A stretch of 52,933 bases of DNA, the filler included, from Jimgerdemannia flammicorona (lineage: Eukaryota), in assembly GCA_003990765.1 (NCBI GenBank). It is 2 parts of 2 records of this genome, joined end to end, with 100 filler letters (N's around TTAATTAATTAA, not from the genome) between each part and the next. Parts side by side here need not be neighbours in the genome. Positions count along the whole stretch, not along the records: positions 26,524 to 52,933 come from RBNJ01000731.1; 1 more part is not named here. The stretch is one strand, 5' to 3'. Numbering within the stretch: the stretch's first letter is position 1; every line of letters starts with the position of its first letter. Positions 1 to 52,933 of this stretch are shown piece by piece. The position numbers and the translations under genes are program-made. The notes below the pieces were generated by a model. The model was not told the DNA's origin. It ran no database searches and worked only from the letters and a program-made list of their open reading frames with translations.

Positions 1-70
1 TTTTTTTTGTGGGAGGTACTTTTGTAATTGTTCCGGTGCTATCTACTCACCATCTGGTAACCCCTACCAG

Positions 71-906
71 GACATTAACACACCCGAAACAACGACATCG
101 GGAAACATCCACGGTTGCCCCGTCTCGTTCCTTCTGGGCATCGCGGGTGAAGTCCCCGAGTTCGAGTGGGTGCCGCACTGCCTGCGGCCCGACCGGATTG
201 TCTACATTGGCCTGCGCGACGTGGACAAGGACGAGAAGCGTATCCTCCGCGAGAAGGGCATCAAGGCCTTCTCTATGTCCCATGTCGACCGCTACGGCAT
301 CGGCCAGGTTGTCGAGATGGCACTCGATCACGTCAATCCGAAAAGGGACCGCCCCATCCATTTGAGCTTCGATATCGACGCGTTGGATCCCAGCGTTGCG
401 CCTAGTACGGGTAGGTTTGGGATTGAGTGAATTTGGGCGGTTATTGTCTAGGAAGGCGGCAAGTGGGAATGTCTGGGCAATTTCTACTCGTTGGGCGAGT
501 TCCTTTTTGTACAAAAAACAAGCGTTATCGGTGTCTCAACAAACTACCTTCGTCTCATCTTCCACCCACTATCCCCAGGCACCCCCGTCCGTGGCGGTCT
601 GACCTTCCGCGAGGGTCATTACATCTGCGAGGCCATGTCGGAGACGGGCCTGCTCGTAGGCGTCGATATTATGGAGGTCAATCCGGCTCTTAAGAGCAAG
701 TTTTCAGGTCAGACGGTCAAGATCGCGTGCAGCTTGGTAAAGTGCTCGCTTGGTAAGTTTTTTTTTTTTTTTTTTTTTTTTTTGGGAATGTTGGCAGGGC
801 GACTGAGAGGTCCTGTCCGTTGGTGCTTCCAAGCTTGACCTGGTTACTGTGCTATGCGAGCGATTAATATAACGCCCCTCATTTTCTAGGCGAGACCCTG
901 CTTTGA
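71..906 (+). CDS. CAR1: Arginase, 3' part (exons ~71-410, 579-752, 890-906; 5' exons lie outside the window)
   Basis: Spliced translation [23 protein letters not shown]...[10 protein letters not shown]...[31 protein letters not shown]...VDIMEVNP...LGETLL* matches arginase motifs; GT-AG introns restore frame. Confidence 0.95.
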
Positions 907-1764
907 TTCCCTTCTCGCAACAAAGCCCCAGGTTGACGTAACGGCGGGCATGTGTTCGTAAAGTCCAGGGAGGCGATGTGAAGTATATATAATTCGGAAA
1001 TGCAGATAGAGATGGTCACTAGGGAACAAAAACTGGCGCGGTTGCAGTGGTGGTGGTGGTCGTAGGTTATAAATAAATACAAATATTACGTGTTGACGTG
1101 TAAACGAATTCTGGGTAAAAGTCATTCAGGTCAGGAGAGAATGGGAATCCTCTACATCGTTTAATATTGTCAAATAATAGACCTGTGAATTTTGAAATTA
1201 GGATAATTTCGAAAAGATCTAAGTTTCCTACCAAGATCCACGTCACGAACCCAAAACACTCAGTTGCACAACCTGTAAGGGAGCGAGCAGAACAGTCCCC
1301 ATTCCTACGGGCCGGGCGGGGAATTTGGGACGGCGGGCCATGTTAACCTGTTTTTGTCCCGTGATATATACTTAATACTCAAAAAAAACATTTCCACTTG
1401 TCAGGTGATTTAAAATCAAATTGTAATGAAACCGTGATGGGTGTAAAATCTATTTCATTAAGAAGTATGGTATATAGAATGTAATATATTAATTCTGAAA
1501 TAAATAATATATATCTTATTTAAGTAGTTTATTTAATAATATAATTTTTAAAAGTTAATAAAATTTAAATATAATTATATATATATATTGTTTTATACAC
1601 CTACTATTATTTAAACCAAAAATTATTCCCATGGAAGATGATAATTGTGTTGCTGGTTTTATTATTAAGTACGAAAGTAGATGTCAATTCTGTGACCGTT
1701 TTTGGCGCTCAGTGACGTAACACCAATATTGATAACGCGTTACGCGTTACTGTTGACCCCCACT

Positions 1765-2372
1765 ATGTCCGACCTCAGCAATACACGCGGATTAGACTAT
1801 CTTTTAAACACCCCTTGCGGGAACTGGGATGCCGTCGCGTACCACAGAGCGTGGAAGGCCGCCAAACTCCCCATGGCAAAGGCTACCGTGACCGCAGCCT
1901 TTCGGAAGCAGCTTACTCATTATGCCGAAATTGGCGTGCCAAAGGAGAAAAAAAGAGCCAAACAGCTCTTAAAGGAATTCGAGGTTAGTATTTCTTTCCT
2001 CTGCTGCCTACTTCCAAGCAGTCGTGTGGGGGTACGCTGAGGGACTACGGATCCGCTCGGCTTACGGACTACGGATCTCCCCCATGCGGCTGGGACTGCA
2101 AGCACACCAGGACTACTGACGCCTGTGTGGACTACGGATCCAGTTGTCCCCACTGCGCGGGACTCCACGGGTCTGCTTGCAGTCCAGTCCAAAATTGTAT
2201 CGTCGTTGCGCTGAGGGACTACGGATCTGGCCCGGCTTTTGGACTATGATCTCAACCCCGATGCGATTGGGGCTGCGACACACTGCGGGACTACGTATCT
2301 TGCGCGGTGATGGACTACGGATCCAGTCGCAGTCCTGGACAATCTTGGAAGTTGCGATGGCATTGACTACGT

Positions 2373-2406
<34 letters not shown>

Positions 2407-5145
2407 TACAGCTCATCACGCTAGAAAATTTGACGATGATTTCTGAGTTTTATCTCCTTTACAGACGGACTCGAAGAAGGGTGGGCGCATCCACAACTTC
2501 TGGGTCACATACATGAACACTACCAAGACTGAAGAGTTTCAAAAGCGAGCAGATAGGACGGAAGCCCAGCTCGCTGCCCGAATTCGAGAGATGCAGGTAA
2601 TATTTCCCCTCCTGTTTCATCCTGCGTTCCAACACGCTAGGCCAATTCATTCAATTTGTGGCTCTCTCCTCGATTTTATCCCTTGCGCAGGCGGCCAATA
2701 CTTTAACCATGGCCAACTCGGCTTCACAGCAGCTGGAAATATATTCGAGATGTTCTGCTGCCAACACTGCAAAGCGACTTTTGAACAGCAATGATGAAAA
2801 CTTAGGCAAGCGTGTTAGGACGGATCAATGGGTAGGTGTATGTTATCGATGTTACCTCTGTTTCTGGAACTTTTAGGCAGTTCTAATCTCACGGCTGCTT
2901 TTTTCTTACGGCAGGAATACGATCAACCCGATGTGGAATCGGAGCAATATCAGTCTGATTCAGAGTACGAAAGTGATTCCCAACACAACGATCAGGAGGA
3001 GGAGGAAGAGGAGATCGACATTGATGTGGATCCCAATGTCAGCACTCCTGCGGTGGATGGAAACGTTGCAACCCAATCTGGCGAACCTGAACGCCAAGAT
3101 AACACCACGTATCCTGCTTATGGCAGTTCACCTGAAATTTGGATATTGCCGTCGGGTTTATCTGTCGCGGAAGCGATTTGTCCCCCTAACTCTCTCCCGA
3201 AGGCTCAGTAAGATTATGTCGTCTTCTTTTGTACTCTTGTCATGATCGTCTGCTAATTCTAATTGATGGTTCTTGCCTTTCCCTATTTGCAGCCCGTCGC
3301 ACATGGGGATAATCCGTGTCGGGGCCAACATCCGACGACCTGAATGGATTCAACAGGCTGATTGGCGTTATTTGCAATCAAGCGTTGCAATCGACACTGA
3401 CCCACCATCGGACCCTATACAAGATTTCTTCAGGAACCTTTGTGAGACTGTATTAATCTGAACAATTGTCCGCTCTTACTATTGCTTTCAATGATAGTTT
3501 GGACGCACCTCTCATCTCCTTGTATTTATTGTCCAATTGCACAGGAGTCTCTTGAAGAATATACCGATGTCATCGAGGCAGCGAGAACAAAAAGGAAGAG
3601 TGATAAGCAGCTATCATTCTATTTGGATGTGCTCGGATGGTTGTGAGTGTTTTTTATTCTGCTAGAGAATGTTGCTTGTGGTCGCCTTCTTTGTCACTGA
3701 TATATTTTTGTACTCGGAAGCGCAACAACGGTGTTTAATCCAGTGAGCACTTTCCGTAGTCCTCGAGCTCAGGAGTCAGCCTTAGGGTCTCTCCTCCTTC
3801 ACCCTGTATTGATGTATCTTGCTAATGTTAGTGGTGTTCATTACATTCCGTACGTATGCATGCCAATCTCATAACTCTGTTACGAGCAACTTCACAACCT
3901 CGACGTTCCCGTACGTTGCGGTTCGGTGCAGCGGCGCCAATCCCTTGTTTTTCTTGACGTTGGCGTCCATCCCGAATTTGGCCACGAGCAACTTCACGAC
4001 CTTGACGTTTCAGTTCGCCGTGACCCGGTGCAACGCCGTCGATCCATTATTGTTTTTGGCGTGGGGGGGGGGGGGGGACATCAGCCTGTGTCTACTTACT
4101 AAAAATAACTTTTCATACAGTGGGGAGATCCACCTCCAGGCCAGTGCAAACCGACGTCTGGTGCGCCGCCATCTGAAGCCCGAGTCGGACAAACCCCAGG
4201 GAATAAAAGTTGATGGAATTTTCCAATCACTTGGAGGGTTGGAGATGGGCTTCGTCGAGATATCCGGCGGACACCAGACTAATGACCAGCCCCGCTATCT
4301 GAAGGACCACGTACGCGGCTTCAGAGGACAGCGTGATCTCCTTGATGATGCGGCTGCGAAGCTCGCTGCTGGCGAGTATCACATCATGAGGCACCTACGG
4401 ATGTGGTTTCTTCATACTCACGGTAAGGTATAGTGTTTCGCCAGGTGGCCGTAGATGATGTAGTTCGTCAGTGATTTTGTGATCGAGGTATTTGTACTCT
4501 GCTTTTAAGGTAAACAAATGGCGGTGAATGTGCCGCTTCTCCTAGTCACTAAATACGTTTGCCTTGATATTCCTCTTTGTTCTCTCTATTCTAGGGCTGG
4601 ATGTCCAAATATGGGGCATGGACCTCCCAGTAAAACGTGTCTACCGCATGTTTCTCCTTGGCACATTCAAGTTCCCGATTCATTGGGAGGATCACGATCA
4701 GCTCTTGCGGGGGCTGCCGATTCTCTGGGCATTGGCGGTACGTGACAAATTTCACTTCCTTTTGCTGGCTCCATTTTTGCGTATAGGCTGGTGGGATGCG
4801 AGATGGGTCAGATGTGCGGGCATGCGGGCGTGCGAGCAATGCGCGGGCAATGCGGGCGTGCGGGCAATGCGGGCGTGCGAGATGCAACCAGTAGGCTTAG
4901 CTGGATATCGCTTTCATATGTAGATGGGTCTGGAAATCTCCCTTAATACCCTCGACAAGCTGAAAAAATCAAATCGCGTCAGGGGAGTTGGGGAGATTAA
5001 GAAATCTGTGTCGCTGACAAACTACGTTGGCATTAAGATGGACACTCCAACGAAACCGAAAGGGAAGAAGTCTCGGACCATTAAGCCCATGCGAGAGGGA
5101 TCATCGTCGCCCCTGGAGGAAAGCACTTTTTCGGACCAATCTTGA
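1765..5145 (+). CDS. Multi-exon hypothetical protein with C-terminal PD-(D/E)xK/REase-like domain
   Basis: Exons ~1765-1983, 2465-2596, 2691-2831, 2915-3207, several more to 5145, with GT-AG junctions; acidic linker; C-terminal GEIHLQAS...GIKVDGIF...EMGFVEISGG resembles the KxDG...E-x-S/K restriction-endonuclease-like motif. Confidence 0.7.
2035..2335 (+). repeat. Intronic tandem duplication (~175-bp period) built from GGACTACGGATC-like motifs
   Basis: cgctgagggactacggatc occurs at ~2035 and ~2208; several further ggactac(g)gatc-like copies within each unit. Confidence 0.8.
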
Positions 5146-5335
5146 AAGCAAGGAAAGGGAAGTTATTATATATCATTCAGAGTGCTAAATTCTCGATTCT
5201 TTTCACATTGATTGCCCATGTACTGTGAAAATATGCTGAAAAAGCAATAAATCACATCAGTAAGTGAATTCGAACCTGTGTAATATCTAGCTAATGAACC
5301 AGCCTCTTCAGCAAATTGTCATCATGCGGTAGTAC

Positions 5336-5377
<42 letters not shown>

Positions 5378-5499
5378 AGCGCCATCGTTCTATAACTGCA
5401 GTGATTTTTCGAGCCTTCTCTTTATTTATTGGTTGTCATCCTTCTTAGGCTGTATATCCCTTGGTTGTCATGAAGCTCATAATAGAACTGCTGGTACTA

Positions 5500-6660
5500 T
5501 ACTTTTATTACTAATTCTAAGCCTTTTGTATTACAAACTTTGGCTGCGCTCGCGTAAACTTTGACCGGTCGCGGCAATGATCTGCTGATCGAACATCCAC
5601 TTTATCTGCCCTATTACATTTTTGAGCGGCATCTCACGCGTCAAATTCCGGCGACCCACGAATAGCTGCGCCACCGTTACCTTGGTGATGACCCGTTGTC
5701 ACAACACTATACGATGAGTTTTCGCGCCCTACACCCCCCCTCTTCAAATGTACAATTCCGACGAAACCGAAAACTTACCCGCCCATATCCTGTACCCAGA
5801 CCCAGACATGCTCAGCTGTTTGATCTCGACTACCAGGCTACCGCAGCCTAATTTGAGCTGTTTCTCCGGGCTGGAGAATTGTAGCGCAACCGCCCTCCTG
5901 GTCGTACTGGGAGAGAAGTTCATCACGCGCGCCTGCTGCTGGTACTCCTGCTGGTGCTGCGGCCTGCGTGATGAACTTTGTGGGAATTTGGACAAGCTTG
6001 GGGCGTGGTTCGAAGTCAGGCGAGGCGCATGAGAGGCTAGCATGAGATTTGTGCCATGGCAAAAAAAGAATATATTTTTTTAACCTTCTGGAAAGGTGAA
6101 ATCCGAAAAGGAACAAGGACATCATTGTTCTAGATGGTTGCGCCTCTCTTTTTTTGCCCATGCCAAAAGTGCCAACCACCAAAATCCTCCACGATGGAGG
6201 TGGTACCCAAAAATGGGCCCATATGTATGACAGGAGTGATCACCCGTTCTCATCGATTGATTTAGGGTTTCGTTGTATCGGATGTGCTTTGCTCACGTGA
6301 GGAGAGGTATATACTTACGTGGATTTTCCATGAGTGTACGTCGGAGGGGGCCTAAGGGGTTAGGATAAGGTCAAACGGGCACTGATGAGTTTGACGGCCG
6401 CGGACTTATGTTGTATTGTTCGTTGTAGTTTGTCATGAGGTCATGAAGTTGGGATGTTACCCGGAATCGTGGCGAATGAGGGTTGGTGTGCAAGGGGACG
6501 GACAAACGGGTGGCACGGGGTCACACGAACCTTGGTTATGGATAAGTGGTAGGGAATGTGGCTGGGAACGGCTTCGTCCCAGTTTAAGAGTGTTCGGTCC
6601 GGCCCCTCCGTTGTTGTGTTGTTTCAGTTGGGCAAAAAGGAAAGACGCGTTCACTCTAGG
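5500..6660 (-). CDS. Possible small multi-exon hypothetical gene or remnant
   Basis: Minus-strand GTAAGT/GTAAC donors and CAG/TAG acceptors flank short open segments (ORFs 6457-6654, 5744-6043). No recognisable domain and the frame is not resolved. Confidence 0.3.
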
Positions 6661-7155
6661 AAAGAGAGGAAGTGCAGTAGAGGAGGGGGGAAATAAACTG
6701 GTTAGCAGGGTTTATTAATGCAAAGAGGAAGTTATAAATAAATTCCCTTTCGGTGCCACGGACGTTCCAAGGTCGCGCCGCCGGGGGGGGGCGGGTAGCG
6801 ATCCGATTCCAAATTGGGCCGACATGTATCAGAGTGCCACCGACCCCTGTGGTCCAATCGCCCCATCATGCACGTGATTCTAGACGTCACGACCACTCAA
6901 GCCTCATTTTTGCCACACACTGTCTGGTCTCAGGTTCAGAACTCAGCAATTTACGTAACAGCGCCCTACAAGCCTCAAAAATATACCCACTTATCGCTCA
7001 AACCACATAAGCATATTTCCTACCCCTATGTCTTCTCTCGTTAGCATTAACACACGTCAGCGCCATTATTAGAATTTTTCCTCGCTGTAAAAGAAGACAA
7101 TAGAGCAGGGACAAAAAAAGAAAAGAAAAAAAGGGCTTCACCCTGGAATGTTGGT

Positions 7156-7187
<32 letters not shown>

Positions 7188-7695
7188 GCAACGGACCCGA
7201 CGGAAAGAAGCCACGCTTTGGAATCTTCTCCGGAAATAATCTTCTCCGGAAACAAAGCAGGTCAACGACCAGCGCATGTGTTATGGACAGTGGGCTCTCC
7301 CTGTTTCTGCTTTGTTTTCCTCCTTCTGCCGTTCCTTCTTCCGATATGCAGTTAGTATGACAAACCTTGAGTCTATTCATATCAACGGGGGAAGGTGGAG
7401 TGGCTAAAAATTCGGCGGAAAGAAACTTGACGGTGCTATAAAAAATAAATGTGCCTCAGCAGTAGCAACAACCCAACTGTGCTTTATGAGAAGCATACCT
7501 CGAATAGATAATTAAACGCCACTTGCAAATAAATTAATTGTCAAAAAAGAGACTTCCAGAGAGTGACGCGGTTGATCAATATCAATTATTCAATATCGCA
7601 TTATTTGAGTTTATTTTATGACGTCGCTGTATCATTAGCTAATGTGTGACATTGCAGATTTCGTGTATACGCAAAACTATAAGCGCAGTATGAAT

Positions 7696-8864
7696 TCATT
7701 GCACTTGTTTTCCACCCAGATATGACGCCAGCCTGGACTCCATCGCTTTTTTCCCGGCCTTGAAAGTGTTCCCGAGGTAATGCATGTTTAACAGATGTCC
7801 CTTTGCTTTCGAATCGATGTACAGGTGGCCACGATATTCGTTCCCTGGCTGCTTCAATGGCGTGTACGCCAAGACGCCCGTCTGCGAGACAAAGTCCCCA
7901 CCATTGGCGAAATGCTCGATGTGTCTGATGAGGCCGTTCCCGTCGTGCATGTGGTTCGCCGCACTCCCAAAAGTGTACACTTCCAACTTCTTCACGGCAT
8001 CTTCGGGTAGGGTGGTGAGGAGGCGGTCGACGACCATGCTGGCGATGATGCTGCCCTGTGGTATGACGGAGAGGAGGAGAATATAATTAACAATACAATC
8101 GAGGCTCCGCTTAAAGCTCCATCCATCGACGCGATCTACTTCGGATGTTGTTCGATACGTACCTGTGAATGAGCGATAAATACCACCTTATTCACGTCCT
8201 CCCTAAGTAGCTCGCTCTTGACACTGGCATAAGCTTGCCTGGCGTCGTCCGTAACGTATCCCATATCCCTTTGGAGTAAGCATTCCACCAAATCGAACAC
8301 AAGACCGAACGACCGATTATGAATGCCGACGACCCTTCGCCCGAACATACTCGCCAGTAGTTCGCAATTTTCCTGTAACCATACCGAGTCGACGCAAATC
8401 CCGTTGACGAACAACCAGCTCTCCCCCGGATACACCTTGCCTGCTTTGCTGGGGTACTTCAGAGGGTCCGTCATCTGGCCCCAGGTGATCAAGCCGAGAA
8501 GGGTGCCAATCGGGGCGAGGGTGAATGCCAGGGGAGGCAGGAGCGCGAAGACACCGAGCAAGAGAAAGGTACCCATAACCGCGAGGACCGCAAATGCGTA
8601 GAAGACCAGGAAGATCTGGCGAGCGAGGCTGACGATGTTGCCCCATTTCTTGAAGTAGAGCTCGTCGTTTGGGTTGTTGCTGGCGAAGGGCCAAAGGAGC
8701 CATACGAGGTAGAGCGACTTGTTAGCTAAAAGGCCGATATCATAGATCGCTAGGCGCCAGGGAGAATCGGTGTCGGGAAGAGCGGCGGGGGACGGGGCGC
8801 AAAAGGGGTTCCGTTTGAACAGGCTTTTGTAGATGGGTGTAGTTATGGGTTGTCCTCCAATCAT
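7696..8864 (-). CDS. Conserved fungal alpha/beta-hydrolase-fold protein with N-terminal TM segments (exons 8864-8163, 8055-7696)
   Basis: WLFVNGI...GIHNRSFGLVFDLVECLLQRD...VVFIAHSQ|GSII (nucleophile elbow A-H-S-Q-G spans the intron), LEVYTFGSAA, IEHFANGGDFV; hydrophobic stretches near the N-terminus. Confidence 0.85.
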
Positions 8865-10689
8865 TATTGCAAAATTGAAGGAAAAGACTGGTAGCCTCCG
8901 TCTATATTTATAGAATACATGCATGCATTCACACGTGTGGCGGGAATGAGGGAAATGCAGCAAAACCAATGATGTATCAGGCGCAGTTTGTTTCATACTG
9001 TCACCTGCTAAGCAACAACACAACTCCATTTTGTCATCTTATCGCAGCAGATTTAATAAATGAGGCATAAAAACAAACAAAAAAAGAAGGATGGAATAAG
9101 CAAGAACCTATAAATTCCAGTCCCGCTGACACAGCCCCATTAACATAAACCAGTAGTCGGTTCCGTATTCGGGTGAGCGATTTAACACAGCGGGCTCATC
9201 CAAGTGTTTAAAACGGCGCAGTGCATGAATTCCGCAGTCAAAATCATATGCCAAACCTCCAAACCTCCTGCTTTTATACATCCAGCTGGTTCATCAGCTA
9301 CACAGGAGGCTTTGCAAATGACTCGAATAGAAAGCTTGACTGCGGCCTTCCCCCCACCCCCTAAATACATAGAATGAGTAGTTGCTCGTTCCCAATGTTG
9401 GTCCGTGCGATGCGGTGATCATGTCCTGTTAATGTCGCGACGTGGTAAAGGGTTTTACTTTACTTTATGAAGGTGGGAATGGCTGCGAACAAGCCCATCC
9501 AAGCACCTCAGCATTTGACAGTGCGATCGGAGATGGTGTGGACAACCACTGCAGCCACTGCAAGCTACGCCATGCAAAGAATGGTTTGTTTGCATTTTTG
9601 CACGAGCCAAAGTAGCGAAACTCAACACACAAACCCGATATACAGGCTGGTAATCGTAAATCTTGACCCAGGAGACCACATACTCACATACTCTCAGAAC
9701 CACTCGAAATCAAATAATAGAGGCAAGAACAACCCTCCCGTGAAGAGCTCCAGATTTTTCCAAACACATGTTGAATGATAAACCGGGACCCCGTCTCCTT
9801 GCGTAAGCCTCTCCGAACAATAACAATAGCAATAGGGCCACGTGTGGCTTGGCGCACATGAAATGTGTGTGGCTGTGTCCAACCGTATATATAGAATGGA
9901 CGGGCTTGGATCTGCATGTGGCACCAGCCACGTGCCAAAAACGAGCCCATGTCGAAGGCTAGCGTACTTTGAGAATTCCCCGGGCCGACTCCGCACTAGC
10001 CCGAATGGTGTATTTCGACCGCACGCAATACATATCAGTATATATATACTTGAATCCTTGCACACTTCCATGGTCTGGTGCGTAAGAATCATTATGGTGA
10101 ACTCTTTAAGGTATGGCATGTGGTATTGAATATTTTGAGAGCCCCGAATATTAGGATTTTTATTTATTTATTTTATGATGAGCGAGGAAGTGGACAGTTA
10201 AAAAAGAAAAAGTATATTTATGCCCGCTCGTTCACTCAATCATTTCACATTCACCGATCTTATTCTTGCGCCGTCTACCATTTGTAAGACCAACTCTAGC
10301 GTCCATGAAAATGAGCTTTTGGTCAGTAGAGCTCGGCTGACATTCTCCTTTCCGGTAACGTCCTTTCAATTCCCGCAGGCACACTGATCTTGCAAGCGCA
10401 TTGAGGAGGTCTTCGCGCGAGGTACGTAAATTGTGCTTGATGGTAGTGGAAGTTTCGCCTCATGAGCGTCGCCGTGATTTCCGTCATTTCGTTTAGCTTA
10501 TTGACGTTCTGCGACTCCAACTCATCGTTAGATATCGTCTCCAGTACCGAAGCCGGCCGCGGCCGAATTTTTCGTCGCGGTCAACGCGAGGTAGGTGGGG
10601 CCGATTTTAAGGATTTCCCGTACGAGTGAGGAAAGGTTGAGCACAGAGTGAATTCAATACCGGTCGGCTCACCCGTTCGGCTCTAGATC

Positions 10690-13010
10690 ATGCCGTGCGA
10701 AAAGGGCCGCAGCGCAGAATTTGCGCGAGGTCCTGGGTGCCGGGCTGTGTTTCGCCGAATTGAAGTACAATGACCAGAGGTACGTTTGAGGTGTTTGCAC
10801 TGGCGTTGGCTGGAGGGGCTTGCTGGGTTGGATTTGGGGGTCACACCGCCTCTTTGTTTTCTCAACACAATCCCCCGCAATCTACACAAGATGCAGATTC
10901 ACTTCGATGCCTTTTAGCCGTCCGGCCGACAAATCACCGTTTTCAGTAAGAGCAAGTGCAATTCGACGAGGGATCGTGCGGGAACGTGGAGGTTACATGT
11001 ACATGTATTCTTTTGTACGCCTCGGTTAGTGTGTATGATGGAGGATTCGTTCACGCGGAATTTGTTCCGATCCGGCGCTTTAACACACATCTGTTTCGTA
11101 GGATCATCAAATCCGCGTTGGACCACGACCCCTCGTTCGTTCGATCCGTGTTCGCTTCTTTTCCTTATATTACTGGAGACTTTTTCCCACAAATTACAAC
11201 GAAAAAGACCCTTGCCCTCTTGTGCGCGAGTGGCTGAGTTGCTAGTTTACAAAAAGTGGAGGGCCGGATAGAGAAGTTTGGGTCCGTACGTGAGCTGCAG
11301 GATGAATCAAGTACGTCTCTCATTCCCTTTTTGTTTTTGATACTGGATTCTCATCTCCTTGGTTCCCGCCATTTCGTTTTCCGTCGTACCTGCTAATTTG
11401 GTTGGGAACGTGGCACTTTTTACTCATATTCTTTGATATTCTTTATCCCGATGGGAGAAGCTTGATGGGGAGGACGAACGGAGAGAGGAGGCGGGCATTG
11501 GAGGCCGTCGTGAGGGTTGTGCCGAACTATGTGTGTTTTTTTAAAAAATAAAATAAAATAAAATAAAATAAATAAAATAAAATAAAAATAAAAAATAAAA
11601 AAAATTAAGAGGAAGAGAACGAAGAATATTTGATTTGTGTCGTCAAATCTGTTGGATGTCGTATGCATTCAGCCGTTTTTTCAGCTCCCACCACAAATGT
11701 TCGATTGGGTTTAGGTCGGGCGATTGCGCGGGCCAGTCTAACGTGCGAATCGAATTATTTTGAAGCCATTTGCGCGTCATTTTGGACGAGTGCTTGGAGT
11801 CGTTATCGTGTTGGAATATGATCTCTTTTTTTTTTTTTGATTGAGTTTATAATAATCGATCGTTTGAAGCAATTCTTCGCCAAGGATATTAATATATAAT
11901 TCGGAATCCATTCGGCCATCGAGTATCCGACCGCCTTGTACGTCATAATTACATCCCCAAAGCACGCACATGGCTCGGTTTCAACGTTGCGCCCAGCCTA
12001 CGCCATATCCATTCACGCCCAAACGGTTAATTTTCGTTCCGTCGTCGAACACGACGCGTTTCCAGTCATCGACGGTCCAATCTTTATGCTTGGTTGCGAA
12101 TTCGTATCGAGCTTTGATTTGACGAGGCAGCAAAAGCGGGTTTTTTTTTGCTTGACGTATGCCTTCAGACCGGCCTTTTTGAGAGTTCTTTTCACCGTGC
12201 TGACACTCGACGTTGTCTTGCCGCTCGCCAGTGTCCTGCCGCTCGCCAGTGTCCTGCCGCTCGCCAGTGTCTTGCCGCTCTTTTGAGGAGCTTTGACGAC
12301 CTGGTAAGGCAGATAATGCCTCCAAGGTCGTCAAAGCTCTTCAAAAGAGCGGCAAGACACTGGCGAACGGCAAGACAACGTCAGCACGGTGAAAAGAACT
12401 CTCAAAAAGGCCGGTCTGAAGGTGTATGCCAAGCAAAAAAAAACCGCTTTTGCTGCCTTGTCACGATACGAATTCGCAACCAATCATAAATATTGGACCG
12501 TCGATGACTGGAAACGCGTCGTTGGTGTAGAAGTGAGATCGTCGCGATCCTGACCGCTCGTTTTCCGTGTGTGATGTTCTTTGACGTAATCAGTCCATGC
12601 TTGCCGACCGATTTCCGGCACGAGAACGGCATGCAGGTTCATTCTTTACAACTTTCCAGCCGTCTTCAGTACGTGTCCTCACGTGAAGTTTATTCCCCTC
12701 CACAATCCCGACACACACAAACAGCGCCTCTGCAACCACATCTCCCACGTTACCCCCATGCTTCGCTCGTGGTCAAGTGCACCGACTCAGACTGTAATCC
12801 CAAGTGTGGCTACGATAGTAGAGGTGCTTGCTGGGTCAAGGTGAAGAGGGATTATATCAAAGGACTTGGTATGTGCAGTGTGCGAAGAGGAGGGTGAGGT
12901 TATTGGTACAGGGCGATCGGGGAACATATTTTGGGTGAGCATGCGATACCGCGGATTCTGTGGTCGCCAAGGCGCGGTACGGGCCAGGGGATATGCTAAA
13001 AGGTGAGTAT
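10690..13010 (+). pseudogene. Fragmented ATP-dependent DNA ligase pseudogene interrupted by a Tc1 remnant
   Basis: Fragments in ligase motif order: AELLVY..GRIEKFGSVR (~11235-11300), VMFFDVI (~12570), LVVKCTDS..WVKVKRDYIKGLG (12765-12870, motifs IV/V), DTADSVVAKARY (~12945-12980). Frameshifted. Confidence 0.7.
11640..12522 (-). mobile_element. Tc1/mariner (DD34E-type) transposase remnant with inverted partial duplication
   Basis: Minus-strand KRTLKKAGLKA..., KDWTVDDWKRVVFDDGTKINRLG, GRMDSELYINILGEELLQT, FQHDNDSKHSS, DWPAQSPDLNPIEHLW; frameshifts present. Confidence 0.9.
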
Positions 13011-13059
13011 CCTTGAGATGGATACCTGTTGATGCAGTGGCTCTTCCTTGTTGTTCCTC

Positions 13060-13420
13060 AGAGAAAATGTAGAGGTGCTCTGCACCTAGCGACTCGCTAG
13101 CGTCCGTTTGGATGGCGGCTCTGTCTGGTCGTATATACTTGCCATAGGGCTAGCCAGGTTGCTCAGAGACCGGATGCTCTGATCCTGACACCTTCTCATG
13201 AACCGCCAGCGCCTGTTCCGGCCTTGTCGTGCTTGCCCTGGCGAAAATAGAGCTCAGAGATGTTGCCCTCTCTGGGTGTCCTGATCTCGTAGACCACCAG
13301 TACAGCGGCTCTGCCTTGTCGTACTTGTGGCTGTGGTAGAGCGAGGCCAGCTTGTTAAGAGATGCGGTGTCTGGATGGTTCCGATCCCAACACGTCCTAC
13401 ATGCTTATTCATCCATCATA
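13060..13420 (-). pseudogene. Degenerate kinesin-light-chain-type TPR repeats (TPR_10/12-like)
   Basis: Minus-strand fragments HPDTASLNKLASLY..KYDKAEPLY, HPERATSL, LYFRQGKHDKA, QALAVHEKVSGSEHP..SLSNLA across frameshifts. Confidence 0.75.
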
Positions 13421-14384
13421 GGTAACGAGGGTTTTCGGCCATCCTGTATCATTGCCATGGTTGTCCCGATGCGCTGTTGCGGACAAGCTCAGTCCTCATC
13501 ACCCATATCTTCCCTTCCAAGCTCGTCGCCAATCAACATCCTCAGTTATCCCGTCCGTATTGCGTCAGGATTTGTGGATGCGACAGGTTGAGGTTTGTAC
13601 AAGAGCGACCCCCTTGCGCAAATAACTATCCATGCTTCTAAATTTGATAACTGATTATCGCCAATCTCCCACCATCTCTCTATTCGGCTCTCACACAACC
13701 TATCGCATCTTTGTCTCCTCCGACCAAATGCTCGTCGTCATCCCTCCTTCCAATTCACCACACCATCTACCAAGGTACACCCTAATCCTCTGCGAATTTA
13801 ACGATCACGATCGGTTGGCATGCTTACCCGTTGACTGCCTGCAAACTATCCCCATATTATGATCGCAGGAACTCGTGCTCCCTTGCAATATTGTGTTTGG
13901 TTATTCATCATGACCGAGATAACTGATTTGCCCATCTCTAAAGTCTGTATAAATTATAGGGCTCAGGCGGGTTTCTTGTGTATATGAATTTATTTTCGAA
14001 ATATGGGCTCAGCGAGAAATATTACCTACAAGCGTATATGTAGGCGTACACTCCACTTACACCAAATACGCGATAAATATTAGCTACTAGCGTATACGCA
14101 GGCTTACACGTCACTTCCACCCAGTACATTTCAGTTATTATGCTAGACGGATTCCAAAGTTCGCACGGATTCCCGATTGGGGATGCTAGCTAGAATGTAC
14201 GGATCTACCTGTAGATATAAGCAGATATTGGTACCATTGTTAATTATTGCATTCCCTCCGAAGATACGTCAATATATATATAGCGAATAACCCACCGTTT
14301 GGATCGATATTCAAACACGCCGACTGCACCTACACAATGATAAAGGATATTAATGAGAGTTCGCCAGTGAATGAAGGCAAGAAA

Positions 14385-14770
14385 TAAACAGGTACGAATG
14401 ACGGCACCGCGAGTAAATGACAAGTTGCGAATGACGGCATGAACTCACACCACGACTGAAGGAGGGAGATGAAGAGTGTGAAAAACAGGACAAACTAGCA
14501 CCGCGCATGAATGGCGGCACAAACCGACACCACGAGAAGGAAATAAAATAATAAGCTGTAAATGACGCCACCACGACTGAACGAATGGGCTGAGTACGAA
14601 ATACGACATAAATCACCATCGCACACAAAACCCTCACTACGCAAATGGCAAATGATGGCAAGGGCCAACAAAGCGCGCGTGAAAGGATTGGAATAATAAA
14701 AAAAAAAAAAAAAATTGCTAATGACACCACAAACCAGCACCGTGCACAAACTGACACCACCGAATGAAAT
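14385..14770 (+). repeat. Degenerate tandem/low-complexity repeats
   Basis: Recurrent aatgacggca / acaaac(c/t)gacaccac / cacgactgaa motifs. Confidence 0.5.
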
Positions 14771-15284
14771 TGAAGGAAGGTGAAAGAGTTAACGACAAAC
14801 CTCAGTCAACATGTTGCAACCGTGAATGGTTGCCCCGGTAGCGCGAGCACACATGCCGATATGTGCATGGTTGCGTCAGGCAGCGTGTTGCTCGGTCCAC
14901 GACCCATTGGCGTTGATGCCATTGTAGGCCCAACAGAGACCGAGGATTCCCACCTTGAGGGCGCGGCAGAAGTTACGAACGACGGTCTCCGGGGGGAGAA
15001 GCGGTAGGAACCGCCGAGTCGATGGCAAATGTTGACGGTGACGTGGTAGAAGCCGATGCTGACGGCGTGGTGGAAGTCGATGGTCGATTATAACATGGAA
15101 GCCTTAATAATAATAAAAAAAAAAGATGTTGAGTTTCTTACGGGCAAACTGAATAGAGAAGTTCGCAATGCTTGGCATTGCTTTCCTTTCCCAAAAGATA
15201 ATTCAGGAAAGGTGAAAATAGAAGTACAAAAAGGTCAATAGAATAGGTGAAAAAGAATAGGGCGGCGTAAGGTGTTGTATTGGA

Positions 15285-15427
15285 ACCCATCACCCATCAA
15301 TACGTCACGTCACCCATCAATACGCCACCCATCAGTACGTCACCCTACGCCACCCATCACATCAATACGTCACCCATTAATACGTCCCCTATCAATACGT
15401 CACCCATCAATACGCCACCCATCAATC
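15285..15427 (+). repeat. Minisatellite, ~15-bp unit CACCCATCAATACGT
   Basis: About 9 imperfect tandem copies visible. Confidence 0.85.
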
Positions 15428-16399
15428 GTCGCTTCCAAGGAAAGCAATAACGCCTCGGTCCATCCATCAACACTGTGCTATCTAACTTGTCCGAAAGAAC
15501 CAACCAGCCTGTCCTTGATTCCAGTAATTCACGAACCAAATCAATCGGTGCATCACCGTCGACCTCGATCATTATCACTATTTGGAGTAGCATCAGTCGG
15601 ATGACCTCAATCTATCTCCGAATATATTAACAAAGGACAATCTGTCAAAGGCTTGCCTTCGGCTCGATGAATCAGGGCCTCCCAGCTATCTTCTGGGTCG
15701 TATATTCTACGCATGCCTCGAAATGTCTTATTGAGTCTCGAAAAATGCCTGGAGATGTATAAAAATCAGAGATCCATGCCGAGAAAAAGAAAGTGATATA
15801 TAAAAAAAAAAAAAAATTTTTTTGGACCTGCTTGACACCCGTAACTATTTTTTTTTAACATCTTTCGGCCATTCTTCAATTTGAAGCGGACACCGCCAGA
15901 AGAGGGTAGCCTTAGTGGCCCACACAAATGAGCCCATCCAAGGCGAATTTCCATGGTGGAACACCTTATTGCGAACCATCTCTTGTCAGTGGCCCACCTC
16001 GCATTGCAGGGAGGGATATTGCTTGCCAAAGGAGTGGTCCGACGACGACTATTCGTTGTTGAGTTGCCGGGTTTGTGCGGGTGTCGAAATACGTACAGCA
16101 TTATGTGCTTAGGTTCCCCAGGGTCTAGAGGAGGTCGGGTTTTGGGAGTTGCAGGAAATGATAAATTTTAGGTGATAGAAGAGCAAAAGGGAAGGATATC
16201 GGAGAAGAGGCCCTTTAAAAGTGCTTGATAACATGAAAAGTGAAAGTTACAATAGATTGGTCACGCTCTACCTGTTCCAAACGCCACCTGAAATGCATAT
16301 TCACCTCAACTATCCCAATATTCTTCACACTTACTTATCAGCTTAACATCTATGGAATTTATTCATAATTGAAAATTGTTCATGAATTGAATGGACGAG

Positions 16400-16741
16400 A
16401 TTGGTGGAACTTCTGCAGGAAATTGGGCTTGTGCAATGAGGTCTTCTAGTTCTTGTGTAAGCTGGTTGAAGTTTCTGGCAGGGCTGCCTGTGTTATCTGG
16501 TTGATCTGGGGATAAGTCTGTTGGTACTGATTGAGGATTCTGTGCTATACTGGCTTCTGGTTGAGATCCTTCTGATACTGGGTAATTGGCAAGTCTTGAG
16601 GTAATTACTTCTCTTCCTGTCCAGATGCTGGTGATGACTGGTTCCCTTGTAGTGGCAGAGATTGGTGTTGTATCAAATGTATCCAGTTTGACTGTGGGTT
16701 CTTGTGAGCTGAAAAGTCATGTTCCCAGTTGAGCCCCCAAA
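16400..16741 (-). mobile_element. LTR retrotransposon 5' internal remnant: tRNA-Pro-like PBS followed by gag-like start
   Basis: On the minus strand, ...TTACA (LTR end at 16742) is followed by ttTGGGGGCTCAACTGGGAAC, which resembles the tRNA-Pro PBS TGGGGGCTCGTCCGGGAT, then ATG and a CpG-depleted decayed ORF. Confidence 0.6.
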
Positions 16742-18369
16742 TGTAATGTGCCAGCTCAATAGAGGCAAATTACAAGGTTGGAGGTTGATGTAGTTTGGCT
16801 TGAGCCCCCAGTTACTTTGTTAAAAAGCAACAAAATGTTCTAAGATTCCTTGTTGGTGTTTAGTGGTATAATAGTCAAATCAGATACAATGGTCGATTCT
16901 GGCAGATTTCCTTTTTGGGACGGGTTTTTGGGTGTAGCGACGATTTGTATGGCGGGTGACGGCAGACGATCTTGTGTAGCGCGAGTGGGTTTCTTTATGC
17001 AATTTCTGCGTGATGATCTTCTGTGTATCGCGACGATCTCTGTGTAGCGCGAGTGGATTTCCTTACGCGATTTCTGCGTAATGATCTTGTTTCCAAAGTA
17101 TGCGTGATGATCTTGGCGGGCTTCCTTATGCGGGTCTTCTAAAAATGGCGGGTGACGCGGGATTCCTTAATAAGCGGCGAGTTACTTGAATAACTCGGTT
17201 GGCGGATAACTCGATAACTCGGATGGCGCGGATAACTTGATAACTCGGATGGCGCAGATTCTTCCTGAATCGGCGGGCTTCTTGAATAATAACTCTTGGA
17301 AAAGTTACGTCAAAGACTGGCTTCGTTTGCGCGGAGTTATGTCAAATGACTGGCTCTACTGTGAAGTTGCATCAAGATAGACTGGCTTTGTGGCAAGAGG
17401 GACTTCAGGCTTATCTGGCAAGTGGACCAAAATGTGGTGATCGGAAAGTGGACTGAAGTGGAAAAGGGAATCAGGCTTACAATCTCCTAGTAGTGGCTGT
17501 AGAGCAGGCATTTCTCCTAAGTGTTGCAATCCAATTCCTTTAGGATCAAGTGGCTTTTGGCAGGTGTATCCCTCAAAGTGTAGTAGGCAGACTTGTCTTT
17601 TGCTTTTCGGTTTAATTTTGGACTGAGGTTTATTCACTCTTGTCTCTGGGGTATTTTATACAAGTTAGTTACTATCTGATTACTATGTGGCTAACTATAG
17701 ATTACTATTTATAGCAGGTGTCCAGTATTCTGAACTGGTACAGTGTACTGGTCTGGTACAGTACACTGGTCCAGTACAGCATACTGGTCTGGTACAGTGC
17801 ACTGGTCCAGTACAGCATACTGGTCTGGTTCAGGTAAATATACTCTTTCTGATATTTCTGACTAATTATCCAAGTTGATACAGTAAAGTAGTCATGATTG
17901 TCTAGTGTATCTGTTATGGTATGCAGCTATTTTATAATTCTGATGATACAATTTCTACTACTTGTTACAATATAAAATACTCCAGAGATATGAGTAAACA
18001 AACCTCAATCTGAAATCTGAGTTAAAAGTAAAAGACAAATCTATCTATAATATATATCAGAAGATATATCTGCCAAGAGCCACTTGATTCAAGAAAAAAA
18101 TTGCAACACTTAGAAGAAACACTCACTCAAAAGCTACTGTTAAGGAGATTGTAAGCTTCTTTCTGATTTCACTCCCCATTTCAAGATATTTCACTTTTGG
18201 TATACTTGCCAGACTGAAGAATTGCCACCAAGTTCTAAAGAGGAACTGCGCCATTTTTGATAAACCATTGAACGTTTTGTTACTTTTTTGACAAAGTAAC
18301 AGGGGGCTCAAGCCAATTCACATAGCTACCCCACCTTGTAATTTGCCTCTATTAAGCCAGCACGTTACA
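16742..18369. mobile_element. ~1.63-kb TGTAA...TTACA-bounded LTR-like/foldback element with long inverted arms
   Basis: 16742-16840 is an inverted copy of 18270-18369; ~17400-17660 is an inverted copy of ~17970-18220; central tandem repeats near 17730-17830. Confidence 0.7.
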
Positions 18370-18439
18370 GTACTCTCGCACTTCGTCTGTACTTCGACAG
18401 CCTCTATTCCCACCAACCGCCAAGTTTTCGCTACGTTTC

Positions 18440-19060
18440 CGGATTAACTTTGATAATGTATATCGTCAAGTGATAAAATATTTCCGTTTATATATGGCTA
18501 GGCATTTATTCTACGCCTGGATACAGTATTGCAGTGCTGTTGTATGTGTGGTACGATCGTACAACACAGACGGTGAGTCCACCAACCGTATTGCTTTGTC
18601 ATTCTCTTTTCGCCTCCCACCCTGTAACACACTCCCAACCCCAGTGATTACAAGACGATGAGACATACGTTCGGGATCTATCGCCGCCTTCTCATGGGTC
18701 CACATTATTTATGTCATTTTCTCTAATCCCAAAATTCCCGAAATTCCTATTTTCCGATTCAGGGTGCGTACCTCTACAAACCTTTGCCAAAGAGTGCGAC
18801 ACCCATCAGCTCGCAATATTGCAGGCATCGTTTAGTTGCAATATTATATACAATTTCGTTGTCTCCCCCTACCATATCATCCTCGTTAACATTCTCGTCC
18901 TCCCGACCTCAGACTGCTTACTACTTGCTCAAAGAACAATTCATAGAGTTAGAACCAATGCCCGAAATGGTGGACGCACCCTCCAGCACGACATAGAATA
19001 TAATTCAATATGATGAGTGGGCTCGTTCGAGACCACAAGTCAATGTATGCAGGAATGTCT
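18440..19060 (+). pseudogene. Inverted 3' half of a GPCR paralog
   Basis: Aligns by eye with the reverse complement of ~22240-22810 (e.g. cagtgctgttgtatgtgtggtacgat; atcgccgccttctcatggg), including intron positions; contains deletions and frameshifts. Confidence 0.75.
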
Positions 19061-19799
19061 CTGGCGCCTTGGTTTCGGCCGCCGAACGCCCGTCTTTGTT
19101 TTGGGCGATTAAATCATGTTTCGTCTGTATATTTCCTTTTTGGGATGTCCTTTCCAGCTTTATCGCTGTAAATCCAGCGCTTCATGTATTATACGCTACG
19201 CGTTGCGCCTCTACGTACATTCGCTTCATGTACATTCGCCTCATGTACATTCGCTATCGCTTTCTCTTCCACCCTCCCTCCTACTCATGTATATTTCAGG
19301 GTCGGTTTTCTTTCTACCGGTTGTCTTCATTGTTTTCCTCTTTCGTACATTATCGCTAGACATTGAGCTGCTTACATAGGCCTTAGGTAATAATGCTTGT
19401 AATGGGGACGCACATGGTAACTAACGATATTTTATCTCAAAACCCAACTTGGTGAGGCTGTACATTGTTTGATCACTATGCGCCACTCACTAAAGGTAGT
19501 TTGCAGGATCAGCCTCACGTATATATATCAAGATAGTAACCAATAGACGGGTTTAGACAATTCGAAATGGGTTGCTCTCGCGGCGGCTGAAAATTTAACA
19601 CTCTGGACAATAAATTTAGGTTCCCTATAGTTATGGAAGTATATATTTATATCCGCCTCGTGGAAATAAGTTTTTTTTTTTTTTTTTTTTTTTTTTTTGG
19701 TGGGGGCGAATTGCGTGAAGGAACGGCGTTTCGATCTTGTAAAAGAAACCCGTAGGGGATCCAGGCTGTTATCCTAGATGGTGTGATGAATGGCGTACG

Positions 19800-20014
19800 T
19801 AGGCGGGGACGTAAATAATTATAAGGAGTTGCCCAGAGGACCGCGTTTTTGACCACGCGATTTCTGGGGTTTTGAGACGATCAATTGAAGCCAAACTAAT
19901 CATATATACTTATATAACAAACAAACCTGGGAACGGGATGCTGACAATAGCAAAAATGACTTCTCCAAACTAAGTAGGAGCATTAAAATAATAATAATAA
20001 TAATAATAATAATG

Positions 20015-20047
<33 letters not shown>

Positions 20048-20650
20048 TGAACATTCAGGAACCGACAATAAACACTCAAGCATCGATGATTCTCACATAA
20101 GCGATACCAATATAAAATCTTTCGCCTCTTTCAAAATGACGCAACAAGTCGTTGACTGTGAAATGACTGGTGGCGCCTAGCCTTCGTGTACAGGTTCCAG
20201 GCGAACTAAGTGGCCATCAGGACACAACTCATATCTCTAAACTCGATCAAAACCGTCTGAAATTGACAGTAGGGCACATTGACGTTTTTGGGATCGTCAC
20301 CCCATGGATCGCTGGAGGATGAGGATGAATCATCAGTTGTATACTGGAAGAGAGTTGAGGTGACCGAAAAATCCTTAGGTGGAACTTGGAAATGAGCATC
20401 CCAAACGTCCCGATGAAAGCCGGGACGAGATTGAGGAGTACGAGTCTTTCTGCCGGGTTTGTCAATTTGCATTTGCAGATGGGAATATATACTATATATG
20501 GCATTGCTGTTTTGGAATGACGAAGACAGTAGGTTCTCCAGGTCCGTCATTTGGAAAGAACGTTTGCCGGCTGGGGATCTCCTGCTTGCATAATTGTTGT
20601 GGAGGCAAAGACTTTTGCAGAGCCGGTGACGCAGTAGAAAACGTCATAAT
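19800..20650 (-). pseudogene. 5' half of a degenerate cAMP-receptor-like GPCR paralog
   Basis: NPAERLVLLNLVPAFIGTFGMLIS and SDPWGDDPKNVNVPYCQFQTVLIEFRDMSCVLM match 22880-23750; disrupted reading frame. Confidence 0.8.
19988..20046 (+). repeat. (AAT)n microsatellite
   Basis: About 19 near-perfect AAT units. Confidence 0.95.
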
Positions 20651-21177
20651 TCGATTATAATAAGGCATACTGAAAACCCGAAATAGTATATTTGGTATAT
20701 ACACTTGGAAAGAAATCAATCGAGCTCCAAAAAAAAAAAAAAATTAATCGAATTCCGAGGGGACGTGGAACCTTGTGGCCAAACAAGCCACTGCGCCGCA
20801 ATCACAAATTCGACTGGACCGCTCTCAGCCACTCTTTCTGAATTCACGATGAGTTGCACATCCTGGGACAGCATCGAATAATGCACGAAGCAGAATATAT
20901 GGACCGCACAGAGGATTTTGAGTTCCGTCAGCATAATGTCTATTGCCACGGTGTTTGGCGTAAGAACTTTCGAAAATCAGGAAGTCGTCAAGACAATGAA
21001 TGCGATAAACCAACAAAGACAACGTGTACTGAAACGTGTTGGGTGGGCCTGAACGCGATATTTCTTGATTGAATTGCCTTTGATGCCGGACTTATATTGT
21101 AAACATTCAATGCGCCTGACATAATCTAATATAACTTTAAGCTGGCAAAAAAAAAAAAAAAAAAAAAAAAAATAATG

Positions 21178-21213
<36 letters not shown>

Positions 21214-22242
21214 ATGATATAATAGATTGAAAAAATACTTTTGTTTAAGTATATATTATTAATTTAAGAGTTTTTGTGGTTTAAAATTCAATATATAAAA
21301 AATATATTATAACCACTTTATTTGCACGATGGACATAGGCATTAACGAGCTAGTATTTTATGGAAAAATAAAAGCGTAAGCCAATATAAATATAGAACAA
21401 GATTTTAAATATATTTTGTCTATTGTAAGTGCACTCTCTGGCCTTTTCTTATGCACGAATTTGCTTATGTAGCGCACAGGACCTTGTTTACGAGACTGTA
21501 AGCAGATGAGATCATTTGAACGCCCCTCCGATGTCCCCGGGTGATAAGATTTATTCTGGATCTCGAAAAGCGGTGCGGAGGATATCGAGGATGTTGAGAG
21601 TAATTCGTGCTGCTATGGGCCAGGGAGTATTGCTTATGTTGTTTTGAGTACGGATAAGATAGTATACAATGAGATAGGATCAGCGATGGCTGAAAAATGG
21701 GAAGAATCATAACATTCCCATTGCTAAGAAGAGTCAGCCTATGCAACGCCATGGTCCCGTCGACGTTGACCTCCGATCATATCACCCTGCTTCCCCATAA
21801 CGAAAACGTTCAGTAGAGCGGCGTTCAGCTTGAAACTCGGGTTCTTCGTTTCTCGCACCGCGCTCAACGTGGGTTACTCGTGACCGAAACAGCACCTTAT
21901 CATTTATTAATCTAATCTTTATATTTTAGGACTTTATTTTACGAAGCATGGATAATATATACTTATGTACAGCTTCAGAATATCCCGCCCAATAGTTTCG
22001 TAATGATGGATTTTCCTGTCCAATAAATAGTCAAGCCACCCTGATAACGCCTATTCCAAATCGTCTAGACCAGAATCTTTGTGATCCTTCGTGCCACAGT
22101 TATCACCTTTCGGGTGAGCGTGGTCAAAAACAAATTTCTCTTATTGTTTTATTAGTTGCATGTGTCCCTATTTCAAGCATTATTAAACCAATGGCCTATG
22201 TAAGCTGCTCTGTCAATTTACAAAAGCAAGTGAAAGCCACTG

Positions 22243-23753
22243 TCATACGCCCAGCTCGAACTGGTCATTGAATTTGAGCACGTAGTACGCGATGGCGAGT
22301 AACACTGGAGTTGGGAGAGCGAGAATGTTAATGAGGATGATGTTGACGAAGAGACATGTTGAAAATGTGTATGATATTTACAGCCACGGCCGCAACCGAA
22401 AATGGCCTGCATTGCTACGAGCGGAACGTTGGTGCACCCGTCATTGGCAAATGTCCAGAACCGGTTTGCAGAGGCAAACGCCCTGAATAGGAAAATAACT
22501 TTCAATTAGGAATTTAGGAATTTCGGTCTTTGGGAAGAAAACGAAATAAACTAACCATCCAACTAGATCAAAGACGAGGATCCATGAGAAGGCGGTGATG
22601 CATCCCAAACGTATATCGTTCAATGCCCTGTATTCACTAGGGTTGGGAGGGGTATTAGAGAGTGCGAAGCGAAAGAGAATGGCAAACGAATATATGGGTG
22701 GACTTACGCAATATGTAACCAGACATCGTACCACGCATACGACAGCACTGTGATACTGATTAACATAACCATCCACATCCAGACGTAAAAAAAAAGCAAT
22801 GCCTAACCATATTAAAACGGAAAAATTTAATCACAGAACGTAACATAACGTAACGCTACGCATGAAGTTTATCCGTACACATAAGGAGCTACCCAGAGGG
22901 GAGCTGTTGTTGCCGACCCAACACCAAAGATTTCTGGGAACTTTAGGTGCGCGAGAGGTTTTGAAATAAGCAAGAATGTTCAATTGAGGCTAAACCAACA
23001 ATGTATACAACAAACCTACCTGCGAATGGGATGCTGACAACACCAAACCCGATTGCTAGAAACTAAACAAGACCCAAAAGAATGAAATTGGTGAACTTTC
23101 AGGAACTTCGGAAATAAACACGCAAGAATAGACGATACTTACATAGGCGAAACCGATATAGAAAATTTCACGCTTTCCAAGAAGATCCGCCAAGCTCTGA
23201 ACTGTAAAACGTTCGTTACGGTCCATCATTCGAAACTTATGGACGATTGTCCACAGGTCCCAGGCGAACCAAGCGCCCATGAAGACACAGCTCATGTCTC
23301 CGGACTCGATTATGACCGTCTGGAATTGGCAGTAGTGTCTATTGACATTCTGGATATCGTTACCCCAGGGATCGCTGGTGGGGGGAATATAAAGCCATCA
23401 GTGATGCACTAATAGAGTTAGAGCGACCGAAACATCCTAAAGTGGAACTTACTTGGCAATGGCCATGCCGATCGATCCGATGAACATCGCGATAAAATTG
23501 AAAAACATGAGTCTTTCTATGGGGTTTTCAAACTGAATTCGGCGGATGAAGCGGTGATGGAATGCATACTATGCATGGGATTGTAAGTTGGAAGTTGTTT
23601 TTGAATGATGAACACAGTAAGTCATTATATAATAGTTCTTACGACAAACACCGCGGCAATGGCCACCATGCTGAGATAGCTGAGACTCTTTTCCAAGGCC
23701 CAAATTATCTGCTTTGTGTCGTTTGAGACACCGGTTTCCCAGGTGCAATCCAT
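22243..23753 (-). CDS. cAMP-receptor-like (Dicty_CAR/Git3-type) 7TM GPCR, about 9 exons
   Basis: Spliced: MDCTWETG..SLSYLSMVAIAAVFV|YAF..NPIERLMFFNFIAMFIG..|YCQFQTVIIESGDMSCVFMGAWFAWDLW..|FLAIGFGVVSIPFA|..NLWCWVG..|FFYVWMW..|..|AFASANRFW..LVAMQAIFG|LLAIAYY..GV*. One apparent +1 frameshift in an A9 run (~22787-22795), which may be an assembly error. Confidence 0.75.
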
Positions 23754-24559
23754 CGTAATTTCAGATTGATGAGAATTTGAATAGAATGGATAGAGCGATT
23801 AAAAGATCGGTTGAATTTGACTAAGTGGTGATCTCGGCGCAGTATCTTGTTTGGTCACAAGATCATCCATCTTAAATTATCGGACACTAAAACATGGAGC
23901 ACAGCATCTCATAATCCTGGTATCATACATTTAAGTACCTGTGTACACCAAGTATGTCATATATGTAACGTGTTACGATGAATAAGGGAATTCGATTGTA
24001 TCAAATACAAATTTCCGGAACGGAACGTGACGTCGTCGCCTATTTGGGATTACTATTACATTAAAAATACAATTATATATTTTTCCCTTACACAAAATCA
24101 ACTTTCAGAATACAGGTTTGGAGTATACTAAATATCTACTATTATAACTAAATAGTATTTGAATTATTTTTTAGAAATTATCAATTTACTATTATAACTG
24201 ACTTATTATATATAATTGAAGATTTATAATTATATAATAAAGAGTAGAATATTTATATTTATAGTAAAATTAATAATTATATTATATAGTCTATATATTA
24301 GTATATATTGTTATATATAGTTGTCTTTTATTATATCTATTATAATTATTATTTAACTAAAATAAATATCTTTTTAAATTATAATTGTAATTTTAAAAGT
24401 TTGAAATATATATATATATATTTATAGTTACTCAGACTTTGACATTTATTACCATACCTATCTAACTCTAATATATATAATACAGTAACTCTACTCTTAA
24501 CCAATCTCTTTAGAGGGACTATTTTTTTTTTTTTTTTTTTTTATAGTCACTTAGACTTC

Positions 24560-26390
24560 ACTAGTCTATTAATAAGTTTACAGTATCTCCTCCCACTATC
24601 TGATCTCTATAGAAGAGCCTCTTCCTACATCATCACAAATAAAGACTATTTTCTCACCCACTACTCCAACTCTTCCCTCACTCTGCCTACAGATTTTCTC
24701 TACTAAACAATACCTTCAACTACCCTGCAACCCCCAACCAAGCCACCAGTCTGTCAGGGTGTCTTTCATAAGTCTATGCCAATGAAACAGCCAGTTCCCT
24801 AAGTCCAGTCTCCTCTCATCCTCAAAAACAAATAACCAGTAACTGGCCAGCCCCACTCAAATCACCAAAATCTAGCCTAAGATAAGCCACTCCTTCTTCA
24901 CCCTCCTCACCAGTCTATTTCTCAAATCCTCTCACTGACTCCATGTGCCATCTCCCCTATACACTACCTCCAAATGATCCCCAATAGTCTACCAAAAGTC
25001 ACTAAGTACCTCACACTCTCCTAGTCAATATTCAGGTATCTGTATATATCTCCCTTTCTGCTCTATATTGTAGCACTCCTTATAGTCAAAGCAGCCCCCC
25101 TTAATAAGGTGACCCAAGTAGAAGTTGAGCATTACATTCTTTCTCAGTATATACTACCAAACCATCCAGTACTTCAGTGGCATCCACCTCCTCACCTCAG
25201 CACTCTAGGCTCAAATGCTATGCCAGTTTCACTCTTCTCCAATATCTACTCCCTGCCATCTGCTAGGTCACAGATTCTGGCCTGGTCTCCTTTGGCATTC
25301 TATTCCATAGCAAATCACCTAAGGATCCTTGTAGAGAGAATCTCATCTCCCACACCTTCTGCATCAGAGGTACTCAGCCCTCTCTCTATAGTTCCACCAC
25401 CCTTTTTAACCACCAAGCTTGCAGACAATGTAGCTGCTTAGGAAGATCTACTAGGCCTAGCCCTCTCTGAACCACCAGTGTTGCCAGAGTGTTCCAACCA
25501 ATCTGGGATTGCCTCTCTGCCCAAATCTAATCCCTAGCCAGTTTCATCAGTCTCTTCACTACCCAAGCCAGAAAGTCCAAATGATAAGCAATATACCATA
25601 GCTTGGGGAACCAATAGATATTCAGGATTGATACCTGGCCTGCTAGGAAGATGTGGTGACCTCCCCAACCTCTTAGAGCCTCTCTCCAAATGGCCACCCT
25701 CTTCTTTCACCACACCCATAGCAAGACTGAACCATATACTGAGAGAAAGATGTCCAGGTACCTCACCACCTCTTCTGTAGGGACAATTGTTCCAATAATA
25801 TCTCCTCCCACTAGACCATTCCCCAGCACTATTGTCTCACACTTATGCCAGTTGAGTTTCACCTTAGAGTGTGCCTCATACCAATCCACTGTCTTCTGAA
25901 GTACTTCTACATCTACTACTGAGCCAAGACCAACTACCATATCATCTGCAAAGGCCCCTACCTTCCACACCACACTATATACCAAGAGCTCTACCACTTT
26001 CTACTGTATCCTATCCATCAAAGGTTCCAATGAAAGAGTATAGAGAATAGGAGATAATGGGTCTCCCTGAGGAACTCCTCTCCCCAAGGTGAATGCCAGA
26101 CTCTGATGACCATTACACATCAGTGCTGCCCTACTACCCTCCAACAGATTCAACATAGATACTTGAAATTATGAGGGAACACTAATTTTATCCAGTACCT
26201 TGCCTAGCCACACTCACCAAACATGGTCATAGGCCTTCTCCTGGTCCAAAAAGACCAGTCTCCCATCCAATCCACAAGCTCTTACTCCTTCAATAATGCC
26301 ATGAACCCAGGCAGTCCCATCTCTGATAAGCCTGCCTCCAACAAAGCCCCACTGCTCCTCTCCAACCAGACCAGTACACTGTATCAGTTC
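24560..26390 (-). mobile_element. L1/Tx1-like non-LTR retrotransposon ORF2 (RT) remnant
   Basis: EQWGFVGGRLIRDG, LVFLDQEKAYDHV, RGVPQGDPLSPILY, GAFADDMVVG; many stops; strongly CpG-depleted. Confidence 0.9.
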
Positions 26391-26423
26391 AGAATACTAT
26401 AAATAGTAATCTATAGTTTTTTT

Positions 26424-26523
26424 NNNNNNNNNNNNNNNNNNNNNNNNNNNNNNNNNNNNNNNNNNNNTTAATTAATTAANNNNNNNNNNNNNNNNNNNNN
26501 NNNNNNNNNNNNNNNNNNNNNNN
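26424..26523. other. Assembly gap / artificial linker (N44-TTAATTAATTAA-N44)
   Basis: Exactly 100 nt; the palindromic core gives stop codons in all six frames. Confidence 0.9.
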
Positions 26524-27373
26524 TTTTTTTTTTTTTTGAAGAATGGTGGAGGTAAGGTGACTTTGGAGATGATGTTGGAGGTGAGGCGACATTGGACTTT
26601 CTATGTTCATTATAGAAGGAGGTGACATTGGAGGTGAGGTGACATTGGAGGTGAGACAATGTCAGTGAACTTGGTTGAAAATTGTTTGTGGCTGGCTGGC
26701 TTGAGCAGTGACTTGAGCAACTTGAAACTGGCTTACAATTCATTACTTTTTAAAGCCAAATTTTGATTTTTTGAAATAGATTTAAGGCCAAAATTGAAAA
26801 AATGACAATAATTGATATAAAAAACTATTTTACTACAATATTATGAACAATAATAAAAAAAACTCTCTATTTGGTTAAACATGATAGAATTCTATAACAA
26901 TATATAATTTTTTTAAATTTTTTATTAAGTAGAATATAAAGTTATAAGCAAAAGGTTGAGTATAAGTACTGTGCACTATATATATAAAATTGCAATTTTA
27001 TAAATATTATAAGTTAAAAATTTTTAATAAATAATTTTAAAAGATTATTATTCTAATATATTAATTAATTTAAAATATTTCAATAACTGAATATTATTAT
27101 ATATAATTCAATATAACTATATAAAAGGTAAATAAAGATAAATAAATTTTTATAAATTTCAATCTTCAAATTTATCAAATTTACTCTATTTCAACAAAAA
27201 TTATTGTCTTGCCTTGAAGCTCTCTAGCAATAGACATTTGGGAAAAAAAAAAAAAAATTAACTATTAATTATGAGAAAAAGGACAAAAAAGCATTTTATT
27301 GGACTCCATAACTCGCTGGATACCAGAGAAATCTACAACAAAACCATCCTCTCCAATTTCCGTCGATGCACTC

Positions 27374-28351
27374 CTAATCCTTGCGCATCTTATCTTCCCT
27401 CTTCCCAACCTCGACCTCGAACCGTGTATCCTCCAGCATGAACCGATGCCATATCGGAATCAACGGGATGGTGGATAAGTGCCACAGGCTATGGGCATCG
27501 AACACCCCCCAGTATGGGGGGAAATCAAACACCTCCAGCGCCATGGCCAAACTAACAAGCACGACCCCGGCGGCCGGATACCACGCGAACGCACGGTTCC
27601 CCCCCTTGGCATGCGACCACGATGTATACTGCCAGGCGGACCAGGTGAGCCAGAACAGGTTGTGCAGGACGGCGACCGCGCCGTTGGCAATTATGTTATA
27701 GTGGTAGTCGAAGCGGACAAACGAGAGATAGGAAACGTGTGCGGTGTAGCATGCGAGGCAGAGCATCCCCCAGGCGCCGATTAAGATGGGACTGCGAAGG
27801 CGGAGGATGCGAACGACGGCGAAGAAGAGCGCGTAGAGGATTGAGAGCGCCGCTGAGTAGTAGTCTAGTTTCTCGGTCAAGTTGAAGTCTCGTGTATGGA
27901 AGACCGCCGACCAGAGCCACGAGTTCACACCCACCACCACCCAGCTCAGGTAGTACGGGCGCAAATGGTAGGTAAGGGGGATCTTTTGGCGAAGGACGGA
28001 CCAGTGGCGGAGATGCATGTAGCCGTTCCCTAGAGAGAAGAGGACAGAGGCTGGTTCTTGGATGCCCAAGAAACGGTGGAAGGGCCACTTGCCGTAGTAT
28101 TGGAGAATCGGGTCGTCCGAGAGCTTGGCAGCATCGGTGATCCGGTGCATGCAGGTGTACTCGCAGTTCTGTGGGCAGGTCCAAAAGGTCAGGCGAAGGG
28201 TGAGGGGGAGGGATTGGTCTGGTGAGCAAGTGGTAAGGCTACATATAGTGACGCAGTGGAAGAACTCATAGGATCTATCGCCTTCAGATGCATTGGTGAG
28301 TTGGATGAGGAGAGCGAAGGCGAAAGCGGCGAAAAGGAGGGAGGGTTTCAT
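27374..28351 (-). CDS. PER1: PER1/PGAP3 GPI-anchor remodelling protein (intronless, 325 aa)
   Basis: Signal peptide, ASEGD, FWTCPQNCEYTCMH, QYYGKWPFHRFLGIQEPASVLFS, WLWSAVFHTRD..TEKLDY, FDFPP..FDAHSLWH; C-terminal KxKD-like ER-retrieval tail. Confidence 0.97.
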   Translation of the reverse strand: MKPSLLFAAFAFALLIQLTNASEGDRSYEFFHCVTICSLTTCSPDQSLPLTLRLTFWTCPQNCEYTCMHRITDAAKLSDDPILQYYGKWPFHRFLGIQEPASVLFSLGNGYMHLRHWSVLRQKIPLTYHLRPYYLSWVVVGVNSWLWSAVFHTRDFNLTEKLDYYSAALSILYALFFAVVRILRLRSPILIGAWGMLCLACYTAHVSYLSFVRFDYHYNIIANGAVAVLHNLFWLTWSAWQYTSWSHAKGGNRAFAWYPAAGVVLVSLAMALEVFDFPPYWGVFDAHSLWHLSTIPLIPIWHRFMLEDTRFEVEVGKREDKMRKD

Positions 28352-28648
28352 GTTGGGTTGAGCAGCGGTGGTTCATTCCAAGGCAAATAAATCATTCCGA
28401 GGCAAATAGTATAAAGTGTAACTTGAAATGACGTCACATGTGACTGCATTTCGGTCCGATTCTCTTCTTGGGAAATGGTCCATCAAAATTAGTTTTCTAC
28501 ATCTCGAAAGAAACAAATACAATGCCAATTCTACATTATTCACGATATCTACAAACGAATAAGTAAACTACCATCCAGCGGATACTAGCTCTATTAGGAC
28601 TATTATTCCCTTATTCATCAAAAAAAAAAGTTTACACTGCCCTCTCCC

Positions 28649-30528
28649 TCACCCATTCCGCGGCCTGCAAAACACATCGTGCATCTGGTACACGAACCCG
28701 GAAAACGTTGATCCCTTAGATCCAATCACGACTCTACCATTTGCCGCAGCCGTCGCATCAATCATAGGTATGAAGTATCTCTCCAATGATACACCATCGT
28801 ACGGATTCCGAGCTGCCCGCAGCTCCTTCCAGTTTATCCCCTCATCCGCTAAAAAGTCTCCCAGTGTGAAGGTGCACGGATAAGCGTTGTAGAGCGAGGC
28901 GAAAATACGGTTCGCGCGGGGGTATTGCGCGTCCGTCGCCATGTAGACTAGCGTCAGGTTGTTACCGGCTTCCGAGGCGGCTTGAAGGCATTGTGAGACG
29001 GTTGGGTTGGAAGGGAGTACTGGGGGTATGGAAGGAAGACCAGCAGTCGCGTTGACGGTGTGGAGATTCTCGAGGATGGTTCCAATGTTTTGTTGCTGAA
29101 CTCTGGCGAAGTAGCCGTCGCTGGTTCTGATATGGTAGCGGTGACCAATAGATGATATAAAGGAGTTGGTAAAAATTAATAACAATTAGAACGAAATTTC
29201 CCGCCAAACAATGCCGAAGGAACCTCACAAAATCATGCCAAAACCCAACACCAATCGCAAGTCTTTCGCTATCCTACTCACCTAACATGCAACCCAACGA
29301 ACTTTCCCGCGCCCCCCATCCTCTGCACAACCTCCTGGGCGCTCTTCAGGACGACTGGATGGTTATAGAGCAGGCTCCGCCTGAGTCTGCGCAGGAATTC
29401 AAAGTGGACGGGATCGCGGACCGGCATTTTTCCCGTGCCAAACAGGCTGCTGAAATGAAGAAGACGTTCGGAGAAGGTCCGAAGCTGCATCACGTCTAGA
29501 CGGGCCTCGTACTTGCCATTGCTACTGCCGCCGACAAATGTGTCGAAGATGCGCCAGTCGTAGCGTGTCGTGCCTACGGTAGAGTGCAAAATTGGATGGG
29601 GCGATTGATCGTAAGCGGTGGGCACGGATAAAAAAATTTCGGCCATCTTTTATATCATCCAGGATACCGCCTCCCCATATCTACTGTCCCATTCACTAAT
29701 AATAATAATAAAATTTACCATTGAAATATCTGATATCCCCATCCACATACGATCCACCCTTTCCCTCGACCCCCGCCCTCTTGATTCCCACAGCTTTCTC
29801 CAACCACTCCTCACTCATCTCCTCCCTTAGTTGGATTCTGACATGCTCACGAACCCAGTCAAACGAGAATAGCTCGTCGTACGGCATGAGCGTGTATTCC
29901 GCCGGATTTGGGCACATTTGGTCTCCGCGCTCGTCCCGTAGTGCGTCGCACGCAGCCGCGTTCGATCCGTCGGGTGTCTTTTCGTGTATCAGGTGCTCAA
30001 GTCGGAGCTGTGACATTGGCGACCAAGGGAAGGGCTTGCCAAGGAGGGCGCGTGGGAGGAGGAGGGTACGGTTCGTGTACCAGGCAAGCATGATAGCGTT
30101 TTCGACTGCATTTCATTATTATTATTTTTTTTATTTTATTTTTTTTATTTTATTTTTTTTTTTTGGGGGGGGGGGAGGAGATGGGAGAGGTGTTAAGTGG
30201 AACGCGAGATAGATTGAGCAGGTTGTACACACACTGAAGGATACCGACCTTGAATTAACTGGTTATGAAATCCACTGTGCGGGTAGAAGGTGATGAACTT
30301 CTCGTTTTGCACCACGATCGCGTTACTCTTCTTCCATTCAGCGCCCGAAAACTGGCCGGTGTAATTTGTTGTGAGGAAGCTGTAAACTACGTCATCAGTA
30401 GGTAGTAAAGGCGGGGCGTTCTCCAGTGCGTCCTGCAGCTCGTTCCAGGCCCTCCAGGACAGAAAGCTGAAGATGGCCAGGGCGACGACGAGCAAGAATA
30501 TTAGTACTCGTACAGTGACGGTGAGCAT
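28649..30528 (-). CDS. O-fucosyltransferase-like (GT-B; CigA-like) type II membrane glycosyltransferase, about 4 exons
   Basis: N-terminal TM anchor; FITFYPHSGFHNQLIQ|ENAIMLAWYTNRTLLLP; LLHFSSLFGTG; FVGLHVRTSDGYF; VYMATD; IDATAAANGRVVIGSKGSTFS. Confidence 0.85.
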
Positions 30529-31819
30529 GGTGGTTAGGTTTCCGTCGGGTCTGGGGGAGTGGGCTGAAGAGGGTGGTCTGGTCTATTTTTGTCACCGTGT
30601 CTCTGCCTTTTAAATTGATGACACGTGAATGTATAATTAAAGCCGAGCTTCGTTGACTGCCCCGCCCCTTCTATCCATCTGTTTGCGTCCTATCAACCTA
30701 ACCGTTACTGCGGCAGAGCAGAATTCGAAACTTGATCAGAATTCGAGAGAACTATTATTTTGTTTTGTCATGAACAGCAGAGGAAGTCGAGCAGTCATAG
30801 CCCTCGTAATTGTAATAACGTCGTTCAAAAAAAAAAAAAAAAACGCCGCTGGCTCGGGAGACAATACCCCCTTGCAGAATTGCATCCTTCAAACTAGCCA
30901 ATATTGCGGGGGGACGAAATGACCACCAGACATCTCCTTAAAGCCGAGATCATGCCTCATTTGCCAAGCATACATCACTATTCCTCTGCTAGACTACATT
31001 TAGGTTTTCCAGAATTTCACAATTTAGGAGGAACGTAATATACGTATATACATCCTCGGGCACGTTATCAGGACGGCCTACTGGCGAAAACACGCAATTC
31101 AATGCGCTTCGCAACGTAACTAGGAAACAAAATGTCGGAACGCAAATCTCCACTCAAGTCGGAGCTACCAATTTGTCTAATAAACACCAATTGGCTAGCT
31201 TGAATGTTATACAGATGCACGGTGCTCGACTTTGAAATTCACCAAATTAGCATTTGGTATTGGTTAGGAGCTGGAGGAAAAGGGCAGAGCCGATTCATGA
31301 AATTAGGAAGACGATAAGAATCAAGGTTTGGATGATAACAGCAGAAATTCTCATGCCACAATATCCATCATGTATTCCACCTCAAAGTGACACGTCATTA
31401 TTGCCAGAGCGATGAAGATGGGGACAGCAAGTCACATAATCTGTTGTTCAGATGGGCCCACAAGCGTATTTTTTCATTTAGCTCAACTTAATTCTATAAA
31501 TATAGAATTGCTTTAATGGAAAGACCATTGTTGTAATAATCTCGGAAAAAAGTTTGACAGATTGCCAAGTCGGTCCATGAGATCCTATTTCTGGGGAATT
31601 TGTCCACGCATCGCTATGAATTTGATGCGGAACGATCAAATATGTCAACGTCGCACCTGAAATTGAGCTCCGAAGGCCGCAGCGTGGGAGCGTGGGCGAC
31701 GTGGGCATCAGTTGTTCCAAAATCGAAACGAGAAATAAGGGATGACATAAAACAACAAATCCCTTCCAATCTCGCTCACTCCCCTTTTCCAGCAAGCCTA
31801 TGAGCCGTAGCTATTAATA

Positions 31820-32011
31820 GCATGTCTTCCGAAAATAATGCCGTGGACATTGGGCAAGTTGATAAGTAATTAGGGAACCCGCACCGTTGTGCAACATATC
31901 ACCATCAATACGAGCGAAGAGTACGGTAAGACAGAGTTACATGTGGATAATGAGGCAGCCACTTTTAAAAAGTGGCCACCTCTATCATGTGTAACAAACT
32001 ATTTCCTGAGC

Positions 32012-32045
<34 letters not shown>

Positions 32046-33130
32046 AAAGGGTCCGTCCATCATTACCACCTCACGCCGATTCACGACGCCAGCGGTGCTG
32101 CTAGAAAATCCGATCAAGCCAAACCGATTCATTAGCCGAGAAAATATCCCAAAAAAGATGCGGGCGACACTCCTTGACAAAGAGTATATACACATACAGG
32201 CCCTCAAAGGCATTGGTGGAATGGGAAAATCCGAACTTAGGCTGGAGTGTTACTACCAGCGACAGTACCAAAGTCTGGTTCATGGGCAAGAAGGTTGGTG
32301 TTCGTCCATATATCTTCGTTGGACGGTATCATTTTCGCAATTCGATGTGGTTTTTGCACGGTTTGGCTGGTTCGTCCTAATTCCTAATCTCCTTGGTTTA
32401 CTATACACTTGTCGTCATAAATGTACTAGTAACGGTCGCTAGCGCAACACTTAGCCCTTTTTGAGTGTACTATGAGTCGCAAGAACTGGCTAGCGAGACT
32501 GTTACAATGTATACATCTGCCAATTGTGGAAGGTGCACCCAGTTCTTGCGACTTATAGTAACGACATAAATGTACTGGTAAGCGTCAGTCGTATACATTT
32601 CCCGCGTCATTTCAAAATGTACGGCCATAAATGTTCTCGATATCCTCGGAGGTAGTTCGCCAAACAAACGAAACCTCGACAAGCACACCAATGGCAGAAA
32701 GGACATCATCAACTGGTTCAAGCGGTTTGTACGCTTTTTCCGTAAAGAGCGCCAGGACATTGTGCTGTAGTTGGAAAAGAGATGCAGGTATTACGTCTGG
32801 TTGGAGAGCCCAAAGAATTCGTGTTGACGGTCCCCGTTTTTTTTTCGAATGCGAAGTCCCACACCGTAGCACCGTTTCGTATATTATTATTATTATTTTC
32901 AGGGGGCGTCGTGAGGTGTTCAGATTAACTGTGTATAGGCTATGGACGGAGCTCCGCCATGTTGATGGCCAGCGGAAAACAATTCTAGCTCTCTTTTGCA
33001 TTGGCGGTTTGACATTCAAGCGGGCCGCTTTGATCATTAGGAGGGCTGGCGCTAACGACCCTTACTGGTACAACAACAATGTTCGACAGCAATTACCAAC
33101 TAACCAGCGATATATGCTTTTCAGTTAACC
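31820..33130 (+). pseudogene. NB-ARC (NLR-like STAND NTPase) remnant
   Basis: NRFISRE...IQALKGIGGMGKSEL (Walker A GxGGxGKS preceded by an F-x-x-RE motif) at ~32120-32240; downstream segments have stops and frameshifts. Confidence 0.6.
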
Positions 33131-33324
33131 GTTTGATTCGAGGCGTCGTTCTACTATGGAGAGCAACGAATGTCTGAACACATTTTCACCGCTCTCAGTG
33201 TGGAACGAAAAGCAAAGGAAGTAAGGAAGTGCATGTTGCACTCAGGATCAAACGGCCACAGAATTCCGAGATCTCTGCTTGGACAAGCAGTTTAGTGTTT
33301 GGTAAATTTTATAATGGTAATTTT

Positions 33325-33360
<36 letters not shown>

Positions 33361-33895
33361 GTATATACAATTTGTGGCCGAAGAATTCGCGAAATTCCTT
33401 TGTTACATGGTTCACCACACAGGTTAAGTTTTTTAAGTTTTCATACAAGCCATAGTGCAGGGCGTTGTGTTTTACCGCGTGCTGTTTGATAGCTATTTTT
33501 AATCATACTATAGATATTGCTTGCTTTGTCATTTCTCAAGCTTTTGGATATTATCATTATAAGCAGTTCTGTGACTGAAATTTTTCGTATGAGCTTATTC
33601 CATTGGGATCTGGTTTAAATGTATGCGGCATCCAATCATTTATGCATTTATGCATCGCAATTCTGTGATGGAATCAACATCAAACTGGCTGTACCGTATC
33701 ACCATCAAAGCGAAATCTGTTCGTACAGGCAAACTGCGAATTACATAAAAGGGGTTATTTTTTTGGGCATGAGCAGAGTTCCATTTTTCTCCTGTATATA
33801 TACGTTACTAAAATAATCCCTGATCATTTGAATAACCAACACTCCCTCGAACATCGACCAACGCCGCATAACTTTCTCGAAATCCACAGAGCAGA

Positions 33896-35082
33896 ATGGC
33901 GAAGGCGATAGTACGGAAAACAACGACGAGCGCGGCATCTTGTAGAATAAAAAACGAACCGGAGTATGAGGGTGTTAAACAAACCAGATATGTGGAGCTG
34001 AAGATTGAAGATGAGAGTAAAAATTTGAAGGACATAGAGGTTGACCCTGAAAACAAAGACGAAGACGCTACCAGACAGACAGGGTAATATTATTAGTAGT
34101 TATAATAACTGTACTTGCATCGAAGTTCCGAGATTTACTAATGCATATGATCGCATAGCTCACAGCTGAAGGTTAGAGAACTACGGCAAAAATATGGCAT
34201 CTCCGAGGCGTCTTGGAATAGGATTAAGACCGCCCTTGTTAGCCATCTTCTGCTCGTGGACCTTTTCCCATCTTTGACTGGGTTCCCAGGCGGAGATTTT
34301 GTATCAAATGTGCTCAAACGCCTTGCATTGAACACCATTGATAAGAATGGAGAAATCTACGGCGCAGTGCGTATATTTGATTCCAGTTTTCTCATAATAT
34401 ACGAGAGCCCGAGTCAACTGTTCTCAAACTATTGTTACATTCCTGGCATCTATATAGGTTAAGCACCAAATTGTACTCTGTAGATCTCGCATCAGGGAAA
34501 TGTTCAGAGTACGATTCGATGACATATTTCGCGATGTGGAGATTCCTACCAAGTTTGCTCTCGGCAACATAAATGAGGAACGCCGAAAGTCGGTTCAACA
34601 CCTTGTATACAAAAACAAATTCCTTTACACACGTGACCCGACTACCGGCTATCTCGAGAAGCCGTTCGCAAGCATATATATCAAACGTTCCCTATACCAT
34701 TTGGTCCTGAAACGTAATCCTCGCTTTGCGAACGTGATTGGCCCCGACAGACACATCACTCTGAACACTCTTGCAGGCGTGTGTACCTTCGTAAGTTTTC
34801 TTAGTACTAAGTATACTGAATTATTCTGTCTTAAATAGTTCGCAGGATCTAATTAGTGTTTTATCCACATGCTAGCTGGAGTGTATCATGACGAAACAGC
34901 CAGCCTTCAGGGAGAAGACGCATAAATCTATGTATACGAAGTGGGTCCGCATGGTCGAGGAAACAAAGTCGCACATCGACCTGTTGGCAATCGAGAGAGA
35001 AGCCGGTAAAATCGGTAATATTGAAGAGGGAGATGTCGTTGTTATTCCGGACGTCCCTCTAATACTCGTGGATTCGGATTAG
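33896..35082 (+). CDS. Multi-exon hypothetical protein, C-terminal region DUF6532-like (about 4 exons)
   Basis: Spliceable ORFs 33896-34083, ~34159-34360, ~34458-34790, ~34875-35082; FLYTRD..EKPFAS.YIK..TLAGVCTF|LECIM..FREK..MY pattern. The domain call is from memory of the pattern only. Confidence 0.6.
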
Positions 35083-35187
35083 GAACATAAATATCCTTTG
35101 GCAAGCAAAACACAATGATGTGCTAATCTGGATTCGTAAACCGGCGCAAATTTATACGTATGTTCCCAAACTCGAACTATCTTGTTG

Positions 35188-35272
35188 TCTGTAGTTCCCG
35201 AACATTTCTCGAACATTCCTCTGTGGTTCCCGAACATTCCTCTGTAGTTCCCGAACATTCCTATGTAGTTCC
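35188..35272 (+). repeat. Minisatellite, 21-bp unit CTGTAGTTCCCGAACATTCCT
   Basis: About 4 tandem copies. Confidence 0.85.
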
Positions 35273-36425
35273 GGCACAATTCCAAACAACTAATACGCTT
35301 TGATATTGCTCAACAAGTTTACACGAATTATGTTAGTATAGCAATGCATTAAACAATACGTTTCTATCCGTTCACAAAGTCCTGATCCGGAAGTGTTCTG
35401 ATTCTGCTTCGCGCTGTTCTACAGCAGCCCAAGTCCGGAGCGCACAGTCCGGTTCGCGCCGGATCCGGGGCAGGCCTGGTTCGTCCGGCGAACTAGGGCG
35501 TCCTTCCTCGGCCGAAATGATTCTCTCAGGGAATCATGGAATGAGCGACGTTGTATCATTCGCGACAGACCATAGAGACTGCCATAAAGTCTAAAACAAC
35601 GCCCGATCGCGAAGTGACTCGTCGTGGTTGCTGTTCGGGTTACAAAGTGACAGGTCAAAATGACCCAGGATTTCACGGATGATCTCGGGTGGGAGGCTGG
35701 ACGAGGGACGATGCGGCTCATTTAGGGGGACTTATTTCTGTGAAGGTTTTGGTCTTTTGGGTTTCATTGTTTTGCGGTGTGGTACTTGTATGAGTACGAA
35801 ATAGTAGGGTGTTTGGTTCCACACGTCATGTTGCAATCAGACTCTGGGGTGCGGTCACACCATCATAATTACAGTTAACTCTCGTGTCCCTCGCAACTAC
35901 ATTGTATACATGTTTTGATTTATTTTGGGGAAAGTCGGAATATCGACATTGCGTGGCGAATGGTCAGTTCGGCATAAGCGAACCCGACAGGTGCGAAAAC
36001 GGGATGAAGTCGCTAGTTGCAGGATTGCAGCGAAGCGGAAGAGGAACAACGATGTGTTTGGCAAATTGTATTTTAAAGGGGAAAATGCAAGGTTACACAG
36101 ATTTGACCCGTTATACCTATTGCTATTCCTACTTCTTGGTTGCCCAGAATGTTTGAAAGACGTCACCACCAATGAGATGCCGCAAAAAATCGGACACCCA
36201 TTAAATATCTCGAACGCCTTGCGACAGGTTGAGCTTTCACTTAAGATAAGTAGTTAACCATTTAATTTTTTGTCTAGCTGCATTTCGTCCAAGTGGGAAG
36301 CTTGCTTGACTCAATATTATTTTTTCACTTGGAGCACCATTTACACCTGGCCGAAGTACTCACATTCTTTGGGCCGCCAGTGGCTCTGCAATGGAGCTCT
36401 CTAGTGAGAGCTAACTTGCACCCAC

Positions 36426-36486
36426 GGCAGGTCTTGGTTGCTTTTACAGCCAACTGATGAGCCCCTTAAGCAAGGGTGAAACCGCC
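36426..36486 (+). ncRNA. Type III hammerhead ribozyme
   Basis: GGCAG-GTC(36431-33), stem I TTGGTTG/CAGCCAA with loop CTTTTA, core CTGATGA (36454-60), stem II GCCCCTT/AAGGGT with loop AAGC, GAAA, then stem III ACCGCC pairing GGC(A)GGT with one bulged A. Confidence 0.8.
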
Positions 36487-36689
36487 ATTTCCAACCTGGT
36501 CGTTGCCAACCATGTTGTAATTATACACATACATTTTGGAAATAAAGAATAAAGCAACCTTTAAAATGTCCGGTCTGGACTGCCTTTTCCTTGTTTGCGT
36601 CCAGAACATTGTGCTTCACGTCAACATCCTTCGACACGTCCACGTGTTCGTGTCAACATCGAGTCCATGCGTTCGCATCAATACCTCGG

Positions 36690-37295
36690 ATTCACATGTT
36701 TGCGTCAACATCCTTTGAGAAGTTCAAATCACAGACAAGGAACCTGCGAGCCCTTCCGAATGCGAATGCAAAACCTATTCCTACCACCAAGAGCAGGCTA
36801 ATTACGATGGAGTACATGACAAAGGTTCTCGAGGACAAGACACGCATGTCATACGACAGCAAGTACAACTTGTATTTGTATTGCAAACTCCCACAGGGCA
36901 AACCAACCTGTATTTGTATTGCAAACTCCCATAGGGCATGTCCGAAGTGAGTTTGTCTATTTGTTTGGACTCAACTGTTTTTTGGCAGTTTGTTGGGTGA
37001 ATCCATTCTGTCTGATTCTCCCACTGATACCTCTAAACCTTCTCCCTCCCCCAGGTCACGCAAATCAGTCTCGATCTCGACAAAACCATCCACTTGGAAG
37101 CCTTCAAAGGCAATCGCTCCACTGCACCCAGCAAGCCGGTCTGGTCATCACTGTTGTGAACATTCTCAATAGCCTCATTCACCAATGGCCCGTCCCACAA
37201 TACATTGCCGCCGGCAAGAATTTTTACTATCCGGCGACACTATCCCAGTGTTCGGTGGCTTTGAGGCCGGAGGAGCGCTTTCCAGAGTAATAGGA
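36690..37295 (+). pseudogene. Argonaute N-terminal (ArgoN + linker 1) fragment
   Basis: SYDSKYNLYL..KLP (cf. AYDG.KNLY), then after an intron VVNILNSLIHQWP..YIAAGKNFY..PVFGGFEA..RGAFQS-like sequence (cf. GRSFF..LGGG.E.W.G..QS). Frameshifts; no PAZ or PIWI downstream. Confidence 0.65.
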
Positions 37296-37519
37296 AGGGC
37301 GGGGATGGTTCATATATATATGTTTTTTTTTTTTTTTTTTTTTTTTTTTCGGGAGGCGTTGCTTGGTGGTGTTGATGGCAGCGATGTAGAGGATCTATAT
37401 GGATGTGGATGGACAATGAGTTGATTTAGATTTTATTAATTTGATGTGTTTAATTGCTTCCTGGATTATTATTAATACATATATGTCCTATTTGCTTTTG
37501 ATCCTCTTTTTTCCCACAT

Positions 37520-40200
37520 TTATTTTAACATAGACAAACTCTTCATGAATGTTGATGCTGTAGTTGCCAATGACCGAATTTGTACTTGAATAGCTCTATC
37601 AATTTTTTGAGATCAGCAAACTAAGGATCTGAACAAGGTAATGTTTTTATAGACCTTTTATGTCTACTTGTTGGTTGTCTTGTCTCTATATTTTATGAAT
37701 AATTTAGACCTAGGAGAATAATTGAAAAGATATCTGAACCTAACATTGGTAGTTCCAGCACTATTACAGAACTACTACCAAGAATATCAAGTCTACCAAA
37801 AATCACAGCAGATCTAATAATCACTCTATCAAGCCATTAGTCTATAAGCTCACCCATCTCAGTAATATCATAAAAGAGTCAATTTCAAATTACAATCAAC
37901 ATACTACAATAACAAAAGAAGAACCTCAACTATCTCACTAAATAGATAATAGAGATAGTAGAATAATATTAGTAGATAACAAGATAGTAGTACTAGCTGA
38001 ATAAGTAGCTATACTTACTCAAATTCTTTATCTTAGTATTGAAACAAACAAATCCACTAAAGGCCTCTGTCTCATACTATTCAAAAGTAAAGTAGACTAA
38101 GTAACAACATTTATAGGACAAGTTGACACTAATTATTAATGGATAAAATAATAATCAGAACTCAAACAGTACTCTCAATAATAATAAGCACTATGAGATT
38201 GAAGATCTCTATATAACTATAGACTCATAAGTATAAAAAGTTACTATCTATTTTATAGATATAGCTGCTCAGTAGTACCACAATCTATCAGTATACTCTC
38301 TTATCTGAAAAATCTATACTGAAATTGATACAAGTAAAGGAGATAATGATCACTTTAACTATAAGTTTACTTAACTACTGTAGACCTAAAGAAATTAATC
38401 ATCCAATAATTCCACAGCTCTGCCCATATTGCCAAAGTCAGAATCAATCTCAAGAATCTTTAATTTTATAATAATAAAAAAGAAGATCTTAAAGTATTTG
38501 CTATAAGACTAAAAATTCTTCTAAATACTATATGTAAGAGCAAAATACAGCTAATGAGAATAGACTGTAAATAGAACCTGAGCCATCTATTTCTTTGATA
38601 CCATCTCTGGATGATTATTAGAGAAAATTTATAAATAAGAATAACTCTATAATTGCCCACATAAGTAATAGTGTCTATAATAAGCTATTATCAGATTATA
38701 TACTATTCTTACAGCTCAAAGGCTAAGAGACAATAGAAACAATAATAAAGGAGACAAACAATATCAAATTGAAAAAAAGTATGAAACTCAGAATAAGTCC
38801 TCAAGACTACAAAATAGATTTAAAAAACTATCTGATAAGAAAATAGAAAAACTTATAAAAAAAGAAGTATATTTTTACTACAAAAAGAGAGAACATACAT
38901 ATGTCTCATAAATACTCTGATAAGAAGACCAATATAAATAAAGAACTATTCTTCTTATATACTATTATTATGATAGGAGATAACTCTAAAGGAATCTCTG
39001 AAAAAATTAAGGTTAAGAGATTCTATATTATTATAAAAATTCTAAACACATCATATGAATCAAATACTAGCTATAATATCTACTCTAGTATAGAAGTAAC
39101 TATCAAACCAAGTAAGTAAGTAACTATTAACACAGATGTTAGAATAGAAGCCTCCAAAGAAACCTATATCTGTTTTATAAAAAAGAACAGTCTGGTCAAG
39201 AAAGAGAGACTCTATATAATTAGAGAAGTTATAGACCAAGAATTTAAAGGTAAAATCAAGTTCTGCTATATAATACTAGACAGAAGACAGTTGAAATCAT
39301 ATGTGGAAAATAAATTGCCCATATTGTCATTGAGATAATATGCAATAATCTTAAATTTGAAGAAACAAATGAACTATCACTTTCTGATAAAGAAGAAAAA
39401 GCTTTTAGATCAACAAAAAAGTACCTAAGGCCAAAGAGAAGGCCAAGATATAGAAGATTATCTATATTAAAGAACCTAAGATCAAGACTAGAAATAGTTA
39501 TCAAAATTAAGTATATTGCTAGAACTAAGAATAAAGTAGCTGATGCTCTCTCCCAGAGTACTCAGAAAGACAACCTCACTGTGATTAATAACATTATCAC
39601 TAGCCTATTTGAAGAAGTTAAGAAAGAGTATACCAAGGATATCATTATATAAAAAATCATTAAATAAATCTTTAAAAAAGGAAGCAATATCATGAAGAAG
39701 GTCTATAAGAATATATCTGTCCAAAATGGATATATATATCTTAATAATATAAGAATTTAGATCTCTGACATCTCTATCTACTTATAAATCCTATAAGAAC
39801 TACATAATATACCACTTAGTCAATATCACCAATATTATCAGTAATAACCAAAGAATATCTTCACCCTGACTACTCCCCAGAACCAAGCTGAAGAAGTCAA
39901 TAGAATCATCACTGAGTAGACTGAGATCTATATCAGCTAAGAGAAATTTGACAGACTTAACAATGAAATCACCTAAGAAATATTCAACACATTTATCATA
40001 CTTAACAAAGAAGTCACCCACACTCAAGGAGTCAGAAAAGAATTTGAAAGATTAATCAGCAGCTACTTTGATGAGAAATGTATAAGAGAATCTATTGAAG
40101 CTGCAAGTGAACATTTCCTGAATCTCCTCCTCAACAATTGCTCACATGCTGAAACCAACCTCCCGATCAAGCAGTTCACAGAACAAGTAGTCTGTGGCGG
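37520..40200 (+). mobile_element. Heavily mutated Ty3/Gypsy remnant
   Basis: IKYIARTKNKVADALSQ at ~39505-39555 (RNase H end motif) followed by an integrase-Zn-like IL.ELHN.P; AT-rich, nearly no CpG, many stops. Confidence 0.7.
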
Positions 40201-42168
40201 GGATTTCGGGTGGTGGTACAATATCAAGCTCTAAAAAAAGGAGATATCCTCTCCGTAGAGTTGTGCAGGATTGTGGAAAGTGAGTAGCGAGGGACCATTT
40301 TGTGTTTAGTGATGCTTTTATGAGTCATATCCAATGGAAACTTATTCCCTCTAATCCTTCATCCTGGCACTATTGCGAAAGCACATGTACTGAACCCGAT
40401 GAGCACAAGATCCAAGAGCGGATACACAAGATCGATTTTTTTAAAAAAAAAATTCCAGATCTCTGTGCTCGGAGAACACCAGCAAGTGTGTGCGTACTTC
40501 TCTTGGGCTGGGTTGGGCTGAGTGGGGTTGTGTTAGGTTGTGTATCGACTTTCGTGATCAGTCGAAATCCGTCGCATGGTTCATATGTCTTGCTTGTCTC
40601 GCTTTCCAATTTCCCTTTTCACCACAACCCGCATCTTCCCTGGGCCTATGATCCCCCACAACCCAACAAGGATTACGGAGGATGCCGAACTAAACATTGA
40701 TCATTCTCTGGGCGCTGTTGTGAGGCTTGGAGGCAAATTCGCAATCGAAAGACCAAACATGGATCGACGCGCTAAATAATTACCGTTGCGCGATTCGCGA
40801 TGAGAGCCCTGCCCCAGCAGGGCTACTGCGCTTTTCGAAGGAGAAGTCATTGACGGTTTGTCGGTTGCTGCCCTCAAAAATGTCAAGGATTGTTCCGCGG
40901 ATGAAATTGGGAATGTGGATGTATTGATTGCTCCATGTTGTCCCACAAAATATGGTCATGCAATATATGGAACCTAACACCTGATAATGACCTGGTGACC
41001 ATGATATTAAAAAAAAGCTTCAAGCCCGTATCACTGGAAGACCTTGTGTTCGTGAGCGCCCAATTGCAAAATAAACTTTGGCCTGAAAACAATATTTGGT
41101 ACTAGGGTTTGTCAGGAAACCGAGGTGGTTGTGAAATCGCTATGGTTCACCACAGCACCGTTTCCCTTTCACTATCCGTTTGTTTTGTAAATGCGAACAA
41201 GGCTTCTCCTTCCGAGTTCGTAAAATGCTAAGCACAATGCAATTTATCTGGTACCAGTTTATCTTGGGGACGGTTGGCGTCACTTCCATTACTTCCATTA
41301 TTTCCATTGTGACAAATGGCAAAACGTCTGTCGACGGATCAAAGGAGATATTTCAAGTTGATGATCACGGTGAGAGGTATATGTGATAGGCTATTCTTTT
41401 TTTTAAGATTTAATCGATCTAGCATCGATCAAGACAGTGCTACAAGGATACGCCCAGCATATGGCGGCCAGTTGGAAAATCTTATTTCAAACACCGCAGA
41501 GGTATTACCACCAGAGGTTTCGGACTCTTCCCAAAACACTCGGCCCTTTCGTATTCCCGTTTTGAAGTCTTCAAGTTTCCAATCGTCGAACTGGCTCATG
41601 AGCACCGCGTGTACGTCCGTCCTGGTACAGTTTGCGATACCCTCTGCGACCAATGGTGGGACGGTCCAAGTTCCTGCAGTGAAGTCCCCGTTATCGACTC
41701 TTGCCCTGTTGGACCTTAAAAAACGAATCTCCTGTATAAATCTGTCCCCGATCGTTTACCATCTTTTGAATGGAATAATCGATACAAGTATTACGATTTT
41801 TACCTTTAACTCGAATAATATCTCGCTGTAATGAGATTGTCCCCCCTCCATAAAAGACCGAAGTATATCTTGTCAGTTTTAGATACTATGTCAGTCCTTG
41901 AGTGGCACCAACTAACTATAAAAGGCTACCATATCCTAAAAGGTTTCCAATCGAGACGGTACGCCAAACCTGACTTGTTTGGGCTCAACGTGGCGCTTGT
42001 ATCACGAACCAATTGGCGCTTGTTGTATCACGAAACAATTTTTTTTCGAAGTTACCAAATCTCCAAAACGGTTCACTTAGCTAGGTTCGCGCAGTGTGAT
42101 TCTTCACACCAATCGGTTCACGCCCGGATGTCAATAGTTACAGACAATAGCCAATTAAATCGGGAAAC

Positions 42169-42270
42169 CCAATCCCATCAATTGCATTGCTGATTTGCGC
42201 CAATCTCATTAATTGCACCGCCAATCCCATCAATTGCACCGCTGATTTGCGCCAATCCCATCAATGGCAC
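42169..42270 (+). repeat. Tandem repeats CCAATCCCATCAATTGCA / GCTGATTTGCG
   Basis: Four CCAATC(C/T)CAT units with two interleaved GCTGATTTGCG units. Confidence 0.75.
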
Positions 42271-43121
42271 ATAAAATGAGCGCTTCGAAATGGTTCTCGC
42301 AATTCGTATTCAAATTGGCGTACCGCCATTTCCGGATAGTCTCACGTCATTCAATTTTATTGGTGGTTACATCGTACACATCGTAGCCATATTTTGTGAT
42401 GATAGTTACTAATATTTCCAACCATGGGCGACACGAGCGAAATGACGCACGTTTCTCTATGACTTATTTTAACTGCCACTCAATAACTACTGTCAAACAT
42501 ATTGCGGGATTTGAAAGTGGGGCTTCGTCAACGGAATTGGGATTGGAACCAGAACCATTGAGAATTCTGCGTAGAAAGGAGGGCGTGTCGATGCAGGTGT
42601 ATGTTCAGGAAACTTGCCCTTTTTTTTCTTGCTATAGGAAGAAATACCGGGTGCGTAATTTGATCGAATCCCAAATGGCAATGGCGTGACACAATGATTA
42701 GAGCACATACTCTACAATTGCCGACATTATTTCTCCTTAAAAAAAGGGGGAAGTGCAGAAAGTAGACGCAAGGATGTTATTTGTCAATCACGATTATAGA
42801 CGAGGCTTGGAAGATTTGGGTGGAACTATTAAACCTAATTACTGCAGAAATTTGTCGCTCGACTGAAACAAAGCCGAATGGCTATCTTTCTTAGTAAAAT
42901 GTCCAAATCCAGACAAAATCGGTGAACAAAAAAGAAAACGTGAGGTTTCCACGTGGCGCTTTCGACCACTATTCATTTCGTGGCACTCGCGCCAGGAAAC
43001 GTAATTTCCCGATAGTGATTTTTATTTGTCCAACGGTACATATTCAGGAGCGCGCCCGATTTCACGGCACTCTCATTGTATAAATAATCGAGCTCAATAT
43101 TCGCCAAGAGCAGTACTCAAC

Positions 43122-45644
43122 ATGATCCATTTGAAATTTTCAATCCTTGCTTCGGCACTACTTGGCGTCCTCTCAGCGGTCGGCGACGCGGCTTCGGTGA
43201 CCCCGTACAAGTGGGGCAACGTCAAGATTGGCGGCGGAGGCTTTGTCCCTGGCATTGTTTATTCCTCAACCCAGTCAGGTTTACTGTATGCGCGCACCGA
43301 CATTGGTGGAGCCTACCGTTGGACGGCGAGCAAACCGCAGTGGACCCCCATTACGGACATCTTTAGCGCAGCATCTTCGAATTTTCTCGGAGTCGAAAGT
43401 ATCGCGACCGATGCAAAGGATCCGAAGCGTCTTTATATTGCTGTCGGTCAGTACGTGAAATCATGGGCCGGAAACGGGGCCATTCTTGCGTCAAAGGTAA
43501 ATTCATTTGAGCATACGCTATTGCAAATGTCCGCTGGCAAGTGAGTCCAATATTGACAATGCCTTCTTTGTAGAATCAAGGCAATACGTGGACCACCCAA
43601 TGGAATGCTTCGTTCCCGATGGGAAGCAATGAGGATGGACGCGGCGCTGGCGAACGTCTGGCAGTCAACCCGGTCAACAACAATATCATCTTTTTCGGCT
43701 CTCGAACAGCCGGATTGTGGATGAGTACGAATTACGGCCAGTCGTTCACTCTGGTGACCAGGTTAGGAAAATAAAAAAATTCTTTAGCAAAGGCGTGTTT
43801 TTTGGGAGCGTAACGTCATTAGATTTAACAATGGATTATATATTGTTATAATAACCGAATCTTTAGTTACCCGACGCCACCCACTGATAACAACGGCAAA
43901 GGAATTGTCTTTGTTCAATTCGCTCCGAATACACGAGGTCAAACCGTGTTTGCGGGTTCCCACGACTTCAACAACCCCTTGTACCGTAGTACTAACGGCG
44001 GGAAGACTTGGTCAAGTGTTTCGGGACAACCAAAGGGTTATTTCCCTATGCGCAGTGCCTTTTCTTCCGACGGTCGCTCCCTTTACGTGACTTACAGCAA
44101 CGGCCCCGGACCCAATGGTGTGACAAACGGTGCAGTATGGAAATATACTCTCTCAAGCGGCGAGTGGACCGACATCACCCCAAAGAAGCCCAAGGTGAAC
44201 TCCAACCCATCTTTCGGTTATTCTGGGGTTTCCACGGATGCAAAGAATCCAGAAATCGTTGTCGTTTCTACAATTAACAATTGGGCCTTGGGTGACGACG
44301 TCTATCGAAGTCTTGATGGTGGATCGACTTGGAAATCGCTCAAATCGACCGCCGTCCAGGATATAAAGGTGGCACCCTGGTTGAAATTTGGCAAAACCGC
44401 ACCTGGTTTCGGCTGGTGGATCTCAGATGTGAAGATTGATCCATTCAATTCCAATAGAATTCTATATGTAACCGGTGCTACTATCTACGGTTCAACCGAC
44501 GTGAACAATGCTGACTCTGGAAAGCAAACGCATTGGAGCCCCGTAACGAAAGGATTGGAAGAAACTTCGGTCCAAGGTACGGAGAAAGGAAATATAGAGG
44601 CAAGCAATAGGAATACAGCAGACCGGTTTAATTTAAACTAATCTATTTCACTGTTTTCGTTGCCAGATTTGGCCTCCCCACCTAGTGGGCCCGCGCTGTT
44701 TGATGCCATTGGCGATCTCGGAGGCTTCACCCATCAAAACGTAAGCAGGGCTGCTCAAATGTGGACCAACCCCATGTGCAGCTCCGGCAGCTCGGTCAAC
44801 TTCGCTGGTCAGAAACCCAGTTATGTTGCTCGTGCGGGTACGGATGGTGGAGGGTATAGCGTAAATGCTGGGAAGACGTGGAAGAAATTCACCGGTGTCC
44901 CACCTAATGGTTCTGGCGGTTTGGGAAAGATCGCTGTGTCAGCCGACGGCAAGACTATCGTGTGGACACCTTCCAATGCCGATGCATATTGGTCTCGGAA
45001 TAACGGCACAAATTGGACTGCGGTTTCTGGGCTCAATCCTGCCAATCTCGCTGTTGTTGCTGACGGTTGGGACCCGAAGACCTTCTACGCATACGACACC
45101 AACAGTGGGACTCTTTGGGCTAGTACTAACTCGGGCAAGGTAAAGATTTAACAAGATCAACCTCTGCGATTTCCAAATCATTCTGTGATCAACACTAACA
45201 AAATCTTGCGTTCAAATGTATTGGCAGACATTCGTCAAGCGTGCCACTGGCGTCGTAACTGGTTCTGGGGTTCTGAACACAGTCTATGGCAGCAAGGGAA
45301 CTGGAGATCTGTGGCTTGCATCTGACGACGGTTTATATCATTCGACCAACGGTGGTAAGACATTCTCAAAAATTACAGGCGTGACTTCTGCTGAAGCTGT
45401 CGGATTTGGAGCACCCGCATCTGGCTCTTCCTACTCTGTCACTGTGTATATTGCTGGTGTTGTTGACGGGTTCTACGGCGTCCATCGTTCGGTGGACGGT
45501 GGTACCACCTGGACTCAGCTGAACGATGCGAAGCATCAGTGGGGTTGGATTGGGAAGAAGGTCATCGGTGATCCCAGAAAGTTTGGGAGAGTTTACGTGG
45601 CCACAAATGGGCGAGGCATTGTCCTTGGTGATGACGCTTCATAG
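43122..45644 (+). CDS. Secreted GH74 xyloglucanase (exons ~43122-43496, 43574-43761, 43867-44577, 44668-45139, 45228-45644)
   Basis: Signal peptide; YKWGNVKIGGGGFVPG..LYARTDIGGAYRW (catalytic Asp), GSNEDGRGAGERLAVNP, GWWISDVKIDPFNS, GLEET, IGDLGGF (second catalytic Asp), GDPRKFGRVYVATNGRGI; BNR/Asp-box repeats. Confidence 0.96.
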
Positions 45645-46199
45645 TTCCATCCGCATTCTACTTGTTTTTCTTGTTGTGTTTTATCAATTTGTATTGCTTT
45701 TGAACATATACAAATACGTCGTATGTGAATTAAGAATGTTTATAATGAAATAAAAGAGATCGAATTTGAAGTTCCTAGATTACGAGGCAGATGTATTCCC
45801 ATTCAATCGAGTTGACAAGAAGATTATAGAAACGCCACTCTCTTCCGCCGATAATGGTCCAGCTTCAGTTGTCATTATTATTCTTATTATTTTGTGGAAC
45901 CCTCCTAGATAATTGAATGTGGAGCATCAACTTGGAGGATTTTTTTCGATACATTGTAATCATCACGAAATGTGTATTATGTTTTCAGTATCAACTTTTG
46001 ATTACGATGTTATTACTGTTGAATATAATAATAAAAATAATTAAAACCTTTCAACATTATAAACAGAAATGCAACTATATAAGCTATGAACCAAGTATTC
46101 TACACATCAAACTACAATAGTAGTATTCTGGATCTAAAAAAACCTCCAATATCTCCAGAAAGCTTTCTTGCATCTCGTTGACGTAGCTCACATCCACGG

Positions 46200-48120
46200 C
46201 AAAGCTCTCTCTCTCTCTCAACCCTCTTCCTTCTCCTACACCAGCACGCTTCGACGACAAGTTCCTACATTCGTTTTTCGCATGTTTGGTTCAAGACTCC
46301 AACATCATTACCATAGCCCGAGGCACATAAACCATCTCAGGTTATGTACGGGTACGCTATGCGCGGCTAGCAAAGGACTTGGTCTCGAAAGAGGGGTATT
46401 CTCTCTCCGTCCTCGTGCAATTCCTTCTATTACTTTCCTCAGTTAAAATCTCCAGGTGAGTAAAACTTCGCTGTGGACCACAATCCTTGTTAACCTCTGT
46501 TTGGACGAACATGCACATTGACGTCACTATCAATCCATACTCAACTGTCTCTACTATTTTCTTCTCTGGCAGCACGACCGTCTCATGTCTGACATTGCCT
46601 ACCTTCTACCTCAGCGCGACCATCTCAACCATCTTCTTCTATGAAAAGGAGCTAACCGGCAAGCATTTAAGGAAGGGATGGATGTCGATGAGGCGGAATT
46701 CGGACAGTACCCCATATCAGCAAGTGAATAAGCGTTTTTATCGTGCAGCCTATTTTTCATAGCCCTAGTATCATTTGACCCGGGTATCATCAATGTTAAT
46801 GTCGTCATTGTTCTTTGGAAGAGAGTCGATTGGCTATCGCAAATCTGTGCTTTTGGACTAAGCACACATGTCTGATAATTTATTCTATTTATCGCCTTGT
46901 AGAAATCAGCATATGAGACTCTTTCCAAGAAGGCGCGCCAAATTATTAATCAGGAAAATCCCGCGACATCCAAGAATAGAGGTTAATATATAACATGGGA
47001 CATCCATATCTTTAAACATTCCATTTTCGGTGTGATTAATTAAGTAAACGGCACTTGTCGGAAGCATGTCCGGTCGATGGAGGTGGCAAGGGTGGTCGAT
47101 GGAGGTGGCAAGGGTGGTCTGGAGGGAGGTCATGTCGGTGGCGAGGGTCGATTAGAGGGTGATCATATCGGTCGTGAGAGTGGATTTGAGAGTGTCCATG
47201 TCTGTCGTGAGAGTATCGATGATTTTGGTGTGTTCGCTAGGGTGGAGAAAGGGTGAAGCAGGATGAGTTCGTAATCCAAAGTCGAAATGAATGGATGAAA
47301 TGAATAATAAGCTGTAACTCACACCAAATGCGCCATATACGCCTCGAACCCACTCTGCACCCTCTCTACGAAGCTCGGCTTTGACATGGTCTTCCTCATA
47401 GGCCCCAACAACAACTGCATCTTGCCGATGGTCCTTGCCGTCTCTTCAATCTTTCCTCCTTCAATTGCGGTGGTCTCAACCTGAACCTTCCTTTCGCCCC
47501 TCCCCTCTCCCACTCGTCGACCACGCTCTTGGCCCTCTTCGCGACATCTTCCTATATCCCCAACTTGACCCGCTTGACGACCCCCTCTTCAAATCTCTTC
47601 GCGACCTCTTCCTCAATCTCCAACACTCTCTTCCCAAACACCGATGTCACCCTCTCTTCGACTCTCTCGGTAAACTCTTTGGCCGTTGCCTCTCCCACCT
47701 TCTTCGCCTGTGCCTCGATCCTTGTCTTCACGCTCGCAACGTCGTTCTCCAACTTTACCAGCCTTTCGGCGATGCCCATTGCATTCTCTAGAGTTGCCCG
47801 ATCCTGGTGAATGGCCGGTATGCACCCCTGCGACGCATTTCATCTTAGGGCCACCAGGAGACATAGTGTCGACTTCCAACAAGCTGCTCCCTTACCATCT
47901 TCCATACTCCCTTAAACCTCTACTGCCCCCTCTCTTCCTGTGCCCAAAAAACCTTGTTACCCTTTTTGGGCAGGTCCAATGACCGATTACACCAACGGTG
48001 AATGAGGTTGGTATAAGGTAGGGCTATCGCAAATTCGAAAATCTTACGCCCCGCACCGCCAAGACATGCGAGCCGATCTTCGACCTTGCCAGCAGTCACC
48101 TGCTGGACTCCTACCACGCG
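46200..48120 (-). other. Decayed coding remnants (coiled-coil and TLxTDM repeats), possibly TE ORF1-like
   Basis: Purine-rich minus strand gives coiled-coil-like segments (ERLVKLENDVASVKTRIE..) and 11-aa TLTTDMxTL repeats, interrupted by stops. Confidence 0.35.
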
Positions 48121-48874
48121 GACTTCAAGTCGCCGTCTCGAAGAGGTTGCATACTCGACGTCATTGTGCGTGCACCCAAATGAGATAAAGGTACCAATCC
48201 AGATAGGCCATAATAAATTTCACACTAATTGCGCCACCTCACAAACAAACATGTCCGACTTGCAAAAACTCAAGCCCGGTTTCGGAAAGCAAAGTGTGGC
48301 GCAGTGCGAGAAAAATAAAATGTCCGCCCTGAGCCTTTCCTATTTTTTTATAAATAGCAGATATTTGCATAGGTAATAAAGGGCAGTCTTGCAATATCTG
48401 AACAAGTGAAGTATCCGCGCACGATTGGTCGCTTCAATGTCTCGTCCGGTGGCCCTGCGCCCCTTTATCATCGATCAATTTCTGTGGAATCTCACAAAAG
48501 GGATGTCGCGTGTGTGCATCTGGATATGCTAATATATACGTATCTGAGCCCAATTTGCAAGTCACCAGATACCAAATACACATAGATACTGGAGCAGATA
48601 CACCCAGAGTAGATGTCAGAAAAAAAACTCGTGATGGGTTACCCCCCCCCCCTACGCTTCGCTCAATATCTGCATTATTAATCCTATACTTTAGCGACGG
48701 CCGGGGTTTGACCTCTCTGTCCAAATGCGCGTAAAGCCCATGATCACATATCTATATATAGATATATCATCACACGCTGCGCCAAACCGTCCGTGCATCC
48801 TGTGATGTGAATTTTAAAAAGGGTTGATTTCCTGAAAATATATATATATATATAAAAACCCGAAAACATTGCAG

Positions 48875-49815
48875 ACGACCGACAACAAGAAGATCGCCAT
48901 TTCCTGCATTGTCGCCAACGTCAACATGATAATCCCTTCGGATTCGGTCGGATTTATGGACGGAGGTCTTCGTGGAGTGCGATATGGACCATACCCCCTC
49001 ATTACTTCCATTAGTGTTGTCATGGACACTATCCGCAGCAACACCGGTCGGCATTCTAGTATTGCCTTTTCTGCTGGCCCCCCTGAATATAGAATGATCC
49101 GTCTCACCTCCGACATAGTCACCAGGAATCTCACGTTGCGACAGCTTGGACTGAAGGGAGGCACCATTTATAATATTGTAATTTCCGTATACGGAGGCGG
49201 AGGGCCCATGTTGGCTGAGTTTGACTTCTCAGATCTGGCGAACAAGAATGGTCCACAGATTCATCAGTGGTCCAACTCTGCCCCACCCTGGCGGATTGCA
49301 TTACCAGGATTGAATTTGGAAGGTAAGATATCTAGTTTCTTTTTATATTATTAATCACGAATGACAGTTCTCTAGGAAAATAAAATAATAATAAACATTA
49401 CTTTTCACCCTATCGACTAGGAACTTGCACCAACAGTTCCTGTGACGCCTACAACCACAATGTGATCGTCAATTGGCACCAACGCAACTTCAATTATGCG
49501 GAAGACGGAACCCTTTGCCGATGCCCGATATGTAAGGGATACATCACACCCGAAGTCTGCGCCTTCAATAACACATGGTGGAACTTCTACGGAACGAAGA
49601 GGGACAGTTCTGGTGAACCACTACGCGTGGTGAAAGGAAATAAATGGGAGCGCGCTGGAAACTCCTACAATATTTTCGACAAGGCGGTGAGTGGTGTTGC
49701 CAAATGGACCCAGCTTATGATTCTCGTTAGTCCCAGCGATCCTTATGGAGCGTGTCTTGTATGCTATGGTGCGCGTGATGGAGGGATTCGTTTGATTCGG
49801 TGCGGTCATAATTGA
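48875..49815 (+). CDS. Ubiquitin-like domain + Cys-rich 'APxWR..GLNLEGxCxNxxC' domain protein (5' exons uncertain; intron ~49323-49420)
   Basis: NLTLRQLGLKGGTIYNIVISVYGG (Ubl C-terminus), then WSNSAPPWRIALPGLNLEG|TCTNSSC..CRCPIC..CAFNNTWWNFYG; ends CLVC..CGHN* (truncated RING-like). Confidence 0.7.
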
Positions 49816-49984
49816 ATTGGAGCACACAGATGGGGTATCTAGTGTAAGTGATGGGGTTATCTAGTGCAACTGATAGTGTAAGTGAGGAGAATCAATAGAA
49901 CGCGAATCTGTATTCTTTTTCATTCTGAGCAATAAATTTTGAGGGAGACTTTGAACGTGCTAATTACGATATCTTTCTAAAGGC

Positions 49985-50125
49985 CACGTACCTTTGGCCT
50001 TAGCATTCACGTCCGCTCCGAATTTGTCCACGAGCTTCCTTGCCACCTCAACGTGGCCGACTCGTGCCATGCACCTGGAGCGAGCTCAAGACTTCACGAT
50101 TTCGACGTGCTGCCAGCAGAAGTGG
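49985..50125 (-). pseudogene. Ankyrin repeat remnant
   Basis: HVEIVKS* and ARVGHVEVARKLVDKFGADVNAK. Confidence 0.7.
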
Positions 50126-51539
50126 TATCTGGCGAACTGTTTAGACCTTCCAAATGTCCCTACCACCTTACTATCCCAATTTTCTGCGACGGTGCCAGAA
50201 CGTTCACGGTTTCGGTGCTTAAATTTCGGCTTTCAGCCTTTCAAAATGCCCTTCTTTGCATTCACAGTACTGACGGGCACTGATCGTTCGTCGCTATTAT
50301 ATATGTTCGTCCTTTGCCGCGCTAATTGCCTTTCATAGTATCTCCATTATCTCCATGTTGCTAGGCACAAGTTTTTCTGCCAAGGCGGTCATCATGATCG
50401 GTTAGTCACACTGATCAGAACTTGTCCTTGCATTAACAGAATCGCTAAATGGTCCGCCAAAATATTTGGCTGCAGTATTAGGAAATGATTGGTCAGTCCT
50501 GGCTGTCCAAAGGCGCGAGCGAAGTGTAGAGGCACTTGAGGGGCAAACGGGTTGGGCGGAGGATTCCCATAGTTCCCTGCGCTGCGGATAAGGACTTTTG
50601 TTATCCATGCTGCTGATTGCCACCACATCGATGTGTATTGCCAAAGGCGAAGAGTAGTTGGTGTGAATGACTGTACCTACTAGAGTCATAATTTCCCAGC
50701 AGAGTGTATACAAAATATAATCCAATTCATTAAACTGTTCTATTATATAAAATGGTAATCTAGACGAATAGCGCCCTGACGACATCAGATATGACAGTGG
50801 TGGCTTTCGTCACAGCGTCGATTGTACAAACCACCGTGTCAGTTTCACAGGTCTGAGACGAAGTGATCTCCATTATAAAGTTGTACTTCACGTGTCGATC
50901 ATACCATCAATGTTCTCATTGGATTTGCCCGAAGGTAACAGCCGGTTGGGCCTGAACCGCAAGTAAGTGCATCATCGAAGCGTTTGAGTAGGGTTTCATA
51001 AATTGCTCGATCAATAAGCTCGTCGACGACTTCGTCGACTGGAATTTGTAAGCTAAGATATGATGGCGGAATGCTAGAGAAAGATGGTTCACAAACCAGA
51101 TTATTATTGCCGACAGAGGAATACATAATAACTTCGTTTTTTTTTTTTTTAAAAAAAAAAAAAGTTGATCGTGGTGGCTTCTTGACGTTCTGCTAATCCT
51201 AGAACTAAGCCGGGTAAGGCAATGCTCCCTTGTCGCCTTATGACATATACAGAATCCCCCGGCCCCTCGGAGCTAGATGGGGCATCTTCAATCACTCCAA
51301 GTGATTTTCTTCCACTACGTTGTTGGGATCTTATGTTTTGTTGCTCGAGGCATCCTTTAGACGCTCTAGTCGTTTCCGTTATTTGCGTAGTTCAGTTGAA
51401 CATATTGATGACGTCGCCCTCGTAGACTCAATTATGCATAAAGTGAAGTGTGGTTAATAGACGCAAAGTGTCTTTATTCCGGTTCCAATCCTTTTTCTCA
51501 ATCGTTTTTGTTAGCTAGTATTCAATTAACATGTGCAGA

Positions 51540-51915
51540 GCGGGCACGTCGATGTTACTCTTGGACGCCACTTCACTTCGCCGTGGCGAAGGGGGACGTC
51601 GATATTGTGATTGCTCTTGCCGACTCTAAGGCGGATGCCAACGCCAGGGGTAACTTTATATGGACGCCGCTTCACCTAGTTGCGCGGAACAGGCACATAG
51701 ACATCGTGAGGTTGCTCTTGGCCTACTCCAAGACATACGCCAGCGCCAGAGAAGAGGATAATTGGTCATCGCTTCACTTGGCTGCACAGGACGGGCACAT
51801 CGAGATTGCAAAGGTTTTCGTGACCAACTTCGGCATGCCATGACCAACGGATCGAGGCCGCTTCCCATCGCTACTGGGAAAGGACACATCGAGATGGTGA
51901 GGATGACCGACAAGA
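51540..51915 (+). pseudogene. Ankyrin repeat gene fragment (3-4 repeats), frameshifted
   Basis: WTPLHFAVAKGDVDIV, WTPLHLVARNRHIDIV, SSLHLAAQDGHIEIA, then an out-of-frame PLPIATGKGHIEMV. Confidence 0.8.
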
Positions 51916-52741
51916 ACACGAAATAAAAAAAATTAACCGACACCGCTATACATCGTTGCACGTCGAGGTTGTGAGGATGGTATAAGCGGGCGAAGCCTAA
52001 CCGGGGAGGGGATGTTGCTGGATAGCGTGTACCAAAATTTGAGCGATCTGGCTGTTCTGTTGCCATCACGGTTGGAAGCGAGGACGAGTGGTTGAACAGT
52101 TCGCCGAAGACACGGAAGAGCCGATGAGGTAGCCACTTTTAAAATGTTACCTCTGGTGGCTTAGTACGACTAAAGAAACAGTTAAAGGTGGTCATCTCAA
52201 ATGAAGCGGGATGTGGAGAGCGAAAAAAAGGCTCGCGCGGGACAAGAGCCAGCAAGGTCAACGTCCGCCACGCGTAGAAACAGATAGAACGCTAAACTTT
52301 AATGTTCACGACGAAATCTCGCCACGTGTAAAAAATAACGAAACAGATGGAGTGTGGAATGAGGATTAGCGGAGGTGTACCCCATATAAAAAACACAGAG
52401 CCCTGGCAAAAGGCAATCATCTCTTCCTCCAAAAACTTCTGCAGCGAATGGTTTGCATGTCCGACGGCCTCGGCCACTTGCCAAGACTGCGGGGAGTTTA
52501 CCTCATTGGTTGACACTCCGCTCCTGCATTTCTGCGTGTATCGTGTATCATAATGCGGGTGTTTGCTGGTTGTGACTTCATTGAAGCACGCGTCACAATC
52601 TACGATGTCGTGAGATGACGTAATCGGATGTACAAGAATGAGTCACGGGTGACAAAAAAGTCGTATACGAGACTCCACACATCCTCCATTCCTTCTTTCC
52701 TTCCTTCATCCATTCCCACACCTCCCACACCCCCGGGACCA

Positions 52742-52874
52742 ATGCACCAACTCGCCGTCGGTACACTCGCATGCCAGCACAACTCCTACCAAACTTCACT
52801 GCAAACCGCATGCCTATCCTGCTCTACAACACCAAACAACCAAGGCTTCTATGAAGTCAAGCTCGTCGACACTG
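52742..52874 (+). CDS. Exon 1 of AlaX-type (AARSD1-like) alanyl-tRNA editing protein; continues beyond the window
   Basis: MHQLAVGTLACQHNSYQTSLQTACLSC..FYEVKLVDT then a GTAAGT donor; matches the AlaX N-terminus (LACQxDSY...Y.V.L.DT-VLFPEGGGQ). Confidence 0.65.
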
Positions 52875-52933
52875 GTAAGTCGTTGGTCAGATCCCAACCT
52901 ACTTTACATACAACTAACCAACCCCCCCCCCCA

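Follow-up and report, generated by a model that had tools for sequence, protein, structure and literature searches.

A putative type III hammerhead ribozyme in genomic DNA of an Endogonales-related fungus and its probable place in a retrozyme-like repeat family

The window, by which we mean the whole 52.9-kb stretch of DNA analyzed here, carries one complete type III hammerhead ribozyme motif, located on the + strand and followed ~60 nt downstream by two AATAAA signals (Table 1). Several protein-coding pieces are recognizable by Pfam elsewhere in the window, and a Per1-family ORF occupies positions 27374–28351 on the – strand. The protein encoded by this ORF is 62% identical to its counterpart in Jimgerdemannia flammicorona and 67% identical to that of Endogone sp., as compared with less than ~52% for other Mucoromycota. 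As the nearest relatives of the Per1 protein are in Endogonales, the host is taken to be an Endogonales relative, which agrees with the fungal origin given in a preliminary description of this DNA.

The surroundings of the ribozyme contain no convincing coding sequence, and no recognizable gene was found within ~1.3 kb upstream on the + strand. Among Pfam matches, a weak DUF6532 fragment (34458–34835) lies closest, and it is below the Pfam cut-off. A Pfam scan covering 112 of the 171 stop-to-stop ORFs of at least 85 amino acids in the whole window revealed no reverse transcriptase (RT), GIY-YIG, or integrase domain, consistent with the earlier statement that no RT ORF is adjacent. Neither a tRNA gene nor a telomere repeat was found in the window, and no LTR-like repeat was detected within its 33–40 kb portion. 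The motif is also solitary. No other ribozyme match occurs on either strand of the 52.9 kb at E≤10, and the segment 35700–36700 has no second copy within the window, so that the description of the locus as a solo copy holds at this scale.

Table 1. Coordinates of the ribozyme motif, its parts, and other features of the window
Feature	Position	Strand	Basis or remark
Complete type III hammerhead ribozyme motif	36426–36486	+	RF00008 alignment; lone descriptor-scan match; X5 contig record 11 (36427–36484)
Helix III 5' strand GGCAGGU, A36429 bulged, U36432 = U16.1	36426–36432	+	pairs with 36481–36486
C17, predicted cleavage site (between C36433 and U36434)	36433	+	GUC triplet in covariance-model alignment; cleavage inferred
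Helix I hairpin, 7 bp (36434–36440 with 36447–36453), 6-nt loop CUUUUA (36441–36446)	36434–36453	+	
Core CUGAUGA (C3–A9)	36454–36460	+	sequence and covariance-model alignment
Helix II hairpin, 4 bp (G·U, C-G, C-G, C-G), 9-nt loop	36461–36477	+	
Core GAAA (G12–A15.1) at 36478–36481, then helix III 3' strand CCGCC (36482–36486)	36478–36486	+	
Two AATAAA signals	36541–36546 and 36548–36553	+	~60 nt downstream of ribozyme
Upstream flank, low X5 depth	36343–36425	+	records 9 (36343–36467, depth 34.6) and 10 (36369–36467, depth 29), 2–3 other letters
Neighboring segment, multi-copy or abundant in X5	35877–35977		summed depth ≤389; loose ends before 35877 in 3 contigs
Second neighboring segment abundant in X5	36082–36175		summed depth ≤909.7
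Arginase exons, O-fucosyltransferase-like piece, BNR/sortilin-like pieces (below cut-off), ankyrin repeats (Pfam)	2–835, 28649–29185, 43829–45148, 51442–51840		

All invariant nucleotides of the hammerhead core, as this core is defined by Perreault et al. (2011; PMC3088659), are present in the motif (C3 U4 G5 A6 N7 G8 A9, G12 A13 A14, the A15.1–U16.1 pair, and H17), with C36433 as H17 at the end of a GGUC sequence (36430–36433). The topology is that of a type III hammerhead, with helices I and II capped by loops and helix III open in the structure line of cmscan. Helix I is formed by the strands UUGGUUG and CAGCCAA, helix II by GCCC and GGGU (36461–36464 with 36474–36477), and helix III by 6 bp between 36426–36432 and 36481–36486 around the bulged A36429. 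The core-adjacent pairs are U36434–A36453 in helix I (1.1–2.1), the wobble G36461·U36477 in helix II (10.1–11.1), and A36481–U36432 in helix III (15.1–16.1). Relative to the consensus, loop 1 is long, A36429 is bulged out of helix III, and the highly conserved G-C pair at 10.1–11.1 is replaced by G·U.

The GUC triplet, CUGAUGA, GAAA, the two AATAAA signals, and a second GGTC (36498–36501), all of which had been listed in the preliminary description, were each recovered in place. The type I fold proposed earlier as an alternative, which would use the second GGTC, was set aside; its 1.1–2.1 pair would be a G·A mismatch, as judged by eye. The segment that begins with this GGTC (36498–36514, GGTCGTTGCCAACCATG) is similar to the hammerhead's 5' half (GGTC, the helix I strands, then TG) minus the loop. 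As the local alignment score is only 16, the likeness could reflect either a partial duplicate that has decayed or chance.

The Rfam covariance model Hammerhead_3 (RF00008) aligns by Infernal over its full length, positions 1–54 of 54, to 36426–36486. The score of 24.7 bits is low, amounting to about half the RF00008 gathering score of 48.5; the Rfam model is based on plant and viroid sequences. No family among the 4227 in Rfam reaches its gathering score anywhere in the window. Over the 4227 families, the match has an E-value of 0.0035 when 301 nt are searched and of 0.62 when the search space is the entire window; dividing the latter by the number of families gives, by our own arithmetic, a single-family E-value for RF00008 of ~1.5e-4 per window. 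A descriptor consisting of the hammerhead core and helices I, II, and III of at least 4, 3, and 4 bp, respectively, matched the window exactly once, at 36426–36486, with helices of 7, 4, and 6 bp. Both strands of 400 windows simulated with a first-order Markov model yielded one loose match and none with helices this good. The motif is therefore rare in any single window, although some chance matches are expected over very many windows. The end-to-end alignment and the descriptor scan together support the earlier assignment of a near-intact type III hammerhead.

Folding energy does not mark out the hammerhead fold, and the thermodynamic evidence is neutral. The hammerhead fold has an energy of –15.5 kcal/mol as compared with –17.8 kcal/mol for the minimum free energy structure (difference 2.3 kcal/mol). 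Folding z-scores are –0.53 (the 61-mer) and –1.63 (36290–36570).

Contigs or reads from four sequencing runs (X1, X2, X5, and X11) were aligned to positions 35800–37200 at a likeness of at least 80%. The most informative alignments came from X5, a coded run of organism B whose library type is a guess ('RNA?'). Forty-three X5 contigs align within this region, and these fall into likeness classes of 8, 14, 13, and 8 contigs. The summed word depth of X5, which is contig-based and is equivalent to neither copy number nor expression level, is 2668 in the bin 36411–36457 and 5413 in the bin 36458–36504, as against 0–60 in the neighboring bins. This peak has sharp borders. In contigs with other flanks, likeness begins at 36427 or 36430 and ends at 36484; it is lost shortly before 36430 in four contigs and shortly after 36484 in five. 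In record 11, positions 36427–36484 are embedded in an otherwise unmatched contig of 357 nt. The depth peak and the loose ends at the ribozyme edges suggest that the repeated unit is the ribozyme itself, set in other flanks. The abundant segment starts and ends within 1–4 nt of the covariance-model match, and this coincidence with the borders of an abundant and variably flanked segment argues that the motif is a real ribozyme of a repeated family and not a chance match.

The flanks of the X5 copies differ from those of the window. Thirty-nucleotide consensus flanks of these copies have no match in the window at up to 3 mismatches, and by eye they would extend helix III with bases unlike those of the window, with agreement among the flanks of only 0.56–0.58, so that this observation carries little weight. 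One X5 contig joins 36483 directly to 36542 and skips 58 nt, from which it follows that the AATAAA segment adjoins the ribozyme in another copy as well. Two segments upstream of the ribozyme are also covered by X5 (Table 1), and most of the X5 depth at the first of these carries a 10-nt insertion behind 35931.

A single ribozyme variant reaches at least 10% of the depth in X5, namely a 1-nt deletion at 36448 (1502.9 of 3656.4). The deletion is located on the loop-proximal side of helix I, of which 5 bp remain. No variant at T36477 reaches 10% of the summed depth of ~5400. The preliminary description had read the G·U pair closing helix II as consistent with CpG deamination, an idea that finds no backing in X5; the lack of a listed variant at T36477 instead suggests that the G·U closing pair is a family trait of the dominant copies rather than private decay. 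The 10.1–11.1 pair has been described as the most conserved after 15.1–16.1, and in the same account natural variants exist in which helix II starts with a U-U mismatch, which had earlier been shown to support cleavage better than other mispairs (Perreault et al., PMC3088659). A G·U pair at 10.1–11.1 need not abolish activity.

The other runs contributed less. A soil metagenome (X1) has one contig of 219 nt identical to 36401–36619, and organism A (X2) has identical 151-nt pieces upstream and no contig on the ribozyme. None of the raw reads of X11 aligned, a result that has no bearing either way on ribozyme copies. No public run contains the whole of 36100–36800 or at least half of its words, small portions of which occur in X3, X4, X6, and X7, and no RNA run is listed as containing this segment.

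On balance, we consider it probable, with confidence only somewhat above even, that 36426–36486 (+) is a genuine type III hammerhead and a lone member of a retrozyme-like hammerhead repeat family that exists in multiple copies in a Mucoromycota fungus related to Endogonales. The + strand transcript would fold into a three-helix junction, within which the 2'-OH of C36433 would attack the next phosphate, so that C36433 would end in a 2',3'-cyclic phosphate and U36434 would start with a 5'-OH. The life cycle of the family would most likely be retrozyme-like: a tandem pair of ribozymes would free a unit-length noncoding RNA, a host RNA ligase would circularize it, and the RTs of autonomous retroelements would copy the circular RNA back into DNA. 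A locus with one ribozyme and no partner would then be equivalent to a solo LTR or a fragment. Having a single ribozyme without a partner, the locus by itself could not release a unit-length RNA and would at most cut its own transcript. Retrozymes are recognized by two hammerheads within direct repeats of ~300–400 bp around a noncoding center of 300–600 bp, whereas the window has one hammerhead in 52.9 kb; a solo retrozyme copy would lack paired hammerheads anyway. By comparison with known elements, the retrozyme model appears to fit best, in that it combines a type III hammerhead, noncoding repeats, frequent solo LTRs, and a conserved ribozyme.

Four other explanations were weighed against a solitary copy of a retrozyme-like family. 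The motif may be the DNA copy of an RNA replicon, that is, a ribozyme captured from a viroid-like RNA, an ambivirus, or a ribozyme-bearing fungal mitovirus, with the X5 depth reflecting replicating RNA. According to one account, nearly all hammerheads of infectious circular RNAs, those of ambiviruses and mitoviruses included, are of type III (PMC13725137), and the depth contrast in X5, guessed to be RNA, is extreme. But neither strand of the window carries a second ribozyme at E≤10, as ribozymes of both polarities would demand, and the scanned ORFs have no polymerase-like Pfam match, though ambivirus polymerases may be absent from Pfam. The X5 core also occurs in several flanks and in variants (the four likeness classes), which is more like dispersed genomic copies, and ambiviruses have been reported to be significantly less frequent in data sets of Mucoromycota than of Basidiomycota (PMC10237039). 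We consider a captured replicon unlikely, although it is the most credible of the four. An accidental fit of 61 bases to the hammerhead consensus, with no ribozyme history behind it, ranks just after. It would accord with a score under the Rfam threshold, a single copy in the window, a nonsignificant folding z-score of the 61-mer, and the finding of no relatives in the metagenome and viral collections scanned. Against accident stand the 400 simulated windows, with no strict match and one loose match, and the X5 data, since chance does not predict an abundant segment that ends within 1–4 nt of the covariance-model match.

The two remaining explanations accept the ribozyme and assign it to something else. 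The host could have co-opted it as a cis-acting element that, from its place upstream of the two AATAAA signals, cleaves a host transcript close to the 3' end, for instance in RNA regulation or processing. The position of these signals ~60 nt downstream, and the X5 contig that also connects the ribozyme end with the AATAAA segment, would suit such a role, which nevertheless seems very improbable to us: the ~1.3 kb upstream on the + strand holds no recognizable gene, the nearest candidate being the sub-threshold DUF6532 fragment; the abundance with many different flanks seen in X5 is not what a co-opted single-copy element would show; and no RNA run is listed as containing 36100–36800. Lowest of all we place a fragment of a Penelope-like element, in which the hammerhead would derive from the terminal repeat. 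Hammerheads of fungal Penelope-like elements are described as active as monomers (PMC4209133), and the family to which the motif belongs appears to be multi-copy in X5. However, the fungal Penelope-like hammerheads in that publication are of type I with a large helix III, whereas helix III is short and open here in a type III topology, and the window has no telomere repeats and no RT or GIY-YIG ORF among the 112 of 171 ORFs scanned. The Penelope-like model is therefore disfavored as a worse fit than the retrozyme model. The preliminary description had named a solo unit of a retrozyme or Penelope-like family: the abundant X5 core with differing flanks fits a repeat family, and the Penelope-like option loses ground for the reasons just given.

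Among the closest known systems are the retrozymes of plants, which are non-autonomous LTR retroelements (Cervera, Urbina and de la Pena 2016, PMC4918200). According to that work, a hammerhead that occurs singly in a plant genome is as a rule the solo LTR of a retrozyme, and in these elements, which vary in other respects, it is the ribozyme that is conserved. The locus shares with these retrozymes a DNA-encoded type III hammerhead in noncoding surroundings, the occurrence of copies without a partner, and, as the X5 depth suggests, apparent conservation of the ribozyme amid heterogeneous multi-copy sequence. It differs in its fungal host, in scoring low with RF00008, and in the G·U pair that closes helix II. 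Paired LTRs of 300–400 bp, a tRNA-Met PBS (primer-binding site), a polypurine tract (PPT), and a 4-bp target-site duplication (TSD) are features of the plant elements in that description, whereas the motif stands alone here. About one TG...CA pair with a 4-bp TSD is expected by chance.

Among fungi, Penelope-like elements (Cervera and de la Pena 2014, PMC4209133) resemble the locus in having genomic, repeat-associated hammerheads with a stable monomeric fold. Unlike the locus, which is type III, non-telomeric, and has no RT, those described have type I hammerheads with a large helix III and a flanking RT gene, and are often telomeric. In Yarrowia lipolytica (Perreault et al. 2011, PMC3088659), a hammerhead is likewise tied to multi-copy interspersed repeats of a fungal genome, a likeness that concerns the repeats and is drawn apart from ribozyme topology and sequence; the host in that case belongs to Ascomycota. 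Fungal RNA replicons, comprising ambiviruses and viroid-like RNAs (PMC13725137, PMC10237039), resemble the motif in their type III architecture and their fungal hosts. As portrayed in these sources, they are RNA-only circles, usually with ribozymes of both polarities, and in ambiviruses also with a polymerase gene. The motif, in contrast, is confined to one strand of genomic DNA of the nuclear type, and no polymerase ORF was found among the scanned ORFs.

Hammerheads in fungal genomes are already known, both from Penelope-like elements (type I) and from the Yarrowia repeats. In the literature consulted, type III hammerheads encoded in DNA are described from the retrozymes of plants, and fungal ones from RNA replicons. 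No paper on hammerheads in Endogonales, or on type III hammerheads encoded in fungal genomes, emerged from our literature search. A search combining hammerhead ribozymes with Mucoromycota brought up no apparent genomic hammerhead of Mucoromycota; one paper mentions Mucoromycota only within an ambivirus survey, and another appears to concern TatD nucleases. We tentatively raise the possibility, which we hold to be less likely than not, that the locus is the first sign of a type III hammerhead family encoded in DNA at high copy number in an Endogonales-related fungus of a mycorrhizal lineage, a fungal counterpart of plant retrozymes and a reservoir for type III RNA replicons. If true, such a repeated family in an early-diverging fungus with mycorrhizal ties would broaden the range of retrozyme-like elements to include fungi, and the proposed link from genomic ribozyme repeats to infectious circular RNAs would become testable within one host. 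A high-copy fungal family would, in that case, constitute a genomic reservoir from which viroid-like RNAs and ambiviruses could have arisen. A lone decayed motif would be of little consequence.

Relatives were also sought in metagenomes and viral contigs. A family-specific pattern retrieved eight loci from metagenomes, none of which was a hammerhead by eye, and cmscan of six loci (five of these eight and the viral locus L009) gave no hammerhead match. Two specific patterns retrieved one locus and none, respectively, from viral contigs, and the single locus was not a hammerhead. Two looser patterns retrieved 15 and 27 loci from viral contigs; these were by eye type I or II hammerheads of phages, having in common with the motif only the generic bases GGUCUUGG...CCAACUGAUGAG, and were rejected as relatives. 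Four of the IMG/VR viral contigs (L010, L013, L014, and L019) contain pairs of hammerhead-like motifs 309 nt apart, at 601–638 and 910–947, and many further viral contigs have, by eye, type I or II hammerhead-like motifs with closed helix III hairpins.

The window has several other repetitive features. Homopolymer runs of A or T are unusually many, with 16 of 15–35 nt in 52.9 kb (e.g., 5339–5373, 21178–21210, 33326–33359, and 37323–37349); these may be tails left by retroposition or a microsatellite tendency of the genome as a whole. An AT-rich block (37350–40200; GC content of 0.27 at 38–40 kb) begins directly after the last-named poly(T) run; a retroposon on the minus strand or a repeat that has mutated could account for it. 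At 12051–12522, nested inverted repeats of 53–66 nt that are 94–97% complementary surround a weak Tc3-type transposase HTH fragment (11984–12340, – strand), an arrangement that looks like a Tc1/mariner remnant or a foldback element. An 18-nt tandem repeat at 17720–17827 is composed of alternating self-complementary units and gives weak miRNA-like covariance-model matches. Short tandem repeats also occur at 35188–35283, with 21-nt units (TCTGTAGTTCCCGAACATTCC-like), and at 15281–15420, with 15-nt units (ATCAATACGTCACCC-like).

What the first reader, a model, noticed from the sequence alone, without database searches (positions are those of the whole stretch)
43122..45644. Intron-containing GH74 xyloglucanase with bacterial-type sequence: candidate horizontal transfer
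Seen: intact secreted GH74 with both catalytic Asp residues, four introns and no CBM. Motifs such as WLKFG..GWWI..IDPFNSNR..Y.TGATIYG and WGWIG..IGDPR.FGRVYVATNGRGI resemble, from memory, actinobacterial or firmicute GH74 more than Dikarya enzymes. Inference: if the host is a Mucoromycota plant associate, where plant-cell-wall enzymes are generally few, this may be a domesticated bacterial gene for xyloglucan remodelling.
Basis: partly seen in the sequence, partly recalled or inferred. Interest (0 to 1): 0.7.

Follow-up and report, generated by a model that had tools for sequence, protein, structure and literature searches.

The report
Bacterial-type xyloglucanase gene in Endogonales fungus
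A mycorrhizal early-diverging fungus carries an intact, intron-bearing, transcribed gene for a plant-cell-wall (xyloglucan) cutting enzyme whose nearest relatives are enzymes of anaerobic gut fungi and then bacteria, so any transfer from bacteria was ancient rather than a recent private gain.

Summary
Window 43122-45644 (+) encodes a 720-aa secreted GH74 enzyme in five exons with four GT..AG introns, both conserved catalytic Asp residues and no CBM. The public protein, identical outside intron 2, is named Jimgerdemannia flammicorona (Endogonales).

It is not contamination. The neighbouring genes are eukaryotic, and a soil metatranscriptome contig identical to the window splices out intron 4 exactly.

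The sequence is bacterial-like. Solved bacterial GH74s score 437-530 bits and the Geotrichum (Ascomycota) enzymes 365-383. Every organism-named hit in three top-120 lists is bacterial, apart from this protein and Neocallimastigomycota.

In all five trees that held both groups, the protein is sister to dockerin-bearing GH74s of anaerobic gut fungi (support 100 or 1.0; stem 0.24-0.52). No bacterium exceeds about 50% identity, and base composition is close to the neighbouring genes'.

The best reading is an old bacterial-type GH74 lineage shared by two early fungal groups, not a recent domestication in a plant associate. Placement beside one bacterial lineage (P0135) is not rejected (p-AU 0.06-0.12).

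No Dikarya GH74 other than the Geotrichum entries in the PDB could be obtained. GH74 in Mucoromycota is already noted in print.

The parts
43079..43084 (+). TATAAA box, 43 nt upstream of the start codon
   Evidence: Pattern search in a script and the sequence. Its function is inferred.
43122..43496 (+). Exon 1 (125 codons). It holds the start ATG, a putative signal peptide (about the first 21-24 codons), and the first catalytic Asp (D60, codon 43299-43301).
   Evidence: D60 aligns with the D/A difference between 2cn2 and 2cn3 and is D in 358 of 360 homologues.
43497..43573 (+). Intron 1, 77 nt, GT..AG, phase 0
   Evidence: The frame is restored only by this splice. No RNA cover.
43574..43761 (+). 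Exon 2 (188 nt)
   Evidence: It matches GH74 homologues.
43762..43866 (+). Intron 2, 105 nt, GT..AG, phase 2, 29% G+C. The public annotation instead places a 57-nt micro-exon (43788-43844) here, between 'introns' of 26 and 22 nt.
   Evidence: The 19 extra residues are absent from 5 of 5 Neocallimastigomycota homologues. No RNA cover, so this is not settled.
43867..44576 (+). Exon 3 (710 nt). It contains W327-A328 (44282-44287), where solved endo-GH74s have a Trp-Trp pair.
   Evidence: All 4 distinct solved enzymes shown (2cn2/2cn3, 6p2m, 6p2n, 4lgn) have WW there. In the 365-row alignment the second position is W in 156 of 363.
44577..44666 (+). Intron 3, 90 nt, GT..AG, phase 1
   Evidence: No RNA cover.
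44667..45139 (+). Exon 4 (473 nt). It contains the second conserved Asp (D441 of the model, codon 44714-44716, motif GDLGGF).
   Evidence: D in 363 of 365. The 3' part is covered by an RNA contig with no differences.
45140..45227 (+). Intron 4, 88 nt, GT..AG, phase 0. Shown to be spliced out in RNA.
   Evidence: One 439-nt soil metatranscriptome contig (run X1) lies on 44871-45137 and 45226-45397 with 0 other letters: 'skips 88, GT..AG (cut +2)'.
45228..45644 (+). Exon 5 (138 codons plus TAG stop at 45642-45644). It holds the C-terminal motif KVIGDPRKFGRVYVATNGRGIVLGDDAS.
   Evidence: Covered by contigs of runs X1, X2 and X3.
45645..45770 (+). 3' UTR, with AATAAA at 45749-45754. RNA contigs end at 45735, 45767 and 45770.
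   Evidence: Contig ends are only a weak hint of a poly(A) site.

Best explanation
The locus is a functional, transcribed nuclear gene of the ectomycorrhizal Endogonales fungus Jimgerdemannia flammicorona. It encodes a secreted, single-domain GH74 endo-beta-1,4-glucanase (xyloglucanase).

Mechanism (inferred from the family): two seven-bladed propellers form a cleft in which two Asp residues (D60 and D441) hydrolyse the xyloglucan backbone. The second Trp of the Trp-Trp platform in the positive subsites is Ala here, so I predict an endo-dissociative (non-processive) mode. With no CBM, the enzyme would diffuse freely. A role in loosening host primary walls during apoplastic colonisation, or in feeding on soil or root xyloglucan, is plausible but untested.

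Origin: the gene belongs to a bacterial-type GH74 lineage. Its only other known members are the dockerin-bearing GH74s of anaerobic gut fungi (Neocallimastigomycota). The most likely history is one old entry of a bacterial GH74 into early fungi. From there it reached both lineages by descent with many losses, or by an old fungus-to-fungus transfer. It has since been fully naturalised (introns, near-host composition, eukaryotic signals).

Shown: gene structure, one splice, transcription, family membership, catalytic residues, and the ML sister relation. Inferred: substrate, mode of action, biological role, and the direction and number of transfers.
For: Gene and enzyme:
- The five exons give an open 720-aa frame.
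- All 17 PDB hits are GH74.
- D60 and D441 are conserved.

Fungal, not contaminant:
- The window also holds a split arginase, Per1 (324 bits), an O-FucT-like ORF and an ankyrin-repeat ORF.
- A soil RNA contig identical to the window splices intron 4 exactly. Three further contigs from three coded studies cover exon 5 and the 3' UTR.

Sister to Neocallimastigomycota:
- The best hit among 1.84 billion representatives is P0121 (616 bits, 47%). It is named Neocallimastix californiae, with a Piromyces finnis relative, and carries CBM_10.
- FastTree, 365 rows: SH 1.0, stem 0.24.
- LG+C20+F+G4 PMSF, 70 rows x 711 columns: SH-aLRT 100, stem 0.41.
- LG+F+G4, 43 rows: stem 0.33.
- 51 rows including the P0135 clade: LG+F+G4 stem 0.35, PMSF stem 0.52, SH-aLRT 100 in both.
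- Eight columns share a residue that is rare (5% or less) in the 358 other rows. The maximum is 3 and the median 0 for 101 control clades.
- The AU test rejects JIMFL with L061+P0124 (p 0.0036) and with the P0085 clade (p 3e-9).

Bacterial-type and old:
- Every organism-named hit in the top 120, other than these fungi, is bacterial.
- 765 bacterial species-genome loci encode relatives. The best 80 are 39-46% identical.
- GC3 is 0.48-0.58, against 0.56-0.74 in neighbouring genes.

Processivity: Trp318/319 (Paenibacillus KM21) and Trp347/348 (PoGH74) are required (PMC10317168, passages). The window has W-A where 4 of 4 solved enzymes shown have W-W.
Against: - With the myxobacterium-like P0135 lineage in the data set, the AU test does not reject JIMFL+P0135. 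LG+F+G4 gives dlnL 85, p 0.068; PMSF gives dlnL 57, p 0.071.
- Nor does it reject JIMFL with the P0135 clade (p 0.118 and 0.056).
- Site likelihoods conflict along the protein. Columns 51-100 and 401-450 favour P0135.
- Analysed alone, the two fungal groups go to different places. JIMFL goes to L061+P0124 (92) or to P0135 (0.92), and Neocallimastigomycota to the clostridial-type clade (0.93). This pattern is also expected under long-branch attraction; the Neocallimastigomycota stem is 0.64-0.95.
- The constrained trees came from fast searches, and the 43-row free search was stopped before it ended.
- The backbone around the fungal clade is weak (58-92), and the root is not inferred. 'Nested in bacteria' therefore rests on midpoint rooting in some of the trees and on the overwhelmingly bacterial diversity.
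- No Dikarya, chytrid or other Mucoromycota GH74 could be put in the tree.
- The equivalence of W327-A328 to the published processivity Trp pair is inferred from position, not shown.
Confidence: 0.6

Rival explanations
1. A bacterium, for example a relative of the lipoprotein-type, Ala/Gly-rich P0135 lineage, gave the gene directly to the Endogonales lineage. Neocallimastigomycota acquired theirs separately, for example from gut Firmicutes. The fungal pairing in the trees would then be long-branch attraction or come from unsampled related donors.
For: - The AU test does not reject JIMFL+P0135 or JIMFL with the P0135 clade (p 0.056-0.118).
- Without Neocallimastigomycota, FastTree puts JIMFL beside P0135 (0.92). 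Without JIMFL, Neocallimastigomycota sit beside the CBM3/dockerin clostridial-type clade (0.93).
- Parts of the alignment favour P0135.
- No other Endogonales or Mucoromycota homologue appears among the hits listed, so the distribution is patchy.
Against: - All five trees that held both groups pair JIMFL with Neocallimastigomycota, with a long shared stem (0.24-0.52) and support of 100 or 1.0. This includes a site-heterogeneous model with P0135 present.
- There are 8 shared rare residues, against at most 3 for the controls.
- RELL support for the pairing is 0.89-0.92.
- P0135 is only 48% identical, so no donor is close.
- GC3 is near the host's range and there are four introns, which argues against a recent event.
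Confidence: 0.22
2. Plain vertical inheritance. GH74 was in the common ancestor of fungi, including Dikarya. The Endogonales and Neocallimastigomycota genes are slow-evolving survivors, and the Dikarya enzymes are fast-evolving members of the same fungal clade. No interdomain transfer into fungi is then needed for this gene.
For: - GH74 genes are reported in Ascomycota, Basidiomycota, Mucoromycota and Chytridiomycota (PMC11655419, parts 1-2 of 5 and term passages read).
- The language-model search puts Basidiomycota and Ascomycota 'xyloglucanase' clusters first (0.98, 0.97). This is a lead only, and the first may be the protein's own cluster.
- On an unrooted tree the fungal pair is simply one side of a branch.
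Against: - Geotrichum GH74s score lower than 13 bacterial structures for this protein (365-383 against 437-530 bits).
- For the Neocallimastix protein, Geotrichum scores 298-325 bits and the bacterial structures 323-440, apart from Niastella at 287.
- Geotrichum is no closer to these fungi than to a bacterial GH74 (P0085: 365-404 bits).
- No Dikarya protein is among the top 120 of three searches, including a profile built from the fungal pair.
- Xyloglucan is younger than the bacterial phyla that hold most GH74 diversity (xyloglucan ages from PMC11655419; the age of bacterial phyla is general knowledge). The family's spread must therefore involve transfer.
Confidence: 0.12
3. Artefact: a bacterial contaminant contig, or a chimeric assembly in a genome built from field material.
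For: The protein looks bacterial by similarity ranking.
Against: - Four in-frame GT..AG introns are needed for the reading frame.
- One intron is removed exactly in an independent RNA contig.
- The same 53-kb window holds eukaryotic genes: Per1, a split arginase and ankyrin repeats.
- G+C is continuous with the surroundings.
- There is a TATAAA box upstream and an AATAAA before the RNA contig ends.
Confidence: 0.01

Closest known systems
GH74 enzymes of Neocallimastigomycota (P0121, named 'Oligoxyloglucan reducing end-specific cellobiohydrolase' of Neocallimastix californiae; P0273 of Piromyces finnis)
   Same: - Best-supported sister group: 45-47% identity over the whole catalytic domain.
- Shared rare residues, including K in KVIGDP and the GDD[AT]S C-terminal end.
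- Both Asp residues are conserved.
   Different: - The gut-fungal enzymes carry C-terminal fungal dockerin (CBM_10) repeats and a Ser/Asn/Lys-rich linker. The window protein has none.
- They keep the Trp-Trp pair (LWWP), where the window has W-A.
- Their gene structures could not be fetched, so intron positions were not compared.
Solved bacterial endo-xyloglucanases: Acidothermus 4LGN, C. thermocellum Xgh74A 2CN2/2CN3, Caldicellulosiruptor 6P2M (organism names recalled; the PDB titles give only molecule names)
   Same: - Full-length alignment (residues 23-739), 521-530 bits.
- The catalytic Asp aligned with the D-to-A variant of 2CN3.
- The same double-propeller family.
   Different: - The window protein lacks the second Trp of the WW pair.
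- It has shorter loops around residues 360-385 than 2CN2 and 4LGN.
- It has no CBM or dockerin.
- The gene has introns.
Dikarya GH74: Geotrichum sp. XEG (3A0F) and OXG-RCBH (1SQJ/2EBS)
   Same: Same family and the same two-propeller architecture. The hits are significant (365-383 bits).
   Different: - More distant than 13 of the 14 distinct bacterial PDB sequences.
- Not closer to this protein than to a bacterial GH74.
- Whether Geotrichum represents all Dikarya GH74s rests on recall only.
Published note of GH74 in early-diverging fungi (Trudeau, Brumer and Berbee 2024, New Phytol, PMC11655419)
   Same: The paper states that putative GH74 genes occur in Mucoromycota and Chytridiomycota. [quoted passage not shown]
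   Different: - The text I read gives no GH74 gene tree.
- A search of its main text for Jimgerdemannia and Endogon found neither name.
- It does not report the pairing with Neocallimastigomycota.
- Its supplements could not be read and may list the taxa.

Membership tests
Glycoside hydrolase family 74 (CAZy GH74) | Full-length sequence similarity to characterised GH74 catalytic domains (two seven-bladed propellers) | tested here: met
   17 of 17 PDB sequences matched are GH74 or OXG-RCBH. The best E-value is 1e-157 over residues 24-738. The Atlas model of the identical protein has TM 0.88-0.93 to bacterial GH74-type clusters.
Glycoside hydrolase family 74 (CAZy GH74) | First catalytic Asp (RTDIGG motif) | tested here: met
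   D60 aligns with the D/A difference between 2cn2 and 2cn3. It is D in 358 of 360 homologues.
Glycoside hydrolase family 74 (CAZy GH74) | Second catalytic Asp (GD[ILV]GG motif) | tested here: met
   D441 of the model is D in 363 of 365 homologues and invariant in the 16-row alignment A2. Its catalytic role is recalled, not tested.
Glycoside hydrolase family 74 (CAZy GH74) | Hydrolysis of the xyloglucan backbone | not testable with these tools
   Needs a recombinant enzyme and an assay.
Endo-processive GH74 subgroup | Trp-Trp pair in the positive subsites (Trp318/319 of KM21 XEG74; Trp347/348 of PoGH74) | tested here: not met
   The window has W327-A328. The 4 distinct solved enzymes shown have W-W at the aligned place. 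The requirement is from PMC10317168 passages. The equivalence of numbering is inferred.
Interdomain horizontal transfer (bacterium to fungus) | The recipient gene nests inside a donor-domain clade with support, under a justified root | tested here: inconclusive
   The fungal pair sits beside a Firmicutes/Chloroflexota-type clade, but with weak backbone support (58-92). In the PMSF 51-row tree the midpoint root falls on the fungal stem.
Interdomain horizontal transfer (bacterium to fungus) | Patchy distribution in the recipient's relatives | tested here: inconclusive
   No other Mucoromycota protein is among the 120, 150 and 120 best hits. Those lists are capped, however, and the MycoCosm proteomes may not be in the databases.
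Interdomain horizontal transfer (bacterium to fungus) | Not contamination: physical linkage to host genes, introns, transcripts | tested here: met
Interdomain horizontal transfer (bacterium to fungus) | Donor-like composition (expected only for recent events) | tested here: not met
   CDS G+C is 0.52 and GC3 is 0.54 (0.48-0.58 by exon). Six neighbouring coding stretches have GC3 of 0.56-0.74.
Dikarya-type fungal GH74 (Geotrichum XEG / OXG-RCBH as the only examples at hand) | Closer to these than to bacterial GH74s | tested here: not met
   365-383 bits against 437-530 for 13 bacterial PDB sequences. The same holds for the Neocallimastix protein and for a bacterial control.

The most novel reading that the evidence does not exclude
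The Endogonales and Neocallimastigomycota GH74 genes may be the last survivors of a single xyloglucanase gene that was already present, perhaps after one bacterial gift, in the common ancestor of chytrid-grade and terrestrial fungi. That ancestor is dated at about 750 Ma in PMC11655419.

If so, fungi could cut xyloglucan well before land plants diversified. This would go against the published ancestral-state inference that this ancestor lacked xyloglucanases. It would also make the Dikarya GH74s a separate, later acquisition.
Probability: 0.2. Interest if true: 0.7.

Novelty: new member of a known kind. Interest (0 to 1): 0.45.

Why it matters
Ectomycorrhizal fungi usually shed plant-cell-wall enzymes (general knowledge, not tested here). 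An intact, expressed, CBM-less xyloglucanase in an ectomycorrhizal member of the early-diverging Endogonales is therefore a candidate tool for apoplastic root colonisation.

The gene also bears on an open question stated in print (PMC11655419): were fungal xyloglucanases gained convergently, by horizontal transfer, or inherited? The pairing with gut-fungal GH74s, apart from the Geotrichum type, suggests at least two origins of GH74 in fungi. It also gives a concrete, testable case through intron positions and a wider fungal tree.

Bacteria-to-fungus transfer of carbohydrate enzymes is well known, and GH74 in Mucoromycota has been noted. The finding is a useful data point rather than a surprise.

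Tried and rejected
Getting Dikarya GH74 sequences failed.
- A CBM1 or dockerin pattern scan of the first 268 proteins found only the Neocallimastix dockerins and one chance QCGG.
- A candidate 'two-stretch' group (P0242 and others) proved bacterial-like; its best PDB hit is 6p2m.
- A profile of the fungal pair brought only bacteria after the fungi.

Other look-ups that gave nothing:
- No genome is held for the window.
- Arnal et al. 2019 (PMC6737227) is not held.
- The supplements of PMC11655419 are not readable.
- Earlier findings of this scan: nothing relevant.
- Paper search for 'Jimgerdemannia' with 'GH74': 0 papers.
- The BMC Genomics 2025 Endogonales paper does not mention GH74 or xyloglucan in its main text.

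Metagenome scan with exon 3: 23 pattern matches, of which 1 is a relative at 36% identity (L001). No close relative was found.

RNA: the three runs hold contigs only on 44871-45770. Exons 1-3 and introns 1-3 have no cover, which says nothing either way.

Tree tests that did not finish:
- treekit's AU test under the mixture model never finished in four calls.
- A full LG+C20 AU evaluation timed out.
- The 43-row IQ-TREE bootstrap search was stopped unfinished, and its best tree so far was used.

Window context:
- Pfam found nothing in the ORFs on either side of the gene.
- No tRNA genes were found.
- Tandem repeats are unremarkable.

Considered and rejected: contamination, and a recent transfer from Actinomycetota (Kribbella and Streptomyces top the similarity lists, probably because they are numerous). 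The AU test rejects JIMFL with the Streptomyces_b/P0124 pair.
Full report
**1. What is there**

On the + strand, five open stretches (43122-43496, 43574-43761, 43867-44576, 44667-45139, 45228-45644) join through four GT..AG introns of 77, 105, 90 and 88 nt. The intron phases are 0, 2, 1 and 0, and intron G+C is 0.29-0.40. The joined CDS is 2163 nt, or 720 codons plus TAG, with G+C 0.52.

A word-index search with exon 3 returned a 739-aa public protein, 100% identical over the exon. It is named endo-1,4-beta-glucanase of Jimgerdemannia flammicorona (P0001). NCBI taxonomy places that species in Mucoromycota, Endogonales. The genus is described as forming ectomycorrhizas with Pinaceae (PMC5729711, passages).

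P0001 equals my model except for 19 extra residues. They come from a 57-nt micro-exon (43788-43844) flanked by 'introns' of 26 and 22 nt. All five Neocallimastigomycota homologues aligned lack these residues. Introns that short are, from general knowledge, implausible. I therefore prefer a single 105-nt intron 2, but no RNA covers it.

**2. Enzyme family**

- The annotated protein matches 17 distinct PDB sequences, all GH74 xyloglucanases or OXG-RCBH, over residues 23-739. The best E-value is 1e-157.
- Pfam gives only sub-threshold Sortilin-Vps10 and BNR hits, and no CBM.
- D60 aligns with the residue that differs (D against A) between the two C. thermocellum Xgh74A entries 2cn2 and 2cn3. It is D in 358 of 360 aligned homologues.
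- D441 (GDLGGF) is D in 363 of 365 homologues.
- The N-terminus looks like a signal peptide by inspection. The PDB alignments start at residue 23-29.
- The window has W327-A328 where the four distinct solved endo-enzymes shown have W-W. In the 365-row alignment the second position is W in 156 of 363 rows.
- A review states that Trp318/319 of Paenibacillus KM21 XEG74 and Trp347/348 of PoGH74 are required for processivity (PMC10317168, passages).
- I infer that these are the same pair. The WW sits at 315-316 of chain 6p2n. From this I predict a non-processive endo mode.

**3. A real fungal gene**

- The same window holds an arginase split over two frames, Per1 (324 bits), an O-FucT-like ORF, a DUF6532 ORF and ankyrin repeats.
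- G+C of the gene region (0.48-0.50) is in line with the window.
- Three soil metatranscriptome runs from three coded studies hold contigs identical to the window. There is a single A>C difference, at 45555.
- One 439-nt contig lies on 44871-45137 and 45226-45397, removing exactly the 88-nt intron 4.
- Contigs end at 45735, 45767 and 45770, just after an AATAAA at 45749. A TATAAA lies 43 nt before the ATG.
- The gene is therefore transcribed and spliced in nature. Contamination is excluded.

**4. Relatives**

- Against 1.84 billion representatives there are 5643 hits (1309 at E up to 1e-30). The protein stands alone at 50% clustering. Its best hit is P0121 (616 bits, 47%), then P0122 (602 bits, 46%).
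- P0121 carries CBM_10 repeats and a Ser/Asn/Lys-rich linker. It is named Neocallimastix californiae and has a Piromyces finnis relative.
- In the top-120 lists, every hit that carries an organism name, other than these fungi, is bacterial. Examples are Kribbella, Streptomyces, Kitasatospora, Saccharothrix, Tepidisphaeraceae, Caulobacter and Firmicutes MAGs.
- A profile of the fungal pair scores Neocallimastigomycota at 1590 bits or more, P0001 at 1186, and the next protein at 726.
- In one genome per prokaryote species, 765 loci encode relatives. The best 80 are 39-46% identical.
- JGI metagenome contigs gave one distant relative only.
- Geotrichum enzymes, the only Dikarya GH74s I could compare, score 365-383 bits against 437-530 for 13 bacterial structures.
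- The Neocallimastix protein gives much the same order. A bacterial control (P0085) scores Geotrichum just as high, at 365-404 bits. There is thus no sign of a special link to the Geotrichum type.
- The language-model search did rank Basidiomycota and Ascomycota clusters first. This is a lead I could not test.

**5. Trees**

In every tree that held both groups, the window protein pairs with Neocallimastigomycota.

| Analysis | Rows x columns | Support for the pairing | Stem |
|---|---|---|---|
| FastTree | 365 x 690 | SH 1.0 | 0.24 |
| LG+C20+F+G4 PMSF (quick) | 70 x 711 | SH-aLRT 100 | 0.41 |
| LG+F+G4 | 43 x 685 | pairing recovered | 0.33 |
| LG+F+G4, P0135 clade added | 51 x 691 | SH-aLRT 100 | 0.35 |
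| PMSF, P0135 clade added | 51 x 691 | SH-aLRT 100 | 0.52 |

- Eight columns share a residue that is rare in the 358 other rows. The maximum for 101 control clades is 3.
- AU tests reject two alternative partners, with p 0.0036 and 3e-9.

There are cautions.
- With the P0135 lineage included (bacterial by its look: lipoprotein-type N-terminus, Ala/Gly-rich), the AU test does not reject JIMFL+P0135 or JIMFL with its clade. p is 0.056-0.118 and dlnL is 57-85.
- Site support is patchy along the protein.
- Each fungal group, analysed without the other, goes elsewhere.
- The backbone is weak and the root is unknown.
- I put the pairing at about three in four.

**6. Reading**

The gene is old in its host line. 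It has four introns, GC3 of 0.48-0.58 against 0.56-0.74 nearby, and no relative above about 50% identity.

The most economical history is one old entry of a bacterial-type GH74 into early fungi. It is now seen in Endogonales and Neocallimastigomycota, and it is distinct from the Geotrichum-type Dikarya GH74. A direct, separate bacterial gift to Endogonales remains possible, at about one in five. Full vertical descent with Dikarya is less likely.

**7. What is known**

Trudeau, Brumer and Berbee (2024, PMC11655419; parts 1-2 of 5 and term passages read) state that putative GH74 genes occur in Mucoromycota and Chytridiomycota. They also say that convergent gain against horizontal transfer needs further analysis. 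A search for 'Jimgerdemannia' with 'GH74' found no paper.

The presence of the gene is thus not new. The pairing with gut-fungal GH74s, and the evidence on splicing and expression, were not in what I could read. Supplements that I could not open may bear on this.

**Verdict:** This is a new member of a known kind, of moderate interest.

Noticed in passing
window 43762-43866: The public gene model (P0001) inserts a 57-nt micro-exon between 'introns' of 26 and 22 nt, adding 19 residues that the homologues lack. This is probably an annotation artefact.
   Followed up: partly
window 44871-45770: Contigs identical to this fungal gene occur in three soil metatranscriptome runs of 2017 from three coded studies. 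The fungus, or a very close strain, was therefore transcriptionally active in those soils.
   Followed up: partly
window 38001-40000 and 24001-25000: There are low-G+C stretches (0.27-0.30). The stretch at 24-26 kb has a strong negative GC skew (-0.36 to -0.43). No cause was sought.
   Followed up: no
window 34458-34838: An ORF gives a weak DUF6532 hit (E 1.4e-4, below the cut-off). It was not examined further.
   Followed up: no
window 2-838: An arginase-family gene runs off the window's start. It is split over two frames (2-430 and 452-838), consistent with an intron.
   Followed up: no
P0275 (1239 aa, JGI source): This protein scored 646 bits against the Neocallimastix GH74 at only 34% identity. 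That may indicate a tandem or duplicated GH74-like architecture.
   Followed up: no
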